A stretch of DNA of 64,000 nt. It comes from Caecitellus pseudoparvulus (Eukaryota > Protista > Bigyra: Bicosoecida). How positions within the stretch are numbered: the stretch's first letter is position 1; each line of letters opens with the position of its first letter. Shown here in pieces: positions 1-64,000 of the stretch. The notes beneath the pieces were generated by a model. The model was not told where the DNA came from and searched no databases. It saw only the letters and a list, made by a program, of their open reading frames with translations. The translations under genes were made by a program, and so were the position numbers. Location: NCBI GenBank assembly GCA_965644315.1, contig CBFFRQ010000043.1, forward strand, positions 186,001 through 250,000, written 5' to 3'.

Positions 1-3
1 GCA

Positions 4-1305
4 CTATGGCCTGGCACCTCTGAGCACGGGGAACGGCACCGTCAGCAGGAAGAAGAGGACTGAACCAACACATGACCCAGCTTGGATGCCAGCGCCGCCC
101 CATCGGAAGGTCTGGTGGTCGCTTGCCCCCTCCTGCGACGCGGGAACTTCCTGGCGAGTGCCCTCCGCACCACACACTGCCTCAGCGCTGGCCAACTCCA
201 CAGCAGGTGTGGCGGCATGTCGCATGCCCTCCTCCACCGGGCCATGGTGCTGTAGGAACAGGGATGTCTTGGTGTATGCAAGCAGTGCCTTGAGCACCGT
301 GACGAGGGTGCCGCCCAGCACCGGCGGAGTGCTGGCGCCGTGCCCTGCTGCCGCCACCACCATCCACAACGCACAACCAGCAAGGGCGGCACTGAGGGCG
401 GCCCAGGGCCAGGGCGTGTGGTGTGGTGGTGGCGCCACCAGGGCCAGCAGGGTGGCGCAAGAGGCCGCCGCGGCTGACGCCTTCACGCTCCACGCCACCA
501 GGCTGGCTGACGAGGCGTGGCCTGACAGGGCCAGGGGCAGCAGTGTGACGTGCACGCCGTTCTCCAACACAGCCAGAACAGCCTGCTGCAGGAACAGCCT
601 GGGTCCTGCGCCGCCCAGTGCATGCTTGCCGTGGTGGCGGGGTGGGGGGGGTGTTGTCGGCAGCAAGGGTTCGTCTCGCCCCGGCACGGGGCGTGGCGGG
701 TGGCACCAGGCGATGGCAGCATAGGCGGCGACGGAGGCCAGGGATATGCCAGTCAGGGCCAGGAAGAAGTCCCGCACAGGAAACGTGGTGGGCCCACCCT
801 GCCCGGCCGGTTGCTGGGCGGCGGCCAGGGCGGAGGCCAGCAGCCCCGTGGCCGCCTCGCCCACCATGAGGGCGGTGGTGTCCGGTGCTGAGTACCGCTG
901 CAGGATGGGGTAGAACAGCACGGAGGTCATGCAGTCCACGCCGCCGCCCAGGAAGGCGCCCAGCAGCAGCAGGACGCTGGCGGGGCCGTGCAGGCCACGT
1001 ACCGTGACGCGCCAGCCCCACGCCAGCACGGCACACGCGGCGGTGCCCACCACGCCGACCACTGCGAACACCATGTAGTGCTCCACGCGGGCCCGCGTCG
1101 CGGGTGGAAGGGTCCGCGTGGCGGCGATGTAGGCCACGGGGAAGACGTTGGCCGCAGCCACCACCACTGCCATGTAGCTGAAAATGGCGTAGCCTTCAGG
1201 CGCCTCACTGGCGATGAGGGGCAGCTCCTGGTACACGCCGTTGATGGTGATCCAGGAACCCAGCCCCATGACCAGGAACAGCAGCGCCCTGCGCCACGGG
1301 AGCAT
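4..1305 (-). CDS. SLC52/RFT-family riboflavin transporter
   Basis: N-terminal LFLVMGLGSWITINGVYQELPLIASEAPEGYAIFSY and C-terminal GAGIQAGSCVGSVLFFLL match the SLC52A signatures (GxGSW..NG.W.ELP...LPEGW.LPSY; G..IQ.GS..G); multiple TM segments. Start taken at ATG 1305; ATG 1380 is an alternative. Confidence 0.85.
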   Translation of the reverse strand: MLPWRRALLFLVMGLGSWITINGVYQELPLIASEAPEGYAIFSYMAVVVAAANVFPVAYIAATRTLPPATRARVEHYMVFAVVGVVGTAACAVLAWGWRVTVRGLHGPASVLLLLGAFLGGGVDCMTSVLFYPILQRYSAPDTTALMVGEAATGLLASALAAAQQPAGQGGPTTFPVRDFFLALTGISLASVAAYAAIAWCHPPRPVPGRDEPLLPTTPPPPRHHGKHALGGAGPRLFLQQAVLAVLENGVHVTLLPLALSGHASSASLVAWSVKASAAAASCATLLALVAPPPHHTPWPWAALSAALAGCALWMVVAAAGHGASTPPVLGGTLVTVLKALLAYTKTSLFLQHHGPVEEGMRHAATPAVELASAEAVCGAEGTRQEVPASQEGASDHQTFRWGGAGIQAGSCVGSVLFFLLTVPFPVLRGARP

Positions 1306-1528
1306 GGTGTGCGCGGCACAGGGCTCACATGGCGTGCTTGCGGAAATCGAAACCCTGCCGGAGCTCGCCTCCTGCCGCATGGTGGCCCCACGTCACATGC
1401 ACGGTGGGCAAAGCGTACACATGCATTGGACCTAGTGTGACGCCTCCGCGATCGCCATGGTGCGCACTGTGCGTGGCACAAGCGCGGTGACGGATTTGCC
1501 GAGGCGTTGTCTTTGCCTGCTCGCCACG

Positions 1529-4500
1529 TCAGCCTCGCGGGTGGGTGGGTCCAGGGGTGACTTGTGGAAAGACAGGCAGCGGGTGGGCCTCTGTGTTCAG
1601 GGACCACTGTGACAGCGGCAAGACGTCGTCGTCTGAGAAGAGCAGGTACAGGTACTTCAGCGTCTCTGCGAGGAAGAAGCTCTCCATGCTGTCCCTCAAA
1701 TTCCGCCGCTCCTGCGTTGCGTACATGGTGGCCGGCGCTGACTCGGGCACGCGCAGGCCAGGCGCGAGGGGCACGCTGCTCGCCTGCTCCTGCCCCTGTT
1801 CTGCTGGAGCGTTGAAGACGGGCTGCCCGGTCAGCCCGACGATGTCCTCCAGCACAGAGGGCGGCATTGTGACGCCGCGAGGGAGGGCTGGTGCGACGTG
1901 GCGGCCAGCTGAGGCGCCGCGCTGCATGGCCTGCACCAGGCTGGGCACATCCCACGTCAGCCAGGCCAGGGCGCGCCCAGCAGGGGTGGTTTTGCGCACA
2001 TCCTTGACGCTGGTGAAGCCGCCCCAGACCACTTTGGCCTGCATCTGCAGAGCCTGGAAAATGCGCCAGCCCCACTCCCGGTACTGGGGATCGTGCGTTA
2101 CCCGCCACAGCACGAGGAGTGACTCCGCCGTCTCGGGCCGCAGCAGGGAGTGTGCGGCATCCTTGTTGATGGACGTGTCGCCGCGACCCGCGTGCGGGGG
2201 GATGCGCCCACCCCCCCGCACGGCCCGGGCGAAGTCTGCCGTCACCCCCCGCAGTACAGCAGCGCGCAGGGCAGGGGAGAGCACTTGTGCCGCCCCCGTC
2301 GTGTCCACCCCCTGCCGGGTCCCGCTCCCGCCCACGCCGGCGTCGGCAGCGGCCATCCACGGCAGGTGCGGGAGGGGGGTGCCGCCCACCAGCCCCGCCA
2401 GAGAGTGGTGCACGCTGGCAGGTGGGGCGTCGGCGTCTTCGAAGGTGCTGATTTCCGGCCCCAGCCCCGTCTCCGCCAGGGTGTAGGGGGTCATGCAGGA
2501 CTTGGCCAGCTCGGCTGCGGTGGCGAGGAGCGCGTGCAGGGTGGCGTCGGGAGCGGGGGCGGCGGCGAAGTAGGTGTCCACTTCCCCGAACACTTGTTCC
2601 GCGTGCGTTTCCAGAGCGCGGACCAGTTGGACGTCCCCTGCCGGCAGCGACCACCCCGCCATGCGTGTCAGGGGCGAGGCCAGGCGTGCCTGGGGGGTGT
2701 CCACCCCCCCCCCTGCACCCCCTCCACCCACGAAGCGCTTGTGCGCCCGCAGCACCTCATGCAGTGCCGATGCAGTGTACTTCTGCAGCCCGTCCACTGC
2801 CGTGAGGATGCGGCTCGCGGGGGCGGTGTCCAGCGCGGGGGTGGCCGCATCCTGGGCGCCGCTGCCTGCGGCGGGGGGCACGTCCGGTGCCAGCCACGCA
2901 GTGCGGGGTATGGCGCCACCCCCCGCCCTGACCCCCGGCAGCGCCACGTCCAGCACCGCCTCCGTCAGCTCTGCGATGTGTCCCAGTGTGTGCACTGCCC
3001 ACAGGCTAGTGTTCACGCCGGCACCGTGGGCCGCCCCCAGCGCCAGGACACCAGGCAGGAAACAGGCCAGGTGGTCCATCTTCCCGCTGCGGGGGGGATG
3101 CTGCCCTGCCGCTGCGTGCCGGGCCTGTCGGAGGACGTCGGCGCCCGATGCGTGTCCCGTGTTCTGCGGCGGCAGGGCAAGCCCCTGCACCCCCACGGCG
3201 GCTGCAAGTTGGCCCAGCTCCCGCAGGAGTGGCACCAGGGTGGGCTGACCAGCTGGTGCGGCGCGGGCACGAGCCATGGCGTCACGGAGGAGGGCCCTGG
3301 GTCGTGGAGGGGGGGTGCCTGTCCCCCCCTCGCCTCGTCCACGCTTGGGCCGAGGGGGAGGTGGTCCGAAGCCGTCCCCCCCATCCGGCACCTCAGCGAG
3401 GAACTGCAGGTGGTGTCCAGGCGTATTACGCAGGAGGCGGGACAGGATCCCATGCACTGACGCGTGGTACAGGTCCAGGGCCAGCCCGCCCGTGGCTGCG
3501 GATGCCGGCGCCGGACGGGACCCGGACCCACCCTGCCTGGACTCCAGCTTGCGCATGCCCCCCAGCGCCTGCGCCACCTGCCCCATTTCCACAGCCGGCG
3601 CAGTGGACGGCGTGGCCGCACTGCTGTCCACCTGCGCCGCCCGAGTCACATCGCCCAGCAACGCCACTGCCGTGGCCACCGCCTCGCCCACTGCCGTGGT
3701 GTTGGTCAGGGGCGAGGAGTCTCCCGGCATGCCCCGTGACAGCCACAGCTTCAAGAAGTACTCGTAGGCGGAGTCTCCCCGCGCGCCCAAGGTGATGGGA
3801 AAGTGCCGTCCCACCTTGCCGGATGTCGGGTCCAGGTAGGCGTTCCAAAGGCCCGAGGCGCGGTGGGGGCCGCCGGCGCCGCCCTGCAGCACCCAGTGCA
3901 GGTGCGTCACGGCTTCGTCTGCCAGGGTGGCGTAGGCGGTGTCCCCGGTTGCCCGGGACAGGTACTCGAACTCCAGCTGTAGGGTGAGGGCCTCCGCCAC
4001 GGACGAGTGTCCCTGCACCCAGGCGGGATTGGAGGCGCTGCCGCCCACCCCCGCCGCAACGTCTGCGGGGGAGGCGGGCAGGGTGACAGTGCCCTTGGGG
4101 ATGCCCCAGGGCGTGTCAAACGCGCCGCTGGCAACCAGTGCATCCGCGACTAGGGTGGCTTTCTCCAGCAGCGCCCCCTCGCCGCTCATGGCATAGGCGG
4201 AGAGGAGGCCGCCCAGGATGCGGATGGTGGTTTCGAACAGGTTGATGTTTGCCTGGCCAGCGACGGTGAGGTGTTCCGACACCCACGCCAGACCAGTCCG
4301 GAACACGTCTGGCAGCCCCATGACCAGGGCCGTGTCCAGCGCGTCCACCACCGTCATGCCCATCTTGCAGAGACCCTCGTCCCCCCCCTCCCCCTGCCTG
4401 GACACGGGGCGCAGCGCGTCAGACCCCAGCGCAAAGGTTGTGTACCCATGCCAGGCATGCTGAAAGGCACGCCGCACTGCTTCTTGCCGTGCGAAGCTGA

Positions 4501-6461
4501 CGACGGCGTCTCCAGGCAGCGCCTCCAGGCTGGAGGGGGTGTCAGGGGGGGTGCTCGCGGCCTGCAGTCTGGCGCGCTGGGCGTGCAGGGGCGAGTCGGC
4601 ATGCCGTGCGAACTCCCCAGTGTGCAGCGTCTCGGGGGGGATGGCTGTGTCTGCACTGGCAGCCTCAGAGGGGGTGGGTGCTCCTTTCCCCTGGCACAGC
4701 ACGCGCAAGGAGGATGCTGCGCTGACCCCCCCTCCGCGTGGAGCCACAGGGGGCTTCAGGAAGTCCTGAGGGCTGGGGCGGGCGGTGTCCCGCTGGCGCT
4801 GGGCAGCGTGCTCCCATTGTGGCCCCCAGCGGGGGGTGCCCCAGGACGGCTGCTGGGGGGGGGACCCCGCCCCCCACACGCCCCACCTCCGCCGCCGCAT
4901 CTCGGCGACATCCTCCCCTCGCTGGTGCAGAGCTGCGCGCAGTGTGCGTGTGTGAGTCAGGCCGGAGGCGGCGAGTCCGACATCCCAGTACCCGAACAAG
5001 GATGTTCCGGGTGGCATGGAGATGTGGCCTGTGGGGCCAAGAACCCGGCCATGCATGGGCTGTCCCGCCAGCTGCCCCAGCGCAGGGTGTGGGGCGGTTT
5101 CCCCCCGTCGTCCGCATACGCCTTGGGGGGACGCAGTGGCCACCGCCAGCATGGATGCCAGCTCCCCCTGCACCACCTGCACCATGGCCGTCAAGTCGAA
5201 ACCCAGGTCCAGAACACCCACAGGTCCAGGGGAAGTGGACAGGGGTGAGATCTGCCCGGGGGCGGCCATGTCCAGTGGTGGATCCGCCACATCCGGTGGG
5301 GGGGTCGGCGAAGGGGAAGGGGATGCAGGCGTGGGCGCCGGGTCAGGGGCCAATCCCTCGTCTTGGAAGATGCCTCCCTGGGGCGCCAGAGCCAGGCGCA
5401 CAGCGTGGGGCAGCGGCGGCGGCGGCGGCAGGCTCCACACCCGTGCAGACATGGTCATGAGCGCGTGGTGCAGGGCTTGCAGCGAGGGCCGGCACCAGCG
5501 GTGCAGCGAGCCGTGAGCCCGCTGGGACCGTGGTGGCAGCACGCTGTGGGGCGTGTCGGGCAGGGACAGGTGCAGGGCTTGTAGGTGCTCGTGGTGCGGC
5601 GTGGGTGGCGGGGGAGCTGCCTCCTCCACGGCGACGGTGCCGTTCAAGTGCACCAGCATGCGGGGCAGGGGGATGGTGTGGGCGTCCAGGACGTCCTGCA
5701 GCTCCTCGTCATCCAAGTCCTCCTGCAGCAGTGCTGCCACGGACGAGGCCCAGTGCAGATGCGGGCGCCATCGCCGGCGCAGCAGGACCTCCCGCTCCTC
5801 CCCCTCCTCTGCCTCCTCCCGCTCATCCAGCTTGGTTCGGAAGAAGTACGCTTCTGACGCACGCAGGTAGGATCTTGCGCGTGCAATAGCGAGCTGCCGC
5901 TCTGTCGCGTGCAGGGCGGAGGCCAGGCGTTTCACCTGCGTTTCTAGGTCGGACACACGAGCCTCGACGACGGACTGCCCTGCCGCCACAGAGCCTGCTT
6001 GGCCTTGCACGCCACTGATCCACGCCTGCGAGGGTGTCCAAGGCACAGGGGCGTATGGGAGCCTGCTCACATGTCTGATTGCGGAGCAAGGCACGCACCA
6101 CTGACGCAGCTGCGGAGTTGGCTGCCTTAGCAGCACAGCGCACCGTGCCGGTCACTGGGTCTTCCACGCAGCCCTGCTGCAGGAACAGGGCACAGTGCCG
6201 CGCACAGGTGAAGTTCGTGTGCCCGCACGCTACGTGGGAAATCAGCGTGCCCCCTGCACACTCGCAGAATCCCGCCACATCTGGCGGCACAGGGTGCTCG
6301 CAGTGCACGTCGGCGGCAGGCAGCCGACGCCCCCACGGGTCGCAGCCTGCCGTGGCGCGCCAGGACACACACGGCGACGGGGCGGCCTCGCCTGGCACCG
6401 CAGCTGCAGCTGCAGCCAGCGCCAGGGCCAGCCACAGCGGTGCCGCCCGCCACCGGTCCAT
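1529..6461 (-). CDS. Class I alpha-1,2-mannosidase (GH47) with signal peptide, Cys-rich N-terminal domain and coiled coil; 2 exons (6461-6099, 6025-1529), ~1619 aa
   Basis: GH47 motifs AFQHAWHGY, NLFETTIRILGGLLSAY, LQLEFEYLS, GARGDSAYEYFLK, MDHLACFLPG, LLRPETAESL, MESFFLAETLKYLYLLF, NTEAHP. A 73-nt GTGCGT..CAG intron (6098-6026) joins ORF 5823..6584 (MDRWRAAPLWLALALAAAAAA signal peptide) in frame to ORF 1529..6136. Confidence 0.9.
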
Positions 6462-6580
6462 GTCCGGGCAGCTGACCTTCGCCAGGGCACCGGCGCGAGG
6501 CGGTGGGTGGGGCAGCCACACGCCCAGCGGCAGCGACAGGCGCGCGTGCATTCGTGGCGAATTGGCCTTGACGCATGGAG

Positions 6581-9308
6581 TCAAGGCTGTGCCGACCCCC
6601 CCTCCTCACGCCACTGGGGGGGGGGGGTCTGGGCCACACTCGAAGAGGTCATGCTGTCATCCACAAGTTGCAGGCCATCCAACTGCACGCTGCCCTGCGC
6701 GCTGCTGCCGGTGCTGGACCATGTGCGCGTCAGACCCACGGCACCATCCTCTCCAGCGGGCGCTTGGCCTGTCGTAGCCCGGGGGGGACCAGCTTTGGAG
6801 CCAGGCGCATCCCCCGCTCTGCCCGCCCTGGCCACTTTGGCGTAGTGCCGCCGGGCCGCCTTGGCCTGCGTGGCAGGGACAAACACCACCTCGCTGGAGT
6901 TTGCCTTGTGCATCATGGAGGCTGTCAGGCGCATGAGTCGCTTCGCCAACTTGCGCTGCTTGCGCTCGGCCCGCGCCTTCTCCTTGGCCAGCTGGGCGGG
7001 GGTCTTGGGCTGCGGACGAATGGGCCCACCGGTGGGCCCACCCCGCCCCGCACCACTGCCCTCTATGCGGGGCAGACTGGAGGGGCGGGGCAGGCCGGGG
7101 CTGGAGAGCCCGGGTTTGAGCTGCTTGGGGCTGCCGTGGTCGGTGCTGCGACTGCTGTCGCCCCCCAGCCCAGCTGTCGTGACACGCAGGAGGGTGGACA
7201 CCCACGCCTCTTCGGGGGACATCGGCTCCCCTGCCGAGTCCTCGTCGTCGCCGCTGGTGGGGCTGGTGCTGGAGCGGCTGCGGCCGCTGCCCAGACTGTC
7301 CAGCTCGTCCAGCCGGATAGCCACGACGTTGTGCTCTTTCTCGTCCACGCCGCCCGCCTCGGTGGAGGATGAGATGCGCATGCCGAAGGTGCGGTCCACG
7401 ATGAACATGAGCGCAATGCCTGTCAGCAGGCCCCATGCGACGATGCTCACCAGCGCCAGCAACTGCACCCCCAGCAGCGTCCCGTCGCCGCCGTAGAAAA
7501 TCCCCGTCAGCGTGTTGCCTCGGAAGCGCCGTGGCGGCACGGCGAAGAAGCCCGTCATGATCAAGCCATACGCCGCAACACAGACGTGGATGGCGACGGC
7601 GCCCACTGGGTCGTCGATGCGCCGCTTCACCACCAACTCCCCCGCGTAAATGCCCACGACTGCGCCCATGGCGCCGATGAGGATGGCGGCCCAGCCATCC
7701 ACCACTGCCGCGGGGCCCGTGATGGCCACCAGGCCCGACAGCAGCCCTGTGATGACTTCAAACACGTCCACATACAGTGCCCGAGAGCGGGCGTAGCTGA
7801 GGAGGAGAGCAGCGGCAGTGCCGGCGCCGGACGCCAGGCCAGTGTTCCACGACACGATGGCAGCGACGATGTCCCGGCCGTTGGTCAGGGTGATGGTACT
7901 GCCGGCGTTAAACTCGAACCAGCAGTACCACAGGATGAGGGTGCCGAAGGCGGCGTTCAGGGGGCTGGCGCGTATTGGCAGGTACCGTCCAGAGGATGTG
8001 AAGACGCCTGCGCGAGGACCGAGGAACAGTGTCGCGACGAGGCCGATGGTGCCGCCCAGCAAGTGCACAGGACCCTGCCCAGCCAAGTCAATGACGCCCA
8101 GCTTGTAGAACCAGCCGTCCTTGCTCCACATCACGTGGGCCACAAACGGGTACACGAATGTGCTCTGTGGAGGCGTGCAGGGGTGCGTATGGGCAGGCGC
8201 ACAGGCGCGCACGCACAGCCGCACACACCTGGAGGAATGACAGCATCACATAAGCCAGGAACTTCACGCGCCCTGCGGCGGCCCCCGAGACGATGGTGGC
8301 AGACGTGGCGGCAAACTGTGCAGTAGGTGGGGGGAGTGGCTTTGGAACGGTCTGGAACGGCGGGGCCCTGATGTGGGCAGGTCAAGGCACGCACGCTCCA
8401 ATGGAAGACCACCTCGGGGAAGTGGTTGTACACCCCAGCCAGCGCAAACTGAGACGTGCCCATGAAGCCCGACAAGCCCTCCCCGACGCCAGCTGCCGCG
8501 GGCCCAAACTGTGGAATGAAGGAAAGCTGACGTGGAGCGGGCCGGTTTCCCGCAGCGTGCTGCAGGCAGGCGAGGTCGCGCGCTGCACGCACAGCAATGG
8601 CCCATCCGATGAGGTAGAAGCCAATGGCGCTCACAGACATGTCAGCAACTGCAGGAGGAGTGGCGTGCGTGTGCGTGGAGCGGCGGCAAGGTGCGGTCCG
8701 TGCCTTCGTCAGCTTTGCTGGCAACCTGGGCCAGGGCTGCGCGCCACTGCCGGCACATAGCAGCTGCGAAGTACCCCCGACGTCGTATGGCACGTAATAC
8801 GCACTATTCTTCATCAAAATGCTACTGGTGTTGCGCGAGGAGACCTGCGGGGCGGTGAAAACACGGAGCAGTGCCGCGCGGAGTTGCTGGGACACGCCGA
8901 TCGGGCAGTGGCCACGAACGCACCAGCCCTGCCTCCAGCATGGCGAACCTGCGCAAGGAGACGGGCAGGGCGTGCTCAATGCACAAGGGCAGCGCAGTGC
9001 GCATGGAGCACGCAGCTAGCTTCGCTGCTGTGCGCGTCCCAGCCTTGGAGCTGCCACGCACCCTGCTTGCTGTGAATGCAGGCGACGGCAAGGAGTGCGG
9101 CGTTCGCCTGCTGGGACAGGCGTACAGCGCGCAGGGCGAGGAGATGCAGCTCCAGACCACGCACCATGGCGAGAATGGAGAAGGTCCGGGACATGATCCA
9201 GCCGTGGTCCACCGTGTCGCGCAAGGAGTGCAGCTGTTCAGCCTGCTGGGACAGCCTGGCCTCCAGATCAGCAACGCGGGCCGTCAAGTTCGCTGCTGCC
9301 AGCGCCAT
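6581..9308 (-). CDS. Ammonium transporter (Amt family), 8 exons: 9308-9165, 9069-9062, 8948-8924, 8844-8805, 8648-8593, 8508-8395, 8315-8229, 8164-6581; ~685 aa with long C-terminal tail
   Basis: Spliced product reads MQAGFAMLEAGLVSSRNTSSILMKNIAD...FHWSFAATSATIVSG...YPFVAHVMW...DLAGQGPVHLLGG...LGPR...GLLSGLVAIT...DDPVGAVAIH. All seven introns are GT..CAG and phase-compatible. Confidence 0.93.
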
Positions 9309-9721
9309 GCCTAGGAGGAGTCTGTGCTGCCCAGAGAATGCCTATGTAATCCCTTTCCAATGGCGGGGACCTCAGGATGGCATGCGTGCGCAGAGAGTGC
9401 TGCGCGTACTGCAGGTGGCACACCCACGCAACGGCGGTGTCGCAGCGACACGGTGTGGGTGCAGACGCCACTGGCTGTACTGCTCGCCAGCTGAGCAGCA
9501 GGGCGGCAGCCTCTGCTGCTGGGCGATTTATAGTGCCAGGGGTATGTGGGATGCGGCTCCTGGCTGCATTATGTCGTACGCAGCGAAGTGAGGGCCATGA
9601 AGCGCTGGGTGTGTGGTTGGCTGACGACTCAGCACGCACATTGTGCTGCCAAAACACTGTGTCTGGAAGGGTGCAGCGGAGGGCGGAGCATGCGAAGGGC
9701 GTCCCGCCACGTGATTCCATC

Positions 9722-11030
9722 ATGGCCGCCAGCGAAGTGACGCTGTGGGGGCTGCACCCCTTGTTTTGGGTGAGTTGCCCCGCATTTTGCAGCTTGGCAT
9801 GGTTGACACACTCATCTGCGAGCCACGCCACAGATTGACGTGTCTGTCTTTGCCTGCCACATCCTGCAAGCAAAGCCATTCGAGGGAGATGGTGTGATCG
9901 CTTGCATAGGCGGGCATCCTGTGCGCAAAGTGGCACTGTGTGGCACCATAGTATCGTTCAAACGGGGGGCGGGGCGATGTGCGTAACGCGCGCGAAACGG
10001 CAGTGTCCTTCCGCCCGCCTCCCTGCACTCACACTGAATTATGCACGCAGATGACATCGCCCTGGACGATGGCACAGGAGTTATTGACATACAGGCATGG
10101 ACGACACTGCCCGGTGGCGCACCCAACGTGACCATGCCGGCGTTGGAGTTGGGGCAAGCTGTCCAGGTGCGTGGCTCGCTGAAGCCAGTCACGTGGGGTG
10201 CCAGCGACCCCGGCCGGCCTGCGTGGGAGGTGTCTGCACACAGCGTCACTGTGTGCGAGTCCTTCCTAGACCTCCTCACTGCCTGGGCCGATACGGTCCG
10301 CCTGTGGCGGCAGGAGTACAGCAAGTCCCCAGCCACTCTGGCGCCGTCCCTGCCCCCTGCTGTCGCCCTGGCCGGCACAGGCGCCGCAGGGGAAGGCCCC
10401 GCAGGTCACGGGGGCGCCGCCTTGGGCCAGGACCAGGTGGCGGCGCTGGTGTGGCAGTGGTTGCTGCAGGCTCCAGCTGGGGCGGCCGTGTCGTCTGCGC
10501 AGGCCCAAACAGCCCTAGCTGCAGCAGGGCATGCCGTCACTGAGCGCCAGGTGCAGGCGTGTCTGTCGGACCTGGTGGCAGCGGGGGATGCACTGCAAGT
10601 GGGGGGCGGGCGCACGTTCCAGGCGGCGGCGGGGCACCCGGCCTTGCTGCCCGCTGTGGCCCACGCCTTCACACTGCTGGCTTGGCCAGCAGCAGCGGCA
10701 GCCGTGGGGGGGTGCCGCTGCGACTCGGGGGGGGCGTGCTGTCTGCAGGCGCTGGGCCCACCGCCGCAAGCAGCGCCTGAAACACACGACTCCTCCGGCA
10801 CGCACGAGGGCATCGCCAGCGAAGCAATTGCCGAGAAAGTGCGGGAGGTGTGGACCCCCCTGCGCCCGCTCCCCTCCGCCACGCTGCACGCTGCACTGGT
10901 GGCTGCCGAGGGGGAGGGGTGGCTGGTGCCCCTGCAGCGGGGATGGTGGTGGGTGCCGGGGGATTGGGGTCCGCTGTTGGCGGGCCTGCACGACGGGTGG
11001 GCCCACTTGCAGCGCCTGATGCGCGGCTGA
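9722..11030 (+). CDS. STN1: CST complex subunit STN1-like OB-fold protein; 3 exons (9722-9769, 9834-9978, 10051-11030)
   Basis: Spliced product LWGLHPLFW...GHPVRKVALCGTIV...YDIALDDGTGVIDIQAW...LGQAVQVRGSL parallels STN1 (LWGLDPVF...GHPIKQVDVLGTVI...VDDSTGVINCICW); C-terminal half is compatible with winged-helix domains. Confidence 0.75.
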
Positions 11031-11039
11031 TGTGTCGCC

Positions 11040-13728
11040 TCAAGCGTGGGACCAGGAGGCTGCAGTGTGCTGAGGCACGACGAGGTCCATGCGGGTGACA
11101 TGGGCCCACTCCCCGCCTGGCGCCTGCGTCACCTGCAGGTCCACGAGGAGTCCCCCCGGTCCCAGCAACCGCCCCGCCCAGGCCCCGGCCTTGCCTTGCG
11201 TGAAGACGACTGGGCCCACGGCCATGTCCAGCAGCCCGCCCGGGGGACTGAACACGCCCACCTCCACGACCGCCACGCCCCGGCTGGTGTGGCTGAGGGC
11301 GGCAAAAGTGCCACCCACCCCTGCAGCCCCCACGGGCCAGGTTTGGCTGGGGGGCCATGGCGCCACCCTCCACTCTGCCAGGGCGCCGCGCTCCCACGAT
11401 GGCGCCATGGGGCCTGCAGCGCCATGCCCTCCCCCCTCTCCCCGCAGCATGGCGCCACTCTCCCGCACCACTGACACTCGTGCCATACCGCCGGGCTGCC
11501 CCTGGGGCACCTTGTCCACATGCCCACCGCCTCGTGCAGGGGGACCCCGCCCCACCAGGGCCGCGGCCGTGTCCAGTGCCGCCGCCTCCGCTTCCCGCTC
11601 TGTGGTGCCCAGGATGGCCTCCTGCGCCGCAGCCATGTACGAGTCCCGCGCGCCCGCCTGGGAATCGAAGGTCCAGGCACCGGAGGACGCCGGGGCGGCG
11701 GTGGCGGCGCCTGCGTCCCACGGCGGACGACTCGACAGGTCGGGGGCAGGAGCAGGGGCATCCGCGTCAAGTGGGGGACCCCGCCCCTCCTCCGCCCCGT
11801 CCACCTGCGGCAAGGCCACGCCCTGCACCACCCTAGAAATGTGCACTGTCGTGCTGCAGGCGCCGGCGTCCCACACCCCAGCAGCGCCCTTGCGGCGGGC
11901 TGGGGCGGCGGCATCCTCGGCAGCTGCATGGGCATCGCCCACCCAGGAGAACGCGGTGGTGGGCCCACCCCCGCCCCCGCTGCGCTTCACAGAGCTGTGC
12001 AGGCTCCGAATGCACAGGTGCACGGTGACCTCTGCGCCTGGGCGAGGGGGGGCTCGGGTGGCGGGCGGAGGGGGGTACAGCCATGGCGGGAGAGGTGAGC
12101 GGCCTGCCTGTGCCTTGGTCCGTGGCAGGGCGGCCCCCGCGGTGGCTGTGCCCCCCAGACGGGTTTGCGCAGCGGCCAAGGCGACAAGGTGCGGGTGTTG
12201 GGCCCATGCGGGGGATGGGCCCAGCTGCACCGCACCACCGCGGGAACTCTTTGGGGACAGGGGGGGTTGTGCCTCGGCACCCCCCCCCCCCACCCGACGC
12301 AGGAGGGGGTGCCACCTGGCTGGCATGCGGGACAGGAGGGCATCTGCCGGAGAAGGGGGGGCTTGGGCCACAGCGGCAGTGCCGGGGGCGGACGAGGCCG
12401 CACTGGACCCCCGCGGGTGGCTGCGGGGGGGGGGCGTGTACGCTTGGCGCTCCCTGGCCATGACGGCTGCCAGCAGCGCGGGCAGTGGCGCCACCAGCCG
12501 CACGAATGCGACGGCCTGCATGCGGGTGGTGGGGCGGGGCGACCCCGTGCTGTGGGCCCAGCTGCCCACGAGGAGGTGGAACTGGCGGGCGGTGGGCCCA
12601 CTGCCCCCACTGCCCTGCTGCCCCCGAATGCACACCACTTCAATGTCACCGTCCTCGAACACACGCTGGGGCGGCGGAGCGGTGGCGCCGCCAGCAGAGC
12701 CCTTTCCATCACTGCTGCCGCTCAAGACTTGCGCGAGTGAGCCATGCCACCCCCCCTCCACGGCAGGTGCAGGTGGGGTCCACAGCCCCCGCAAGTCGAA
12801 GGTAGCCACCTCGCAGGGGGGCCCCAGGCCCGTGGCCACCCACAGGGAGAGGCTTGACGGGGGCACACGGGCCTCTGGACGCGAGTGCTTCGGCCCAGAA
12901 CCTGCTGCCCAGGCGGCCGTGTCCCACGCCAGCTCCACATCCGCCTCTGCCACGCCCGACCCTGTCCACGTGTGCTGGCGACGTGTGCGCGTGGCAGTGG
13001 CTGTCGCAGCTGCCACATGCCGCTGCAGCGCATCTCCAGAGGGCTTGGCTGCACTGGGCTGGCGGGGCGGGGGCAGGTTCAGCCACTTCAAGCGCTGCCG
13101 ACGCCCGGCGCTGGACACCAGTCGAAAGCCTTGCACAGCCACCACAGCCACCACTGCGCAGGCAGCCTGCATGGGTGCCCCTGGTAGGCTGCCAAAGGCA
13201 CGTCGAAGCTTGAGATAAAGCGCTCTCCTCTTTGCAGGCAGGGCAGGGGGTGCGCGGTGTGCCAGGGCACCGGGCTGGCGCCTGCGGAAATCGCTTCCCT
13301 CTCACCCGCCTGGCAGCGTCGCGCACGCGCTTCTCCACGAAGGCGAAGAGCCACACATTCACCCCAAGTCCAAACAGTGCACGTGCATCAATGTCTCGTG
13401 CAAGCGCCTGCTCCACTGCATCCCTCGGCTGCCCCAGCGCAGAGGCAACGGCCGCTGCTGCACGCGGAGCCCAGATTGTCGTCTGCCGCACTTCTGCTCG
13501 AGCCCAGCGCGCAGCGCGCCCCAGCGCCACCACTGACGCCGTGTCCAGATACGCGCACACATTGGAGAGCGGGCCCCCAACCAGCGCCTGCAAGGGGCTG
13601 GGCTTGCCCCCGGCGGCCGCACCCGCCGCTGCCTTCCGGCCCGGCGGCAACCTGCGCCTGCTGCCTGCACTTGGCACGGCGTGCCGGGGGTCAGGCCGCC
13701 TGCGGCCCCGTGGCGCTGTCCGGTGCAT
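11040..13728 (-). CDS. F-box protein, FBXO15-like; 2 exons (13728-13306, 13229-11040)
   Basis: F-box-like LQALVGGPLSNVCAYLDTASVVALGRAARWAR..IW in exon 1; HLLVGSW..AFVRLV and C-terminal LVDLQV..HVTRMDLVV..SW resemble FBXO15 from memory. The 76-nt intron needs an AAG acceptor, which is less typical here. Confidence 0.55.
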
Positions 13729-14104
13729 GTTGCCTTGAGTCGTACCCGGCACGCCGGGTGACGCGGCGCGTTTGCTGCCTGTATGCCGGTGGTGGCGGGT
13801 GGAGTGTGCGGGACGCGGCCAACTGTGTGCGAACCAATTGTACAGAGGACACAATACGCACCTCTCCTACATGCCCAGCGAAGCTCTGCATGAGCACTCA
13901 TCTCATAGGCATAACCACAGTTCTACTCGACCCTGCTGCTCCCTGCTCGCAGCAGAGTAAGCGACTGTGCGTGCAGCGCCGCGAGAGGCGGGCCAGCGAG
14001 GCCAGGCCCCGTTCGGCTTGTCCAGCCAAACTCAGCATCCACAGGAGGCAGCCAAAGGATCAGCGAGGTTTTGAAACTATACACATAGAAATTCTCTGAA
14101 AGCC

Positions 14105-15321
14105 ATGACGAAGTACGCGCAGATCGTCATGGGGCCTGCTGGCACCGGGAAGGTGGGTGGACCAGGCAAGCAATTTCCGCACACTCCTTCGCCGAGGGCG
14201 AACCTCCACCCCATGCTCACTGGCCACACACAGTCCACATACTGCAAGTTGATTCAGGAACACTGCCAGAACCTTGGCCGTGCTGTGCACGTGGTGAACC
14301 TGGACCCAGCTGCAGAGGAGTTTGGGTACGAGGTTTCTTTCGGTGGGTGTGCCGCTGGCCTGCTGCGCGGACTTGCGGCACGGCACCCGAGCCCCCCCCC
14401 CCCAGATGTGCGGGACTTGATTTCAGTGCAGGACGTGATGGAGGAGTTGGAGTACGGCCCCAACGGCGGCCTGATCTTCTGCATGGAGTACCTGCTGGAC
14501 AACATGGAGTGGCTGGACGAGGCGCTTGACAGCTTCGGGGACGACGACTACTTGCTGCTGGACTGCCCCGGGCAGATCGAGCTGTACTCCCACCTGCCCA
14601 TCATGAAGACCGTCGCCAAGCACCTGGCCGACCGGGACTTCCGCGTCGTCGGCGTGTACCTCATGGACGCCCTCTTCGTCACTGACGCGGCCAAGCTGCT
14701 GGCCGGCAACTTGGCCGCTCTCAGCGCCATGGTGGCCATGGAGACGCCCCACATAAACGTGCGTGGCACGGGTGTGCCCCATTGCGCGAGCTGGGCACGC
14801 GTGACACCTCCCCCGCTCCGCAGGTTCTCACCAAGTGCGACCTGGTGCAGTCCGACCTGTCCACCGTGCTCATGCCTTCAGGCAAGGAGCTGGCGGGGGC
14901 ACTGTCTGACAGGACGCCTCCCAAGTATGCCCGGCTGAACCGCGCGTTTGCGACACTTGTGCGTGCGGCAGACGCACAGGCATGCTGCCACCTACATGCC
15001 CGCTACCCCCCCCCTCCCTCCTCCTCAGTTGGATGACTACAACATGGTGTCTTTCGTGCCACTGGATGCCACGGACGAAGACAGTGTCGGGTACGCTCTG
15101 GGCATGGTGGACCAGGCTATTCAGTACGGAGAGGACATGGAGCCGAAGGGTGAGCAGCGCTGGCGCCAGGCTGCGGCGACGTGGGCCCACCTCATTGGCA
15201 CACCCCCTCCCCCTCTTACACAGAGCCACGAGATGAGGTGGACCAGGATGCGGTGCAGGCGGCCAGTGAATCCTTCGCTAGTTTGGGCGGCGGGGCGGTG
15301 GCGGCGGGAGGCATGGGCTGA
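14105..15321 (+). CDS. GPN3: GPN-loop GTPase 3; 6 exons (14105-14152, 14234-14342, 14406-14758, 14824-14958, 15029-15149, 15224-15321)
   Basis: KYAQIVMGPAGTGKSTYC, VVNLDPAAEEF, YGPNGGLIFCMEYL, DCPGQIELYSH, NVLTKCDL, LDDYNMVSF, IQYGED; five phase-compatible GT..AG introns. Confidence 0.93.
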
Positions 15322-15444
15322 CGCGGCCATGCGCAATGCACATGGTCCCACACACCACAACACGCTGCAAAGCCAGGGAGGCGATGACATTACCCCCTTC
15401 CACTTGTTTCCCATGACCCGTGGTGTCTGCACCGTGCAGGTGGC

Positions 15445-18400
15445 ATGGCAGGCGCGCAGGCCACAGCGCCAGGCACAACCGCCGCCACGTTCGAGGCTGC
15501 AGCTGTCACGTTTTCCACCAAGCATGGTCCGGAGCGCCTGCAGGCAGAGCGGGTGATCAATGAAGTACGCAAGTCTCCGCAGGCGCTGGATGTGGCGCAA
15601 GCTGTTTTAGGTGCGTCGCGAATGCGCCGCCGACGTGCGGCAAGCGCTGCGTGCGGAAATCGTTTGTGGCCTGGTTTTCCGCAGAGCGATCCAGTCGCCC
15701 AGAGGCTCATTTCCAAGCGGCAGTCATGTTCGAGGCAGCCATGCTGCGCGCTTGGGATTCCACCTCCGAGGAACAGCATTCTGCAGTGCGCAAGTGGCTG
15801 GTGCAGCACTGCATCGGCAAGGCAGCAGAGTGGGTGCCGTTGCGCGTGCACTGCTTCCTGGCTGCCCACAGTAGCGGACCCCCCCCCCGCCCGTTGCGCA
15901 GTGCGGCGCCCTACGTGCGGAACTACATGACTCGCTCCATCGCCGTGCTGTACAAGCGCGGCTGGGTGGGCGAGCCGGCGTGCCGGGGGCAGCTGGTGGC
16001 CTTCCTGTCGGAGCTGTTTGCCTCCCCTGCGCCGGCGCACCACATCCTGGCGGTGGACATCATGGAGGCCAGCGTGCAGCAGTTCACGCCGGCCCGGGCG
16101 TCGGACATGGCCCAGACCCTCGCCTTCCACGCCGCTGCAGCTGCTGCGTTTCAGGCGGAGGGTCTGCTGCACATGGCCACCCTGGCGGGCAGGGTGCTCA
16201 CGGCTGCGGGGCAGAGTCTGGCCCAGGCCCTGCAGCCAGGGGCCGGGGACAGCGCCACCCTGGCAGCCACAGCGAGTGCTCTGACACGGGACACCACGTC
16301 AGTGCGCCTGGTGGCACGGGCGGCTCAGTGCCTGCACCGCTGCCTGGGGTGGGACTTCGCTGGTCGGGGACGGGGGGGCGGACCCGGTGGCTGGGCCAGT
16401 GGCGCCCACCCCCCCGTTGAGCCACCCTCTGAGTGGCGGGAGCTGCTGGGAGATGGCACGCTGTTGACCCTGGCACTGCGCCTGCACAGTGCGGGGGGGC
16501 GGTGGGTGCGCCCAGCCCAACTCAACGTGGAGCTGGCCACCCTCATCCACGCACTGCTGGCCCTGCGAGGGAGTCTCTTCCCCAGCGACCCTGCCCGCGC
16601 AGCGTACACGGAAGCGGCCTTCAAGCTGCTCTTCGAGGCGGGGGGCGCCCCCCCCGCCCCACAGGCCCTGCCCTCCCTGCCCCAGGACCCCGCCGCCGCA
16701 GTGCGTGCCGTGGCTGCTGGCTTCAAGAGGGCGGCGGCGGCAGGGCAGGCGGCGGCAGTGGCGGGGGCGCTGCAGTCCCTGGCAGGCCAGGAGCGTGTGC
16801 TGGTTGCTGCGGTGGAGGCGGAGGCGGTGGAGGCGCAGTTCCTGGCGGGAGCATTTGCCACGCTCTTGCTCCGCATCGGCCCTGCCGGCCTCGCCACGGC
16901 CCCTGCCGCGCGACAGTACCTCACCGGCATCGCCAACCTCGCCAAGGCGTGGCTGGCGGCAGCGGCAGACAGCATGCACTTGACGGCGCAGTGCGAGGTG
17001 CAGCCGGTGGCAGGGGTGCTGTCCAGCCTCAGCTCCTCGTCGCCGCCCACCCACTCCGCCCTGTGCAGCCTTACCTTTGCCGTGGAGCAGGCGAGGGGGC
17101 AGCTGCAGGAGGCCGCCGACACACTGCTGGGCAGCCTGGCCACGCTGGCCGACGCACTCACAGCGCCCGGCATGCCCCTCAGTGGCGTGCCGGACGCCAG
17201 TGCTGCCGCATGCCGGGCCCTGGCGCCGCTGGGCGAACCCCTGGCCGAGGCGGCAGGGGACTGCGTCGCGGCGACCTTGGAGAGCCGCCTGTCGGCAGCC
17301 ATGGTGGCGGTGGAGGCGGGCCTGGACGACGACGTGCCCCACGACGACGGCAGTGTGCTCAGCGAACACGCCCTGGCAGTGGCCTCCCTCATCCGGGCGT
17401 CGCCGCGACACAGCCTGCCCCTGCTCCTGCACGCCATTGCCGCCGCCACCGAGGCCGTCGCGGCAGCAGCTGGCCAGGCTGGCGGTGCCGCCGAAGCCCA
17501 CGGCGCGCTGGCTGCCCAGTACGAGCGCCTGTGGTGGCTGGTCACCTACGCTGGGTTCGCGCTGGCAGACAGCGACGAGGGCGAGACGCCAACGGTGCCA
17601 GGGCCACTGAATGCGCTCAGCGCGCGCTTGCTGCGTGAGGCGGCAGGGGGCGGCTCTGGCTCCCGTGCTGGCATGGCGGCCGTGTCACGTGATCCGCTGG
17701 TGATGCTGCCCCTGCACATCCTGTCCATCGGCCAGCTGGAGGGGCAGCGGTGTGCGGCCGCAGGCACGGGGGCCGCCCCCCCCTCGCCCCTGCTGTGCCA
17801 GCGCCTGCTGTGGTTCCTCAGTCGGTGGGCACCCACCTACCTCATGCCAGATGCAGACCTGTACCGCTCCGCCCCCCTGTCCTTCACACTCACGCGCTGC
17901 TTCGCCGCAGCCGACGGTACGCTGGGGGGGGAGGAGGCGGCGGCGGCGGCGGCGGCGGGTGGGCCCACCGCCCTCGTCGCACGGGGCGGCCAGGGCATCG
18001 CGGAGGTCATGCTGCAAGTGGCAGTGCGCATGCTGGCGTGCTGGACGGGGGAGGATGCCGTGGCGGAGGAGGCGGTGGGCGTGCTGGCCGCCCTCACACG
18101 GGCTCCCGGCCCCGGCACCGTCACAGTGCCCTCCGACGCCTGGGCACAGCTGTTCAACACGCATGTGTCACACATCGCAGCGGGTGGTGCGGGGACGTCG
18201 GGGCACGTGCCGTCTGCGGCGGAGGCGGCGGCGGCAGGGGGCGCCGCTGCCGTCCTGGGCCGGCTGCGGTTCCTGCCCAACGCCTTGCAGTGCCGCCTCA
18301 CGACACTGCTGTGCAACTCCACGAAAGCTGTCCCCCCACAGCAGCGCGTGGGGTACCTCCTGCGCCTGCTCACGCCCCTGCAGCAGCGCATGTCAGGCGT

Positions 18401-19610
18401 GCTGGGTGCGGCGGACTTCCGCAGTTCTGCCACGGCACCGCGGGTGGTGGAGGAGGTGCGCCGGCTGCTGGCTCACGCCATTGGCGTGGCCAAGTCCCAG
18501 CCTGCCGTGCCGCTGGAGGTGTTTTCCCCCGTCTGCGCCTCCCTCGTGGAGACCGGTGGCGCCCTGCTGGATGTGTACCGGGTGGAGGGCCCCGTGGCGG
18601 CGGAGGTGCTGGAGTTTGTGCGGGTGTTCCTTGATGCACACCTGCAGTTCATGCCACTGGCGCAGGCTGTGCCCCTGCTGCGTGCCTCCCTAGCGCTCAT
18701 CCAGGCCTTCGTGCGGCACAAGGTGTCCGGCACAGCGGCCACTGCGCAGGGGGCAGCTCGGGGTGTGGCGGCGCCTGGCACGCCGCTGTCCACTGCCGCC
18801 GTCGCGCCGTCAGGGCTGTCTGCGGCGCAGGAGGAGGAAGACACGGAGCTGGTGATGCAGGTGCTGAGCATTCTGGAAGCTCTCGTCACGAAAGACGACA
18901 TGGACTGGGGAGACACTGCCGGCGGCTCAGGGGTGCAGGCGTCGTTCAAGGCAGCTGTGGGGGACATTGTCACTCTGGGCACTCACCTGCTGACAGTGCT
19001 CATGACGCCAGACCGCCTGGCGCAGCCGCCAGTGTGCACGGCGTTTCTCGGCCTGTGCCGCACGCTGGCAGCCAACCAGGCCGCCCGCCTGCTGTCCTTG
19101 CCCAGCGCGGCCCTGGAGGGATTCTTGCGATCGCTCATGTTTGGAGTGACACATGTGGACCGAGGCGTGCAGTTGCTGGCGCTGCAGGCCGTCGCAGACC
19201 TGTTTGAGGCGCAGGTGGACGCACGCACTGCCGGCGCAGGTGGACTGAGCGCTGCTGACGCCCGAGCAGGCGTGCAGAAATTCCTCCCAGCAGTGCTGCA
19301 GTCTGTCATTCCCAGCACAGTGGTCAGCGGCTCCGTCATTTCTGCCGCCTCTGCCTGCGTCCTGACCATGGCGCTGGTGGATGGTGAGGCGTTTTCCGCA
19401 GCAACGCAGCAGGTGGCGCAAAGCTGGGCGAGCGGCAACTCTGCGCTGCAGCAGCACCTCGCCACCGCTTTTGGGCACATGGTGCAGGCCAATGGTGTGG
19501 ACAGCAGCACTTCTGCGCGCAACCAGCGCGCGTTCCAGGCCAATTTTGAGCGTTTCTTGAAAGATGCGCGGGCCCACGTCACAACCGTGCAGGGTGGCCA
19601 CGGCGCTTGA
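15445..19610 (+). CDS. XPO4: Exportin-4 (importin-beta family); introns 15611-15684 and probably 15830-15901
   Basis: AHFQAA, IAVLYKRGW, CLGWDF, YERLWWLVTYAGFALADSDEGETPTVP and SPLLCQRLLWFLSRWAPTYL are characteristic XPO4 blocks; helical throughout. Confidence 0.85.
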
Positions 19611-19792
19611 GCCCTTGGCCCCACAATGCAATCCCACCGAACATCACGTTTGAAAGTTGTCCGTGCCATGTCTTCACCGACTGCCCAGCACGTTGCCGTT
19701 TGTGCCGTGGTGGGCGCGAAACTGCCGGCGACTCGCCCCGCTGCGCCACCATTGCTGCGAGCAGCGGCAGCCCTTCCAGGCGCGCCGGCAGC

Positions 19793-22052
19793 ATGGTGGA
19801 CCTGTGGCTGGGGTGGCATGACGCCAGTGACTTTGTGGACGTCTCCCCCCCACCAGCATCCTACATGAACCAAGCTGCCGCCTTCACAGAAGCAGGTGAG
19901 GCCAGTCTGCCGCAGTTGCTGTAGCGCTCCCACCAATTTCCGCACGCTCTTGCCCCGCCCTTGTGTGCCGCAGGCGAGCTGCTCGTGTGTGCAGGGCGCA
20001 GCAAGTCCAGCAGTTCCCCTGCCTCAGACGTGCTCCTGCTGTCCCTGGCCACCCTGGCGGGCGCGACGCTGTCCACTGGCGTGGACGAGGAAGGCTTCGC
20101 CTGGTCCGCCCTGCACGCCGTGCCCTTCCCCGGCGCCGACGGCACGAATGGGCGCCGGGCAGGCAGCGCGCACCGCCTCGTCCTGGTGGGGGCCCTGGAA
20201 ACCTCCTGCCTGGGCGCCTCCCAGCTGTCAACCCCAGGAGGCACGCCCCTGCGCGGCAGTGCCAGCAGTCCAGAGGGAGGGTCGTATCCACCCCCCTCCA
20301 GCTCCCCCCCCCACCCCCTGCACGCCTGCCCTGGCCTCATCTCCATGGAGTGGCATGCCATTTCCAAGAAGTGGCTGCCGCTCACCAGTGGGGGGGGCCC
20401 TGGCGGCACTCCGGGGGGGGGTGCCTGCTCCACCGTGCCCATCGCCCGAGAGCAAGCGGCCAGCGCAGCCCTGCGCAAGCGTGTGTTCGTCTTTGGCGGC
20501 GTGGTGAGGGGGGTGCAGGCGTCTGCTCTTCCGGAACACGCGCCCTGGCTGCAGCACGCGCGTGTTCCGGCAGGCCCCGCAGGCGCCGCCCGGGACATGT
20601 GGTACCTCGCCGACACCTGGGTGCTGAACGTGGAGAAACGCAAGTGGAAGCAGCACGCGGCAGGGGGGCGCCCCCCCTCCCCCCGCTACGGCGCCGCCAT
20701 GGCCGCGAACGAAGCCTCACTCACGTGCGTGGCACCCCGCCCTCCCTGGCAGCGCTGCGGCAAGGGCTCACACTGACCCCCCCCACCACTCCCCCCACAG
20801 GCTGATAGTCCACGGCGGCATGGATGCGACGGGGGCCACCTTGGGGGATGTGCATGTCTTGACGCTGCAGGCGGCGGGGGGGGCAGAGCGGTCGCACTGG
20901 AGCCAGCCGGACCTGGCCGGCAGCGTGCTGCGCGGCAGTCTGGGCCACAGCATGACTGCGGTGGGGGACTGGCTGGTGGTGTTGGGGGGGCGGGAGGGCG
21001 GTCGCACAGCGGCGTGGGCCCACCCCACCCTCCTGCACATGCCCACGTGGACTGTGCATCGGGATGAGGGTGGGGCGGCGGTGGGCGCCAGCAGCCCGGC
21101 AGTGGGGGGGGGTCACAAGCGCCTCCGCACCCCCACCCCAGGAGGCGGCGGGGCTGGCGGAGTGCGGAGTGTGGGCCCACCCATGGCGCCACGCCTGGCG
21201 CACACGGCAGTCCTGGTTCCATCCCACATGGTCAGCTCTGCCGCCAGCCGTGCGGTGCGGGGAAAGGCCCCACGCACACACGGCGAGCCGGCAGGTGGGC
21301 CCACCCCCCTGCACGATGTGTTCGTGGGTGGACTGCGAACAGACATGGAGCATCCCCGCAGTTCGGGGGTGCGGCCTGCCGCCACGCAGCACGCTGTGAT
21401 CCTGGTGCTGGGCGGGTGTGACGCGAGTTTTGAGCCGGTGCGCGGAGGCAGTGGGCCCATGGCCGTGCACGCTCTGCACCTGTGGGGTTCCCTCCGCTCC
21501 CCCACGGGACTGGGGCAAGGAGACCTGGGCCCCAGTGTGGGCGCAGTGCAGCTTGCCCCCTCCACCACCTCAGCTGCTGACACCCTGCCCACGCTCACCA
21601 GCAAGGCAGCTGCAGCAGCGGCGCCCCTTGCACTGCACAGGTCCGCCACCTCCCCAGCCGCAATGCGTGCTGGCCAGCCCGCCCTTGCTCCGCTGTCCCC
21701 AGAGCAGCCGCACGGGAATGGCGCCTTCACCCCAGAGGCAATGTCGCAGCAGCTGCAGCTGCTGCAGCACTCGCTGCGCTCCACTCTGACGAGTGAAACC
21801 GCTGCGCTGAAGGAGGAGCTGCTGGGAAGTGTGCAGGCGACGGTGGCATCCGCCCTCGCAACGGCGGGTTCAGCCGAAGTGCGTGCACTGCAGTCCAGGG
21901 TTTCCCACCTGGAACGCGAGCTGGCGGAGCGGGACGCCCTCATCGCTTCGCTGACGGAGCGAGTGCAAGTTCCGCGTGCGCTGCTGCAGCGCCTGCTTAG
22001 CGCGACACCCGAACATGGCCCCACTGCGACATCAGAAGAAAAAATGCATTGA
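19793..22052 (+). CDS. Kelch-repeat protein with C-terminal coiled coil; 3 exons (19793-19895, 19974-20724, 20801-22052)
   Basis: VFVFGG..YLADTWVLNVEKRKW..PPSPRYGAAM, LIVHGG..LGDVHVL, GHSMTAVGDWLVVLGG, PRLAHTAV, ILVLGG; coiled coil LQSRVSHLERELAERDALIASLTER. Confidence 0.8.
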
Positions 22053-22090
22053 AGTGCGCGCAAGCTTGCCCCACATGCGACTCCTGTGCA

Positions 22091-25000
22091 CTAGAAGCCT
22101 GCACACCACTCCTCCTCACATGGCGCTGCAGTCGCCTCACCGCCCGCGGCCGAAGGTGCCGGCGGCATGATCTCTGCGTCCACTGGGGCAGCTTCCGATG
22201 CGCCAGCGTACCACCGCGTATCCTGCGGGCTGTCCAGCTCCGGCACCCAGGGCGCAGGCAACTCCTTGTTCAGCAGCGCCTTGAAGTCCACGCTGTCCAG
22301 CCAGGGGTGTGTCAGCACTTCCTGCGACCCGCCCCGCTGACACCCCAGTCGGTGCACGGGCTTCTTCTGCAGCAGCCCCCTGCAGAAGGAGACAGCTTGC
22401 AGATCAGCGTCCAGCAATGCGTCTGGGAACTGCACTGGCTCCCGCAGCACCTTGGCCATGATGTCTCGCATGCTGCCCTGCGCGTCGTCGAACGGTGTGC
22501 TGCCCGTCAGGCACTCGAAGACCAAGATGCCCAGCGCCCACCAGTCACACGAAGCATCGTAGCCCTTCGCAGTGAGGCACTCTGGCGCCAAGTATGCCGG
22601 CGTCCCGCACAGTGTGTACGTGCGCTCTGGCACGTGCTTCGCGAAGCCAAAGTCCACGACACGCACATACCCCTTGTCGTCCAGCAGAATGTTCTCCGGC
22701 TTCAGGTCCCGGTACAGGATGTGCATGGCGTGCAGGTACGACAGCGCATGTGCCACACACGCAGTGTAGAACTTCGTGTCAGCTGGGGGCAGGGTGTGCC
22801 GCCGCTCCAGCAGCCCAAACAGCTCCCCACCCGGCACCCAGTCCAGCAGCAAGTACAGGCGCTGTGCGTCTTGGAACGTGGACACCACCTGCAGCAGGAA
22901 CGGGTGGCTCACGGCTCCCAGCAGGGCACGCTCGAAGACGATGTTGCGCTGCTGCTTCAGGCGCACGATGGTGGCCTTGTCCATCGCCTTCAGCGCCAAC
23001 AGCCGACCCGTACCCGAGTGCCGCACCAGCGACACCCGCGCAAACGTGCCTTGTCCCAGCACCGCCACCTCCCGCACATTGCCCAGGCCGCCCACAGAGG
23101 CGTCCTTGCTTCGTCCACGCTGCTGCAGCCAGGCTAAGGACCCCACCGTGTTCGGGTCGTCCTCCTCTGGGTCCAGGTCCGGCAGGATGGAAGAGTTCAC
23201 CCGCGGCCTGCGGGCATGCCCTGCGCTGCCTTGGCCGCCCGAAGCGGCGACTGCAGCCGATGCAGAGGCTGCGATGCTGCCGTCTGAGGCTGTCCCAGCC
23301 TGCCACTGTGCCAGCATGCGCCGCATGTCGTCAGGGGAGGTCGCCATTTCCGCCTTGCGACCCGCTGCAAACTCCGTCGGCATGGCCATATCACCCCGTC
23401 TCGGCATGGCCATATCACCCCGTCTCGGCATGGCCATATCACCCCGTCTCGGCATGGCCATATCACCCCGTCTCGGCATGGCCATATCACCCCGTCTCGG
23501 CATGGCCATATCACCCCGTCTTGGCATGGCCATATCACCCCGTCTTGGCATGGCCATATCACCCCGTCTTGGTACTGCCATGCCCATGTCGCTATGCCGC
23601 CGCACTGCGGTCCGTGGTCGCAGCACTTCACCAGAGGGTTTGGGTGGACCCACTGGGGCAGGGGGGGTCTTGCGGGGAGGCGGCGGCGCCAGTGGCGGCA
23701 CCTGTGCGGCACCCTCACGCGGACCAGCCGACCCCGGCAGCGTGTCCTGGAGACTGAGCCCTGCAGCTTTCAGGTCACCTGGGCTCAGGCGGGAGAGGAA
23801 TGCGTGCACACTGCCCACGACAGCGGTGAAATCGGCCCGGGACAGTGCCAGGGCGGTCACGGGTCCGCCGTGGGCCACCACGCTGGCGGGGTGGGGCGCC
23901 GATGAGATCAGCTGCCGCTCGCCGAGGTAGTCGCCGGGGCCCAGCTGTGTTCCGTGTTCCGGCTCGCCCACCACCACCACGCCCTCGCGAATGATGAGGA
24001 AGGTGTGCAGGAACATGCTGCCTGCGCGGGCCAGGGCGCCGGCGGAGGAGGCAGAGGACCGACGCCGGAGGCGCCGACGGGACCCCCCCCTTGACACCCC
24101 TCCCGGAGATGAGGGGCCATCTCCCTCGCTGGTGGAGCCAGGGGAGCTGGCAGCTGCCTTGCGGGAGGGGCCAGACAGGGTGCCGGACCGGCCGCTGGCA
24201 GTGGGCGACGGGGTGGGGCGGGCTGCACCTGCACCCCCCCCCGTGCTGAACGTGCGACGGGTGCCTGGTCCTTCGGAGTCACTGACACCCCCCCCGCTGG
24301 CCCTGGCCACCTGCGTCATGTGCCTGCAGCTGAGGCTGCCCCGGTGCGGCCCCGTGAACATGCCCCCCCGGCGCCCGGGTCCCCCCCTGCGCCGGCGGGG
24401 AGGGGAGTGGCTGGGCAGTGCCAGGGCCTGCCCTGCATGCACCAGGGTGGCGCCTTCCGGGAAGGTGACGGGGGTGAGGGCCCCCGCCAGCTCTGCCAGC
24501 TCGCCCGGGTCCAGGGCGTGGAACAGAGGGATGGAGCGCAGCGTGTGCACGCCGATGGTCTCGTCCAGCACGGCACGCAGGGACCCCACGAGGGCTCGGA
24601 TGGCTGTGCGTTGAAGGCGCAGCAGCAGGCAGTCTGTCTTGGCCAGGACAGTGGCGGCACGGGGCTCGTCCAGCAGCAGGGCCCGTTCGCCGAAGCAGTC
24701 GCCGGGGCCGAGGGTGATGTCCGCCACGCGACTGGCGCCGGAGCCGATGTCGGTGCATGCGACCTGCCCCTCCACGATGAAGTACATGTCGCTGCCGACG
24801 TCCCCCTTGTTCAAAATGCGCTGCCCAGCGCGGTGTGACTCCTCCTCCACCGCCATGGCCAGCTGCGCCAGCTGTTCCGGCTGCAGGTGTTCCAGCAACG
24901 GCGACGACGCCAGCGCCTGCTTGGCTGAGTGGAAGGCGCGGGAGGCCTGCCCTGCCACCATGGCGCGGAGGGTGGGCCCACTCACCGCGTACACCTCCGC

Positions 25001-26101
25001 GTCGGAGCAGGCATCCAGGGGGGACCAGGTGGCCGCCCCAGCAGCAGGCGTGGCGGTGTAGCCCACGCCAGTGGCAGGCGACGCCAGGGGTGTGGCTGCG
25101 CTGGCCGCCGCCGCCGTGTCCACACGCAGGGTGGATGTGGGCGCTGGGCGCGGGGCGGGTCCATGCTGCGCCTCCGCCTCCTCCGGCAGGGGGGGTGGCG
25201 CGGCCCCATGGTGGGCCTCGGCAGGCACGACGAGGCCCAGCTCACGGCCCACCGCCCGCGCACTGGGCCCATCGAGCAGCCACACGTCAGCTGACACGGG
25301 GGCTGACGTCACCAGCGCCGTCTCGTTCAGGCAGGCGCCGGGGCGGAACAGGCACCAGATGCGGCTGTGCGCCAGGGCCGTCCGCAGCGCCTGCTCCCCC
25401 GTGCTGCTCTGCACTGCCGCTGTCAGGGCTTGCGCCTGCGCCAGGGGCAGGGGGGCGCCGCTGCTGGGGCCAGGCGCCGGCGCCGCCTGTGAGCGCGGCT
25501 GCGCCAGCGCTGGCGGGGGCGACAGAGCGAACGACACACTGTCTGCCTCACGGGGGTCCTCGGACGCGGGCACCAGCTGCACTGCAAACCCTGCAGTGAG
25601 CATGAACAGGCGCGTGCACACCTCCCTTGCACGGAGCAGGGGTGTGCCGGCCGAGCAAGGTGCGTGTCGCAGTGCGGCGGCCACGGCGCGGCGTTCGCGG
25701 GGGGCCATGGAAGCGAAGAAAAAGTGCTCTGCCAACGCAGCACGAATGCGCCGTAGCAAGCCTGGGGGAGGCGGCGCGCCGGCAGTGCTGTCCTGCGCCG
25801 CCAGCGCCCCCCGAGTGAGGGGCCTGCCAAACACAGTGTCTTCCAACCTCCGCCGACGCGGGGAGAGCCCTCCCTCGCCCGCGCTCAAGCTGGCCGGCAG
25901 GCTGGAGCTGCGTCCAACAGCTTGAATGCGCAGGGGTGACGTTGATGATGGAGGTGGCACTGTGCCGCTGCTGCCAGCGGTGCCGTCGCTGGCTTGGCGT
26001 GGCGGAGCGGTGGCCTGGAAACTTGCGTCGGAATCCTCCTGCGGCACGCCCGCACAGCTGGGCGAAGCAGCGTGGGGAGGAACAGGCACCTCATTGCTCA
26101 T
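22091..26101 (-). CDS. Single-chain cyclic-nucleotide-regulated AGC protein kinase (PKG-like architecture: three cNMP-binding domains plus kinase)
   Basis: Kinase motifs GQGTFARV, ALKAM, YRDLKPEN, DFGFAK, TYTLCGTPAYLAPE, DWWALG; PKG-like W-x-x-x-F C-terminus (WCAGF); cNMP domain GDVGSDMYFIVEG..GDCFGERALLLDEPRAATV plus two degenerate copies. Confidence 0.9.
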   Translation of the reverse strand: MSNEVPVPPHAASPSCAGVPQEDSDASFQATAPPRQASDGTAGSSGTVPPPSSTSPLRIQAVGRSSSLPASLSAGEGGLSPRRRRLEDTVFGRPLTRGALAAQDSTAGAPPPPGLLRRIRAALAEHFFFASMAPRERRAVAAALRHAPCSAGTPLLRAREVCTRLFMLTAGFAVQLVPASEDPREADSVSFALSPPPALAQPRSQAAPAPGPSSGAPLPLAQAQALTAAVQSSTGEQALRTALAHSRIWCLFRPGACLNETALVTSAPVSADVWLLDGPSARAVGRELGLVVPAEAHHGAAPPPLPEEAEAQHGPAPRPAPTSTLRVDTAAAASAATPLASPATGVGYTATPAAGAATWSPLDACSDAEVYAVSGPTLRAMVAGQASRAFHSAKQALASSPLLEHLQPEQLAQLAMAVEEESHRAGQRILNKGDVGSDMYFIVEGQVACTDIGSGASRVADITLGPGDCFGERALLLDEPRAATVLAKTDCLLLRLQRTAIRALVGSLRAVLDETIGVHTLRSIPLFHALDPGELAELAGALTPVTFPEGATLVHAGQALALPSHSPPRRRRGGPGRRGGMFTGPHRGSLSCRHMTQVARASGGGVSDSEGPGTRRTFSTGGGAGAARPTPSPTASGRSGTLSGPSRKAAASSPGSTSEGDGPSSPGGVSRGGSRRRLRRRSSASSAGALARAGSMFLHTFLIIREGVVVVGEPEHGTQLGPGDYLGERQLISSAPHPASVVAHGGPVTALALSRADFTAVVGSVHAFLSRLSPGDLKAAGLSLQDTLPGSAGPREGAAQVPPLAPPPPRKTPPAPVGPPKPSGEVLRPRTAVRRHSDMGMAVPRRGDMAMPRRGDMAMPRRGDMAMPRRGDMAMPRRGDMAMPRRGDMAMPRRGDMAMPRRGDMAMPTEFAAGRKAEMATSPDDMRRMLAQWQAGTASDGSIAASASAAVAASGGQGSAGHARRPRVNSSILPDLDPEEDDPNTVGSLAWLQQRGRSKDASVGGLGNVREVAVLGQGTFARVSLVRHSGTGRLLALKAMDKATIVRLKQQRNIVFERALLGAVSHPFLLQVVSTFQDAQRLYLLLDWVPGGELFGLLERRHTLPPADTKFYTACVAHALSYLHAMHILYRDLKPENILLDDKGYVRVVDFGFAKHVPERTYTLCGTPAYLAPECLTAKGYDASCDWWALGILVFECLTGSTPFDDAQGSMRDIMAKVLREPVQFPDALLDADLQAVSFCRGLLQKKPVHRLGCQRGGSQEVLTHPWLDSVDFKALLNKELPAPWVPELDSPQDTRWYAGASEAAPVDAEIMPPAPSAAGGEATAAPCEEEWCAGF
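23379..23570. repeat. Coding minisatellite, 24 bp x 8 (GGCATGGCCATATCACCCCGTCT[C/T]); encodes (PRRGDMAM)8 on the minus strand
   Basis: Units start at 23379, 23403, 23427, 23451, 23475, 23499, 23523 and 23547; the first five end in C and the last three in T. Confidence 0.97.
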
Positions 26102-26816
26102 GTTGGAGCGCGGGCAAGCGGCAGAAGGCCTTCTGTGGCGGCAGGGCGTCGGCTCAAAGGCTGGCGCAGTTCGCCGGAACTTGCTGGCCGCCGCAGCCTT
26201 CCAACTCCGGGCGCCTCAAGCACCGAGGGCGCGTGGGATCCTCCGCTGGAAGAGTGCCGGGACACTGTGTCCTGCTGCTCTGGACGCCACGCACGTCGCC
26301 CGACCACCCAGCGTGCAGGCTCGGGAGAGCCGGAGTGTGCGCGGAAATTGAGTGAAGCAAGCACTCTTGCTTTCCACACAGCACGGCCTGCCCTGGCGTT
26401 GCAGGCGGTGTGAGGAGGGCATCAATTCGTAGATACGGGGCAGTGCACGGCACGCTGTGCCGGTTGCTTGTTTCGAGTGTGGATTTTGTGCAGGGGGCGG
26501 CCGTTGTGCAAGGCGACGAGCGTGGTTGTCGGCTTCGGAACCTGCGCGCAGCGGGCGACGCGTGGCTGTGCGAGCGAAGCACCCACTGGTAACACAATCA
26601 ATACACCTGGCGTGCAGCACGCGTGCCACGAAGCACAGGACCTTCAACGCCGCACCGTGCTTTGCCAGTGCAGGGCTGGCCGGTTTTGCTGAGCGTGGCA
26701 AGTTGCGATTTCCGCACTTTGCCGAGGGCAACTTGACGTTGTGAATTGCTCGCTCCCCACAGCGGCCACAGCCCAGCCACCCGCAGCACAGGGTGCAGCA
26801 CACCATCCTAGGGGTC

Positions 26817-29800
26817 ATGGCGGCTGAGGGGGGCTCCAAGACGCTGCGCAGGGCGCGGCGTGGGTCCCTGACACTCGCCTCCGCGCCGCAGCTGTCCAGC
26901 GGCAAGCTTCCCCAAACGCCCAAGCCCCCGTCCACGCCCACGTACTCCCCTGAGGAGACGTGGATGTGGATCAAAGACGTGGCTGAGGGGTTCGTTCTGG
27001 GCAAGCTTGTGGCTGAAAACCCCGATGGCTCGGCCACTGCGGAGGTGGCTGGTGCCACGCGCGTGGTGGAGCCCAAGTCTCGCGGGCCCAAGGTGCTGGA
27101 CCCGGCCACCCTGTCGGAGCCGGAGGCGGACATGGTGCGCATGGTGGCCGTGGACGAGCCCAGCATCCTGCACAACGTCAAGCTGCGCTTCGCCATGGAC
27201 CGCATCTACACCAACATCGGCACCATCCTCGTGTCAGCCAACCCCTTCACTGTGCGTGTGCGGCGCGCCGTGCCACCACGCCCTGCCGCGCCCCGCCACC
27301 CCGCCACCCCCCCGCCCCGCACAGTTTATTGAAGGGCTGTACTCAGCAGAGCAGGTGGCGCTGTACCGCGACAATGACGGGGGGGAGGTGCCGCCGCACG
27401 TGTTTGGCATCGCCGCGGCGGCCTACCGGGGCTTGCGGGAAGACGCCGCCAGCCAAGCCATCATCATCTCCGGCGAGTCGGGTGCCGGCAAGACAGAGGC
27501 GACGAAGAAGTGCCTGCAGTACTTTGCGCAGGTGGCTGGCGCGGGGGCGGCGGGGATGGACCAGAAGCTGCTCGCGGCGAACCCGATTTTGGAGGCGTTC
27601 GGCAACGCCAAAACCACCCGCAACAACAACTCCTCTCGCTTCGGGAAGTGGATGGAGGTGCAGTTTGACGGGCGAGGCAGCATTATCGGGTGCAAGATCG
27701 TGAATTACTTGCTGGAGAAGAGCCGCATCACCAGCCCAGGCGCTGAGGAGCGGTCGTACCACATTTTCTACAACCTGTGTGTGGGCTTGCCGCCGCAGCA
27801 ACGCACGGCACTGCACTTGACGCAGCCGGGGGACTACGCATACCTGGCACAGGCCAGCACCACCATCTCCGGCTCCGCTGACCGTGACAGGGATGATTTT
27901 TCCGACGTCATGGATGCGTTCGCGGAGGTGGGCATTTCCGCCGCCGAGCAGGGTGACCTGTTCGCCGTGACGGCAGCGGTACTGCACTTGGGCAGCATCA
28001 CCTTTTCCGCACACGACACGGCCAGCGGCATCGAAGGCAGTGCAGCTGACGAAGGAACACACTTGACGGCAGCTGCAGAGTTGCTGGGCGTGCCGTCCGC
28101 CGCCCTTGCGGAGGACTTGACCTCCCGTGTGCGCACGGTGCGTGCTGAGCAAACGCGCTCGCCGCTGGTGCCGGGCAAGGCAGCCGACGCGCGTGACGCA
28201 CTGGCCAAGGCGCTGTACGGGCGCATGTTCGACTGGCTGGTGCAGCGCGTGAACGCCGCCATGGCGACGCCGGCAGCACCCCGCGGTATCATCGGCGTCC
28301 TGGACATTTTCGGCTTCGAGATCTTTCACAGCAACGTCTTCGAGCAGCTGTGCATCAACTACTGCAACGAGATGCTGCAGCAGCACTTCAACACGCACGT
28401 GTTCAAGGCGGAGGAGCGCCTGTACCAGGCAGAGGGCATCGACTACTCAGGCGTGCGTTTCATCGACAACCAGGACGTGCTGGACCTCATCCAGCGCAAG
28501 CCGTCTGGCATCTTGCCCATGCTGGACGACGAGGTGCGCTTGCCGCGCGGCAGCGACGCCAATTTCCGCACGCGGGTCACTAAGGCGCACACGGGCCACC
28601 CGCGCTTCGTGGCGCTGAAAGCCGGCGCAGCGGGGGACAAGGTCGTCTCGGAGCAGCTGGGGCACGAGGCTGGCAAGTGTGGCGCGCTGCCCTTTGCCGT
28701 GCAGCACTACGCGGGTGCTGTTGTGTACGACTGCACCGGCTGGCTGGACAAGAACAAAGACGAAATCCTGCCGAACCACGCGGCACTCATGGCGACGTCC
28801 AGCCGCCCCTTCATTGCAAACGAACTGTTCCAGGCACGGGCAGGGACGGCCGGGGGGGGCGCTGCGGCGGCCGGCGGCGGTGCGGGGAAACGCAAAGCCA
28901 CGACGCAGGGCGGCAAGTTCCGCAGTCAGCTGGCGGCGCTGCGCGACACCCTCAACGCCAACACGCCGCACTATATCCGCTGCATCAAGCCCAACGCGTT
29001 GAAGATGCCAGGCATTTGGCAAGGCGGGCTGTGCCTGCAGCAGCTGCGTTACAGCGGCGTGTTTCAGGCGGTGCAAATTCGGCAGCAGGGGTTCCCCTTC
29101 CGGTACCCGTACCGGGAGTTCTACGGCAAGTACCACGCCGTGGTGGACATTTCCCGGGCTGAAGTGGCGGCGTTGGGCGACGCAGTGGTGTCGCTGGGGC
29201 GCCCCTTCACCGGTCGCAGGGAGGACCACCCGTACCGGCCCTGCCCTGCCGCCCGCCAACGCCAGGCGCCGTGGCGGTGCCGCCCCCCCCGCAAAGGGCA
29301 TTCCTGGGGAGAGCCCTTCTACCGCAGCATGGCTGAGGCCATCATGCAGCAGCTGGCACAGGGGGAGGCCCACGCGGACCCCGCCGACGCAGCCGCGTTC
29401 CGTGGGCTGGCCGTGCAGTCAGGCACGACCCAACTGTTCTACAAGGCGGCCGCCCACCGCATCCTCACCCGCCGCCGGGGCGCCGTCATGCACAGTGCTG
29501 CGCTGGATGTGCAGGCGGCTTGGCGCGCTCGCTGGGCGCGGCGGCGGGTGGCGGGTGGCCTGGCCGCCCTGGCCCGTGTCCGGGCCGTGCACGCCATCCG
29601 CACCCTACCGGCGCTGGATGAGGCGGTGGGGGGGTGGGACGCCGCCCGTGTCCGGTGGGGCCTGCCGGACCTGGCCGAGGTGGGCGCTGTGCGGGCCTTG
29701 CGGGACCGACTGCAACGGGAGGCGGATGTGCACGCGGCGGTGAGTGACCTGCTGGGGCGGGATCCAGCGGCGGAGTACGGCCACTTCAAGGCGGTGCTGG

Positions 29801-32800
29801 GGGAGGCAGAGGCGCTGGGGCTGGAGGGTGGGGACGTGCGCGCGGCGCAGGCCAAGTTCGCGTCGGTGAAGGCGTATTACGCGGCGCGGGAGGACCTCGT
29901 CGCCGCGACGGCCGCCCACGACGAAGCCGGCATCGCCGCCGCCCTGGCAGCTGGGGAGACTCTGCGGCCTTCCTGGGGGGAGGTTTTTGATCCCGACATG
30001 CGGCAGGCAGCCACCACTGCCCGGGGCGTGTGTGAGGAGGAGCGGCGGCGCCTGGCGCCCCTGGTGGCCGCGCTGGCCCAGGGCAACTTGCAGTTGCAGG
30101 CTGGGCTGGCACTGGTGGACGCACACGTGGGGGAGGCCGGCGGGGGGGGCGGGGAGGGCGGAGTGCACGTCGCCAGCGACCAGGTGCGCGCACATTCGCA
30201 CCTGTTGCAGGGCGGCACGCTGCACACGCCGCTGGGGCGGTGGATGGCGCAGGGCGTGCCGGCAGTACTGGCGGCACGGGAGGCCCTCGCGCAAGTACAT
30301 GCGCCAGATCCCGACTCCCTGCCCCGCCTGGTCGCTGCCACCCCCGCCCTGCGCCGCCTGGTCAGCGTCGCTGCGGCGGAGGACGACGACCCCCTGCCGC
30401 CGCCTCTGCGTGCGGAAATTCGCGCGGCAGCGGCGCTGGCGGACAACGCAGAGGCGGCGGGGGCGCTGGTTGACGCGCTGTCTGCCGGCGGGCCAGGGGG
30501 CGTGGTGGGCGCCTTGGACACCGGCGCCGTGTCTGTGGCGGGGCTGGAGCGGGCGCTGGCCGCCGCCCAGACAGCCATTGGCGACGGCCCTTGCTGTGCT
30601 GCCGTTGGTGCGCTGATGGCGTCTGCGCGCACCCTGCTGCCGCTGCGCCGGGCAGTGGCGGGGGATGATTGGGAGGAGGTGCGGGGGTTGCTGGCGGGGT
30701 TGCCGGACATCCACCGCGTCGTGCCGCTGGCGCAGGGCGAGGTGCACGTCGCATTCGACGAGGTGGACAACATCGACATGGTCGCGGCGCTGGAGGTGGC
30801 GGTGGCCACGCCGGCGCTGACTGGGTCGCTGCGTGGGGGCGTGGATGTGGGCGGGGCGGATGCGGCGGTGGACCGCATCGATGCGGCGCTGGGGGTGGCA
30901 GTGGACCCCAAGTCGGCCCAGGCGACGGCCCTCGTGACGCTGGTGGCGAGGGTGCTGCGGCCGCTGCGTCGGGCAGTGGGGGCGGAGGACTGGGCCCAGG
31001 TTGCGGAGGTGCTGGGCCCACTCACGGCCGCGGCGTCCGCCGCCCCCTCAGCCGCCAGTGCCGCCGACCCCCCCACTGCCGACGCCCTGGCGGCTCGTCT
31101 GCAGGGTGCCATGGCCCTGCCCATCGCCTGGACAGACCAGTCGGGGGACACCTTCACCTGCCACCTGCCCCCGGCCTGCCACGAGGAGGTGGCCCTGGCT
31201 GCCGCCTTCGCAGCACATGTCGTGAGTCTGGCGGCACTGCGGGAGGGACTTGCGTCGGGCCGCCTGGTGGGCGTGCCCGGCACCATCCACCTGGTCGCAG
31301 CGACCCCCACCCCACCTGACGCCGCCGCCGCCGCCCTGCACACCTGGGCCTTTCAGCAGCAGAGCACGCTGGAGCTGCGTTCAACGGCGACGGCGCGGGG
31401 GGGGCGCCGGCGGTCCCTGGCCCTGGGGGCAGCTCCTCTGGACACGGCGTACGAGACGTACCCCCCCGTGGCGGTGTCCAGTGGACCCCTCGAGGCGGCC
31501 CTGGACACGGCGCGGACACTGGGGACGCTGTCCCCCACGGCGTGTTCCTTGTTCCGCCTCGCCCGCGGCATGTTGCGTGTGCGGCAGGCGCTGGGTGGGG
31601 GGGACTGGGGCGCCGCCGCTGCGGCAAGTGCAACCCTGCTGTCCACCACGCCGTGCCTGGGCAGCGTGGGGGACATGGCGCGCCGGGCGTTTGAGGAGGT
31701 GCCTGCTGGGGATGAGGGCGGGGAGGCCTTCGTCGCGCCGCCTCCTGCGTGGGCCCATGCCCCGTCCACGGGCCGCGAGGACCAGTTGCTGTCCGACGTC
31801 GCCGCGACCATCGCGGTGGAAGCCCAAACCGTCGTGGACGAGGCTGCCAGGCAGCGCGCCGTGGCTGCTCTGCACGCCGCCTTCACCCCCGGCGGCATCG
31901 GGGGTGCGCCCGGCGCCCTGGCGGCAGGGGACATCTCCACAGCGGGCTTGGGCGCCGCAGCGACCAAGCTCGTGCAGTGCCCGGGGCTGCTGGCAGGGCG
32001 CCCCATGGCCCTGCACGCGGTGGCCAGCCTGGTGTTGCACCTGCGGGGGGCGCTGGGGCGGGGGGACTGGGCCGATGCGGGGCGGGCCCTGGTGCAAGCG
32101 GGGCTGTACGACGCGGAGGGTGGGCCCATCGCCGGGTCCCCCCACGGCTGTCCCCCCACTGGCCTGGCGGCCGTGCGCCTCGTGCACGAGGTCGCGTGCG
32201 ACGAGCTGCAGCGCGCCGCCGACCACTACAGCCACTGGCGCGTCACCAGCGCCCTGGTTCGTGCCCTGCAGGCAGGCAGTGTCACGGGCATCCCTGGGGA
32301 GTTGTCGCTGGGCGGGCTGGACACGCAGCAGCTGCGCAGTGCGCTGGAGCTGGCCCAGGCGCTGGGCACGGGGTCGGCACGTGCGACCCGCTTGCGCGAC
32401 GCCGCCGCTGCCCTGCTGGAGCTCCGCACCGCCCTGGCGACAGCCCTGGACAGCGCGTCGGAAGCGGGGCGCCGCATGCAGGAGGGGGCGGCGGATGGTC
32501 GCAGCGACCTGCCGCCCGCCTGGCAGGCTGTGCGCGACGCCGTGTCGCACTGCGAGCAGCTGGCGAGCGCCGGCGGGGAGGGCGGTGAGCTGTCCAGTCT
32601 GTGTGGGGAGGAGGTGGCGCGGGTGGGGCGGGAGGTCGTGGACCGGGCCGTCGCATGCGACCTGTGGTCGGGCCTGGCGTCCCCCGCCCCCCGCGGGGGG
32701 GTGGGCGCCCTGGCCCCCGCCTCCGTCCACCTCGCCCGCCTGGCATCCGCCCTGGCCACAGTGCAGCAGCAGGGCACCTTCACCCACGGCACCGCCCAAC

Positions 32801-35800
32801 TCGCCAGCGCCGCGAACACACTGCTGGCCCTGCGGCAGGCGGCCCGTGACGGGGACACGGCGGGGCTGGCGGCGGCGCTGGAGGAGGTGGAGGCCGGATC
32901 CGGCCCCGCCGCCACCCTGTCCACCCACCCTGCGCTGCGGGAACTGACAGCCCCTGAGCTGGCGCGGTACCGGGCAGAGGTGGACAACGCGACCATTCAG
33001 CGGGAGGTGCGTGCTGCGTTGTCTGCGGGGGAGCTGCGGGGGCCGCCGGGGGCAGTGGACGTGGCGGGGGGCCGCGGCGCCCTGGCGTCGCTTGCGACCG
33101 CCCTGGAACGGGCACAGGCCCTGGGCCCACGTGCCCCCGCCACGGTGGACTTGGTCGCAGCGGCCACGTCGCAGCTGGCCTTGCGGCGGACGGCTGTGGA
33201 GGGGGACTGGGATGCCGTGCTGACGAGCGTGTCTGGCGGGGAGGGGGGGGGGCAGTCTGGCGGACCCCCCCTCGGGGGGGCGACCATACACCCCCTCGTG
33301 GCGCGGGAGGTGGACTGCCTGCGCAGCGAAGCACGGTTCCACCACCTGGCCTCCGCACTTGGGTCTGCCATGGCCAACGGGGGGGTCGCCGGCGACCCCG
33401 GCGCCCTGGACACCGGCGCCGTGTCCGTGTCAGCACTGGATGCCGCCCTGGCCCTGGCACGGGCGTGGGGAGCGCCCACCCGGGCCCTGCGATCAGTCGT
33501 CGAGTTCGCGGGTGGTTTGCGGTCTGCCCGCGCGGCGGTGGTGGCACACGACGTGCCTGAGCTGGGCCGTGTGACGTCCAGTGTCGTGGCGCCAGCAGGG
33601 GCGGCAGAGGACGCCTCCCTACCGCCTGCCCTGCGGGGGGGGGTCGCACAAGCGACCCGCGAGCTGGCCCTCCTGCGCGACCACGCGACCCACACCCTGT
33701 GTCTGGCCGCCATCGCGTCGGGTCTGGCGGATGGGCCGGGGCAGTGGGACAGCAGTGCGGGGCGGGTGGACGCCGCGACGGTCCGCACAACCGCCCTGCG
33801 CTCCGCAACGCAGCGCGGCAAGGGCCCCTCCCCCGCCTCTGCCTTCGCTTGGGCACTGGGCAGTGCTGTGCTTGCAGTGCGCAATGCCCAGGCGGCGGGG
33901 GGTGGACCCGCGCTGGCGGAGGCGGTGGAGGCGGCGCTGGATGTGCCGGGGGTCGCAGCGGCCATGGGCAGTGGCGGTGCGGCAACTGGTGGCGCCCCTG
34001 CCGCCGCGCCGCCCCCTGGCACCCGCACCGCGCTGTCCGCAGCGGGGCTTTCGGGCGATGGGCCCACCAGCCGCACGGCAGTGGGCCTCGTGGCGGGGCT
34101 GTCAGCCCAGTGCGTCCCACCCGCCGTCGCTGACGAGCTGAGCACCGCTCGCGCACAAGTGGCGAACCAGGCCGCCCTGGCCACCCTGCGCACAGCCTTG
34201 GCCCAGGGCGCCGCCTGTGGCCGCATCGGTGCTCTGGACACCCAGGGCATGTCCACGGAGGGGCTGGCCGCTGCGGCGGCGGAGGCGGAGCGAGCCCTGG
34301 GCGGTTTCTCGCGGTCACGAGCAGTGGACGCCGCCCTGGCCGCCGCGCGCACCCTGCAGCAGCTGCGGGGCGCAGTGGCTGAGTGTGCATGGGAAGACGC
34401 CATCGCAGTGCCAGTCGTGCCTGGGGAGGAGCTGCCGTCGCCTGGCGTGGCGGCGGAAATGCGCCTGCTGCGGGGGGAAGCCGCGCACCGCCGCGCAATT
34501 GCCGCCCTCGCCGCCGCCCTGGCCAGTGGAGGTGTGGCCGGAACACTCGGCGCAACGTCCACGAACACCATGACCCTATCCGCTTTGGACGCCGCCTTGG
34601 CCCTCGCTGACGTCGCGGCGGCAGCGGGGCGGGGCGACGTGTTGGCGCAGCTGGTGCAGGGCGGCCGCCTGCTGCGGCGTGTGCGGGCGTGTGTGGCGGC
34701 GGGGGACTGGACTGCGGCGGGTGCAGCTGCCGCTGACGCTGCCGCCTTGCCCCCCTGCAAGTTCCTCTTGGAGCCGGTGGCGGCGGGGGCGGCGGAGGAG
34801 GGGTGTGTGGGCACCGCCTTTGCCGCAGCAGGTCGCGTTCTGGGTGGAAGCGCCGACGGCGACGGCGGGGGCACTGCGCCCACCCTGCGGGAGGCATGGG
34901 CCCAGCACCCACTCGTGCAGGGCGGCTGCGTCCCCCTCGGCGGCTGTGAACCCTTCGCCAGCGTCGGCTGGGCGGCGCCTGAGCTGTGGCTGGTGCGGGG
35001 CGAGGAGGTGTGGCGTCGCACTGCGACCGCCCTCTCCCGCGCCCTGAAGACTGGCGCCGTCACGGGCGTGCCTGGCGCCGTGACCACCGACCAAGTCACC
35101 GCCGCGCCCCTCTCCTCAGCAGTTGCCAGCGCGAAGGAGCAGTGGACGTCCCTGCTGCGGCGGTGTGGCCTGCCGGTGGGCGTGTTGGACGGCACGGCAG
35201 ACTCCCCCCTGCACAACACACCCCCCGCGGAGCTGATGGCACAGCTGGACAGTGCGACCTACCTGGTCGCACTGCGACAGGCGGTGTTGCGGGGGGACTG
35301 GGCAGGCCTGCATGCGGCGCTGGGGGGCACGGGGGCCGCCACGACGCTGCCGCCGCCCCCCGCCACCCTGCACGCTGCCGCCGCCCCCGAGGTCGCCCTC
35401 ATCCGCTCCGAGGCGGCCCTGCGTGCGACGGGGGATGCGTTGCAGGCGGCGTTGCTGGGGGGGGGACCCCGCATCTACGCCGTGCCCTCTGCGGGGCGGG
35501 GGGATGGGCCCATGCTCGTGGATGCGGGGTCCTTCCCCGTGTGGGACGCCGACCGGGGGGTGGACCTGGCCGCCCTGGCCACGGGGGAGCTGGAAGCGGC
35601 CGTTGCTGCGGCTGAGGCACTGAGCGGCGACCGTCGCAGTGCGACGCTTGCCTCGGCGACCGCCATCCTGGCCGCCCGTCGTGCGGCGGGGGTAGCTGAC
35701 TGGCAGGGCGTGTTGGCGGCCGTGGAGGGCGCGAGTGGCTTGGCGCAAGTAGTTGCGCCAGAGGCCAAGGTGCTGGTTGCACATGCCCACAACACGCTGG

Positions 35801-38800
35801 CCATCGAGCGCCTGGGCGCGGCGCTGGCCCAAGGTGCCCCAGGAGGCCAGCCCGGGTCCCTGGACCTGGCGGGGGTCGCATGCGACCACTTGCAGTCCGC
35901 CCTGGGCGCCGTGGCGGCGCGCCCCGTCACCTCCCTCCGCGCCAAACGCCTCATCACCAGCACCCACACCGTGCTCAAGGCCCGTCGGGCAGCAGTGCCG
36001 TTGGGGGGCGACCCCGCCCCCGCCGCTGACTGGCACCGTCTGGGCGGTGTTCTGGCTGAGGCGGTGCACAAGGCCCTCAGCCCAGAGGCGCTGCCTGAGC
36101 TGCAGCTGTGGGCAGACGCCCACCGCGTGCAGGCACTGGAGGGGGCGCTGCTGGCGGCGTGTGGGCGGGGGGGCGGCTCTGGCGTTGGGGACCTGCGGCG
36201 TGCAATCGAGTTGGTGCAGGGTGCGACGGCGGGCAGTGCGGAGGGTGGGCCCACTCCCTCCAGCCGCCTGTCCCTGACACGTCCGCTGGCGTTGCCGGGT
36301 CGGCTGGCTCGCCTGCTGGCATTTGCGCAGCATTTGCTCGCGGCACGCCAGGCCATGGCGCAGGGCGAGTGGGCCCAGGTCGCGGCGTCCCTGGATGCCG
36401 TGGAGGCGGAGGCGTTGGATGACGTTGAGGCGGCCGCTGCGGCGGGGGAGGTGGCGTCGCTGCGACGTGCCGTGGCAGACCACCGCGCAGGGGAGGGCCT
36501 CGTCGCGCTCCTGCGAGAGGGGGCCATCACGGGCATCCCAGGGGACCTGGATGTGACCCCCGTCGCGGGACACCCCCCCGCCGGGCCACTGGCTGCGGCG
36601 GAGGCGCTAGGCCCCGCCATGTCGCATGCGACGGCGGGGCTGCTGTCCACGGCCCGGGCGGTGGCGGCCCTGCGGCGAGCCGTGGTGGGGGGGGACTGGG
36701 ATGCCGTGCCTGGGGCGGTGGCGGGGGTGGAGGCCGCCCCCGCCGCGGACATGGTCGCGGAGGAGGTGGCCCTGCTGCAGCAGGAACACGCCAACCACGA
36801 CGCGGTGCAGGCTCTGCAGGCACACCTGGCAGCGGGGGGAGTGGGTGGGCGTGTGGGGGCGCTGGAGTACGGCGGCGTGGCGCTGGCCCCCCTGGCCGCG
36901 GCGGTGTCCGACGCGGATGACCTGCCTGTCAAATCTGCAGCCTGTGCGGCGACCCTGAAGGTGGCTCGCCTAGTGCTGGGGGTGCGGCGGGCGCTGCTGG
37001 CCAGCGACTGGCCCCGTGTTCGCACGGCGCTGGCGGACTTCGCGCTTCCACCCGGAACACTGAGGGGGTCCAGACCCGGAACACCGTCCTCGGCGCCCCC
37101 CTCGCCGCCCACCAGCCCCGGCACCGCCCTGGCCGTGCTTCCCCCCCACCTGCCGCCCCAACTGCAAGCGCAACTGGCGGCGCCCCAACTGCAAGCACTG
37201 GCCCTCGCCCCAGAGCTGCTGCTGGTGCTGCGCGAGTTGCATGACCGTGACGTGGCAGAGGAGCTGTGCGGCGCACTCACCACTGGTGCGGCACGGGGGT
37301 CCCCCACGGACCTGGACCTGTCCGCCTGTGCTGCGGATCGCCTGGTGTCGGCTGTGGACACGGCGGAGGCGGTGGGCCCACTGTCCGCCCGCACGCGTGC
37401 CCTGGCCGGCGTCGGCGCCGCAGTGGCCTCGGTGCGCTCTGCCCTGCTGGCGCGGGACTATGCTGGCATCCCGCAGGCTGTGCGGGCGGCGGTGGCGGCG
37501 GCGGGTCCGCCCCCCGCCCGGGCCAGTGCCAGCCTGCTGGGAGGGGTGGAGGGGGGTGGTGACCCCTTCGGGGACATGGACACGTGGGTGTCCAACCCCA
37601 TGTCCAGTGGGGGCGCGGCGGCAGTGGGCCCACCCCGCGGCGGCGGCGGTGGCGCCACCGTGGCGGACGCGGCCGACGGCCTGCACTACACGCCCGTCAT
37701 CCTGTCCACGGCCGCGCTGCCAGAGGGGGTGGCGGGGCAAGTGCAAGTTGAACTTCGTCTGGCGCAAGCAGTTGCCGCACTGTCCAGCGTCGCCGACGTC
37801 GTCCAGCGCTGCTTCGAGGGCGGCGCGCCACGGGGAGCCCCCGGGGCCCTGGACCTGTCCAGCGTCACGACAGACGCCCTGGACCGCGCCGGACAACTCA
37901 TCACCTCCCTGCCCCCCGAACACACGCCTCCCCACCTGGCCGTCACGCTGGCCGCCGTGAAGGCTGTGCGCCGCATGCGACGGGGCCTCCTGCGGGGGGA
38001 CTGGGTGGAGGTGGAGGGGGGGGTGGAGGATGCGGGGGGCCTGGGCCCAGACCTGCCCCCTGGCGCCATCCCGGACGTGGAGACGGCTGTCGCGGAGCTG
38101 CACCACCGATCTGTGGTCGTGAGTGGCCCCCTGCCCACCGCCATCGTGGAGGGCGGCCCGCCCACTGCCCCCGACAGCGTCGGCAACATGGCTGCCTGGG
38201 CTGACGCGGTGGAGGTGGGCCCACTGGACGCTGCATTGGCCCATGCCGCCGCCATCGGCGCCACCTCCCCCGAGGCCCAAGCCCTCGTCCGCAGCGCCGC
38301 CTTCCTGCGCCGTGTCCGGGCGGCGGTGTCCGCTCGGGAGATGGACCTGCTGCAGCGCCTGCTGGCCACCGCCCACCCCGCTGGGCTGGTGTCCACCGTC
38401 CTGCCTGAGCTGGAGCGATACCGCTTCGAGACCAAGCATGCCGCGGCGGTGGAGGCGCTGCAGGCGGCGGTGGGCTCCGGCCACGGCATGGTGCCCGTCG
38501 TGGACACGGCGCGGGGCGTGACATCAGCGGAGCATCAGCTGACGGGCGGCGTCGCGGCGACCGCTGCGCCCGACGGCGCCTGGCGCATCGACGCAGGGCT
38601 GGTGGCGCTGGCGCCCCTGGACACAGCCATCGACGCCGCTGAGGCTGTGGGCATGCACACCGAGGCGGGCACGACGCTGCTGCGCACAGCCAAGGTGCTG
38701 CGCAAGTTGCGATCTTGCATCGTGCACGACGACCTGACGGGCCTCGTGGCCGCCCTGGAGCAGGCGCGGGCGGGTCCCCTGCACCCCGCCGCCCACGATG

Positions 38801-41049
38801 AGATGCGCGCTCTGCTGGTGGAGTTTGACGATCGGGCCGTGTGTGCGGAACTCGTGCGGGGACTGGAGAGCGGGCGCCCCGAGGGGGCTGCGGGGGGGGC
38901 CCTGTCCCTCGCCCCCCTGCGCCTGGACACCCTCTCCGCCGCCGTGCAGTACGCCCTGAGCGTGGGCACCCGCAGCCACCGCGCCGAACGCCTCCTGCTC
39001 AGCGCCCGTGTCGTGCTGGCCCTACGCCAGGAGCTGCTGTCCCCCGGCAGTGACCCGGAAGGCCTCGCCGCCGCCCTGGCTGTGGCGGACCAGCAGGCCC
39101 TGGCGCCAGAGGCCGCCACGGAGGTGCACACAGTGCGCAACGATGTGGCGGCGTCTGTGGCAGCCAGTCGCCTGCGGGCAGCGCTGGGGCATGGCGGGGG
39201 TGTGGTGCGCCTGACTCGGGAGCTGCCCCGGTCCCCCCTGCGGGGGGGGGGCGTGTCCGGTCCCCGGGAGGGGGGAGCAGACAGCCCTGTTCGCGTTGCC
39301 GAGACACGCATCGACGTGGCCAGCATCACACTCAGCGCCCTGGACGACGCCATCGCGCAGGCGGGCACCGTGGCCAGGCACACGCCCACCCTGACGCAGC
39401 TGCTGACGTCAGCGTACGCTGTGCGTGACGTGCGGGCAGCCCTGCTGGGGGGTGACTGGGAGGAGGCGGGAGCCCTGGCCCAGCAGTACCTGGACATGCC
39501 GCCGCCAGACGCCGCCGACACGGCTGGATCAGTGGGGGCCATGCTGGGGGGTGGGCCCACCCACCCGCCCGCATCCTCCGCAGCCCTCGTCCCCGTGGCC
39601 CGTGAAGAGCTGGGCGGCGTCACGGCCGCCTTGGGGCTGGTGTCCGCCCGTGGGAGCGCCCTGCAAGACCTGCTGGCGGCGACATCCGAGCCGGAGGAGG
39701 GCGCCCTGGTCCGGGCGCTGCAGCGGGCGCGGGAGGTGGGCCTGGAGGGCAGTGACGACCCCACTGCACGGGGGGCGCTGGCGGGTGCTCAGGACAAGCT
39801 GCTGTCTGTGCGGCGCGTGAAGGCGCAGCTGGCCGCAGCCACCTCCAGCTCCCACCTGCCCACCCTGCGAGCAGCAGTGACGGCGGCCTCTGAGGTGGGC
39901 TACGCTGGCCCGGAGGTGGCGGTGGCGGAGTCTGCCAAGGCTGCCATCGCGGCAGTGCTGGAGGATGCGGAGGAGGCGGCGGCTCGAGTGGATGCGCCCG
40001 CCATGCGGGATGCCCTTCGGCGGGCGGATGCACTGGGCGTGGCGCTGCCCAACGCGCCCCACTTGCGGCAACTGCTTGCGCTGCCCACCCGTGACCGCCT
40101 GCACTTGCGCCTGCAAGCGGCGCTCAAGACGCGCAACCCCGCCGCCATTGCCCCCGCCACCCTGGACATCAAGCGGCACTTCTTTGCGGAAACTACCCGC
40201 GACTTCAACTTGGCGGCGTACCCGGGCCTGCGCCCCGCAGGGGACCTCGCCGCCGCTGCAGCGGGGTCCACGGCTGCCGGGGCCGGCATGGGAGGGAGCC
40301 TCACGCCCTCCTACCTGGCCGCCAGCCGCACCCCCCTGGAGGGCCCCCTGACACAGCTGCCGCCTGCCCTGCATGCCACTGCCGCTGCCCTCAGCCAGTA
40401 CCTGTGTCAGTACTGCGGGGACGTGCCTCGGCAGGGCACGTACCCACTCACCATAGCGCAGGAAATCCTGCAGCTGGCACTGGCCACGCCGCTGCTGCGC
40501 GACGAGACCTTCGCACAGCTCATGCGGGCATGCACTCGGAACACCAATGCGGCCTCCCGCACCGCTGCGCAGCAACTGCTGTTCCTGTGCGTCGGCGCCT
40601 TCCCGCCGTCCGAGGCGTTTGAGAACTACTTGGAGTTCTTCCTGCGCCAGGAAGGAGACGAAGCCGCCCTGCTGGCCATGCACCGCACGGCGTATACAGG
40701 CGCACTGCCCACCACCCCCAGCATCGCCGACATCAAGGAGACACTCGCACAGTACGCAGGCGCAGACAGCCCGCGCGGCAGTGCAGGCTACGCGTCGCCT
40801 GGCGGGTCCGGTACGCCCCCGGCAAGCCCGCCAGCGGCCGATGCAGCCGGCAAGCCTGGGGCAAGCGACGCCTACACTCGCAGCACTGACCAGACATGGG
40901 CACCGTCTTCGCCTGGCAGTGGTGCCTGGTCGCCGTCCTTCACTCGCGGGGTGCAGCCCCTGCCACCGCCGTCGGCTGGGCCGGGCATGTCGTACACTGG
41001 CGCCAGTGCCGCGGCCCGGGGCACAGGCGGCGCGCCCAGACTGGGGTAG
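26817..41049 (+). CDS. Giant unconventional myosin (motor, 1 IQ, ~24 tail repeats, MyTH4, no FERM; class IV-like); 2 exons (26817-27251, 27325-41049), ~4719 aa
   Basis: GESGAGKTE, NNNSSRFGK, DALAKALY, DIFGFE, FEQLCINYCNE, HYIRCIKPN; IQ motif VQAAWRARWAR; MyTH4 LRDETFAQLMRACTRN..LFLCVGAFPPS..FENYL at ~40310-40730. A 73-nt GTGCGT..CAG intron joins the N-terminal exon (ORF 26793..27332) in frame. Confidence 0.93.
30061..39620 (+). repeat. ~24 degenerate protein repeats (~105-200 aa with insertions) in the myosin tail
   Basis: Recurring pattern L..AL..G...G.PGALD...V....L..A...A...G.......L...A..LL.LR.A...GDW..V......E; visible at protein level only. Count made by eye. Confidence 0.8.
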
Positions 41050-41462
41050 GCTACGTGTGGGGCAGGGCCATGCGTGTTTGCCCGTGATCTTGTGACAATG
41101 TACACCCATTGCAAGCGTCCCTGTGCCGAGTGGTGGGAGGCGCCTTCTTCTCGCGCGCCCGAAGCGTTGGCTCAGGGGGGGCAGGCTTCATAGGCAGCGA
41201 GGCAAGCGAGTGGGAGCTGTGAACCACTATGGAAGTTTCAATGCACCTCGAATTGTATGCAGGTGTGTGGACGGAGGGGTCTCCGGGCATCGGGTGACCC
41301 CCCCCGTGTGCGCAGGGCGCTGTGCCACCTCACCCCCCATCCACATCAACGGCCAGCAGTCTCCGCGCCCATTCAAAACACGCCCGGCATACGAACAAAT
41401 TGAGGCAGACAGCCGTGGCACCCGTCTCTCTTCAATAGACTCATGAATTCCCTGCCGTCAAG

Positions 41463-42635
41463 ATGAATCCCCACATGCTCAGGCGGCAGAACAAGCTGGA
41501 CTTGGTTGCGGCAAGCGCTGCCGGCAAGTCCAGCTTTCGATTCTGTATGTTGCAGTAACGTTGGGGCGCGCCCTGCCTCAGGCACGGCTCCCTCGCCTGA
41601 GCACAAGGGTGTAACAAGCTGAACCCCCCCCTTGCTGCCCTTGGAACGCAGGCTGCTGCTGTGGATTCTTGGCGCTGGCACTCTTGTGCGTGTGGATCTT
41701 TCTGCCCATCGTGGGTGAAGGAGACACGAAGTACACGATAGTGCAGGGAGAGGACAATGCAGAGGAGTTCACAGGCATCATTGCATGGGCCAGCCCTTCA
41801 AGCTTCTGCGCCAAGGCTGGCTTCAGCGTGCTGTTTGAGAACTGCGTCGTGGAGATGTGCTCGGGTGAGTTGGGGCGCCCGCGCGCGTGCAACCTGCTAC
41901 CTCCTCACCGCAATCGCCGCCGCCCCCACGCGCACAGTAGACGAGCAACTTCGAATTTACGATGTGGATGATGACTCCATTTCCCAAAAGGCACTCGGCA
42001 TGAAGATCCTCTTCGGCGCGGCAGTGGCCCTGTCCGTGGCGGCCTGTGGCGCAAGTTGCCTCATGGCCCCCTCCCACGAGAAAGCCCACGCCATGCTTGG
42101 CCCCGAAGCGTCACAGGCTGAAATCGACGCGCGGCGGCAGTGGAACTACGGCGTGCCCGCCGCCCTCACAGCAGGGGCTGCACTGGCCGTCATGCTGCAG
42201 TTGGTGGGCGGCTTTGGCTGGCAGGGCCTCGCACACACCATGGGCACCTACGACCGCCTGTGCATGGTGGCCCAGCGGGCCTACGAAATCGGCACCGTTG
42301 AGCAGAGCACTTCCTGCAATGAAGACATCGACGCTGCGGCGCGCCTGACCGCCTCCTTCGGCGACGGCTCCCTGTGCAGTGCCGTGTTCACCTCCTACAC
42401 CGCCCCCGCCACCAGCACGTCACAGCTCCTGGGCATGCTGTCATCGTCGGCGGCTGCACTGGGCTTGTCCGCCCTCTGGATGGCTTGGGCGCAGTGGGGC
42501 CTGTACAAGGCCCTGAGCACGGCGAAGCGCGTGCGCAACCCAGACCTGTACGCTCCGCTCGTTACCACCCCGCACCAGCAGCATCATCGGGGGTCCTTGC
42601 AGAGCATGCAGATGGCCCCGAAGAGCGGGGTGTAG
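41463..42635 (+). CDS. Uncharacterised four-TM membrane protein with Cys-containing loops; 3 exons (41463-41544, 41652-41864, 41938-42635)
   Basis: Phase-compatible GTATGT..CAG and GTGAGT..CAG introns join ORFs 41669.. and 41757..; four hydrophobic segments (FLALALLCVWIFLPI; ILFGAAVALSVAACG; VPAALTAGAALAVMLQLVGG; LLGMLSSSAAALGLSALW). Confidence 0.65.
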
Positions 42636-42794
42636 ACCTGCTTGGCAGACAAAGCTAGAGCCCACCCAGCGCGAGGGCTGGGTGCCGCCCCTGCAATGCA
42701 AACGTTGCGGGGCTTGGCAGAACGCAATCGGGGCGGCAGGCACTGCCTCCTCCCTCCCCAGCACAGCACACCGTGGCCACATGCATTTGATCGT

Positions 42795-44208
42795 TCATGC
42801 CCGTCGCCCAGCCGAGCGCGCGCGGCTGCGCAGGGGCTTGCTGGGGGGTGTGGCGTCTGCTGCGTGGGCCATCGTTTCGTAGCTGGAGTCCCGCACGTGC
42901 ACCTCGTCGTCGTAGTCGTGCGCGTAGCGGAAGTATGCAGAGTAGTCCCGCACCATGGCAGCAGTTGCGCCGGCACCACTGCCTGCGCGAGCGACGGGGT
43001 GCAGCGCCTGCACGGCGTGGGGGGGCAGGGGCGCCGCGCCCTGTGTTTCCGCCGCCCAGCTCACCACCACCTTGCGCTTGCCAATGTATGGCTGGCGGCC
43101 GTGGGACACGGACCAGTTGTCGATCATGAGGATGTCGCCCTTGCGCCAGCGGGGGAAGACCATGTTGGCCCAGATGACGTCTCGCACGTGCTCCATCTCC
43201 TCGTCGCTCAGCTGCTCCCCGCTGCCCAGGGTCGTGTGCATGCCGTAGGAGGTCCACGGCATGATGAGGCGGTACAAGGCGGTGAGGAAGCCCATGAGTG
43301 CCCACAGGACGAGGAGGCGCAGCTCCCCCGTGCGGCGCCAAGTGCGGTCGAATTCCTGCGCCCCCATGGCAATGTGAAAGGTGGGTGCGTGGTTGGAGAA
43401 CACCTCCACGTTGGTTTCCGGGTGCACCCGCGTGGCGCCCGCGGCGTTGGCGATGGACAGGGAGTCCCCATCGCCCCACGCCACGCTGAGGCCCGTCGCA
43501 GCACACTCCGCATCCACCTCTGCCGGGTCATCTGTCATGAACAGGTCCGTCCAGGGCTTCAGCTTGAACACGTCCACTGGCACGGCGGGCGTGCGCTTGA
43601 GGTAGTTGCGCACGTACAGCACGCCCTGGTCCTTCATCTTGGCCTTCAAGGCGGGGTCCAGCTGTGCCCACACCTTGCGGAAGTCACACAGGCAGGTCTC
43701 CCCCCCCACAGCTGTGTTGGCGGTGAAGCTGTCGTCCAGGCAGGAGAAGTACAGGCGGGCGGGGGGGCCGTTCAGGAAGGACATCTCCAGGTGCTGGGGA
43801 ATGGGGAAGAAACCCGGCAACTCAGAGGCAGAGAAGACGTACTGGGTGTCCCCCTGCACCACCCGGGGGGACGTCCCCCGGTACTCGTCAGACAGCTCGT
43901 CGAACTGCACCAGTGCCGTCTGCACGTCCATGGGCTGGGCAACGTCGAAGCCGGTGAACTTCACCGCCCCAAACAGGGTCATTTGCTCCATGAGCCACCC
44001 CTTGTTGGCCTTCATCCACTTGCCCAGGAATGCAGGGCTGCGCTCGCCCCCTGTGCAAAAAGCGGGAACTGCGGAGTGAGCTTCGGCCGCCCCATGGCCG
44101 GCCTTCCCTGGGCTGCCACGCACCGCGCAGGGGGGAAATGAGCAGTGGGAGTGTCTTGCCTGGGATGGCAGGGTACACATGCACTGCGTCCAGGTCGTAC
44201 TGCCCCAT
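42795..44208 (-). CDS. TauD/TfdA-family Fe(II)/2-oxoglutarate dioxygenase (SyrP/clavaminate-synthase-like); intron 44123-44051
   Basis: LPLLISP, GAVKFTGF, IPQHLEMS (HxE), RLYFSC, GGETCLCD, WRKGDILMIDN..VSHGRQPY.G.RKV. Confidence 0.88.
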
Positions 44209-44602
44209 GCTGCACCTCGGTCGTTGAGTCGGCGGTTGCAAGTGATGCGCCTTCAATTTCCACTCCGACACGCCTTGCGCTCAGCGGGCCTTTGCAGCGA
44301 TCCTTCCGCGGCATGCATTCAGGAAGTGAACAGAACGAAGTTGGAGGAGTAGTGGGTGGCTGGGTGGAATGCCTCAGTGCCCCAGTTCCCAGCAGAGGGA
44401 GGGGGGTGTGCTGGTGCGGTTGATGTGGCGGTCAAACTGCCTTCGCAACAGGTGCAGCGTCCACCCCTGCCTGTGCAAGACACCCAGACCTGGGTGCCTG
44501 CTCCTCCTCGGTCTGCTCATGCGCCCCCGCTGGGGGCTGGTGGAGAAGGGCGAGGTGCCGGCTGGCAAGCTTCGCCGTGAGTGCCTGCCCTCTCCAGCTG
44601 CC

Positions 44603-45045
44603 TCACGAGCAGCACTGCGTGCAGGGACCAATGGTGTCCCGTGTCGAGCCAAACTGGCAGTACGGCCCCACGCCCTGCACAAAGTGGCAATTCTTGTCGG
44701 TCTCAACCTCACACCCCCGGCAACCACCTGTGCTGCAGGGAGTGCACGGCTCCTGCAGTGTGCAGAACGGCCCCTGGCCCTCTCGGCAGTCCCGCTTCGT
44801 CTTGGTCACCTTGCCGCCCTTTGTGCTGGTGTGGCAGCTGTTCAGCACCAGGCCCTGCGAGGTTGGCAGGCGTCGTTTCGTGCGCGTTTCTATGGCTGCC
44901 GTTGGCAGTTCAGGCTTACATCTGCCGGAATCGGCTCCACTGAAACCCGCAGGAGGAACCCGATTTGCACAATGACTGCAAGCACAGCCAAGAAATTCAA
45001 GCAATTCACCGGCGCGCAGCACACCGCCCGGTACGTGAGCGCCAT
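44603..45045 (-). CDS. Small Cys-rich single-pass/signal-anchored protein, 125 aa; 2 exons (45045-44920, 44854-44603)
   Basis: Exon 1 MALTYRAVCCAPVNCLNFLAVLAVIVQIGFLLRVSVEPIPAD, then a 65-nt GTAAGC..CAG intron, then an 83-aa exon with 12 Cys (CREGQGPFCTLQEPCTPC..CHFVQGVGPYC..PCTQCC). Confidence 0.75.
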
Positions 45046-45605
45046 GGAGCCTGGCCACCCTGGCTCTGCCCGTGGAGCGCCGTGCCGCTCGCACAGCCAG
45101 GAGCGACAGGCGGGGGCTGGCGCGGCACCCTTTGCACGCAAACGAAGGCAGCTGTAGCTAGGCGCGGGTGCCCCGAGAGCACGCAACCCTTCAACACGAT
45201 TTTGGCGTGCAAAACGTGCTCCGTGTATGACCCGCGCACCGGGTTCGCCTCCTCCCCCCCCGCCGCACTGATCGAATAGAGCAGGGAATGGCCCCAGCTT
45301 GCGGGAGTACGGTGCCACGTCACAACCTGGACAACAGTGGCGAAGTGGGGGTGTGCCTGGGCGAGCTGCACAGGTGCATTCAGCGCTTCGTCGTGTCAGG
45401 CACAGGGGCACCTCGCCAGACCCCAGACCAGGACGACACTCTGGCCAGGGGCCTTACATTGCGGCGGCTCTGCTGTCTCGGCTGCGCAGTCAGGTTGGCG
45501 AGGTTGCGGTGTGTCTGCCCCAGCCCGAGGGGTGGTTGGAGCCAATGTGCAGCACGTGAATGAGCCCTGCCTGAGACGCACTCTTGCGCACGAGCCCACT
45601 GCACG

Positions 45606-46033
45606 TCACTTCCTGCTGGAGCGGGTGCGCTCGGAGACGGCGGCCACAGTCTCCACAGCCTCGCCGGCAGCTGCGGCAGCCAGCACATCCTCAGCCTGTG
45701 GCGCCTGCTGTGCCGCGTGGGGGTGGAAGTGCACCTGGTTCCCCTTGGTCGTCTGCTTGGACTCAGCCATGGACTTGGCATAGCCAGTGAGGCCGTGGAT
45801 CATGTCTTCCCCCTCCACCGGCGCTGAGAAGGGAGCAGGGGGGGTGGTGCACCTTGTTCTGCTGCAGGGGGTGAAACGCGGCTGCATGGTTGCGCACCTT
45901 CCACAGCCCCTGTGACCTTGGCAAGCTGGGCCCTGGTCACACGGAGCACGTTTTCCTCCTTGGCTTTCAGCCATGTGCGTCGCTTGATGGAGCGCAGGCG
46001 CTTCTGGCGCTTGGATCGGATGCCCTTGGCCAT
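45606..46033 (-). CDS. Small basic protein, LLPH/LAPS18-like; intron 45897-45824
   Basis: N-terminus MAKGIRSKRQKRLRSIKR resembles the MAKSLRSKxKRKxRxxKR signature; a GTGCGC..CAG intron joins in frame to the end of ORF 45606..46451. Confidence 0.6.
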
Positions 46034-46214
46034 GCTGGGAGGGCTGCGGAAATCGAATCACCCACCCGCGAAACGCAAGCGGCGCAAGAGGGCAGGGGGC
46101 TCCGTTGTCACTGGCAGCCAAATCAAAACACAGGGTGTCACGCAACTCAAGGGGGGGCGTGCTTGGATTTGAGTGCTCACCCCGCAGTGTGCAGCCGCCG
46201 CCGGACACTGCATC

Positions 46215-47693
46215 ATGGCAAAGGCGAGACTCCCCTGCGCAGCACAGCTGGCCAGGGCTCGCCTGGCAGCAGCCTCCAACCCTGTCCGGTGCTGCTGCAT
46301 AGCCGTAGGCCTCCTTGGCTTTGTGCTCTGCTGCGCTGTCTGGTCTCTGGCAGAGCTGGGCGCCTTTGCACGGCCGTCGCCAAAATCCGCAGCCAGCGCA
46401 GCCATGGCAGCTGCCACCGCTGGCCTGACCCCTGTCGAAGTGCGAGACCACATGCCTGTGGCAAGCACGTTTGAAGTGTCAGAGGTGTCAGCCTTCGCCC
46501 ACGGCCAAGTCAGCGCCGCACAAGAGTACCTGCTGGGCTGGCTCACGCCCAGTAGGAGGCTGGCGCAACCTGGCCTGGCCCTCGTGCAGGATTTCCTCGC
46601 CAGCGTGGCCAGCACACAGACTGCCCGTGACGGGGATTGCCGAGTGGCTCCAGGGGACGCTGTGCACGTGCTGCAGCATGCAGGGGGGGGCACGCTCACC
46701 TCTGCCGTGCTGCGTTGCGGCGCCATTGGCGTGGCGGGTCAGCCGGGCCTGTTGCTGGCGCTGCACCGCCTGCACCTGGGGCGAGCGGCCCACGCGACTG
46801 AGCCTGGCGTGGCAGCCGTGTCGCCTGGCGTGCATGTGGTGGGGGAGGTGAACCCGCTGCTCCTAGTGCCCCAGCCCCCCCCCAACATCACCCTCGTCGT
46901 GCCCTACCACGACCGCCCCGACACCCTGACCACCTTCCTGGCCATGCTGCAGCGAGCAGTGCTGACCCGCCCCCCACGCAGTGACTCTCTGCCCCACCCC
47001 TTGCATGTGCGCCTGGTGCTAGCCGTCATGGACGCCGACATGACCACGGTGCGCGCCAGACTGGATGCCGCCGCCCTGCCCCTGGCAGCGGACGACGTGA
47101 CCCTCGTCAGCATTGAGCAGACGGCGCCTGGCGCCCTGCCCCCCGACAGGTCCTTCACCCGTGCAGCCGCCCTGCACGCGGGGGCGTCCGTGTGTTCCGC
47201 GAACACCCTCATGTTCTTCCTCGACGTGGACATGGGCCTCACCCGCGCCACCCTGGCCCGCGCAGCCCTGCACGCTCACCCAGGCGTCTCCGCCGCCTTC
47301 CCCGTCGTGTGGAGCCAGTACAAGGGCTTCACCTCCACCTCTGTCGCCTACAACGAGGGCTACTGGCGCATCGCGGGGTTCGGCAACATGGCGCTGTACA
47401 AGGCCGACTATGACCGCATCTCCAACTTCGCTGCGTCCGGGCAGCGTGCAGGGTGGGGGCGGGAGGACTCCCTCTTCACCTCTGCCGCCCTGGCCACGCC
47501 TGGCTTCCACGTAGCGCGGTACCTGGAGCCCAGCCTCCTGCACAGGTGGCACCCCAAGTCCTGTGCCGGCATCGCCGACCCCGACACGCGCCAGTCCTGT
47601 GAAAACGTCGCCGTCATGAACTCCGGCAGCCATCTAGCTCTGGCTGCCCGTGTGGCAGAGCTGGAGGCAGCGCAGGCGGCTGGCGGAGCATAG
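46215..47693 (+). CDS. Chondroitin synthase / N-acetylgalactosaminyltransferase-like glycosyltransferase (CHGN domain), type II membrane
   Basis: TM CCIAVGLLGFVLCCAVWSL; FTRAAALHAG, LMFFLDVDM (DxD), FPVVWSQY, GYWRIAGFG..LYKADY, GWGRED, LLHRWHPKSC..C. Confidence 0.85.
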   Translation: MAKARLPCAAQLARARLAAASNPVRCCCIAVGLLGFVLCCAVWSLAELGAFARPSPKSAASAAMAAATAGLTPVEVRDHMPVASTFEVSEVSAFAHGQVSAAQEYLLGWLTPSRRLAQPGLALVQDFLASVASTQTARDGDCRVAPGDAVHVLQHAGGGTLTSAVLRCGAIGVAGQPGLLLALHRLHLGRAAHATEPGVAAVSPGVHVVGEVNPLLLVPQPPPNITLVVPYHDRPDTLTTFLAMLQRAVLTRPPRSDSLPHPLHVRLVLAVMDADMTTVRARLDAAALPLAADDVTLVSIEQTAPGALPPDRSFTRAAALHAGASVCSANTLMFFLDVDMGLTRATLARAALHAHPGVSAAFPVVWSQYKGFTSTSVAYNEGYWRIAGFGNMALYKADYDRISNFAASGQRAGWGREDSLFTSAALATPGFHVARYLEPSLLHRWHPKSCAGIADPDTRQSCENVAVMNSGSHLALAARVAELEAAQAAGGA

Positions 47694-47825
47694 CCGCTGT
47701 GCAGGGAGAGCGCTGAAGAGGCCCTTTCCCTCACGATTTCCGCAGCGCAAGACGATGCCTCGAACAAACTATGTCAGACGAGTCGCCACTGTAGCACAGC
47801 AAGACAGAACACCTCGCCCATTGCG

Positions 47826-48888
47826 ATGCGCGCACAGTGCTCTCGCCTCTGCGCTGCCCTCGCCATCGGACTCCTCGCTCTGAGCTTCCCGATGGCCACC
47901 GCCCGACGCACACGCCGAAACAGACGAGCCATGAGCACCTCCACGCACCTGCTCCAGGAGAGCAAGGCCATCGACAAGAACTTTGGAGGGGTGGCCACCC
48001 TGACGCCAGTTGGCGACCACACCGCCTCTGTCATCTTCATGCATGGACTGGGGGTGAGGCGTGGCATGGCAGGAAACGCAGGCGAAACAGCTTCCGCACG
48101 CCGCACCCCGGCTTCAAGTTCACAGGACACCAATGCAGGCTGGATTGGCAGCATCCAGCACATGGTTGCCCCTGCACTGCCCCATGTGCGCTTCGTCCTG
48201 CCCACAGCAGGAAAACTCCCCGTGGGTGGCAAACGTACTTTCCGCTACAACTGTCTGCCAGCCACCTCACCGCGCCCCGCCTCAGGTCACCATCAACGGC
48301 GGCATGCGCATGCCGGCATGGTATGACATCGTGTCCCTGGACGCTGAGCGCTCGACGCAGCTGTGCGACGGCATCCAGGAGTCCCAAGCCTACATCCAGA
48401 AGCTCGTCGCGCAGGAAGAGAGCGCCGGCATACCCTCTTCCCGCATCGTCCTGGCAGGCTTCTCCCAGGGCGGCGCCATGAGCCTGTTCACGGCGCTGCA
48501 GAGCAAGGAGCGCCTGGCAGGCGTCGCTTGCCTCTCAGGCTACCTGCCTGCCGCTGACGTGGCGGCGGAGCACTTCGGCGGCAGCCCCGTCACCCGCATC
48601 CCCATGGCATTCTTCCACGGCGACTCGGACCCCGTCGTGCGCCTGCAGTGGGCCAAGGACTCCCTCAAGGCCGCCGAGGCGCTGGGCGTCAAGAACACGC
48701 AGATGAAGGTGTACGCTGGCCTGGACCACGGCGCCTCGCAGGCTGAGCTGGAGGACGTGACGGCGTTCTTGACGCAAGTACTGCCGCAAGCCCCAGGCGA
48801 CTCGCCAGGCAGTGGTGAGGGGGACGAGGAGGGGGGAGGGGGAGGGCGAGGCCGCCCCACACGCTGCCGCTGCCTCGGGTGGCGATGA
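47826..48888 (+). CDS. Acyl-protein thioesterase / lysophospholipase (LYPLA1/2 family); introns 48054-48125 and 48222-48285
   Basis: VIFMHGLGD, FVLPTA..PVTINGGMRMPAWYDI, GFSQGG (Ser), HGDSDPVV (Asp), YAGLDH (His). Alternative start at 47931. Confidence 0.92.
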
Positions 48889-49111
48889 GTTGTGAGGGGC
48901 GGGCGGGAACTGCGCAATGCACCGCGTGTGAACAAGCGTTGGTCGCTGGTTATCGCCTCCCTAACCTGCAGAGAGGGCAAAGCTGTGCGGCGACCTCCAG
49001 CAGTGACGTGGTGCTGCTTGGCCATTGCTTGGGGCGGCAGGCTGTGACGTGCTGGACCCAGGCTGCTCCCCCGGGACCTATCCACCCACCACAAGGCAAG
49101 TGCAGCCAAGA

Positions 49112-50407
49112 TCAGGCACTGAGAGAGCGGCTCAGGTAGAGAGCAGATTCAGTTGATGTTAGAATACTTCTTGAGGCGGCTGGGGTGCAGAGCCTTCTCC
49201 ACAAAGCCCCCCCACAAAATGCTGTGGCTGCAGCAGGAAAACAGAGCCGACAATCCCACGAAGCATGGCAAGCATTTGCACCCCTCAAATTTCCCACATC
49301 GTAAAACTACATGCTACAATGCCTTTGCTGATCGGTATTCTGCCAGGGTTGGAGTTCTTCCTTGTCCGGAGTGGCTGGTTGAAAAGTACTGCACCCGCAA
49401 ACTGGCGCACGTCACCTTGCGGTGACTCAGAGCCAAGCTAGCGTGGCAATGAAGCCTTCCAACAGCCTGAGTTTTCTTTCTGTAGATGAACAGTAAATGC
49501 TACATTGTATGTGAAGCAATCAGTCCATAGCCTTTCTCAGAGCTTGCAGCAGAGGTGCAACCTCAGCTGGGCAGTAGCTCAAGTACTCCGGCGAACTTTG
49601 GGACTCTTCTATCCCGTTTTCGGACCAGCGGGTCACTCTGTGGATAGAGTGGGGTACTTAGTTCCTGTGTTATACTTCTTCTGAGCTATTCATGGGTGGA
49701 ATGTCAGGCACAGTGCAGAATCCGGGTCGGCGATGTGTTCGTGTGGCGTGGGGTCTCTTTTGCCCCGGTGACCCTGATTCCTGTCCATTCTTACGCATTC
49801 CAAGGTGTTCTTTTGGGTAAAGTCCGAGACGAAGGTGAAAAACAGGAGTGGCACTGGCTTTTGTGAGTCAACAGCGTCTCCGCCGACCTCGTGGACATCC
49901 AGCTCCACCTAGCTTCTGGCCAGTGACAAAGCTGGCTGATCTTGAACGCTGCTTCCACCCTTCCCCACCCAGGGGGCGGTGGCACTTCAGCAGTGATGCC
50001 TATGCCAGCAAGGACCTCTTTGATTGGCAAAGCATTGTGGCAGTTGGCCTTCAGTGCTCGCTGGAGCTCGTTCGCAGACAAGGCAGCCCCTCCCGCTGCC
50101 AAGTCTTTCTTCGCTTTCTTGGGGAGACAATGCGGTACTCGCTCTGGCGGGCTAAAAAGGTCGATTTCGACGTGAGCAACTCTGCTCGATCTACCGCGAT
50201 GTCGCCCGTCAGAAGCTGGGGGTTCACTGACTCGCACTACGTGAGCGGCTTTAGCAGTTCGACGCCATCCAGCTTCATGTGCACCGCTTCCATGATCATT
50301 GACCCTTCCTGGAGCTCCCACATTCGGATTTCTTGTGGATCACCTACTCTCTACGCCCCACATTGCGTCACCACCGGTCTGTGGCTCCTGCTCAACCCGA
50401 ACAACTC
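49112..50407 (-). pseudogene. Possible decayed 3' coding continuation of the repeat-module gene at 50408-52779
   Basis: The frame continues past TAA 50408 with protein-like stretches broken by stops (..DLT*ELFGLS..CGA*RVGDPQEIRMWELQEGSMIMEAVHMKLDGVELLKPLT*CESVNPQLL..) and then overlapping short ORFs in shifted frames. Lower boundary uncertain. Confidence 0.35.
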
Positions 50408-52779
50408 TTACGTCAAATCTGCCGCAGGTCGAAAGAACATGGACTGCAAGCCCTGGAAGAGTGTGTCTGGCATAGAGGCTGTGTATCGCTCCCAAAGGCT
50501 GTGCTGAGTTTGGGCACGGAGTGCAGGCCCGAAGTGCTGCCTTGCGAAAGCTGCCCAGTCTGACTCCTTCATGAAGAAGGGGGGAATTGACGTGCCTGCA
50601 GCAATGTCATGCACCAGCTGCGACGGCTCCCCCTCCATGCAGTGCTGCATGAACATCTCCTGTAGTATCAAACCCCGTTCCAGATTCGCGGGATCGCCCA
50701 AGAGCTCACACGCTCCGCGGAACACATGCGGGTCAAGCAATGCCAGCACGCTCCCAACATGTACTTTGCCCTGCACAGTACACACAAAGAGATGAGGACA
50801 GTGAAGCGCAAAGGCAGCCCAGGGCCAGGCAGCTCTTGGCGATGCAGCAGGCACACTCACATTTGACCGACACAGCGCTGCTTCTGCTGCCAGGACGGCG
50901 ATCTCGTCACACGAGTCGGCACGCAGCGCAGCAAGTGCACCCCGAACACGCGCCTGGTCCTCTGCACTGAGCTCCTCCAGCACTTCTTTCAACCAACAGG
51001 ACACGTACTCTTGCAAGTCTTGCACATCGCGATTTAGCCTTGCCTGCCGCAGTGCCGGCGCGAGGTCCTGCTGCAGGAACACCGTCCACGCGCCCTCTTC
51101 CACGCCCTCCAGTGCACGCAGCTTCCCCGAGTCGACGTCTTTCAGCAGCTCTCTAGGGCCTGTCTCGAAACACTGCAGAAAGAACTCTTCGTGCTGCTTA
51201 GCCGCCACTAGAGAGCTGGCCGGGGAGCCCGCCAATCCCTGCAGCTTGTGCAGCACACTTGGCCTCAGCACAGCCAGAGCAGAGTGTATGTCAAGCTTCC
51301 ACTGCGCAGTGCGCAAGCATGCAGGCGCGGTGAAACAAACGATGGCTGTGCTGTGCTTGGGGCGGGCCAACGCACATGGCAAGTACGCACCATTGCCCGA
51401 CACAGCGCTGCTTCTGCTGCCAGGACGGCGATCTCGTCACACGAGTCGGCACGCAGCGCAGCAAAGGCGGCCTTGAGCCGCGACTGGCTTGCACTGGGCA
51501 GCCTCTCCATCTCGCTTTCCAGCTCATCGGACACAACGTAGTGGAGGCGGTCTACGTGGGCGATGTGCCTTGCCTGCCTCAGGGCGGGTGCGAGGTCCTG
51601 TTCCAGGAACACCGTCCATGCAGCCGTATCCACGCCTCCTGGCACTGGCACAGATCCAGTGGCGATTTCATCCAGCAAGTCAAAGGGCCCGACGCGCATG
51701 CATCTCTGCACGAACGCTTCGTGCTGCTCGAAGCCTGCACCGTGCACGCAGGAGCCGAACAGCGCATACAACTTGCCGCACACAACTGGGTCCAACATCA
51801 CTAGAGCGCAATCCAACTCAAAAACAATCTGTGCCATGCACGAGCGCGCAGATTTGCAGTGAAATGGCAGCGCTCCCTCGCAGCCACGCCAGCAAAGAGA
51901 TGGTACGCACCACTGTCCTCAGCACCAAGTACTGTGCGACCAGAACAGCCGTTCTGTCGCACGAGCTGGCCTGCAGCGCAGCAACCGCCTTCAAAACTGA
52001 CTTCTGGTCATACTGGTGCATCTTCTGCATGAACGCATCGAAGTCAGCGGACAGCCTGTCGCGCATGTATGCCACTGCGCTCTCGGTGGGGTCCAACTCT
52101 AGCGCTGCATCCATCAGCTCCCGCATCAGGAGCTCCATGAAGGACTTGAAGTAGAGGGACGGGGGCAAGTAGTCGATCCCAGGCGGGCCGTCAAGGGACA
52201 TCGCTCGCCTCAGGTACGCCGGTCCCCACGGCATGCAATTCTGGTAGAACTCGCGGAAGTCTGCATGCGCACGGCCAGGGCTGCTTGCATCAGTGAAGTA
52301 CTCGAAACTTGCCTCCACAACGTCCGGATCCAGCAAGACAGACAGTGTGCTGGGATCGGGAGTCTTCTGTGGAAGCGCAGGCGTGGCGATGATTCGCCGT
52401 ACCAAGCGCCAAGCTGCAAGATCCACGTTACCTTGAAGGTGGCAACAGCGTGAATGGCGCTCTGGACAGCATCTTCTCTAATGCCGCTTGCTTGGAGTGC
52501 TCTGATCAGGGCTGTCACGTGTTGCTGGGCGGCCAGCTTCGGTGACTCGCCCTCGAAACGCAGGTGTGCCGAGAGCTTGCCAAGCTTTGAAGCAGGCTGA
52601 GGTTCAGGCAACTGTCCCTCAAGTGGAGACGGCATGACGACCATCTGGTTAATGCTGGCTTGTGGTACCGCCGTGTGCCCTGCAAGGGGCAGTGAAGACA
52701 TGGAGCGTGCCGTGTTGTGCCCTGTTTGGAGCAGGCTGCGTCCGGCGCAAGCCGCCGCCTGCACTGCTCTGGACAACAT
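50408..52779 (-). CDS. Unknown repeat-module protein A; 5 exons (52779-52432, 52366-51911, 51828-51391, 51301-50861, 50770-50408), presequence-like N-terminus
   Basis: Four phase-0 introns (GTAACG, GTGCGT, GTGCGT, GTGAGT .. CAG); exons 2-4 are 152, 146 and 147 aa and each ends in A(L/F/V)AAL(R/Q)A.SCD..AVL.A....(C/L)R; N-terminus MLSRAVQAAACAGRSLLQTGHNTARSMSS. Confidence 0.75.
50867..51464. repeat. Identical 68-bp direct repeat (50867-50934 and 51397-51464) at the 3' ends of duplicated exons
   Basis: CCGACACAGCGCTGCTTCTGCTGCCAGGACGGCGATCTCGTCACACGAGTCGGCACGCAGCGCAGCAA occurs twice, 530 bp apart. Confidence 0.93.
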
Positions 52780-53513
52780 GGCTTCCGACAAACGTGCAGC
52801 GAGACGAGGACAGTTAGTGCATCTGCTAAACATCGGGCGGGGGGTGAGTACTGAATGCTTCGCAGCACTGCGCCAGGTAGCCCACGTGGCGGCAGCGGAC
52901 AGAGTTTCACCCACGTTTCAGGCATGCACAAATGGACACGCAAACCCCAAGGCTTGGGAGGTGGAACGCGAGGGCTGGAACAATACCGGAGATGCCAAGC
53001 TCTGACTTTTCTATCGTTCGTTTGGGGAGCGTGCAGTTTTCTGGCCGGTTGCAAAAGCAGGGTCCACACTGAGCACGGGCTTCACAGCCCTGTCCACGAC
53101 CTCCTGCGTGTCTGCAGGCAACACATCCCACTGAGTTGCTCAGGTCCTACAGTCGCAGACTCGGCGCCTGGGCCTCGGCAGAGCTCAATTCGACACATGG
53201 TCTGAGGATCTTCTCTGCCTGGCCAAGTCCACTTCACGCATCCCACCGCCGCTCTCATGTTGAGGGGGCCACAACAACAAGGGCCACAGGCCAGGACGCC
53301 GTCATTCCGAAGAAGCAAACACTCTGCTTTCCACGAGCACCCAAATTTGAAGAACAAGTTCCAAAGCAGATTCATCCATCATGACTGCATGAGCTACTGG
53401 CTCCACACCGAGCCACCAGCGCACAGTCAAAGTGCAGTGCAGCAAAGTCACCCAGTCCCGCAGGCCATCTTCAGCCCCATCCCCTCGCGAAGCAAGGGCC
53501 GCTCAACACAAGA

Positions 53514-54254
53514 ATGGCAGGCTTCAATGGGGGCTCTTTCATCGATTTGACTGGGGAGGACGCCACGCCAGCGACAGTAAACGCTCCCAGCAGGCATCTG
53601 GCCCGTGCTTTGCAGGGCCAGCACACTTTAGACGGCGGCAACGAGGCCACCTCGACGAACAGCAGACAACCTCGCGTGGTCAGACGTCGGCGCAGGCCGA
53701 CACCGCCCCCAACTCGCTTTCCCCTCACTTCTCAAGACATGGTGCGCGGTGCTGCGGCCTTGGGCGGCTTTGCAAACCACACCCGTCTCGCACGCACTTT
53801 CCGCACGCAGGCGACACGTGAAACGCGCCCACGCCAGGGACCCTCGGGAGGCATGCAGGCCATGGGGCTCGGCATAGTTGGCACTGATCCAGAACGCAGC
53901 ATCACCCCGCTCCTTCCAGTCAACTCCTCGACGCACCAGGGCAGTGGGCGCCGTGCCCCGCAGTACGGCGCTGTCTCCCGCAGCGGCCAGCACCACGTGC
54001 ACAGGTATGCGCCCCCGCAGTGGCCCACCACAGCAGGGGGCGTCGCCTCGTCATTTGCTGGAAGTGCCTCCTTTGAACTGCAGGAGCGCTTGCGGCAGCA
54101 GGAGACCGTGCGGCGGATGGCCGAAGCCACCCGGCATGGCTGTGACGTTGCCATCATGCATGACGAGGGCATCGCAATTTTCCGGACAAAGCTATCGCGA
54201 GTTTCAGCTTACCAGCCGCTGTGTATGGGCTTCATAAGGCCACCGAACCGCTAA
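53514..54254 (+). CDS. Hypothetical protein, 246 aa, largely disordered, N-terminal SIM-like motif
   Basis: ATG-initiated ORF in lower-GC sequence with no competing long gene; FIDLTGED motif, Arg-rich patch and short helical C-terminal segment. Confidence 0.45.
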   Translation: MAGFNGGSFIDLTGEDATPATVNAPSRHLARALQGQHTLDGGNEATSTNSRQPRVVRRRRRPTPPPTRFPLTSQDMVRGAAALGGFANHTRLARTFRTQATRETRPRQGPSGGMQAMGLGIVGTDPERSITPLLPVNSSTHQGSGRRAPQYGAVSRSGQHHVHRYAPPQWPTTAGGVASSFAGSASFELQERLRQQETVRRMAEATRHGCDVAIMHDEGIAIFRTKLSRVSAYQPLCMGFIRPPNR

Positions 54255-54462
54255 GAGAGCAAAGATCCTCAAGGGAAGTGCCACCCTTACAGAGCACGCC
54301 ACGCTGCGGGGTTCCTGGCTGGGAACCGCGCGGTTTGCAGGGTTCGCCAGTATGAAGCTGGCTCTTGCTCTGCTGCTCGGACACAACCCTTTGCGCGGAG
54401 GCTTTCTGTACTTCTTTGTTCTCCAGTTCCCTGCAAACAATGGCCGCGCTAATGAGCTGGCC

Positions 54463-55518
54463 ATGCTGTCAACTGTACGCGGTCGAGTTTTGCTGTGCGC
54501 GCGGGCAGCAGCAGGGCACGCTGCTTTGCCGCCTCAGCATGTCACAGCATGGACGGCACGCACCGCTCTTACGGTGCAGCAAGTCAAGGTTTACCCAAGA
54601 CCTGAAACCTTCCCCCAGTTTCAAGTGTCTTTAGGAGGTGGTAGCCCGTCTGTGCTGTACACGACAGGTGCCGAGGCAGAGACGGCTCTGGAGTCACAAC
54701 TGAAATCCATGAACGCAAAAGGATCAGCACTAGTCCAAAGTCTGAGGGAATGCCATAAGGACCCTGAAGTCGTCCTCTGTGTTGCACAAGCTGTTGCTTC
54801 CTGCAAGGTAAGCTTTGCGTTGCCCGCTGGAGTAGCGGGAAAACTCAAATGCCTCGTGTGGTGTGCAGATTCCGAATTCCGCAACTATACGCGCCCTTCT
54901 CCACCCGACAATAGTGGCCACTGCTCATAATGCTTTCAAGAAATCCAGCAGCTCTGGTAGTGCTCTGGATCACCTGCGTGCGTTTATCGTGGGAAACGCA
55001 GAACTTCCACCGCAAGTGTTGCAAGACTTGCTCCATCTGGGTGGTCCACGAGAGTTCGGCGTTTTAATGAAGACAAATGAACTAGAGTTCTTCATGGTCC
55101 AACTTCGCAAGGAGTTGGAAAATCAAGTCCAAGTCGAGGCTCTGGAGCGCGAGGTGGAAACCATGAAAAAGCAAGTGGCTCATCACCTTGACGAAGCATT
55201 GAAGCCGCTCAGTGCAGAGTACCAGACTCGTGTCAAGAGAGCGCTTTCGGCGTTGCGGGACGACGCATTTGACGAGGTAGCTGTCCTGACAGCAGAAGCA
55301 GCGCTGTGTCGAGCAAAGGTGAGTGTGCTTCCTGCATCGCAAGGGCTACCTTGCTCCACGCACCCTGCTTGCCGCAACCGCGCCTCCATGCTCTTACGCT
55401 ATGCAGAAGAGAGTCAATGGAGGGTCTGCTATAGCTGTGCTCAAGCCCAGTGTGCTCCACGAGCTGCATGCATTGTTGGGCGCGCCAGCAGGTTCTCTCA
55501 TGGCAGTGGAGCAGCATG
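54463..55518 (+). pseudogene. Repeat-module paralogue B, interrupted in exon 3 by the transposon; exons 54463-54807, 54869-55318, 55407-55518
   Basis: Same exon layout as paralogue A (exon 1 115 vs 116 aa, both ending AVA..K|GTAA); exon 2 ends RVKRALSALRDDAFDEVAVLTAEAALCRAK; exon 3 SAIAVLKPSVLHELHALLGAPAGSLMAVEQH matches A exon 4 SALAVLRPSVLHKLQGLAGSPASSLVAAKQH and stops at the TIR. Confidence 0.78.
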
Positions 55519-55520
55519 CC

Positions 55521-55534
55521 GTCATGAGATTTTC
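55521..55534 (+). repeat. Left terminal inverted repeat
   Basis: GTCATGAGATTTTC; extends to CCGTCATGAGATTTTC (from 55519) at 14/16 identity with the right end. Confidence 0.78.
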
Positions 55535-55666
55535 GGGGGGGGGGCGACATGCCTTTTGGGGGGTTGCCCTCGAAGGGGTATAGGGGTGTGGGGCAAACTC
55601 CTTTTTGTGGGGGTGGGGCAGACACCCACTTTGGGGGGGGGGTGGTGCAAACACCCTCTTTGGGGG
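55535..55666 (+). repeat. Subterminal G-rich degenerate direct repeats (~25-30 bp x 3-4)
   Basis: GGGGTGTGGGGCAAACTCCTTTTTG, GGGGGTGGGGCAGACACCCACTTTG, GGGGGTGGTGCAAACACCCTCTTTG, plus a weaker copy starting at 55535. Confidence 0.65.
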
Positions 55667-57333
55667 TACCCAGGCGAACTGCTGGCAGGCTGTGCATTGC
55701 AGGCAGGGGGCGGGGGGGGGGGTCTACGGCACCTTGCAGCTCGCGCTGGCCATCAAACTGTCACCAGGCGGTGTTGCGCACTGCAATGCATGCCCTGCGT
55801 CCACGGCACCCGCCTCGGAGCACTCACGCCTCAGGCCACGTGCCTTTGCCGCCGCCCGCCTCTGCCGCCGCGCACCTCTCAGTCCGCCAAGCTCTGTGGG
55901 GAGCCTCTCCAAGTCATTCAGGGTGGTACACCAGTTATTCTGCAGCATCGCGTACCGGAAGGCCTGCGCAGGTGGGGGGAGGAGGCTCGCGTGGCTCTGT
56001 ACCTTGACACCAGCAGTCACGTCGTAGCCGCTCCCTGCACAAGGCACCAGCGCAGCAGCCCCTCGCACTCACCCCATTTTGGCTGGCGCCGTGGTGGGAC
56101 TTGCCCCTCATGATCAGGCCGTCGGGTCTTCCATTCCTGTGAAGGGGCGGCAGTGGCTCGGGTGATGGTGTGGGAGTGCCAGGCACCGGCTGCAACGCCA
56201 GGCATGGGGACGAGCGCATGACGGCCACGCACCGCTCAGGCCATCCCAGTACAGTATGCGGCATTCAGGGAGATACTTGGATCATCCAAGTGGGCCCTGC
56301 GAATGGCCAGAGGGGTGGTGTGTGTGCGTCGCGGGTGAGGGAGTTCGCCTGCGCAGAGGGGTGGCGTTGGAGGCAGGCAGCACCAGCGCCCGGCGCATGC
56401 AGTCCCACCCACCCACACAAGAAACTGCCGCGCTTTCAATAGGTACCGACAAACATCATGTCAATGGTGTCTTTTCTGCGGCGCTGGGGCTGGCACGAGT
56501 GTGCGGGGGTGCCTTGGAACATGACACGGCGTTTCGCGCAAACGCCGCGCATAGGCGGGTGCTACCCCTGTCCCAACGCACCGCTGAAGCCATCCATGGA
56601 GCACAGTCCGCGATGCAACAAGGTCAAGTTTCTCGAAAGGGCATGCTCTGGCAGGGGGAGCTCGGGTAGGGGGGCGCCTGCACGCAGAGGGGTCTGTGTG
56701 TGACTCGGCTTTGCAACGCCAATGCTGAACCCGCGTGCTAGGCCCCTGCACGAACCTGCAGCCTGCGATGGCGTCTGCAGGCCATGAGGTGTACAGCTCT
56801 TCACGACACTATCCGGCTCACTGCGCAGGAGAGGGCGACAGGCGGGAGCGGAGGAGGTGACATGTCCCATGCCGTTGCAGGCGAAACGCCCGGCACGCAA
56901 GCTGTGCGCCGCTCACTTCTGTGTACTCGTGCAGCGACAGGCAGGCCGAGGCTAAGGCCATGTGCAAACGTACGCTACCATGGGGACTTGACTTGCACCG
57001 TTCAGATTTGCGCTGGGATCAGAAAGTGTCCCTATGCGGACGGGGGGGGGGGGGGTGGGTTCTTCTGATGCTGGTCCGTTGCTTCCTTGTCACACGGGCG
57101 AAGGGCCAGGCGGGGTGCGCTTCCAGTGGTGTGGCGGTTGCATGGGCCACAGGGGTGCAGCTGTTCCTCAGCGCCAAGCTGGGGGTGTTGCACGCAAGCG
57201 AACGCTGGCACGCCGGAATAGCTTGCATTGCGCTGACGGGCGTGCGGTGGGGATATGAGTGGCTGCGATGTCACCAGCCTCAGAGCAGGCATACGCACAC
57301 GACATGGATGCCCTGTACCGAGGGTACTTATCA

Positions 57334-59407
57334 TCATTCCAACGACATGTTTCTCGGGGGCGTTGCGTCGCCGCGCGGGCGCTTTGTGCCGCGGGACCTT
57401 CCGCATCCCAGCACCGCCCCGCCGTCTCCGAGCACACCGGAAGCTTCGGCACCAGGCTCATGCTCAGACTCGGAACCTGAACCCGAGCCTGAATCCGATC
57501 CCTGGCCCGGGCAGGGGCCCAGCTCGGCACTGCCGTCAGTGCTGACCACGGGGTGCTGCGCAAGCGCTTGCTCGGCACGTGCGTGGGCCAGCTTCGAACG
57601 CTCACGGGCATCCCTCACAAGTGTAGCGCGGAAGGCCCGGGTGACGAAGCCCCATGTGGAGGCGCTGGCCTCCTCCCCGCGCAAGAAGGTCCACAATGGC
57701 CCGAGCACGGCGCCGATAGTGTACAGCTGGGCGGCGGAGAGCTTGTGCCACTGGCACGTGTAAGGGAACGGCGGTGTGCTGCGTGCAAAGCTGTACGCTT
57801 GGTCGCGCATCGTGTCCACCAGATGCACCGCAGCTTCATACAGCGCCCCCAGTGCCGCCGCTGTGACGACGTCCTGGCGCCTCACGGACACACCCGCGTC
57901 CTTGGCGAGCCCCCTGCGCAACTCCTGCTCCAAGGAGGCTGCCACGAGCGTGGCGCAGTCAAACGGGGCGTCCGGTGTGGCAAAGTCGCGCACCGCGGCA
58001 AAGCGCGCAGTTTGCCTGCGGCGCACCTCCTCCATCGAGAGCACGTTGCGCCCTCGATCCGCCCAAGTCAGGTAGCGCAGAGCATCCTGGGCAGCTTGCC
58101 CCGTGCCGTCCAAGCGCGAGCTGATGTCAAGGAATGCGTCGTGGGCCGGCTGCTTTCTGTGTCGCGTGCAGACCAGGACCTCCGCCTCCCTGGCGGGGCA
58201 CAGCACAGACACTGCCTCCATAAAGGCTTCGTTCTTGGACAGTGCGCTGGGTTGGAAGAGCCGCGACACTGCATCGCGCAGCTTCTTGCACGCCTCGCGC
58301 ACCTGCCCGGGGTCTGCCTGTCGCATCAGGTCTTTGGCGTCGTCCCAGGGATCAGCGCCATCTGCCAGCTGGATTGACAGCGCCTGTTCCAGTGCGTTGG
58401 GCATGCCGTGCATGAAGGCCAGAGGGAAGTCTAGCTCCGGCGTTTCAAGGTCGGCGTCCGCTATCAGCGTTTCGTAGACATCGTCAGGGGAGCCAAGTGG
58501 CCCTTCCGGTACCCGGAGGGCTGCGTTGGTGCACATGAGTGTGAGAGTAGTCGGCGGCACCCCCCACCCCGACCCTGCCTTTAATTGTGCAAACGTCCAC
58601 GAACCCTGTCCAGGGAGCCTCTGCCTGCCGATGGCGTCCATGTGATTGGACATGGACAGACGGCTGTACTGGACACTCGGAGAATTCCGACTGGACTTGC
58701 CGTTCTTGTCAAGTGTGCCCTGCAGCTCCCTGATCTGAGCTTGCATCTGGGCCCTCTCCTTCACACTGTACAGGTACAACACGTACAGTTGGTAGATCAG
58801 GGCCCGATCCAACGCCAAGCTCGCCTGTGCCGCCATCACCCTGTCGGATAGGCTTGGAGCCTCGAGGGCTGCCGCGTTGGGAACGCGGGGCAGGACGGCC
58901 GCGGCAAGGAAGCTCCTGGCCTCTCCACTGGAGTGGTCTGCTGCGGAAAGGGGGCATAGATCGCGTGTAAACTCAGGCGGTGTTGCGTTGAAGCCGCACG
59001 CCTCGACACGGGCAAAGGCTGGTGGGAACGCCATCCTAGTCTCGCGTTGGTATGTCACGCACCACCACCACCGGGCATGTCCAATTCATGCGGCGGCTTA
59101 GCAAGCTGGCCCAGCACTTCTGCGCGAAGGAACTCTTCTGCGGCGCGGGCAAGGACTGGGCGGTAAGCACTGGTGCTTTTGTGCGCGCGTGGTGGGGAAG
59201 CGTTTCACAGCGCAGCACACCATTTGCGCCGCTGGCGCCCGCCAACCACTCCTTGCGCTCCGGGATGGGCAAGGGCTTGCCCTTTTCAAAGGCAATCCTT
59301 TGAAGATGCGCATGCACGCCCTGGAACGCTCGCTTTGCAGAGTCATGCTCGGCGGCGGTGGCTTGAGGCACTGAGCTCGTGCTGACTTCGCTGCGTTGCT
59401 GAGCCAT
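57334..59407 (-). CDS. Transposon-borne protein of unknown function, ~628 aa; probable exons 59407-59221, 59155-59063, 58940-57334
   Basis: Long ORF 57334..59058 plus two phase-1 introns (GTGTGC..CAG 65 nt; GTGCGT..CAG 122 nt) linking to ATG 59407; helical, short coiled coil, Ser/Gly/acidic tail and KRPR motif. Confidence 0.65.
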
Positions 59408-59808
59408 GGTGTCTGGGTGGGGAGACGGGTGCTTGAGAGCTGAAGGTGGCCGAGAAGAGCAAGTGACTAACAGAGGGGGGGGGGGACTGGAATGTGCCTT
59501 TGCGCCTTGCTGGCTTACAGAGCAGCGTGAGGCACCCCCCCTCCCCCCTTGCACCCCCCTCTCAAGGGAAAACGCAGCAAGCTTCCTTGTATCCCTCGCG
59601 TTCCAGGCTTACAGGGGGACTTTTCACAAACGCTAGGGATCGAATGCACATCAACCACTAGCGCAGGTGTGCTTCTTGCCGCCGCGGTGGTGTTGGTTGC
59701 GTTGTGAAGTCCGGATTGGTGTGCCCCCTAGGCACGTTTCAGATACTGAAACGCAACTCGAGCTCTCCCTCCGGACCAGGCCCTGCCAAGCAGCATCCCA
59801 CACCCACG

Positions 59809-62800
59809 ATGTTCACGTGCACTGTGTGCAAGCGGACGTTCTCAACCCAATCAGGCTTGACCCGTCACTTTCAGAGGCAGTGCCAACAGGTGACCCACGC
59901 CAGAAGGAGAAAGCGTAGGCGCGAATTTGAGGCCAAGTTTGCGAAGCACTCTGAGGACGGGGGCAGCCCTGCGCCCGGCATCTGGGAGGATGTCTACGAG
60001 CATACACTTGCTTCACATCGGAAGCACCCGCGTGGGGACGCTGGGGCTGCGCAAGCACCTGTCCAGGAGGAGGCAGACAGCGAGAACTATGAGACCGAGG
60101 AAAGCGAGAGTGATGGGGCGGACGAGTTCGGGGCCGACGCCACGGAGACCCTGCCTGCTGGGCTTGCGGCCAGCGGGGGAGACGCTCAGGCGGGAGAGGC
60201 AGCGGGAGAGGCAGGCGAGCCGGCTGCTCTACCAGCCGACACTCACTCAGCCACTGAGGTGCTGCGGGCACGCGTGGGCTTGCTCTCGGAAGAGCTGGAG
60301 ACACTGAGGAAGAGGAACTCTGAGCTGGAGGCGATACTGACCACCGATGCGAGTGCCGCCTCGGTGTTCAAAGTGCAGCACGATCTCTGGTCGAAGTGCA
60401 TGGCAGACACAGCCAGCTGCAGCACTTGTCAGGCGAAGGTTCGAGCACGGAAGCCGATGCAGCCCCAGAGGAAGATGAAGCGCTTGGTCGAGACACTCAA
60501 GGGGTTGCCTGGCATCTGCATGCCGGGGGTGGTGCACGCCAATATGCCCGCCGGCGTGTGCGACCGGCGTGGAGTGCCACGTGCCACCTGGCCCATCCAC
60601 GGCGTGAAGCTGAAGGATTGGCTTGTCCACTCGCTGGCTCGGATACCTGTTGAGTGCTTGCCCGCCCGTCGGGCCACAAGGGGCGTCCCAGACCCCATGC
60701 ACACGTCGGGAATTGACACGCCCATGGGGACTGCGCTGGCGAGCAAGCTCGAGGCCGCCTTCGCAGACTGCGACGCGGTTGCGCGTGCAGCATTCCAAAG
60801 GCACCGGCCTGGGTTGAGCGACGACGAAACCCCCGCCTTGGCCGCTCCGTTCACGAAGCATGGCCGCTTTCAGGCACACACGATGGCAGGCGCCCAGGAA
60901 CCCCAAGACGGCACCGTGTCGTGTTTCGCTGAAAGCCCGTGTGCTCATGCGGCGTCACAGACAGCTCTGCAACACCGCGCCCTGCCGTTTGTCATCAACG
61001 TCTTCATGGACGAGGCTCACCCTTTCCGCCAACCGAAGACGGCCATCACGCCCCTGAGCGTCCGGCCCATGCAAGTTAGTGCCCGAGAGGCCCGAAGCCT
61101 GGGGTCAGCGGCAGTCCTTGCCTTCATGCCGCTGAAAGACATGGACTTCAAGGGGACCGCGGAGGAGGCGAAACGCGCCAAGTACAAGGCACACCAGGCC
61201 CAGCTCCGCGCTGTGCTGCTGGAGCCTCTTGCTGAGATCCACGCTCAGGGTGGCCTGTGGATCCCGGTAGCAGCCGACCAAGTCGGCGCTCTGCGGGACC
61301 TTGGCGTCGACGTCCTTGAGCCGGGGGCGGGGGTCGATGGGCCTTCGTTCGTTGCCCGTGTGTGGCCGCTCATCGGCGCCATCTGCGCCGACACGGCTGA
61401 GAGATGGATGCTACTCAATGCCGTTCACGGAAGACCCCCACGGTGCTCGTGCGCGCTGGCGTGGCGCAGCAAAGGCCAGCAAGAGCTGGCCGACGCCGTG
61501 CCCCTCGACATGGCCGAGACCGTGGCAGCGCTGGGGACTTGCACGCGGCGCTCGGCGTCCTTCCACGCCGACGCGCTGCGTGACGTGGCGTCTGCCGATC
61601 CGGTCGTGAAGGCGCGGGCGGAGGCCGACCTTGCCACGATCAGGTGGAAGGACGTCGAGGATATCTGCGACATTGAGCGCCATGCGACGCTGTTTGTGGG
61701 GGGCAATGGCTACGAGGCCTGCCCTGCAGACAGGCTGCATGTGCTGGGGAGCGGGGTGGTGGGGGACCGGACATGGGGTGCTTTGGAGCAGGGGATGCTC
61801 GCGCCTGGCCTCGGGGCGCAGGACGATCGCCAAGCGACCTTCATGCACCGCATGCAGCAGCCGCGTCCGCGCCGCATCGACGGCGTACAGGTTGTCGGCG
61901 CGGGGCGGGAGACGGCGGTCAAGCTGTCGGCCGGCAACGCCGTCACAGCAGAGGACAAGCTGGGGCTCACTCGGTGGCAGACGCTGATGATGGGCACGGA
62001 CGACGCCGTCGTGGGGCCGCCCAAGGTCCGCCAACTGCTGAACGCACTGCATGGGGCCGTGGGCGTGGTCCTGCGCTTCACGTACGGCAGGGCAGTGGCT
62101 GGGCGGGGTGACGCGTGCCGTCTGGCCCAGTGGATGGCCCGTGTGGCCACCGTGTTCCAGCTCGTCAGCAACGAGCTGCGCTCCCTTGGCCGGAAGGCTC
62201 TACCCCTCACGTATCCCAAGCTGCACATTGCGCTGCAGCTGGCGCTGGACATGCATTGGTACGGTAGCCTGGAGGCGGTGGATACCGACCACGGCGAGAC
62301 CATGCACACTCGAATCAACCGTGTGCTACGTACAGTGCACCGCGGGAAGCAGGGTGTCCTCTACAAGCTGGCGGAGAGAGTGTGCCTCGTGCAGGCCATG
62401 AGCTGCGCGCCGTACTGTCCACCGCCAGGCTACACTCCCTCCCCCGAGACCTGGTACAACCTATTGCATTCTCGCTCCCTGGTCGCCGGCGACTGTGCCG
62501 GGGCTGCTGCTGACCCAGGCGCTGAGGTGCCACTGAACTTGGTGGGCACGGCCATGCGGCCGATCGTGACGCGATTCAGGAGCGCTGATGAGCCACTGAC
62601 CTTCCCGCAGTCCTTCGTCGCAGGGGCGAGCGCCCTGGCGTGGTTGAGGGAGCGGCGGGTGGGGCCTTCGGGCAGGTTGTACAGGGTGCAACTAAAGCCT
62701 GACGACGTCGTGGATGGACAGGAAGCGGGACACCGCCCCCCCCTCACGCTCTGCACAGGCGTGAGGCTGCGGTACCCCTCTGGCAACACCAACTGGCTGC

Positions 62801-63183
62801 CATTGCCGGGGCCAGCCGACGTCATGTGCATCATCCACTGGGACGGCAAGCGGTTCATGGAGCGGACACTGGTGGACGTAGCCGTGGCCCTGGCGCCGCT
62901 GAGGGACGATGCACGCAGTTACCTGCCCGATGAGACCCTCCTCTTGTGTCGTCACCTGAAGCTGGGCCCTTCTGAGGTGCAGGGGTGGGCACGGGTAAAC
63001 CACTCGCCGGAGGACGAGGCGCAACCGTGGGTGCTGGTGACGGGGGGTGTGGTGGCTGGCCCGGCCGTTGTGCACGAAGCGCCTTGGATCGTGAAGGGCA
63101 CGCCAGGGGAAGCTTCTTACCGCTTCCACTGGGCGCTGCAGGGCCCCGTCGGCAAGCAGCGCAGCGCCAGCGAGGACGCGTGA
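59809..63183 (+). CDS. Plavaka-family transposase with N-terminal zinc finger, 1124 aa
   Basis: FTCTVCKRTFSTQSGLTRHFQRQC zinc finger; PFVINVFMDEA, AVLAFMP, HQAQLRAVLLEPL, PLIGAICADTAE, PADRLHVLGSGV, PKLH...YGSLEAVDTDHGETMH follow the Plavaka motif order (D..D..DxxH..E). Confidence 0.82.
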   Translation: MFTCTVCKRTFSTQSGLTRHFQRQCQQVTHARRRKRRREFEAKFAKHSEDGGSPAPGIWEDVYEHTLASHRKHPRGDAGAAQAPVQEEADSENYETEESESDGADEFGADATETLPAGLAASGGDAQAGEAAGEAGEPAALPADTHSATEVLRARVGLLSEELETLRKRNSELEAILTTDASAASVFKVQHDLWSKCMADTASCSTCQAKVRARKPMQPQRKMKRLVETLKGLPGICMPGVVHANMPAGVCDRRGVPRATWPIHGVKLKDWLVHSLARIPVECLPARRATRGVPDPMHTSGIDTPMGTALASKLEAAFADCDAVARAAFQRHRPGLSDDETPALAAPFTKHGRFQAHTMAGAQEPQDGTVSCFAESPCAHAASQTALQHRALPFVINVFMDEAHPFRQPKTAITPLSVRPMQVSAREARSLGSAAVLAFMPLKDMDFKGTAEEAKRAKYKAHQAQLRAVLLEPLAEIHAQGGLWIPVAADQVGALRDLGVDVLEPGAGVDGPSFVARVWPLIGAICADTAERWMLLNAVHGRPPRCSCALAWRSKGQQELADAVPLDMAETVAALGTCTRRSASFHADALRDVASADPVVKARAEADLATIRWKDVEDICDIERHATLFVGGNGYEACPADRLHVLGSGVVGDRTWGALEQGMLAPGLGAQDDRQATFMHRMQQPRPRRIDGVQVVGAGRETAVKLSAGNAVTAEDKLGLTRWQTLMMGTDDAVVGPPKVRQLLNALHGAVGVVLRFTYGRAVAGRGDACRLAQWMARVATVFQLVSNELRSLGRKALPLTYPKLHIALQLALDMHWYGSLEAVDTDHGETMHTRINRVLRTVHRGKQGVLYKLAERVCLVQAMSCAPYCPPPGYTPSPETWYNLLHSRSLVAGDCAGAAADPGAEVPLNLVGTAMRPIVTRFRSADEPLTFPQSFVAGASALAWLRERRVGPSGRLYRVQLKPDDVVDGQEAGHRPPLTLCTGVRLRYPSGNTNWLPLPGPADVMCIIHWDGKRFMERTLVDVAVALAPLRDDARSYLPDETLLLCRHLKLGPSEVQGWARVNHSPEDEAQPWVLVTGGVVAGPAVVHEAPWIVKGTPGEASYRFHWALQGPVGKQRSASEDA

Positions 63184-63744
63184 GACGGCTTCGCCACCCA
63201 GCCCAAGGCAGCCCAAGACAGCCCGTCAAGGGGGGTGCTGCATCGGACAAATGAATCGTGCATGGCGCTTAAAATGCAATGCAAAGGCGGTAAATCGCCT
63301 TCATATGCGCCAGCGCTGCGGTGCAAGGGAGTTGGCGCAGGCACTTTGCCGCCCGGCTGTGGAGGCGGAAATTGGCGCCCAAAATGGCCCACTTTGCGGC
63401 GTTCTCCTGCGCTATGCAAGGCGAACCATCACGCGCGAGTGCAATAATCTGAATCTAAGCATGAAACTTAGCCCCCTCTGTGACTTTCGCCAGAACGACC
63501 AGAAAATTTGATCAGTCTGCCTCCCTCGGCCCCCGACCCTGCCCTCCGTCGCCACCACGCCAATCCACCCCTTCCCATTGCGCGGCCCGCCGCGGCTCCC
63601 GCAGCGTGAAACGAGTTTGACACAAAGTACACATGAAATAGTGTCATTTTGACTTTTTCCAACTTCTGACGCGCCCGGGAAGGTGTGCCCACCCCCCCCG
63701 CACACGGGAACGAAGTGGTGTTGGAGGGGTGTACGGGGGGGACA

Positions 63745-63758
63745 GAAAATCTCTTGAC
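63745..63758 (-). repeat. Right terminal inverted repeat
   Basis: GAAAATCTCTTGAC; reverse complement GTCAAGAGATTTTC. Confidence 0.78.
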
Positions 63759-63803
63759 TGAAGCATGGAATTGCACTCTTGGTCCTTCTTGCTGACTCCA
63801 CAG

Positions 63804-64000
63804 ATTGCATATTTCTTTGTCAAGGCCATTGAAAGCCTTGGAAGCAGTGGCAAAGGGGTCTTGCTGACCGCACCAGAGGGTGCTGGCGTCTCAACATCGC
63901 TGCGTGCGCTGGAGGCTCTTGTTTGCATTGCTGGACATGGTGATGTGCTGTACTTGGACGACGCAAGTGTCCTTGCGCCGACCGCAAACAAGGAGGATCT
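63804..64000 (+). CDS. Partial exon with degenerate P-loop NTPase start; runs off the window
   Basis: Follows CTGAC..CCACAG acceptor; open frame IAYFFVKAIESLGSSGKGVLLTAPEGAGVSTSLRALEALVCIAGHGDVLYLDD. Confidence 0.45.
   Translation, partial: MAYFFVKAIESLGSSGKGVLLTAPEGAGVSTSLRALEALVCIAGHGDVLYLDDASVLAPTANKED

Follow-up and report, generated by a model that had tools for sequence, protein, structure and literature searches.

Most members of the CACTA/Mirage/Chapaev-Transib (CMCT) clade of DNA transposons carry 5'-CA..TG-3' termini. In maize, the CACTA element En/Spm pairs a transposase, TnpD, with TnpA, a protein that binds subterminal repeats. A single alternatively spliced unit yields both proteins, and the element has CACTA termini and a 3-bp target-site duplication (TSD), while Transib and RAG generate TSDs of 5 bp.

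The termini and 2-3-bp TSDs of the fungal families PlavakaA and PlavakaB (Agaricomycotina) have been published, PlavakaA having TGT..ACA termini with a 2-bp TSD and PlavakaB CATCA..TGATG termini with a TSD of 2-3 bp (Kojima 2025, PMC12730594). Plavaka elements have also been reported in red algae (10.1101/2025.02.11.637652), in green and streptophyte algae (10.1101/2025.02.07.637104; PMC13519894), and in Amoebidium, an ichthyosporean (10.1101/2024.01.08.574619); the EnSpm-Plavaka elements of Auxenochlorella are described as potentially active, with polymorphic insertions (10.1101/2025.02.07.637104). An earlier note on the DNA studied here had described Plavaka as known mainly from fungi and suggested that the present element might serve to establish what the ends of a little-studied lineage look like, and these reports make both statements out of date.

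Within the window, the 64,000-nucleotide stretch analysed here, positions 55519-63760 are one complete 8,242-bp cut-and-paste DNA transposon. We are confident that it is a full-length, probably autonomous and very recently mobile element belonging to a divergent Plavaka-like lineage within the CMCT clade, and the evidence supports Plavaka as its nearest known family. The clade, the CMGTCA termini and the accessory gene are new; this kind of element is already known, and the understanding of its class is unchanged by it. The Plavaka-like branch of the RAG1-related clade is thereby extended to a stramenopile-like protist, with ends that are base-exact, a TSD that is proven, and copies young enough for experiments.

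The element resembles fungal Plavaka in its short terminal inverted repeats (TIRs) and its 2-bp TSD, in profile-level homology of the transposase with the DDE triad aligned, and in carrying an accessory gene, as fungal Plavaka often does. Unlike them, it has CCGTCA/CAGTCA termini rather than TGT or CATCA, a CxC rather than a C(2)C pair, Gln in place of the second His of H(3)H, a transposase that scores below the Pfam cut-off and groups in a separate clade of an unrooted tree, an orphan accessory gene rather than TET/JBP, and a stramenopile-like protist as host. The giant Plavaka of Bostrychia (10.1101/2025.02.11.637652) and Auxenochlorella EnSpm-Plavaka (10.1101/2025.02.07.637104), which we compared by description only, likewise have Plavaka-type transposases outside fungi. 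Algal Plavaka also carry accessory genes, one of them (PAG1) of unknown function; the giant red-algal elements, however, span 17-19 kb with three accessory genes, against 8.2 kb and one here, and no methylase, SET or 2OG-oxygenase domain is detectable in the window element. With En/Spm the element shares a two-protein layout, subterminal repeat arrays and the same broad clade, but its two genes are divergent, and its second gene, ORF2, has no similarity to TnpA.

Extent, copies and mobility of the element

The features that delimit the element are as follows.

55519..63760, + strand (orientation by the transposase gene): whole element, 8,242 bp, from shared copy boundaries
55519..55534, + strand: left TIR, CCGTCATGAGATTTTC; other copies read CCGTCGTGAGATTTTC
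55534..55666, + strand: left subterminal G-rich repeats, four units of ~29 nt (GGGGGTGGGGCAGACACCCACTTTGGGGG-like), 72-90% identity in a repeat search
55688..57082, no strand: internal block of 1.4 kb with no coding signature, 77% identical to the C111 subfamily (blastn)
63680..63744, - strand: right subterminal G/C-rich stretch, GGGGGGGGTGGGCACACC inward, from end-to-end comparison
63745..63760, - strand: right TIR, CAGTCAAGAGATTTTC reading inward, matching the left TIR at 14/16 positions

At least five further near-identical copies occur in the same genome, and their start and end bases are identical to those of the window copy, with similarity running from 55519 as first base to 63760 as last base. 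The consensus of the copy termini is 5'-CCGTC[A/G]TGAGATTTTC ... GAAAATCTCTTGACTG-3'. A degenerate 16-mer built on the TIR matches twice in the window (0.00 expected) and 24 times in the whole genome, most of these matches falling on mapped element ends, and its reversed control matches nowhere. The window family has 5'-CCGTCA...TGACTG-3' termini; read inward, the right end begins CAG (...CTG-3') and the left end CCG. In the C111 subfamily both ends begin CAG, and the C30 family, which is 33% identical, has CCGTCAC...GTGACGG. For the sister families, a blind TIR-pair scan was noisy in this GC-rich DNA, and confirmation by a second copy was obtained only for the C30 pair.

The left subterminal repeats may be protein-binding sites, and the right subterminal stretch holds loose look-alikes of the left unit, to which its resemblance is weak. 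The internal block aligns to the C111 subfamily with few gaps and with mismatches spread evenly across the three codon phases. A third gene in this block was ruled out, as codon periodicity is absent and conservation is the same in each of the six frames; the block is probably cis-acting or regulatory DNA, or a non-coding RNA.

All four other full copies (4/4) are flanked by a 2-bp TSD, namely GG, TT, CA and TG, and 2-bp TSDs also flank the C111 subfamily (CA) and the C30 family (CC). The copy on C161 sits within another element, of which uninterrupted versions are present at C147 (99%) and C68 (96%). Comparison of the empty site ...GGGCCCGAGCC... with the occupied site ...GGGCCC-element-CCGAGCC gives an exact 2-bp duplication, so that this uninterrupted paralogous site fixes both the element ends and the 2-bp TSD to the base. 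The flanks of C170 and C94, two degenerate relatives, do not match.

Four copies share 99.85-99.94% identity with one another and 99.0% with the window copy; the window, C18a, C18b and C12 copies all retain both ORFs intact. Between the window and C18a copies, the transposase differs by 13 synonymous and 8 non-synonymous codon changes and ORF2 by 7 synonymous and 14 non-synonymous ones. In this genome, that of a GC-rich stramenopile-like protist, the copies are near-identical and end at common bases, their TSDs differ, an empty site exists and the genes are intact; the element is very recently mobile there. The differences between TSDs, together with the empty site, argue against segmental duplication as the source of the copies.

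The earlier note's picture of a young, autonomous-looking, two-gene DNA transposon with definable ends accordingly stands (intact ORFs, copies 99.0-99.94% identical), including its 14/16 inverted termini at 55519 and 63760, the recurrence of its 14-mer at copy ends, its left terminus as a boundary against what is here unique host sequence, and its statement that the termini are not CACTA-like. None of the three outcomes that it named as contradicting it was observed. It proposed to look for empty-site alleles, and an empty paralogous site exists for the C161 copy. Its subterminal repeats held on the left and were reduced to looser look-alikes on the right, and the TSD that it expected from aligned ends was recovered in the other full copies, whereas the window copy has TG and AA.

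The transposase and its relation to Plavaka

The transposase gene and its parts are located as follows.

59809..63183, + strand: transposase gene, 1124 aa, no intron required, intact ORF
59812..59874, + strand: C2H2-type zinc finger at the N terminus, aa 2-22 (Pfam zf-C2H2 at E 2.5e-4, under the cut-off)
60901..62397, + strand: DDE catalytic core, aa 365-863, from hhalign, motif columns and AlphaFold2
61009-61011, + strand: D401, DDE core residue
61390-61392, + strand: D528, DDE core residue
62296-62298, + strand: E830, DDE core residue
63273..63283, + strand: tandem AATGCAATGCA, candidate poly(A) signal ~90 nt past the transposase stop codon

The intact 1124-aa reading frame was correctly described in the earlier note. 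Its M1 is invariant among seven in-genome paralogues, as are C4, C7 and H20 of the zinc finger in the paralogue alignment, and an identical protein is present in two ENA metagenome assemblies; a word search with the transposase matched only the protein itself. D401, D528 and E830 are invariant and align with the Plavaka set, and the core additionally contains the CxC pair C546/C548, C578, D641/H644 and a YPKxH motif (H806). Sister families keep the H(3)H motif, whereas the window family reads H806...Q810; with Gln at the second His, full catalytic competence of this family is not guaranteed, and it may be mobilised in trans by a sister family. We infer catalysis by this transposase and autonomy of the element.

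Scored alone against the Pfam Plavaka profile (PF18759), which has a gathering cut-off of 26.3 bits, the transposase reaches 15.9 (E 0.0076) in a match confined to aa 512-578; the C111 subfamily reaches 16.5 bits, and no match is found for five families of this genome that are more distant. Plavaka membership rests on profile-level homology. A profile of the seven paralogues retrieved 22 matches among 1.84 billion proteins, and of 10 such matches scanned with Pfam, 6 lay above the Plavaka cut-off, among them proteins from Clavulina (269 bits) and Sporobolomyces (103 bits); all identifiable external matches were Plavaka-positive. Aligned by hhalign, the in-genome alignment and the Plavaka set match with a probability of 99.9% (E 7.9e-32, 439 columns), with the DDE residues aligned. 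In Pfam scans with E values up to 0.01-0.1, Plavaka was the only transposase family to appear, with none of the EnSpm type. An unrooted tree separates the families of this genome from the Pfam-positive fungal set, placing them in a clade (97/96) that also takes in three database proteins, of which ENA/Logan assemblies supplied two and an NCBI genome assembly the third.

An AlphaFold2 model of the core (pLDDT 72.2, pTM 0.74) returned RAG1, RAG-like (BbRAGL) or Transib structures as all of its top 45 Foldseek matches, with probability 1.00 for RAG1 and BbRAGL. VIA-align gave Z scores of 14.8 for RAG1 (358 aligned residues, rmsd 4.7), 13.8 for BbRAGL (ProtoRAG), 11.4 for the P element, 9.4 for Transib and at most 7.5 for others. 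The predicted fold of the core is thus RAG1-like, as in the CMCT clade, although sequence identity to RAG1, Transib and BbRAGL is only ~10-12%, their termini differ, the TSD of Transib and RAG is longer than that of the window family, and the window element has no RAG2-like partner. The Pfam check suggested in the earlier note fails for the single sequence and holds for profiles, while its two further expectations, a Plavaka or RNase H-fold match and kinship with the CACTA/Mirage/Chapaev group, are borne out by the profile match and by the RAG1-like predicted core, with RAG1 as top fold match.

In the mechanism that we propose, the 1124-aa protein, combining its C2H2 zinc finger with a RAG1-like DDE core (D401/D528/E830), would recognise the 16-bp imperfect termini 5'-CMGTCRWGAGATTTTC, excise the element and reinsert it with a 2-bp staggered cut.

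The divergent second gene

ORF2 lies head-to-head with the transposase gene.

57224..57229, - strand: AATGCA hexamer, candidate poly(A) signal ~110 nt past the ORF2 stop codon
57334..59058, - strand: main exon of ORF2, 574 codons and a stop, with the first ATG at 59034, from ORF, conservation and codon-phase bias
59059..59808, no strand: intergenic region between the head-to-head genes, from gene arrangement

The divergent gene of the earlier note is thus confirmed as a 574-codon ORF, where that note had modelled a spliced product of ~628 aa; the intergenic region may hold an upstream ORF2 exon, and 59119-59419 within it has no codon periodicity. ORF2 would be transcribed divergently from the intergenic region common to both genes, presumably a bidirectional promoter. 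It has a predicted long N-terminal helix, a linker that is acidic and rich in Ser and Gly, and a basic tail (KRPR), and its C-terminal domain (aa ~330-500) is conserved, with codon-phase bias in the conserved part. Five more copies encode an intact protein of 97% amino-acid identity. ORF2 accompanies the transposase in three subfamilies; in two of them its identity falls to 50% and 37%, against 97% (aa 117-1124) and 69-80% for the transposase. The C30 family also has a head-to-head second ORF, which has no similarity to ORF2.

With the long exon as query, no match to ORF2 was found in Pfam (E up to 10), in the ESM Atlas (whole protein and aa 285-505) or in a PDB profile search, and neither Pfam nor the PDB profile revealed an enzymatic domain such as 2OG-oxygenase, methylase or SET. 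A profile word search found four relatives only, either near-identical or unnamed, and the AlphaFold2 model from a five-sequence alignment was unusable (pLDDT 36.5). At the level of sequence, ORF2 is an orphan without a detectable homologue of known function. Both genes are invisible to Pfam, and such elements would otherwise enter annotations as "hypothetical proteins" of the host.

Between the window element and C111, nucleotide identity is 94% in the transposase region and 69% in ORF2 (blastn); the outermost ~170 bp on the left and ~80 bp on the right fall outside the aligned blocks, and the left-terminal 150 bp are 56% identical. In this single subfamily comparison, ORF2 therefore co-varies with the ends, both having diverged around a transposase that remains 94% identical. 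We infer that ORF2 is an element-specific accessory factor, most likely TnpA-like and binding the subterminal G-rich repeats at the ends, or else an anti-silencing factor. The 30.6-Mb genome holds several diverged sister families, all with CMGTCA-type termini and a head-to-head second gene, a natural series for studying the co-evolution of end recognition and accessory proteins in CACTA/RAG-type systems. A broader proposal, which we regard as unlikely, is that the families of this genome and a few metagenome, sequencing-run and genome-assembly proteins form a hitherto undescribed sister lineage of Plavaka within the RAG1-related CMCT clade, restricted to heterotrophic stramenopiles and still active, in which the fast-evolving orphan ORF2, not the transposase, sets the mobilised ends, and subfamilies swap ORF2 and termini around a near-constant transposase.

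Alternative readings of the second gene and of the window copy

The resemblance to En/Spm could be taken literally, the element being an ordinary EnSpm/CACTA transposon and its genes a classical TnpD and TnpA pair. The transposases of Plavaka and EnSpm recognisably resemble each other and fall in one clade (PMC12730594), Plavaka is sometimes treated as a lineage inside EnSpm (10.1101/2025.02.11.637652), and the accessory-gene layout and subterminal repeats recall En/Spm; yet the CCGTCA...TGACTG termini are neither CACTA nor CAC..GTG, the TSD is 2 bp and not 3 bp, Plavaka is the sole transposase family in the Pfam scans, and the identifiable external profile matches are all Plavaka-positive, so that we hold this reading to be very improbable. 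The published Plavaka termini, TGT..ACA or CATCA..TGATG, are likewise not those of the window element, and a TSD in the 2-3-bp range of Plavaka flanks the other copies and is missing from the window copy. It is also conceivable, if rather doubtful, that ORF2 is no transposition cofactor and instead a captured or de novo passenger gene, counter-silencing or otherwise useful to the element, comparable to TET/JBP of fungal Plavaka, PAG1-3 of red-algal Plavaka or VANC of VANDAL. Known Plavaka accessory genes are related to chromatin or DNA modification or have unknown functions, and ORF2 evolves fast, as seen in its excess of non-synonymous over synonymous differences and in its divergence between subfamilies beside far more similar transposases; its basic KRPR tail reads as a likely nuclear-localisation signal. 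Enzymatic domains are, however, not detectable in ORF2, and its divergence tracks the terminal regions, which better fits end recognition.

The window copy differs from the other full copies at its flanks.

55517..55518, no strand: left flank dinucleotide TG, no match to the right flank
63761..63762, no strand: right flank dinucleotide AA, no match to the left flank

This TG/AA mismatch means that the window copy has no TSD, whereas the TSD is perfect in all other full copies. Both flanks are ~80% similar to a paralogous gene on contig C95, in which ~690 unique bp, missing from the host locus, lie between the points matching the two flanks; that these ~690 bp are another transposon was ruled out, the sequence being unique in the genome. 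A secondary event, for example recombination between nearby direct copies, would best account for both peculiarities: the window copy may stem from recombination or deletion between two neighbouring copies, or from an aberrant insertion in which ~690 bp of host DNA were lost. Two direct copies lying 470 bp apart on contig C18 are the type of substrate required, and we consider such an event quite possible, if short of probable. The paralogue, however, is just ~80% identical, which makes an unrelated indel possible, its left-flank alignment came from a permissive local alignment, BLAST returned other, weak left-flank matches without that segment, and simple mutation of the flanks is possible as well. 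The assembly contains no alternative allele of the window site, and an empty-site search with the left flank across metagenomes gave 0 matches; the right terminus had one 24-nt metagenome match, on an unrelated low-GC contig, which we judged to be chance. One copy of the element is located inside a host gene.

Boundaries, copies and target sites of the element

Both long open reading frames sit in the final 8.5 kb of the window, head-to-head within an element of 8,242 bp whose parts are listed below.

Features of the element, in window coordinates
55519-55534: left terminus CCGTCATGAGATTTTC, 16-bp inverted repeat with the right end
55534-55666: four ~29-nt G-rich subterminal repeats, in the left 1.7 kb of the element
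55688-57082: 1.4-kb internal block, 77% identical to the C111 subfamily (a related element in the same genome, named by contig)
57224, - strand: AATGCA hexamer, ~110 nt past the ORF2 stop
57334-59058, - strand: second gene (ORF2), 574 codons, by ORF reading
59809-63183, + strand: transposase ORF, 1124 aa, ATG at 59809 and stop at 63181-63183, by ORF reading
63273: tandem AATGCA hexamers, ~90 nt past the transposase stop
63745-63760: right terminus GAAAATCTCTTGACTG, 16-bp inverted repeat with the left end

The two termini match at 14 of 16 positions, exactly as the earlier note had claimed, and, of the subterminal repeats that it reported, four G-rich units were found on the left end; an end-to-end comparison inward of the terminal 16 bp gave no alignment of the two ends. 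With at most one mismatch, the degenerate 16-mer CMGTCRWGAGATTTTC has two matches in the window, where shuffles lead one to expect 0.00, and 24 across the 30.6-Mb genome, where its reversed control has 0.

A DNA search of the window's own genome, using both element ends with their flanks as queries, recovered five near-identical copies, one each on contigs C161, C40 and C12 (the last ending at the contig edge) and two on C18, together with relatives that are truncated or have diverged further, on C170, C31, C111, C94, C89, C133 and C138. Homology to the five begins at base 213-220 of the left query and ends at base 553-561 of the right query, limits that correspond to 55519 and 63760, and junction reading confirms that all copies begin and end on identical bases. 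Among themselves, the four other full-length copies show 99.85-99.94% identity, bearing out the description of the element as fairly young, and with the window copy 99.0%. These identities mark a very recent burst, in which the window copy belongs to a slightly older or a sister branch. The two full copies on C18 (C18:167095-184074; loci L002 and L003) are in direct orientation with only 470 bp between them, and each has a separate target-site duplication (TSD), so that either the element hopped locally or the region is a preferred target.

Target-site duplications in element orientation, from junction reading
C161 copy: GG/GG
C18a copy: TT/TT
C18b copy: CA/CA
C40 copy: TG/TG
C111 subfamily element, 8,306 bp: CA/CA

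The copy on C161 (within C161:3142-14350; L001) has landed in the transposase gene of another Plavaka-like family, ~34% identical, and C147 (L017, 99% identical) and C68 (L038, 96%) hold copies of that family with no interruption, which provide paralogous empty sites. The empty site reads ...TTGGGCCCGAGCCCC... and the occupied site ...TTGGGCCC-element-CCGAGCCCC..., with exactly two bases duplicated and no other gain or loss, so that the termini are fixed to the base and a 2-bp TSD is proven. The C161 copy's own transposase carries a frameshift near aa 1080.

At the window copy, junction reading found no TSD, the flanks being TG and AA. A paralogue of the host gene (C95:180000-182000; L012) aligns at ~80% to window 55318-55518 and 63761-64000, the left-flank alignment being short and obtained by permissive local alignment, while BLAST gave solely other, weak left-flank matches. 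Between its flank-homologous parts, this paralogue holds ~690 bp that the window locus lacks and that occur nowhere else in the genome. From the TG/AA flanks and these extra ~690 bp, we infer that the window copy may have undergone a secondary event, for example recombination between two close direct copies like the C18 pair.

The C40 copy is itself interrupted by an 18,144-bp insertion (C40:153363-171506; L032 and L033) that splits the transposase gene at ~aa 952. It has terminal inverted repeats of 415 bp, 99.76% identical, and is flanked by a TSD of 5 bp, CGGGT. Its genes for a DUF5906 primase/helicase-like protein and for an rve integrase carrying a chromodomain make this insertion look like an integrated Polinton/Maverick- or virophage-like element. 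The C40 copy lies in a tandem array (C40:143576-146219 and 172613-173248) with overlapping self-matches offset by ~300 bp and with relatives on C210, C30, C38, C67 and many other contigs.

An 84-bp miniature element, consisting solely of both termini of the C111 subfamily, lies at C150:28499-28582 (L040) and again at C81:24858 and C115:17703; because the three have identical flanks, they lie within a larger repeat and are not three insertions. Outside this genome, an identical transposase is found on contigs of two ENA metagenome assemblies, ERZ17175005 and ERZ27290035 (L027 and L028), which carry the same 1159-aa ORF and DNA that is 99% identical. On these contigs the right terminus, read inward, is the variant CAGTCGAGAGATCTTC, and the subterminal ~30 bp are also different. 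As for the host, the cytosolic HSP90 of the genome has oomycetes and diatoms as its nearest named relatives, at 73-75% identity, and only a protein from an ENA metagenome reaches 99%.

The transposase and its relation to Plavaka

The assignment of the transposase to Plavaka was borne out by the Pfam search only in part, in that the protein alone does match the Plavaka model, but below threshold (15.9 bits against a cut-off of 26.3). Its N-terminal C2H2 zinc finger likewise gave a Pfam match below threshold, and in a word-indexed search of 5.8 billion proteins the transposase matched itself only.

Profiles reached further. Several older families of this transposase are present in the genome, at identities of 23-35%, and an alignment of seven in-genome paralogues (A1) leaves M1, C4, C7, H20, D401, D528, C546, C548, C578, D641, H644, K804, H806 and E830 invariant. 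The A1 HMM found only 22 matches among 1.84 billion representative proteins (E up to 0.001), and six of ten scanned with Pfam, including Clavulina and Sporobolomyces proteins, exceed the Plavaka cut-off. Profile-profile comparison of A1 with A3, an alignment of the Plavaka-set proteins found in this way, gave a probability of 99.9% and an E of 7.9e-32 over 439 columns, with the three acidic residues aligned with the Plavaka D, D and E.

An AlphaFold2 model of the core (aa 340-900; pLDDT 72.2, pTM 0.74) has RAG1, amphioxus RAG-like and Transib proteins as its top 45 Foldseek matches in the PDB, with a probability of 1.00 for RAG1 and BbRAGL at a TM of ~0.42. VIA-align against 48,161 representatives ranked RAG1 first (Z 14.8; 358 residues, rmsd 4.7), followed by BbRAGL (13.8), P-element transposase (11.4) and Transib (9.4), the next match being at 7.5. 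The RAG1-like core fold predicted by this model is what the literature predicts for the CACTA/Mirage/Chapaev-Transib (CMCT) clade of DDE transposases. Compared with the published clade motifs, the Cys pair of this transposase is CxC, and the second His of YPKxH(3)H is replaced by Gln810 (62236-62238) in the window family and the C111 subfamily, whereas it is kept in five more distant in-genome families.

In an unrooted maximum-likelihood tree of the core, built without outgroups, the genome's families group with three database proteins, of which two come from ENA/Logan assemblies and one from an NCBI genome assembly. The resulting clade (support 97/96) is separate from the Pfam-positive set with the fungal proteins and may lie inside or beside Plavaka.

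Plavaka was named from fungi, and its ends are already published: PlavakaA has a 2-bp TSD and TGT..ACA termini, and PlavakaB a 2-3-bp TSD and CATCA..TGATG termini (Kojima 2025, PMC12730594). In the Bostrychia genome, Plavaka elements that carry accessory genes predominate (10.1101/2025.02.11.637652), an EnSpm-Plavaka family in Auxenochlorella is described as potentially active (10.1101/2025.02.07.637104), and Plavaka has been reported across Archaeplastida (PMC13519894) and in Amoebidium (10.1101/2024.01.08.574619). Among the papers found to mention Plavaka, none appears, by the titles and abstract openings listed, to concern a stramenopile. The element is therefore of the same kind as Plavaka, with a DDE transposase from the CMCT clade, short terminal inverted repeats, an accessory gene and TSDs of 2 bp. 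It differs from described Plavaka in its clade, its CMGTCA termini and its accessory gene. The earlier note was right in what it observed and, in substance, in its interpretation, but overstated the novelty.

ORF2, the accessory gene

ORF2 is intact in five other copies, at 97% amino-acid identity, and is found alongside the transposase in two more subfamilies, that of C111 (50% identity) and that of C50/C169 (37%), with substitutions in its conserved C-terminal part biased to third positions. By this conservation and bias, ORF2 is a real gene under selection. Between the window and C18a copies, it differs by 7 synonymous and 14 non-synonymous codons, against 13 and 8 in the transposase, so that ORF2 evolves the faster of the two. 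All ORF2 searches used the long exon; no Pfam, PDB or Atlas match was obtained, the AlphaFold2 model was unusable, and upstream of 59058, where the spliced ~628-aa model of the earlier note would place a putative further exon, no coding signature was seen.

Nucleotide identity between the element and the C111 subfamily is 94% in the transposase region and only 69% in ORF2. The aligned blocks leave out the outermost ~170 bp of the left end and ~80 bp of the right, and the left-terminal 150 bp are only 56% identical. The main alternative is that ORF2 is an anti-silencing passenger. Because ORF2 co-varies with the element ends, we prefer the reading, still unproven, that it would act as an end-binding specificity factor, by analogy with TnpA, the accessory protein of maize En/Spm. 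The internal block at 55688-57082 is more conserved between these subfamilies (77%) than ORF2 (69%), and a search of it for coding signal found neither codon periodicity nor a preferred frame.

The related C30/C141 family (7,817 bp; termini CCGTCAC...GTGACGG; TSD CC; transposase 33% identical) also has a head-to-head second ORF, of 482 aa, in which similarity to ORF2 was not found. A profile search with ORF2 itself found four relatives only, one of them labelled Symbiodinium sp. KB8. This sequence (L046; GCA_905221625.1) is a 2,231-bp contig of 66% GC carrying a rearranged relative of the element, in which the 3' part of the transposase gene, at 89% nucleotide identity, is joined to ORF2 at 71%, which suggests that a relative of this protist, or its DNA, is present in the Symbiodinium sp. 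KB8 assembly.
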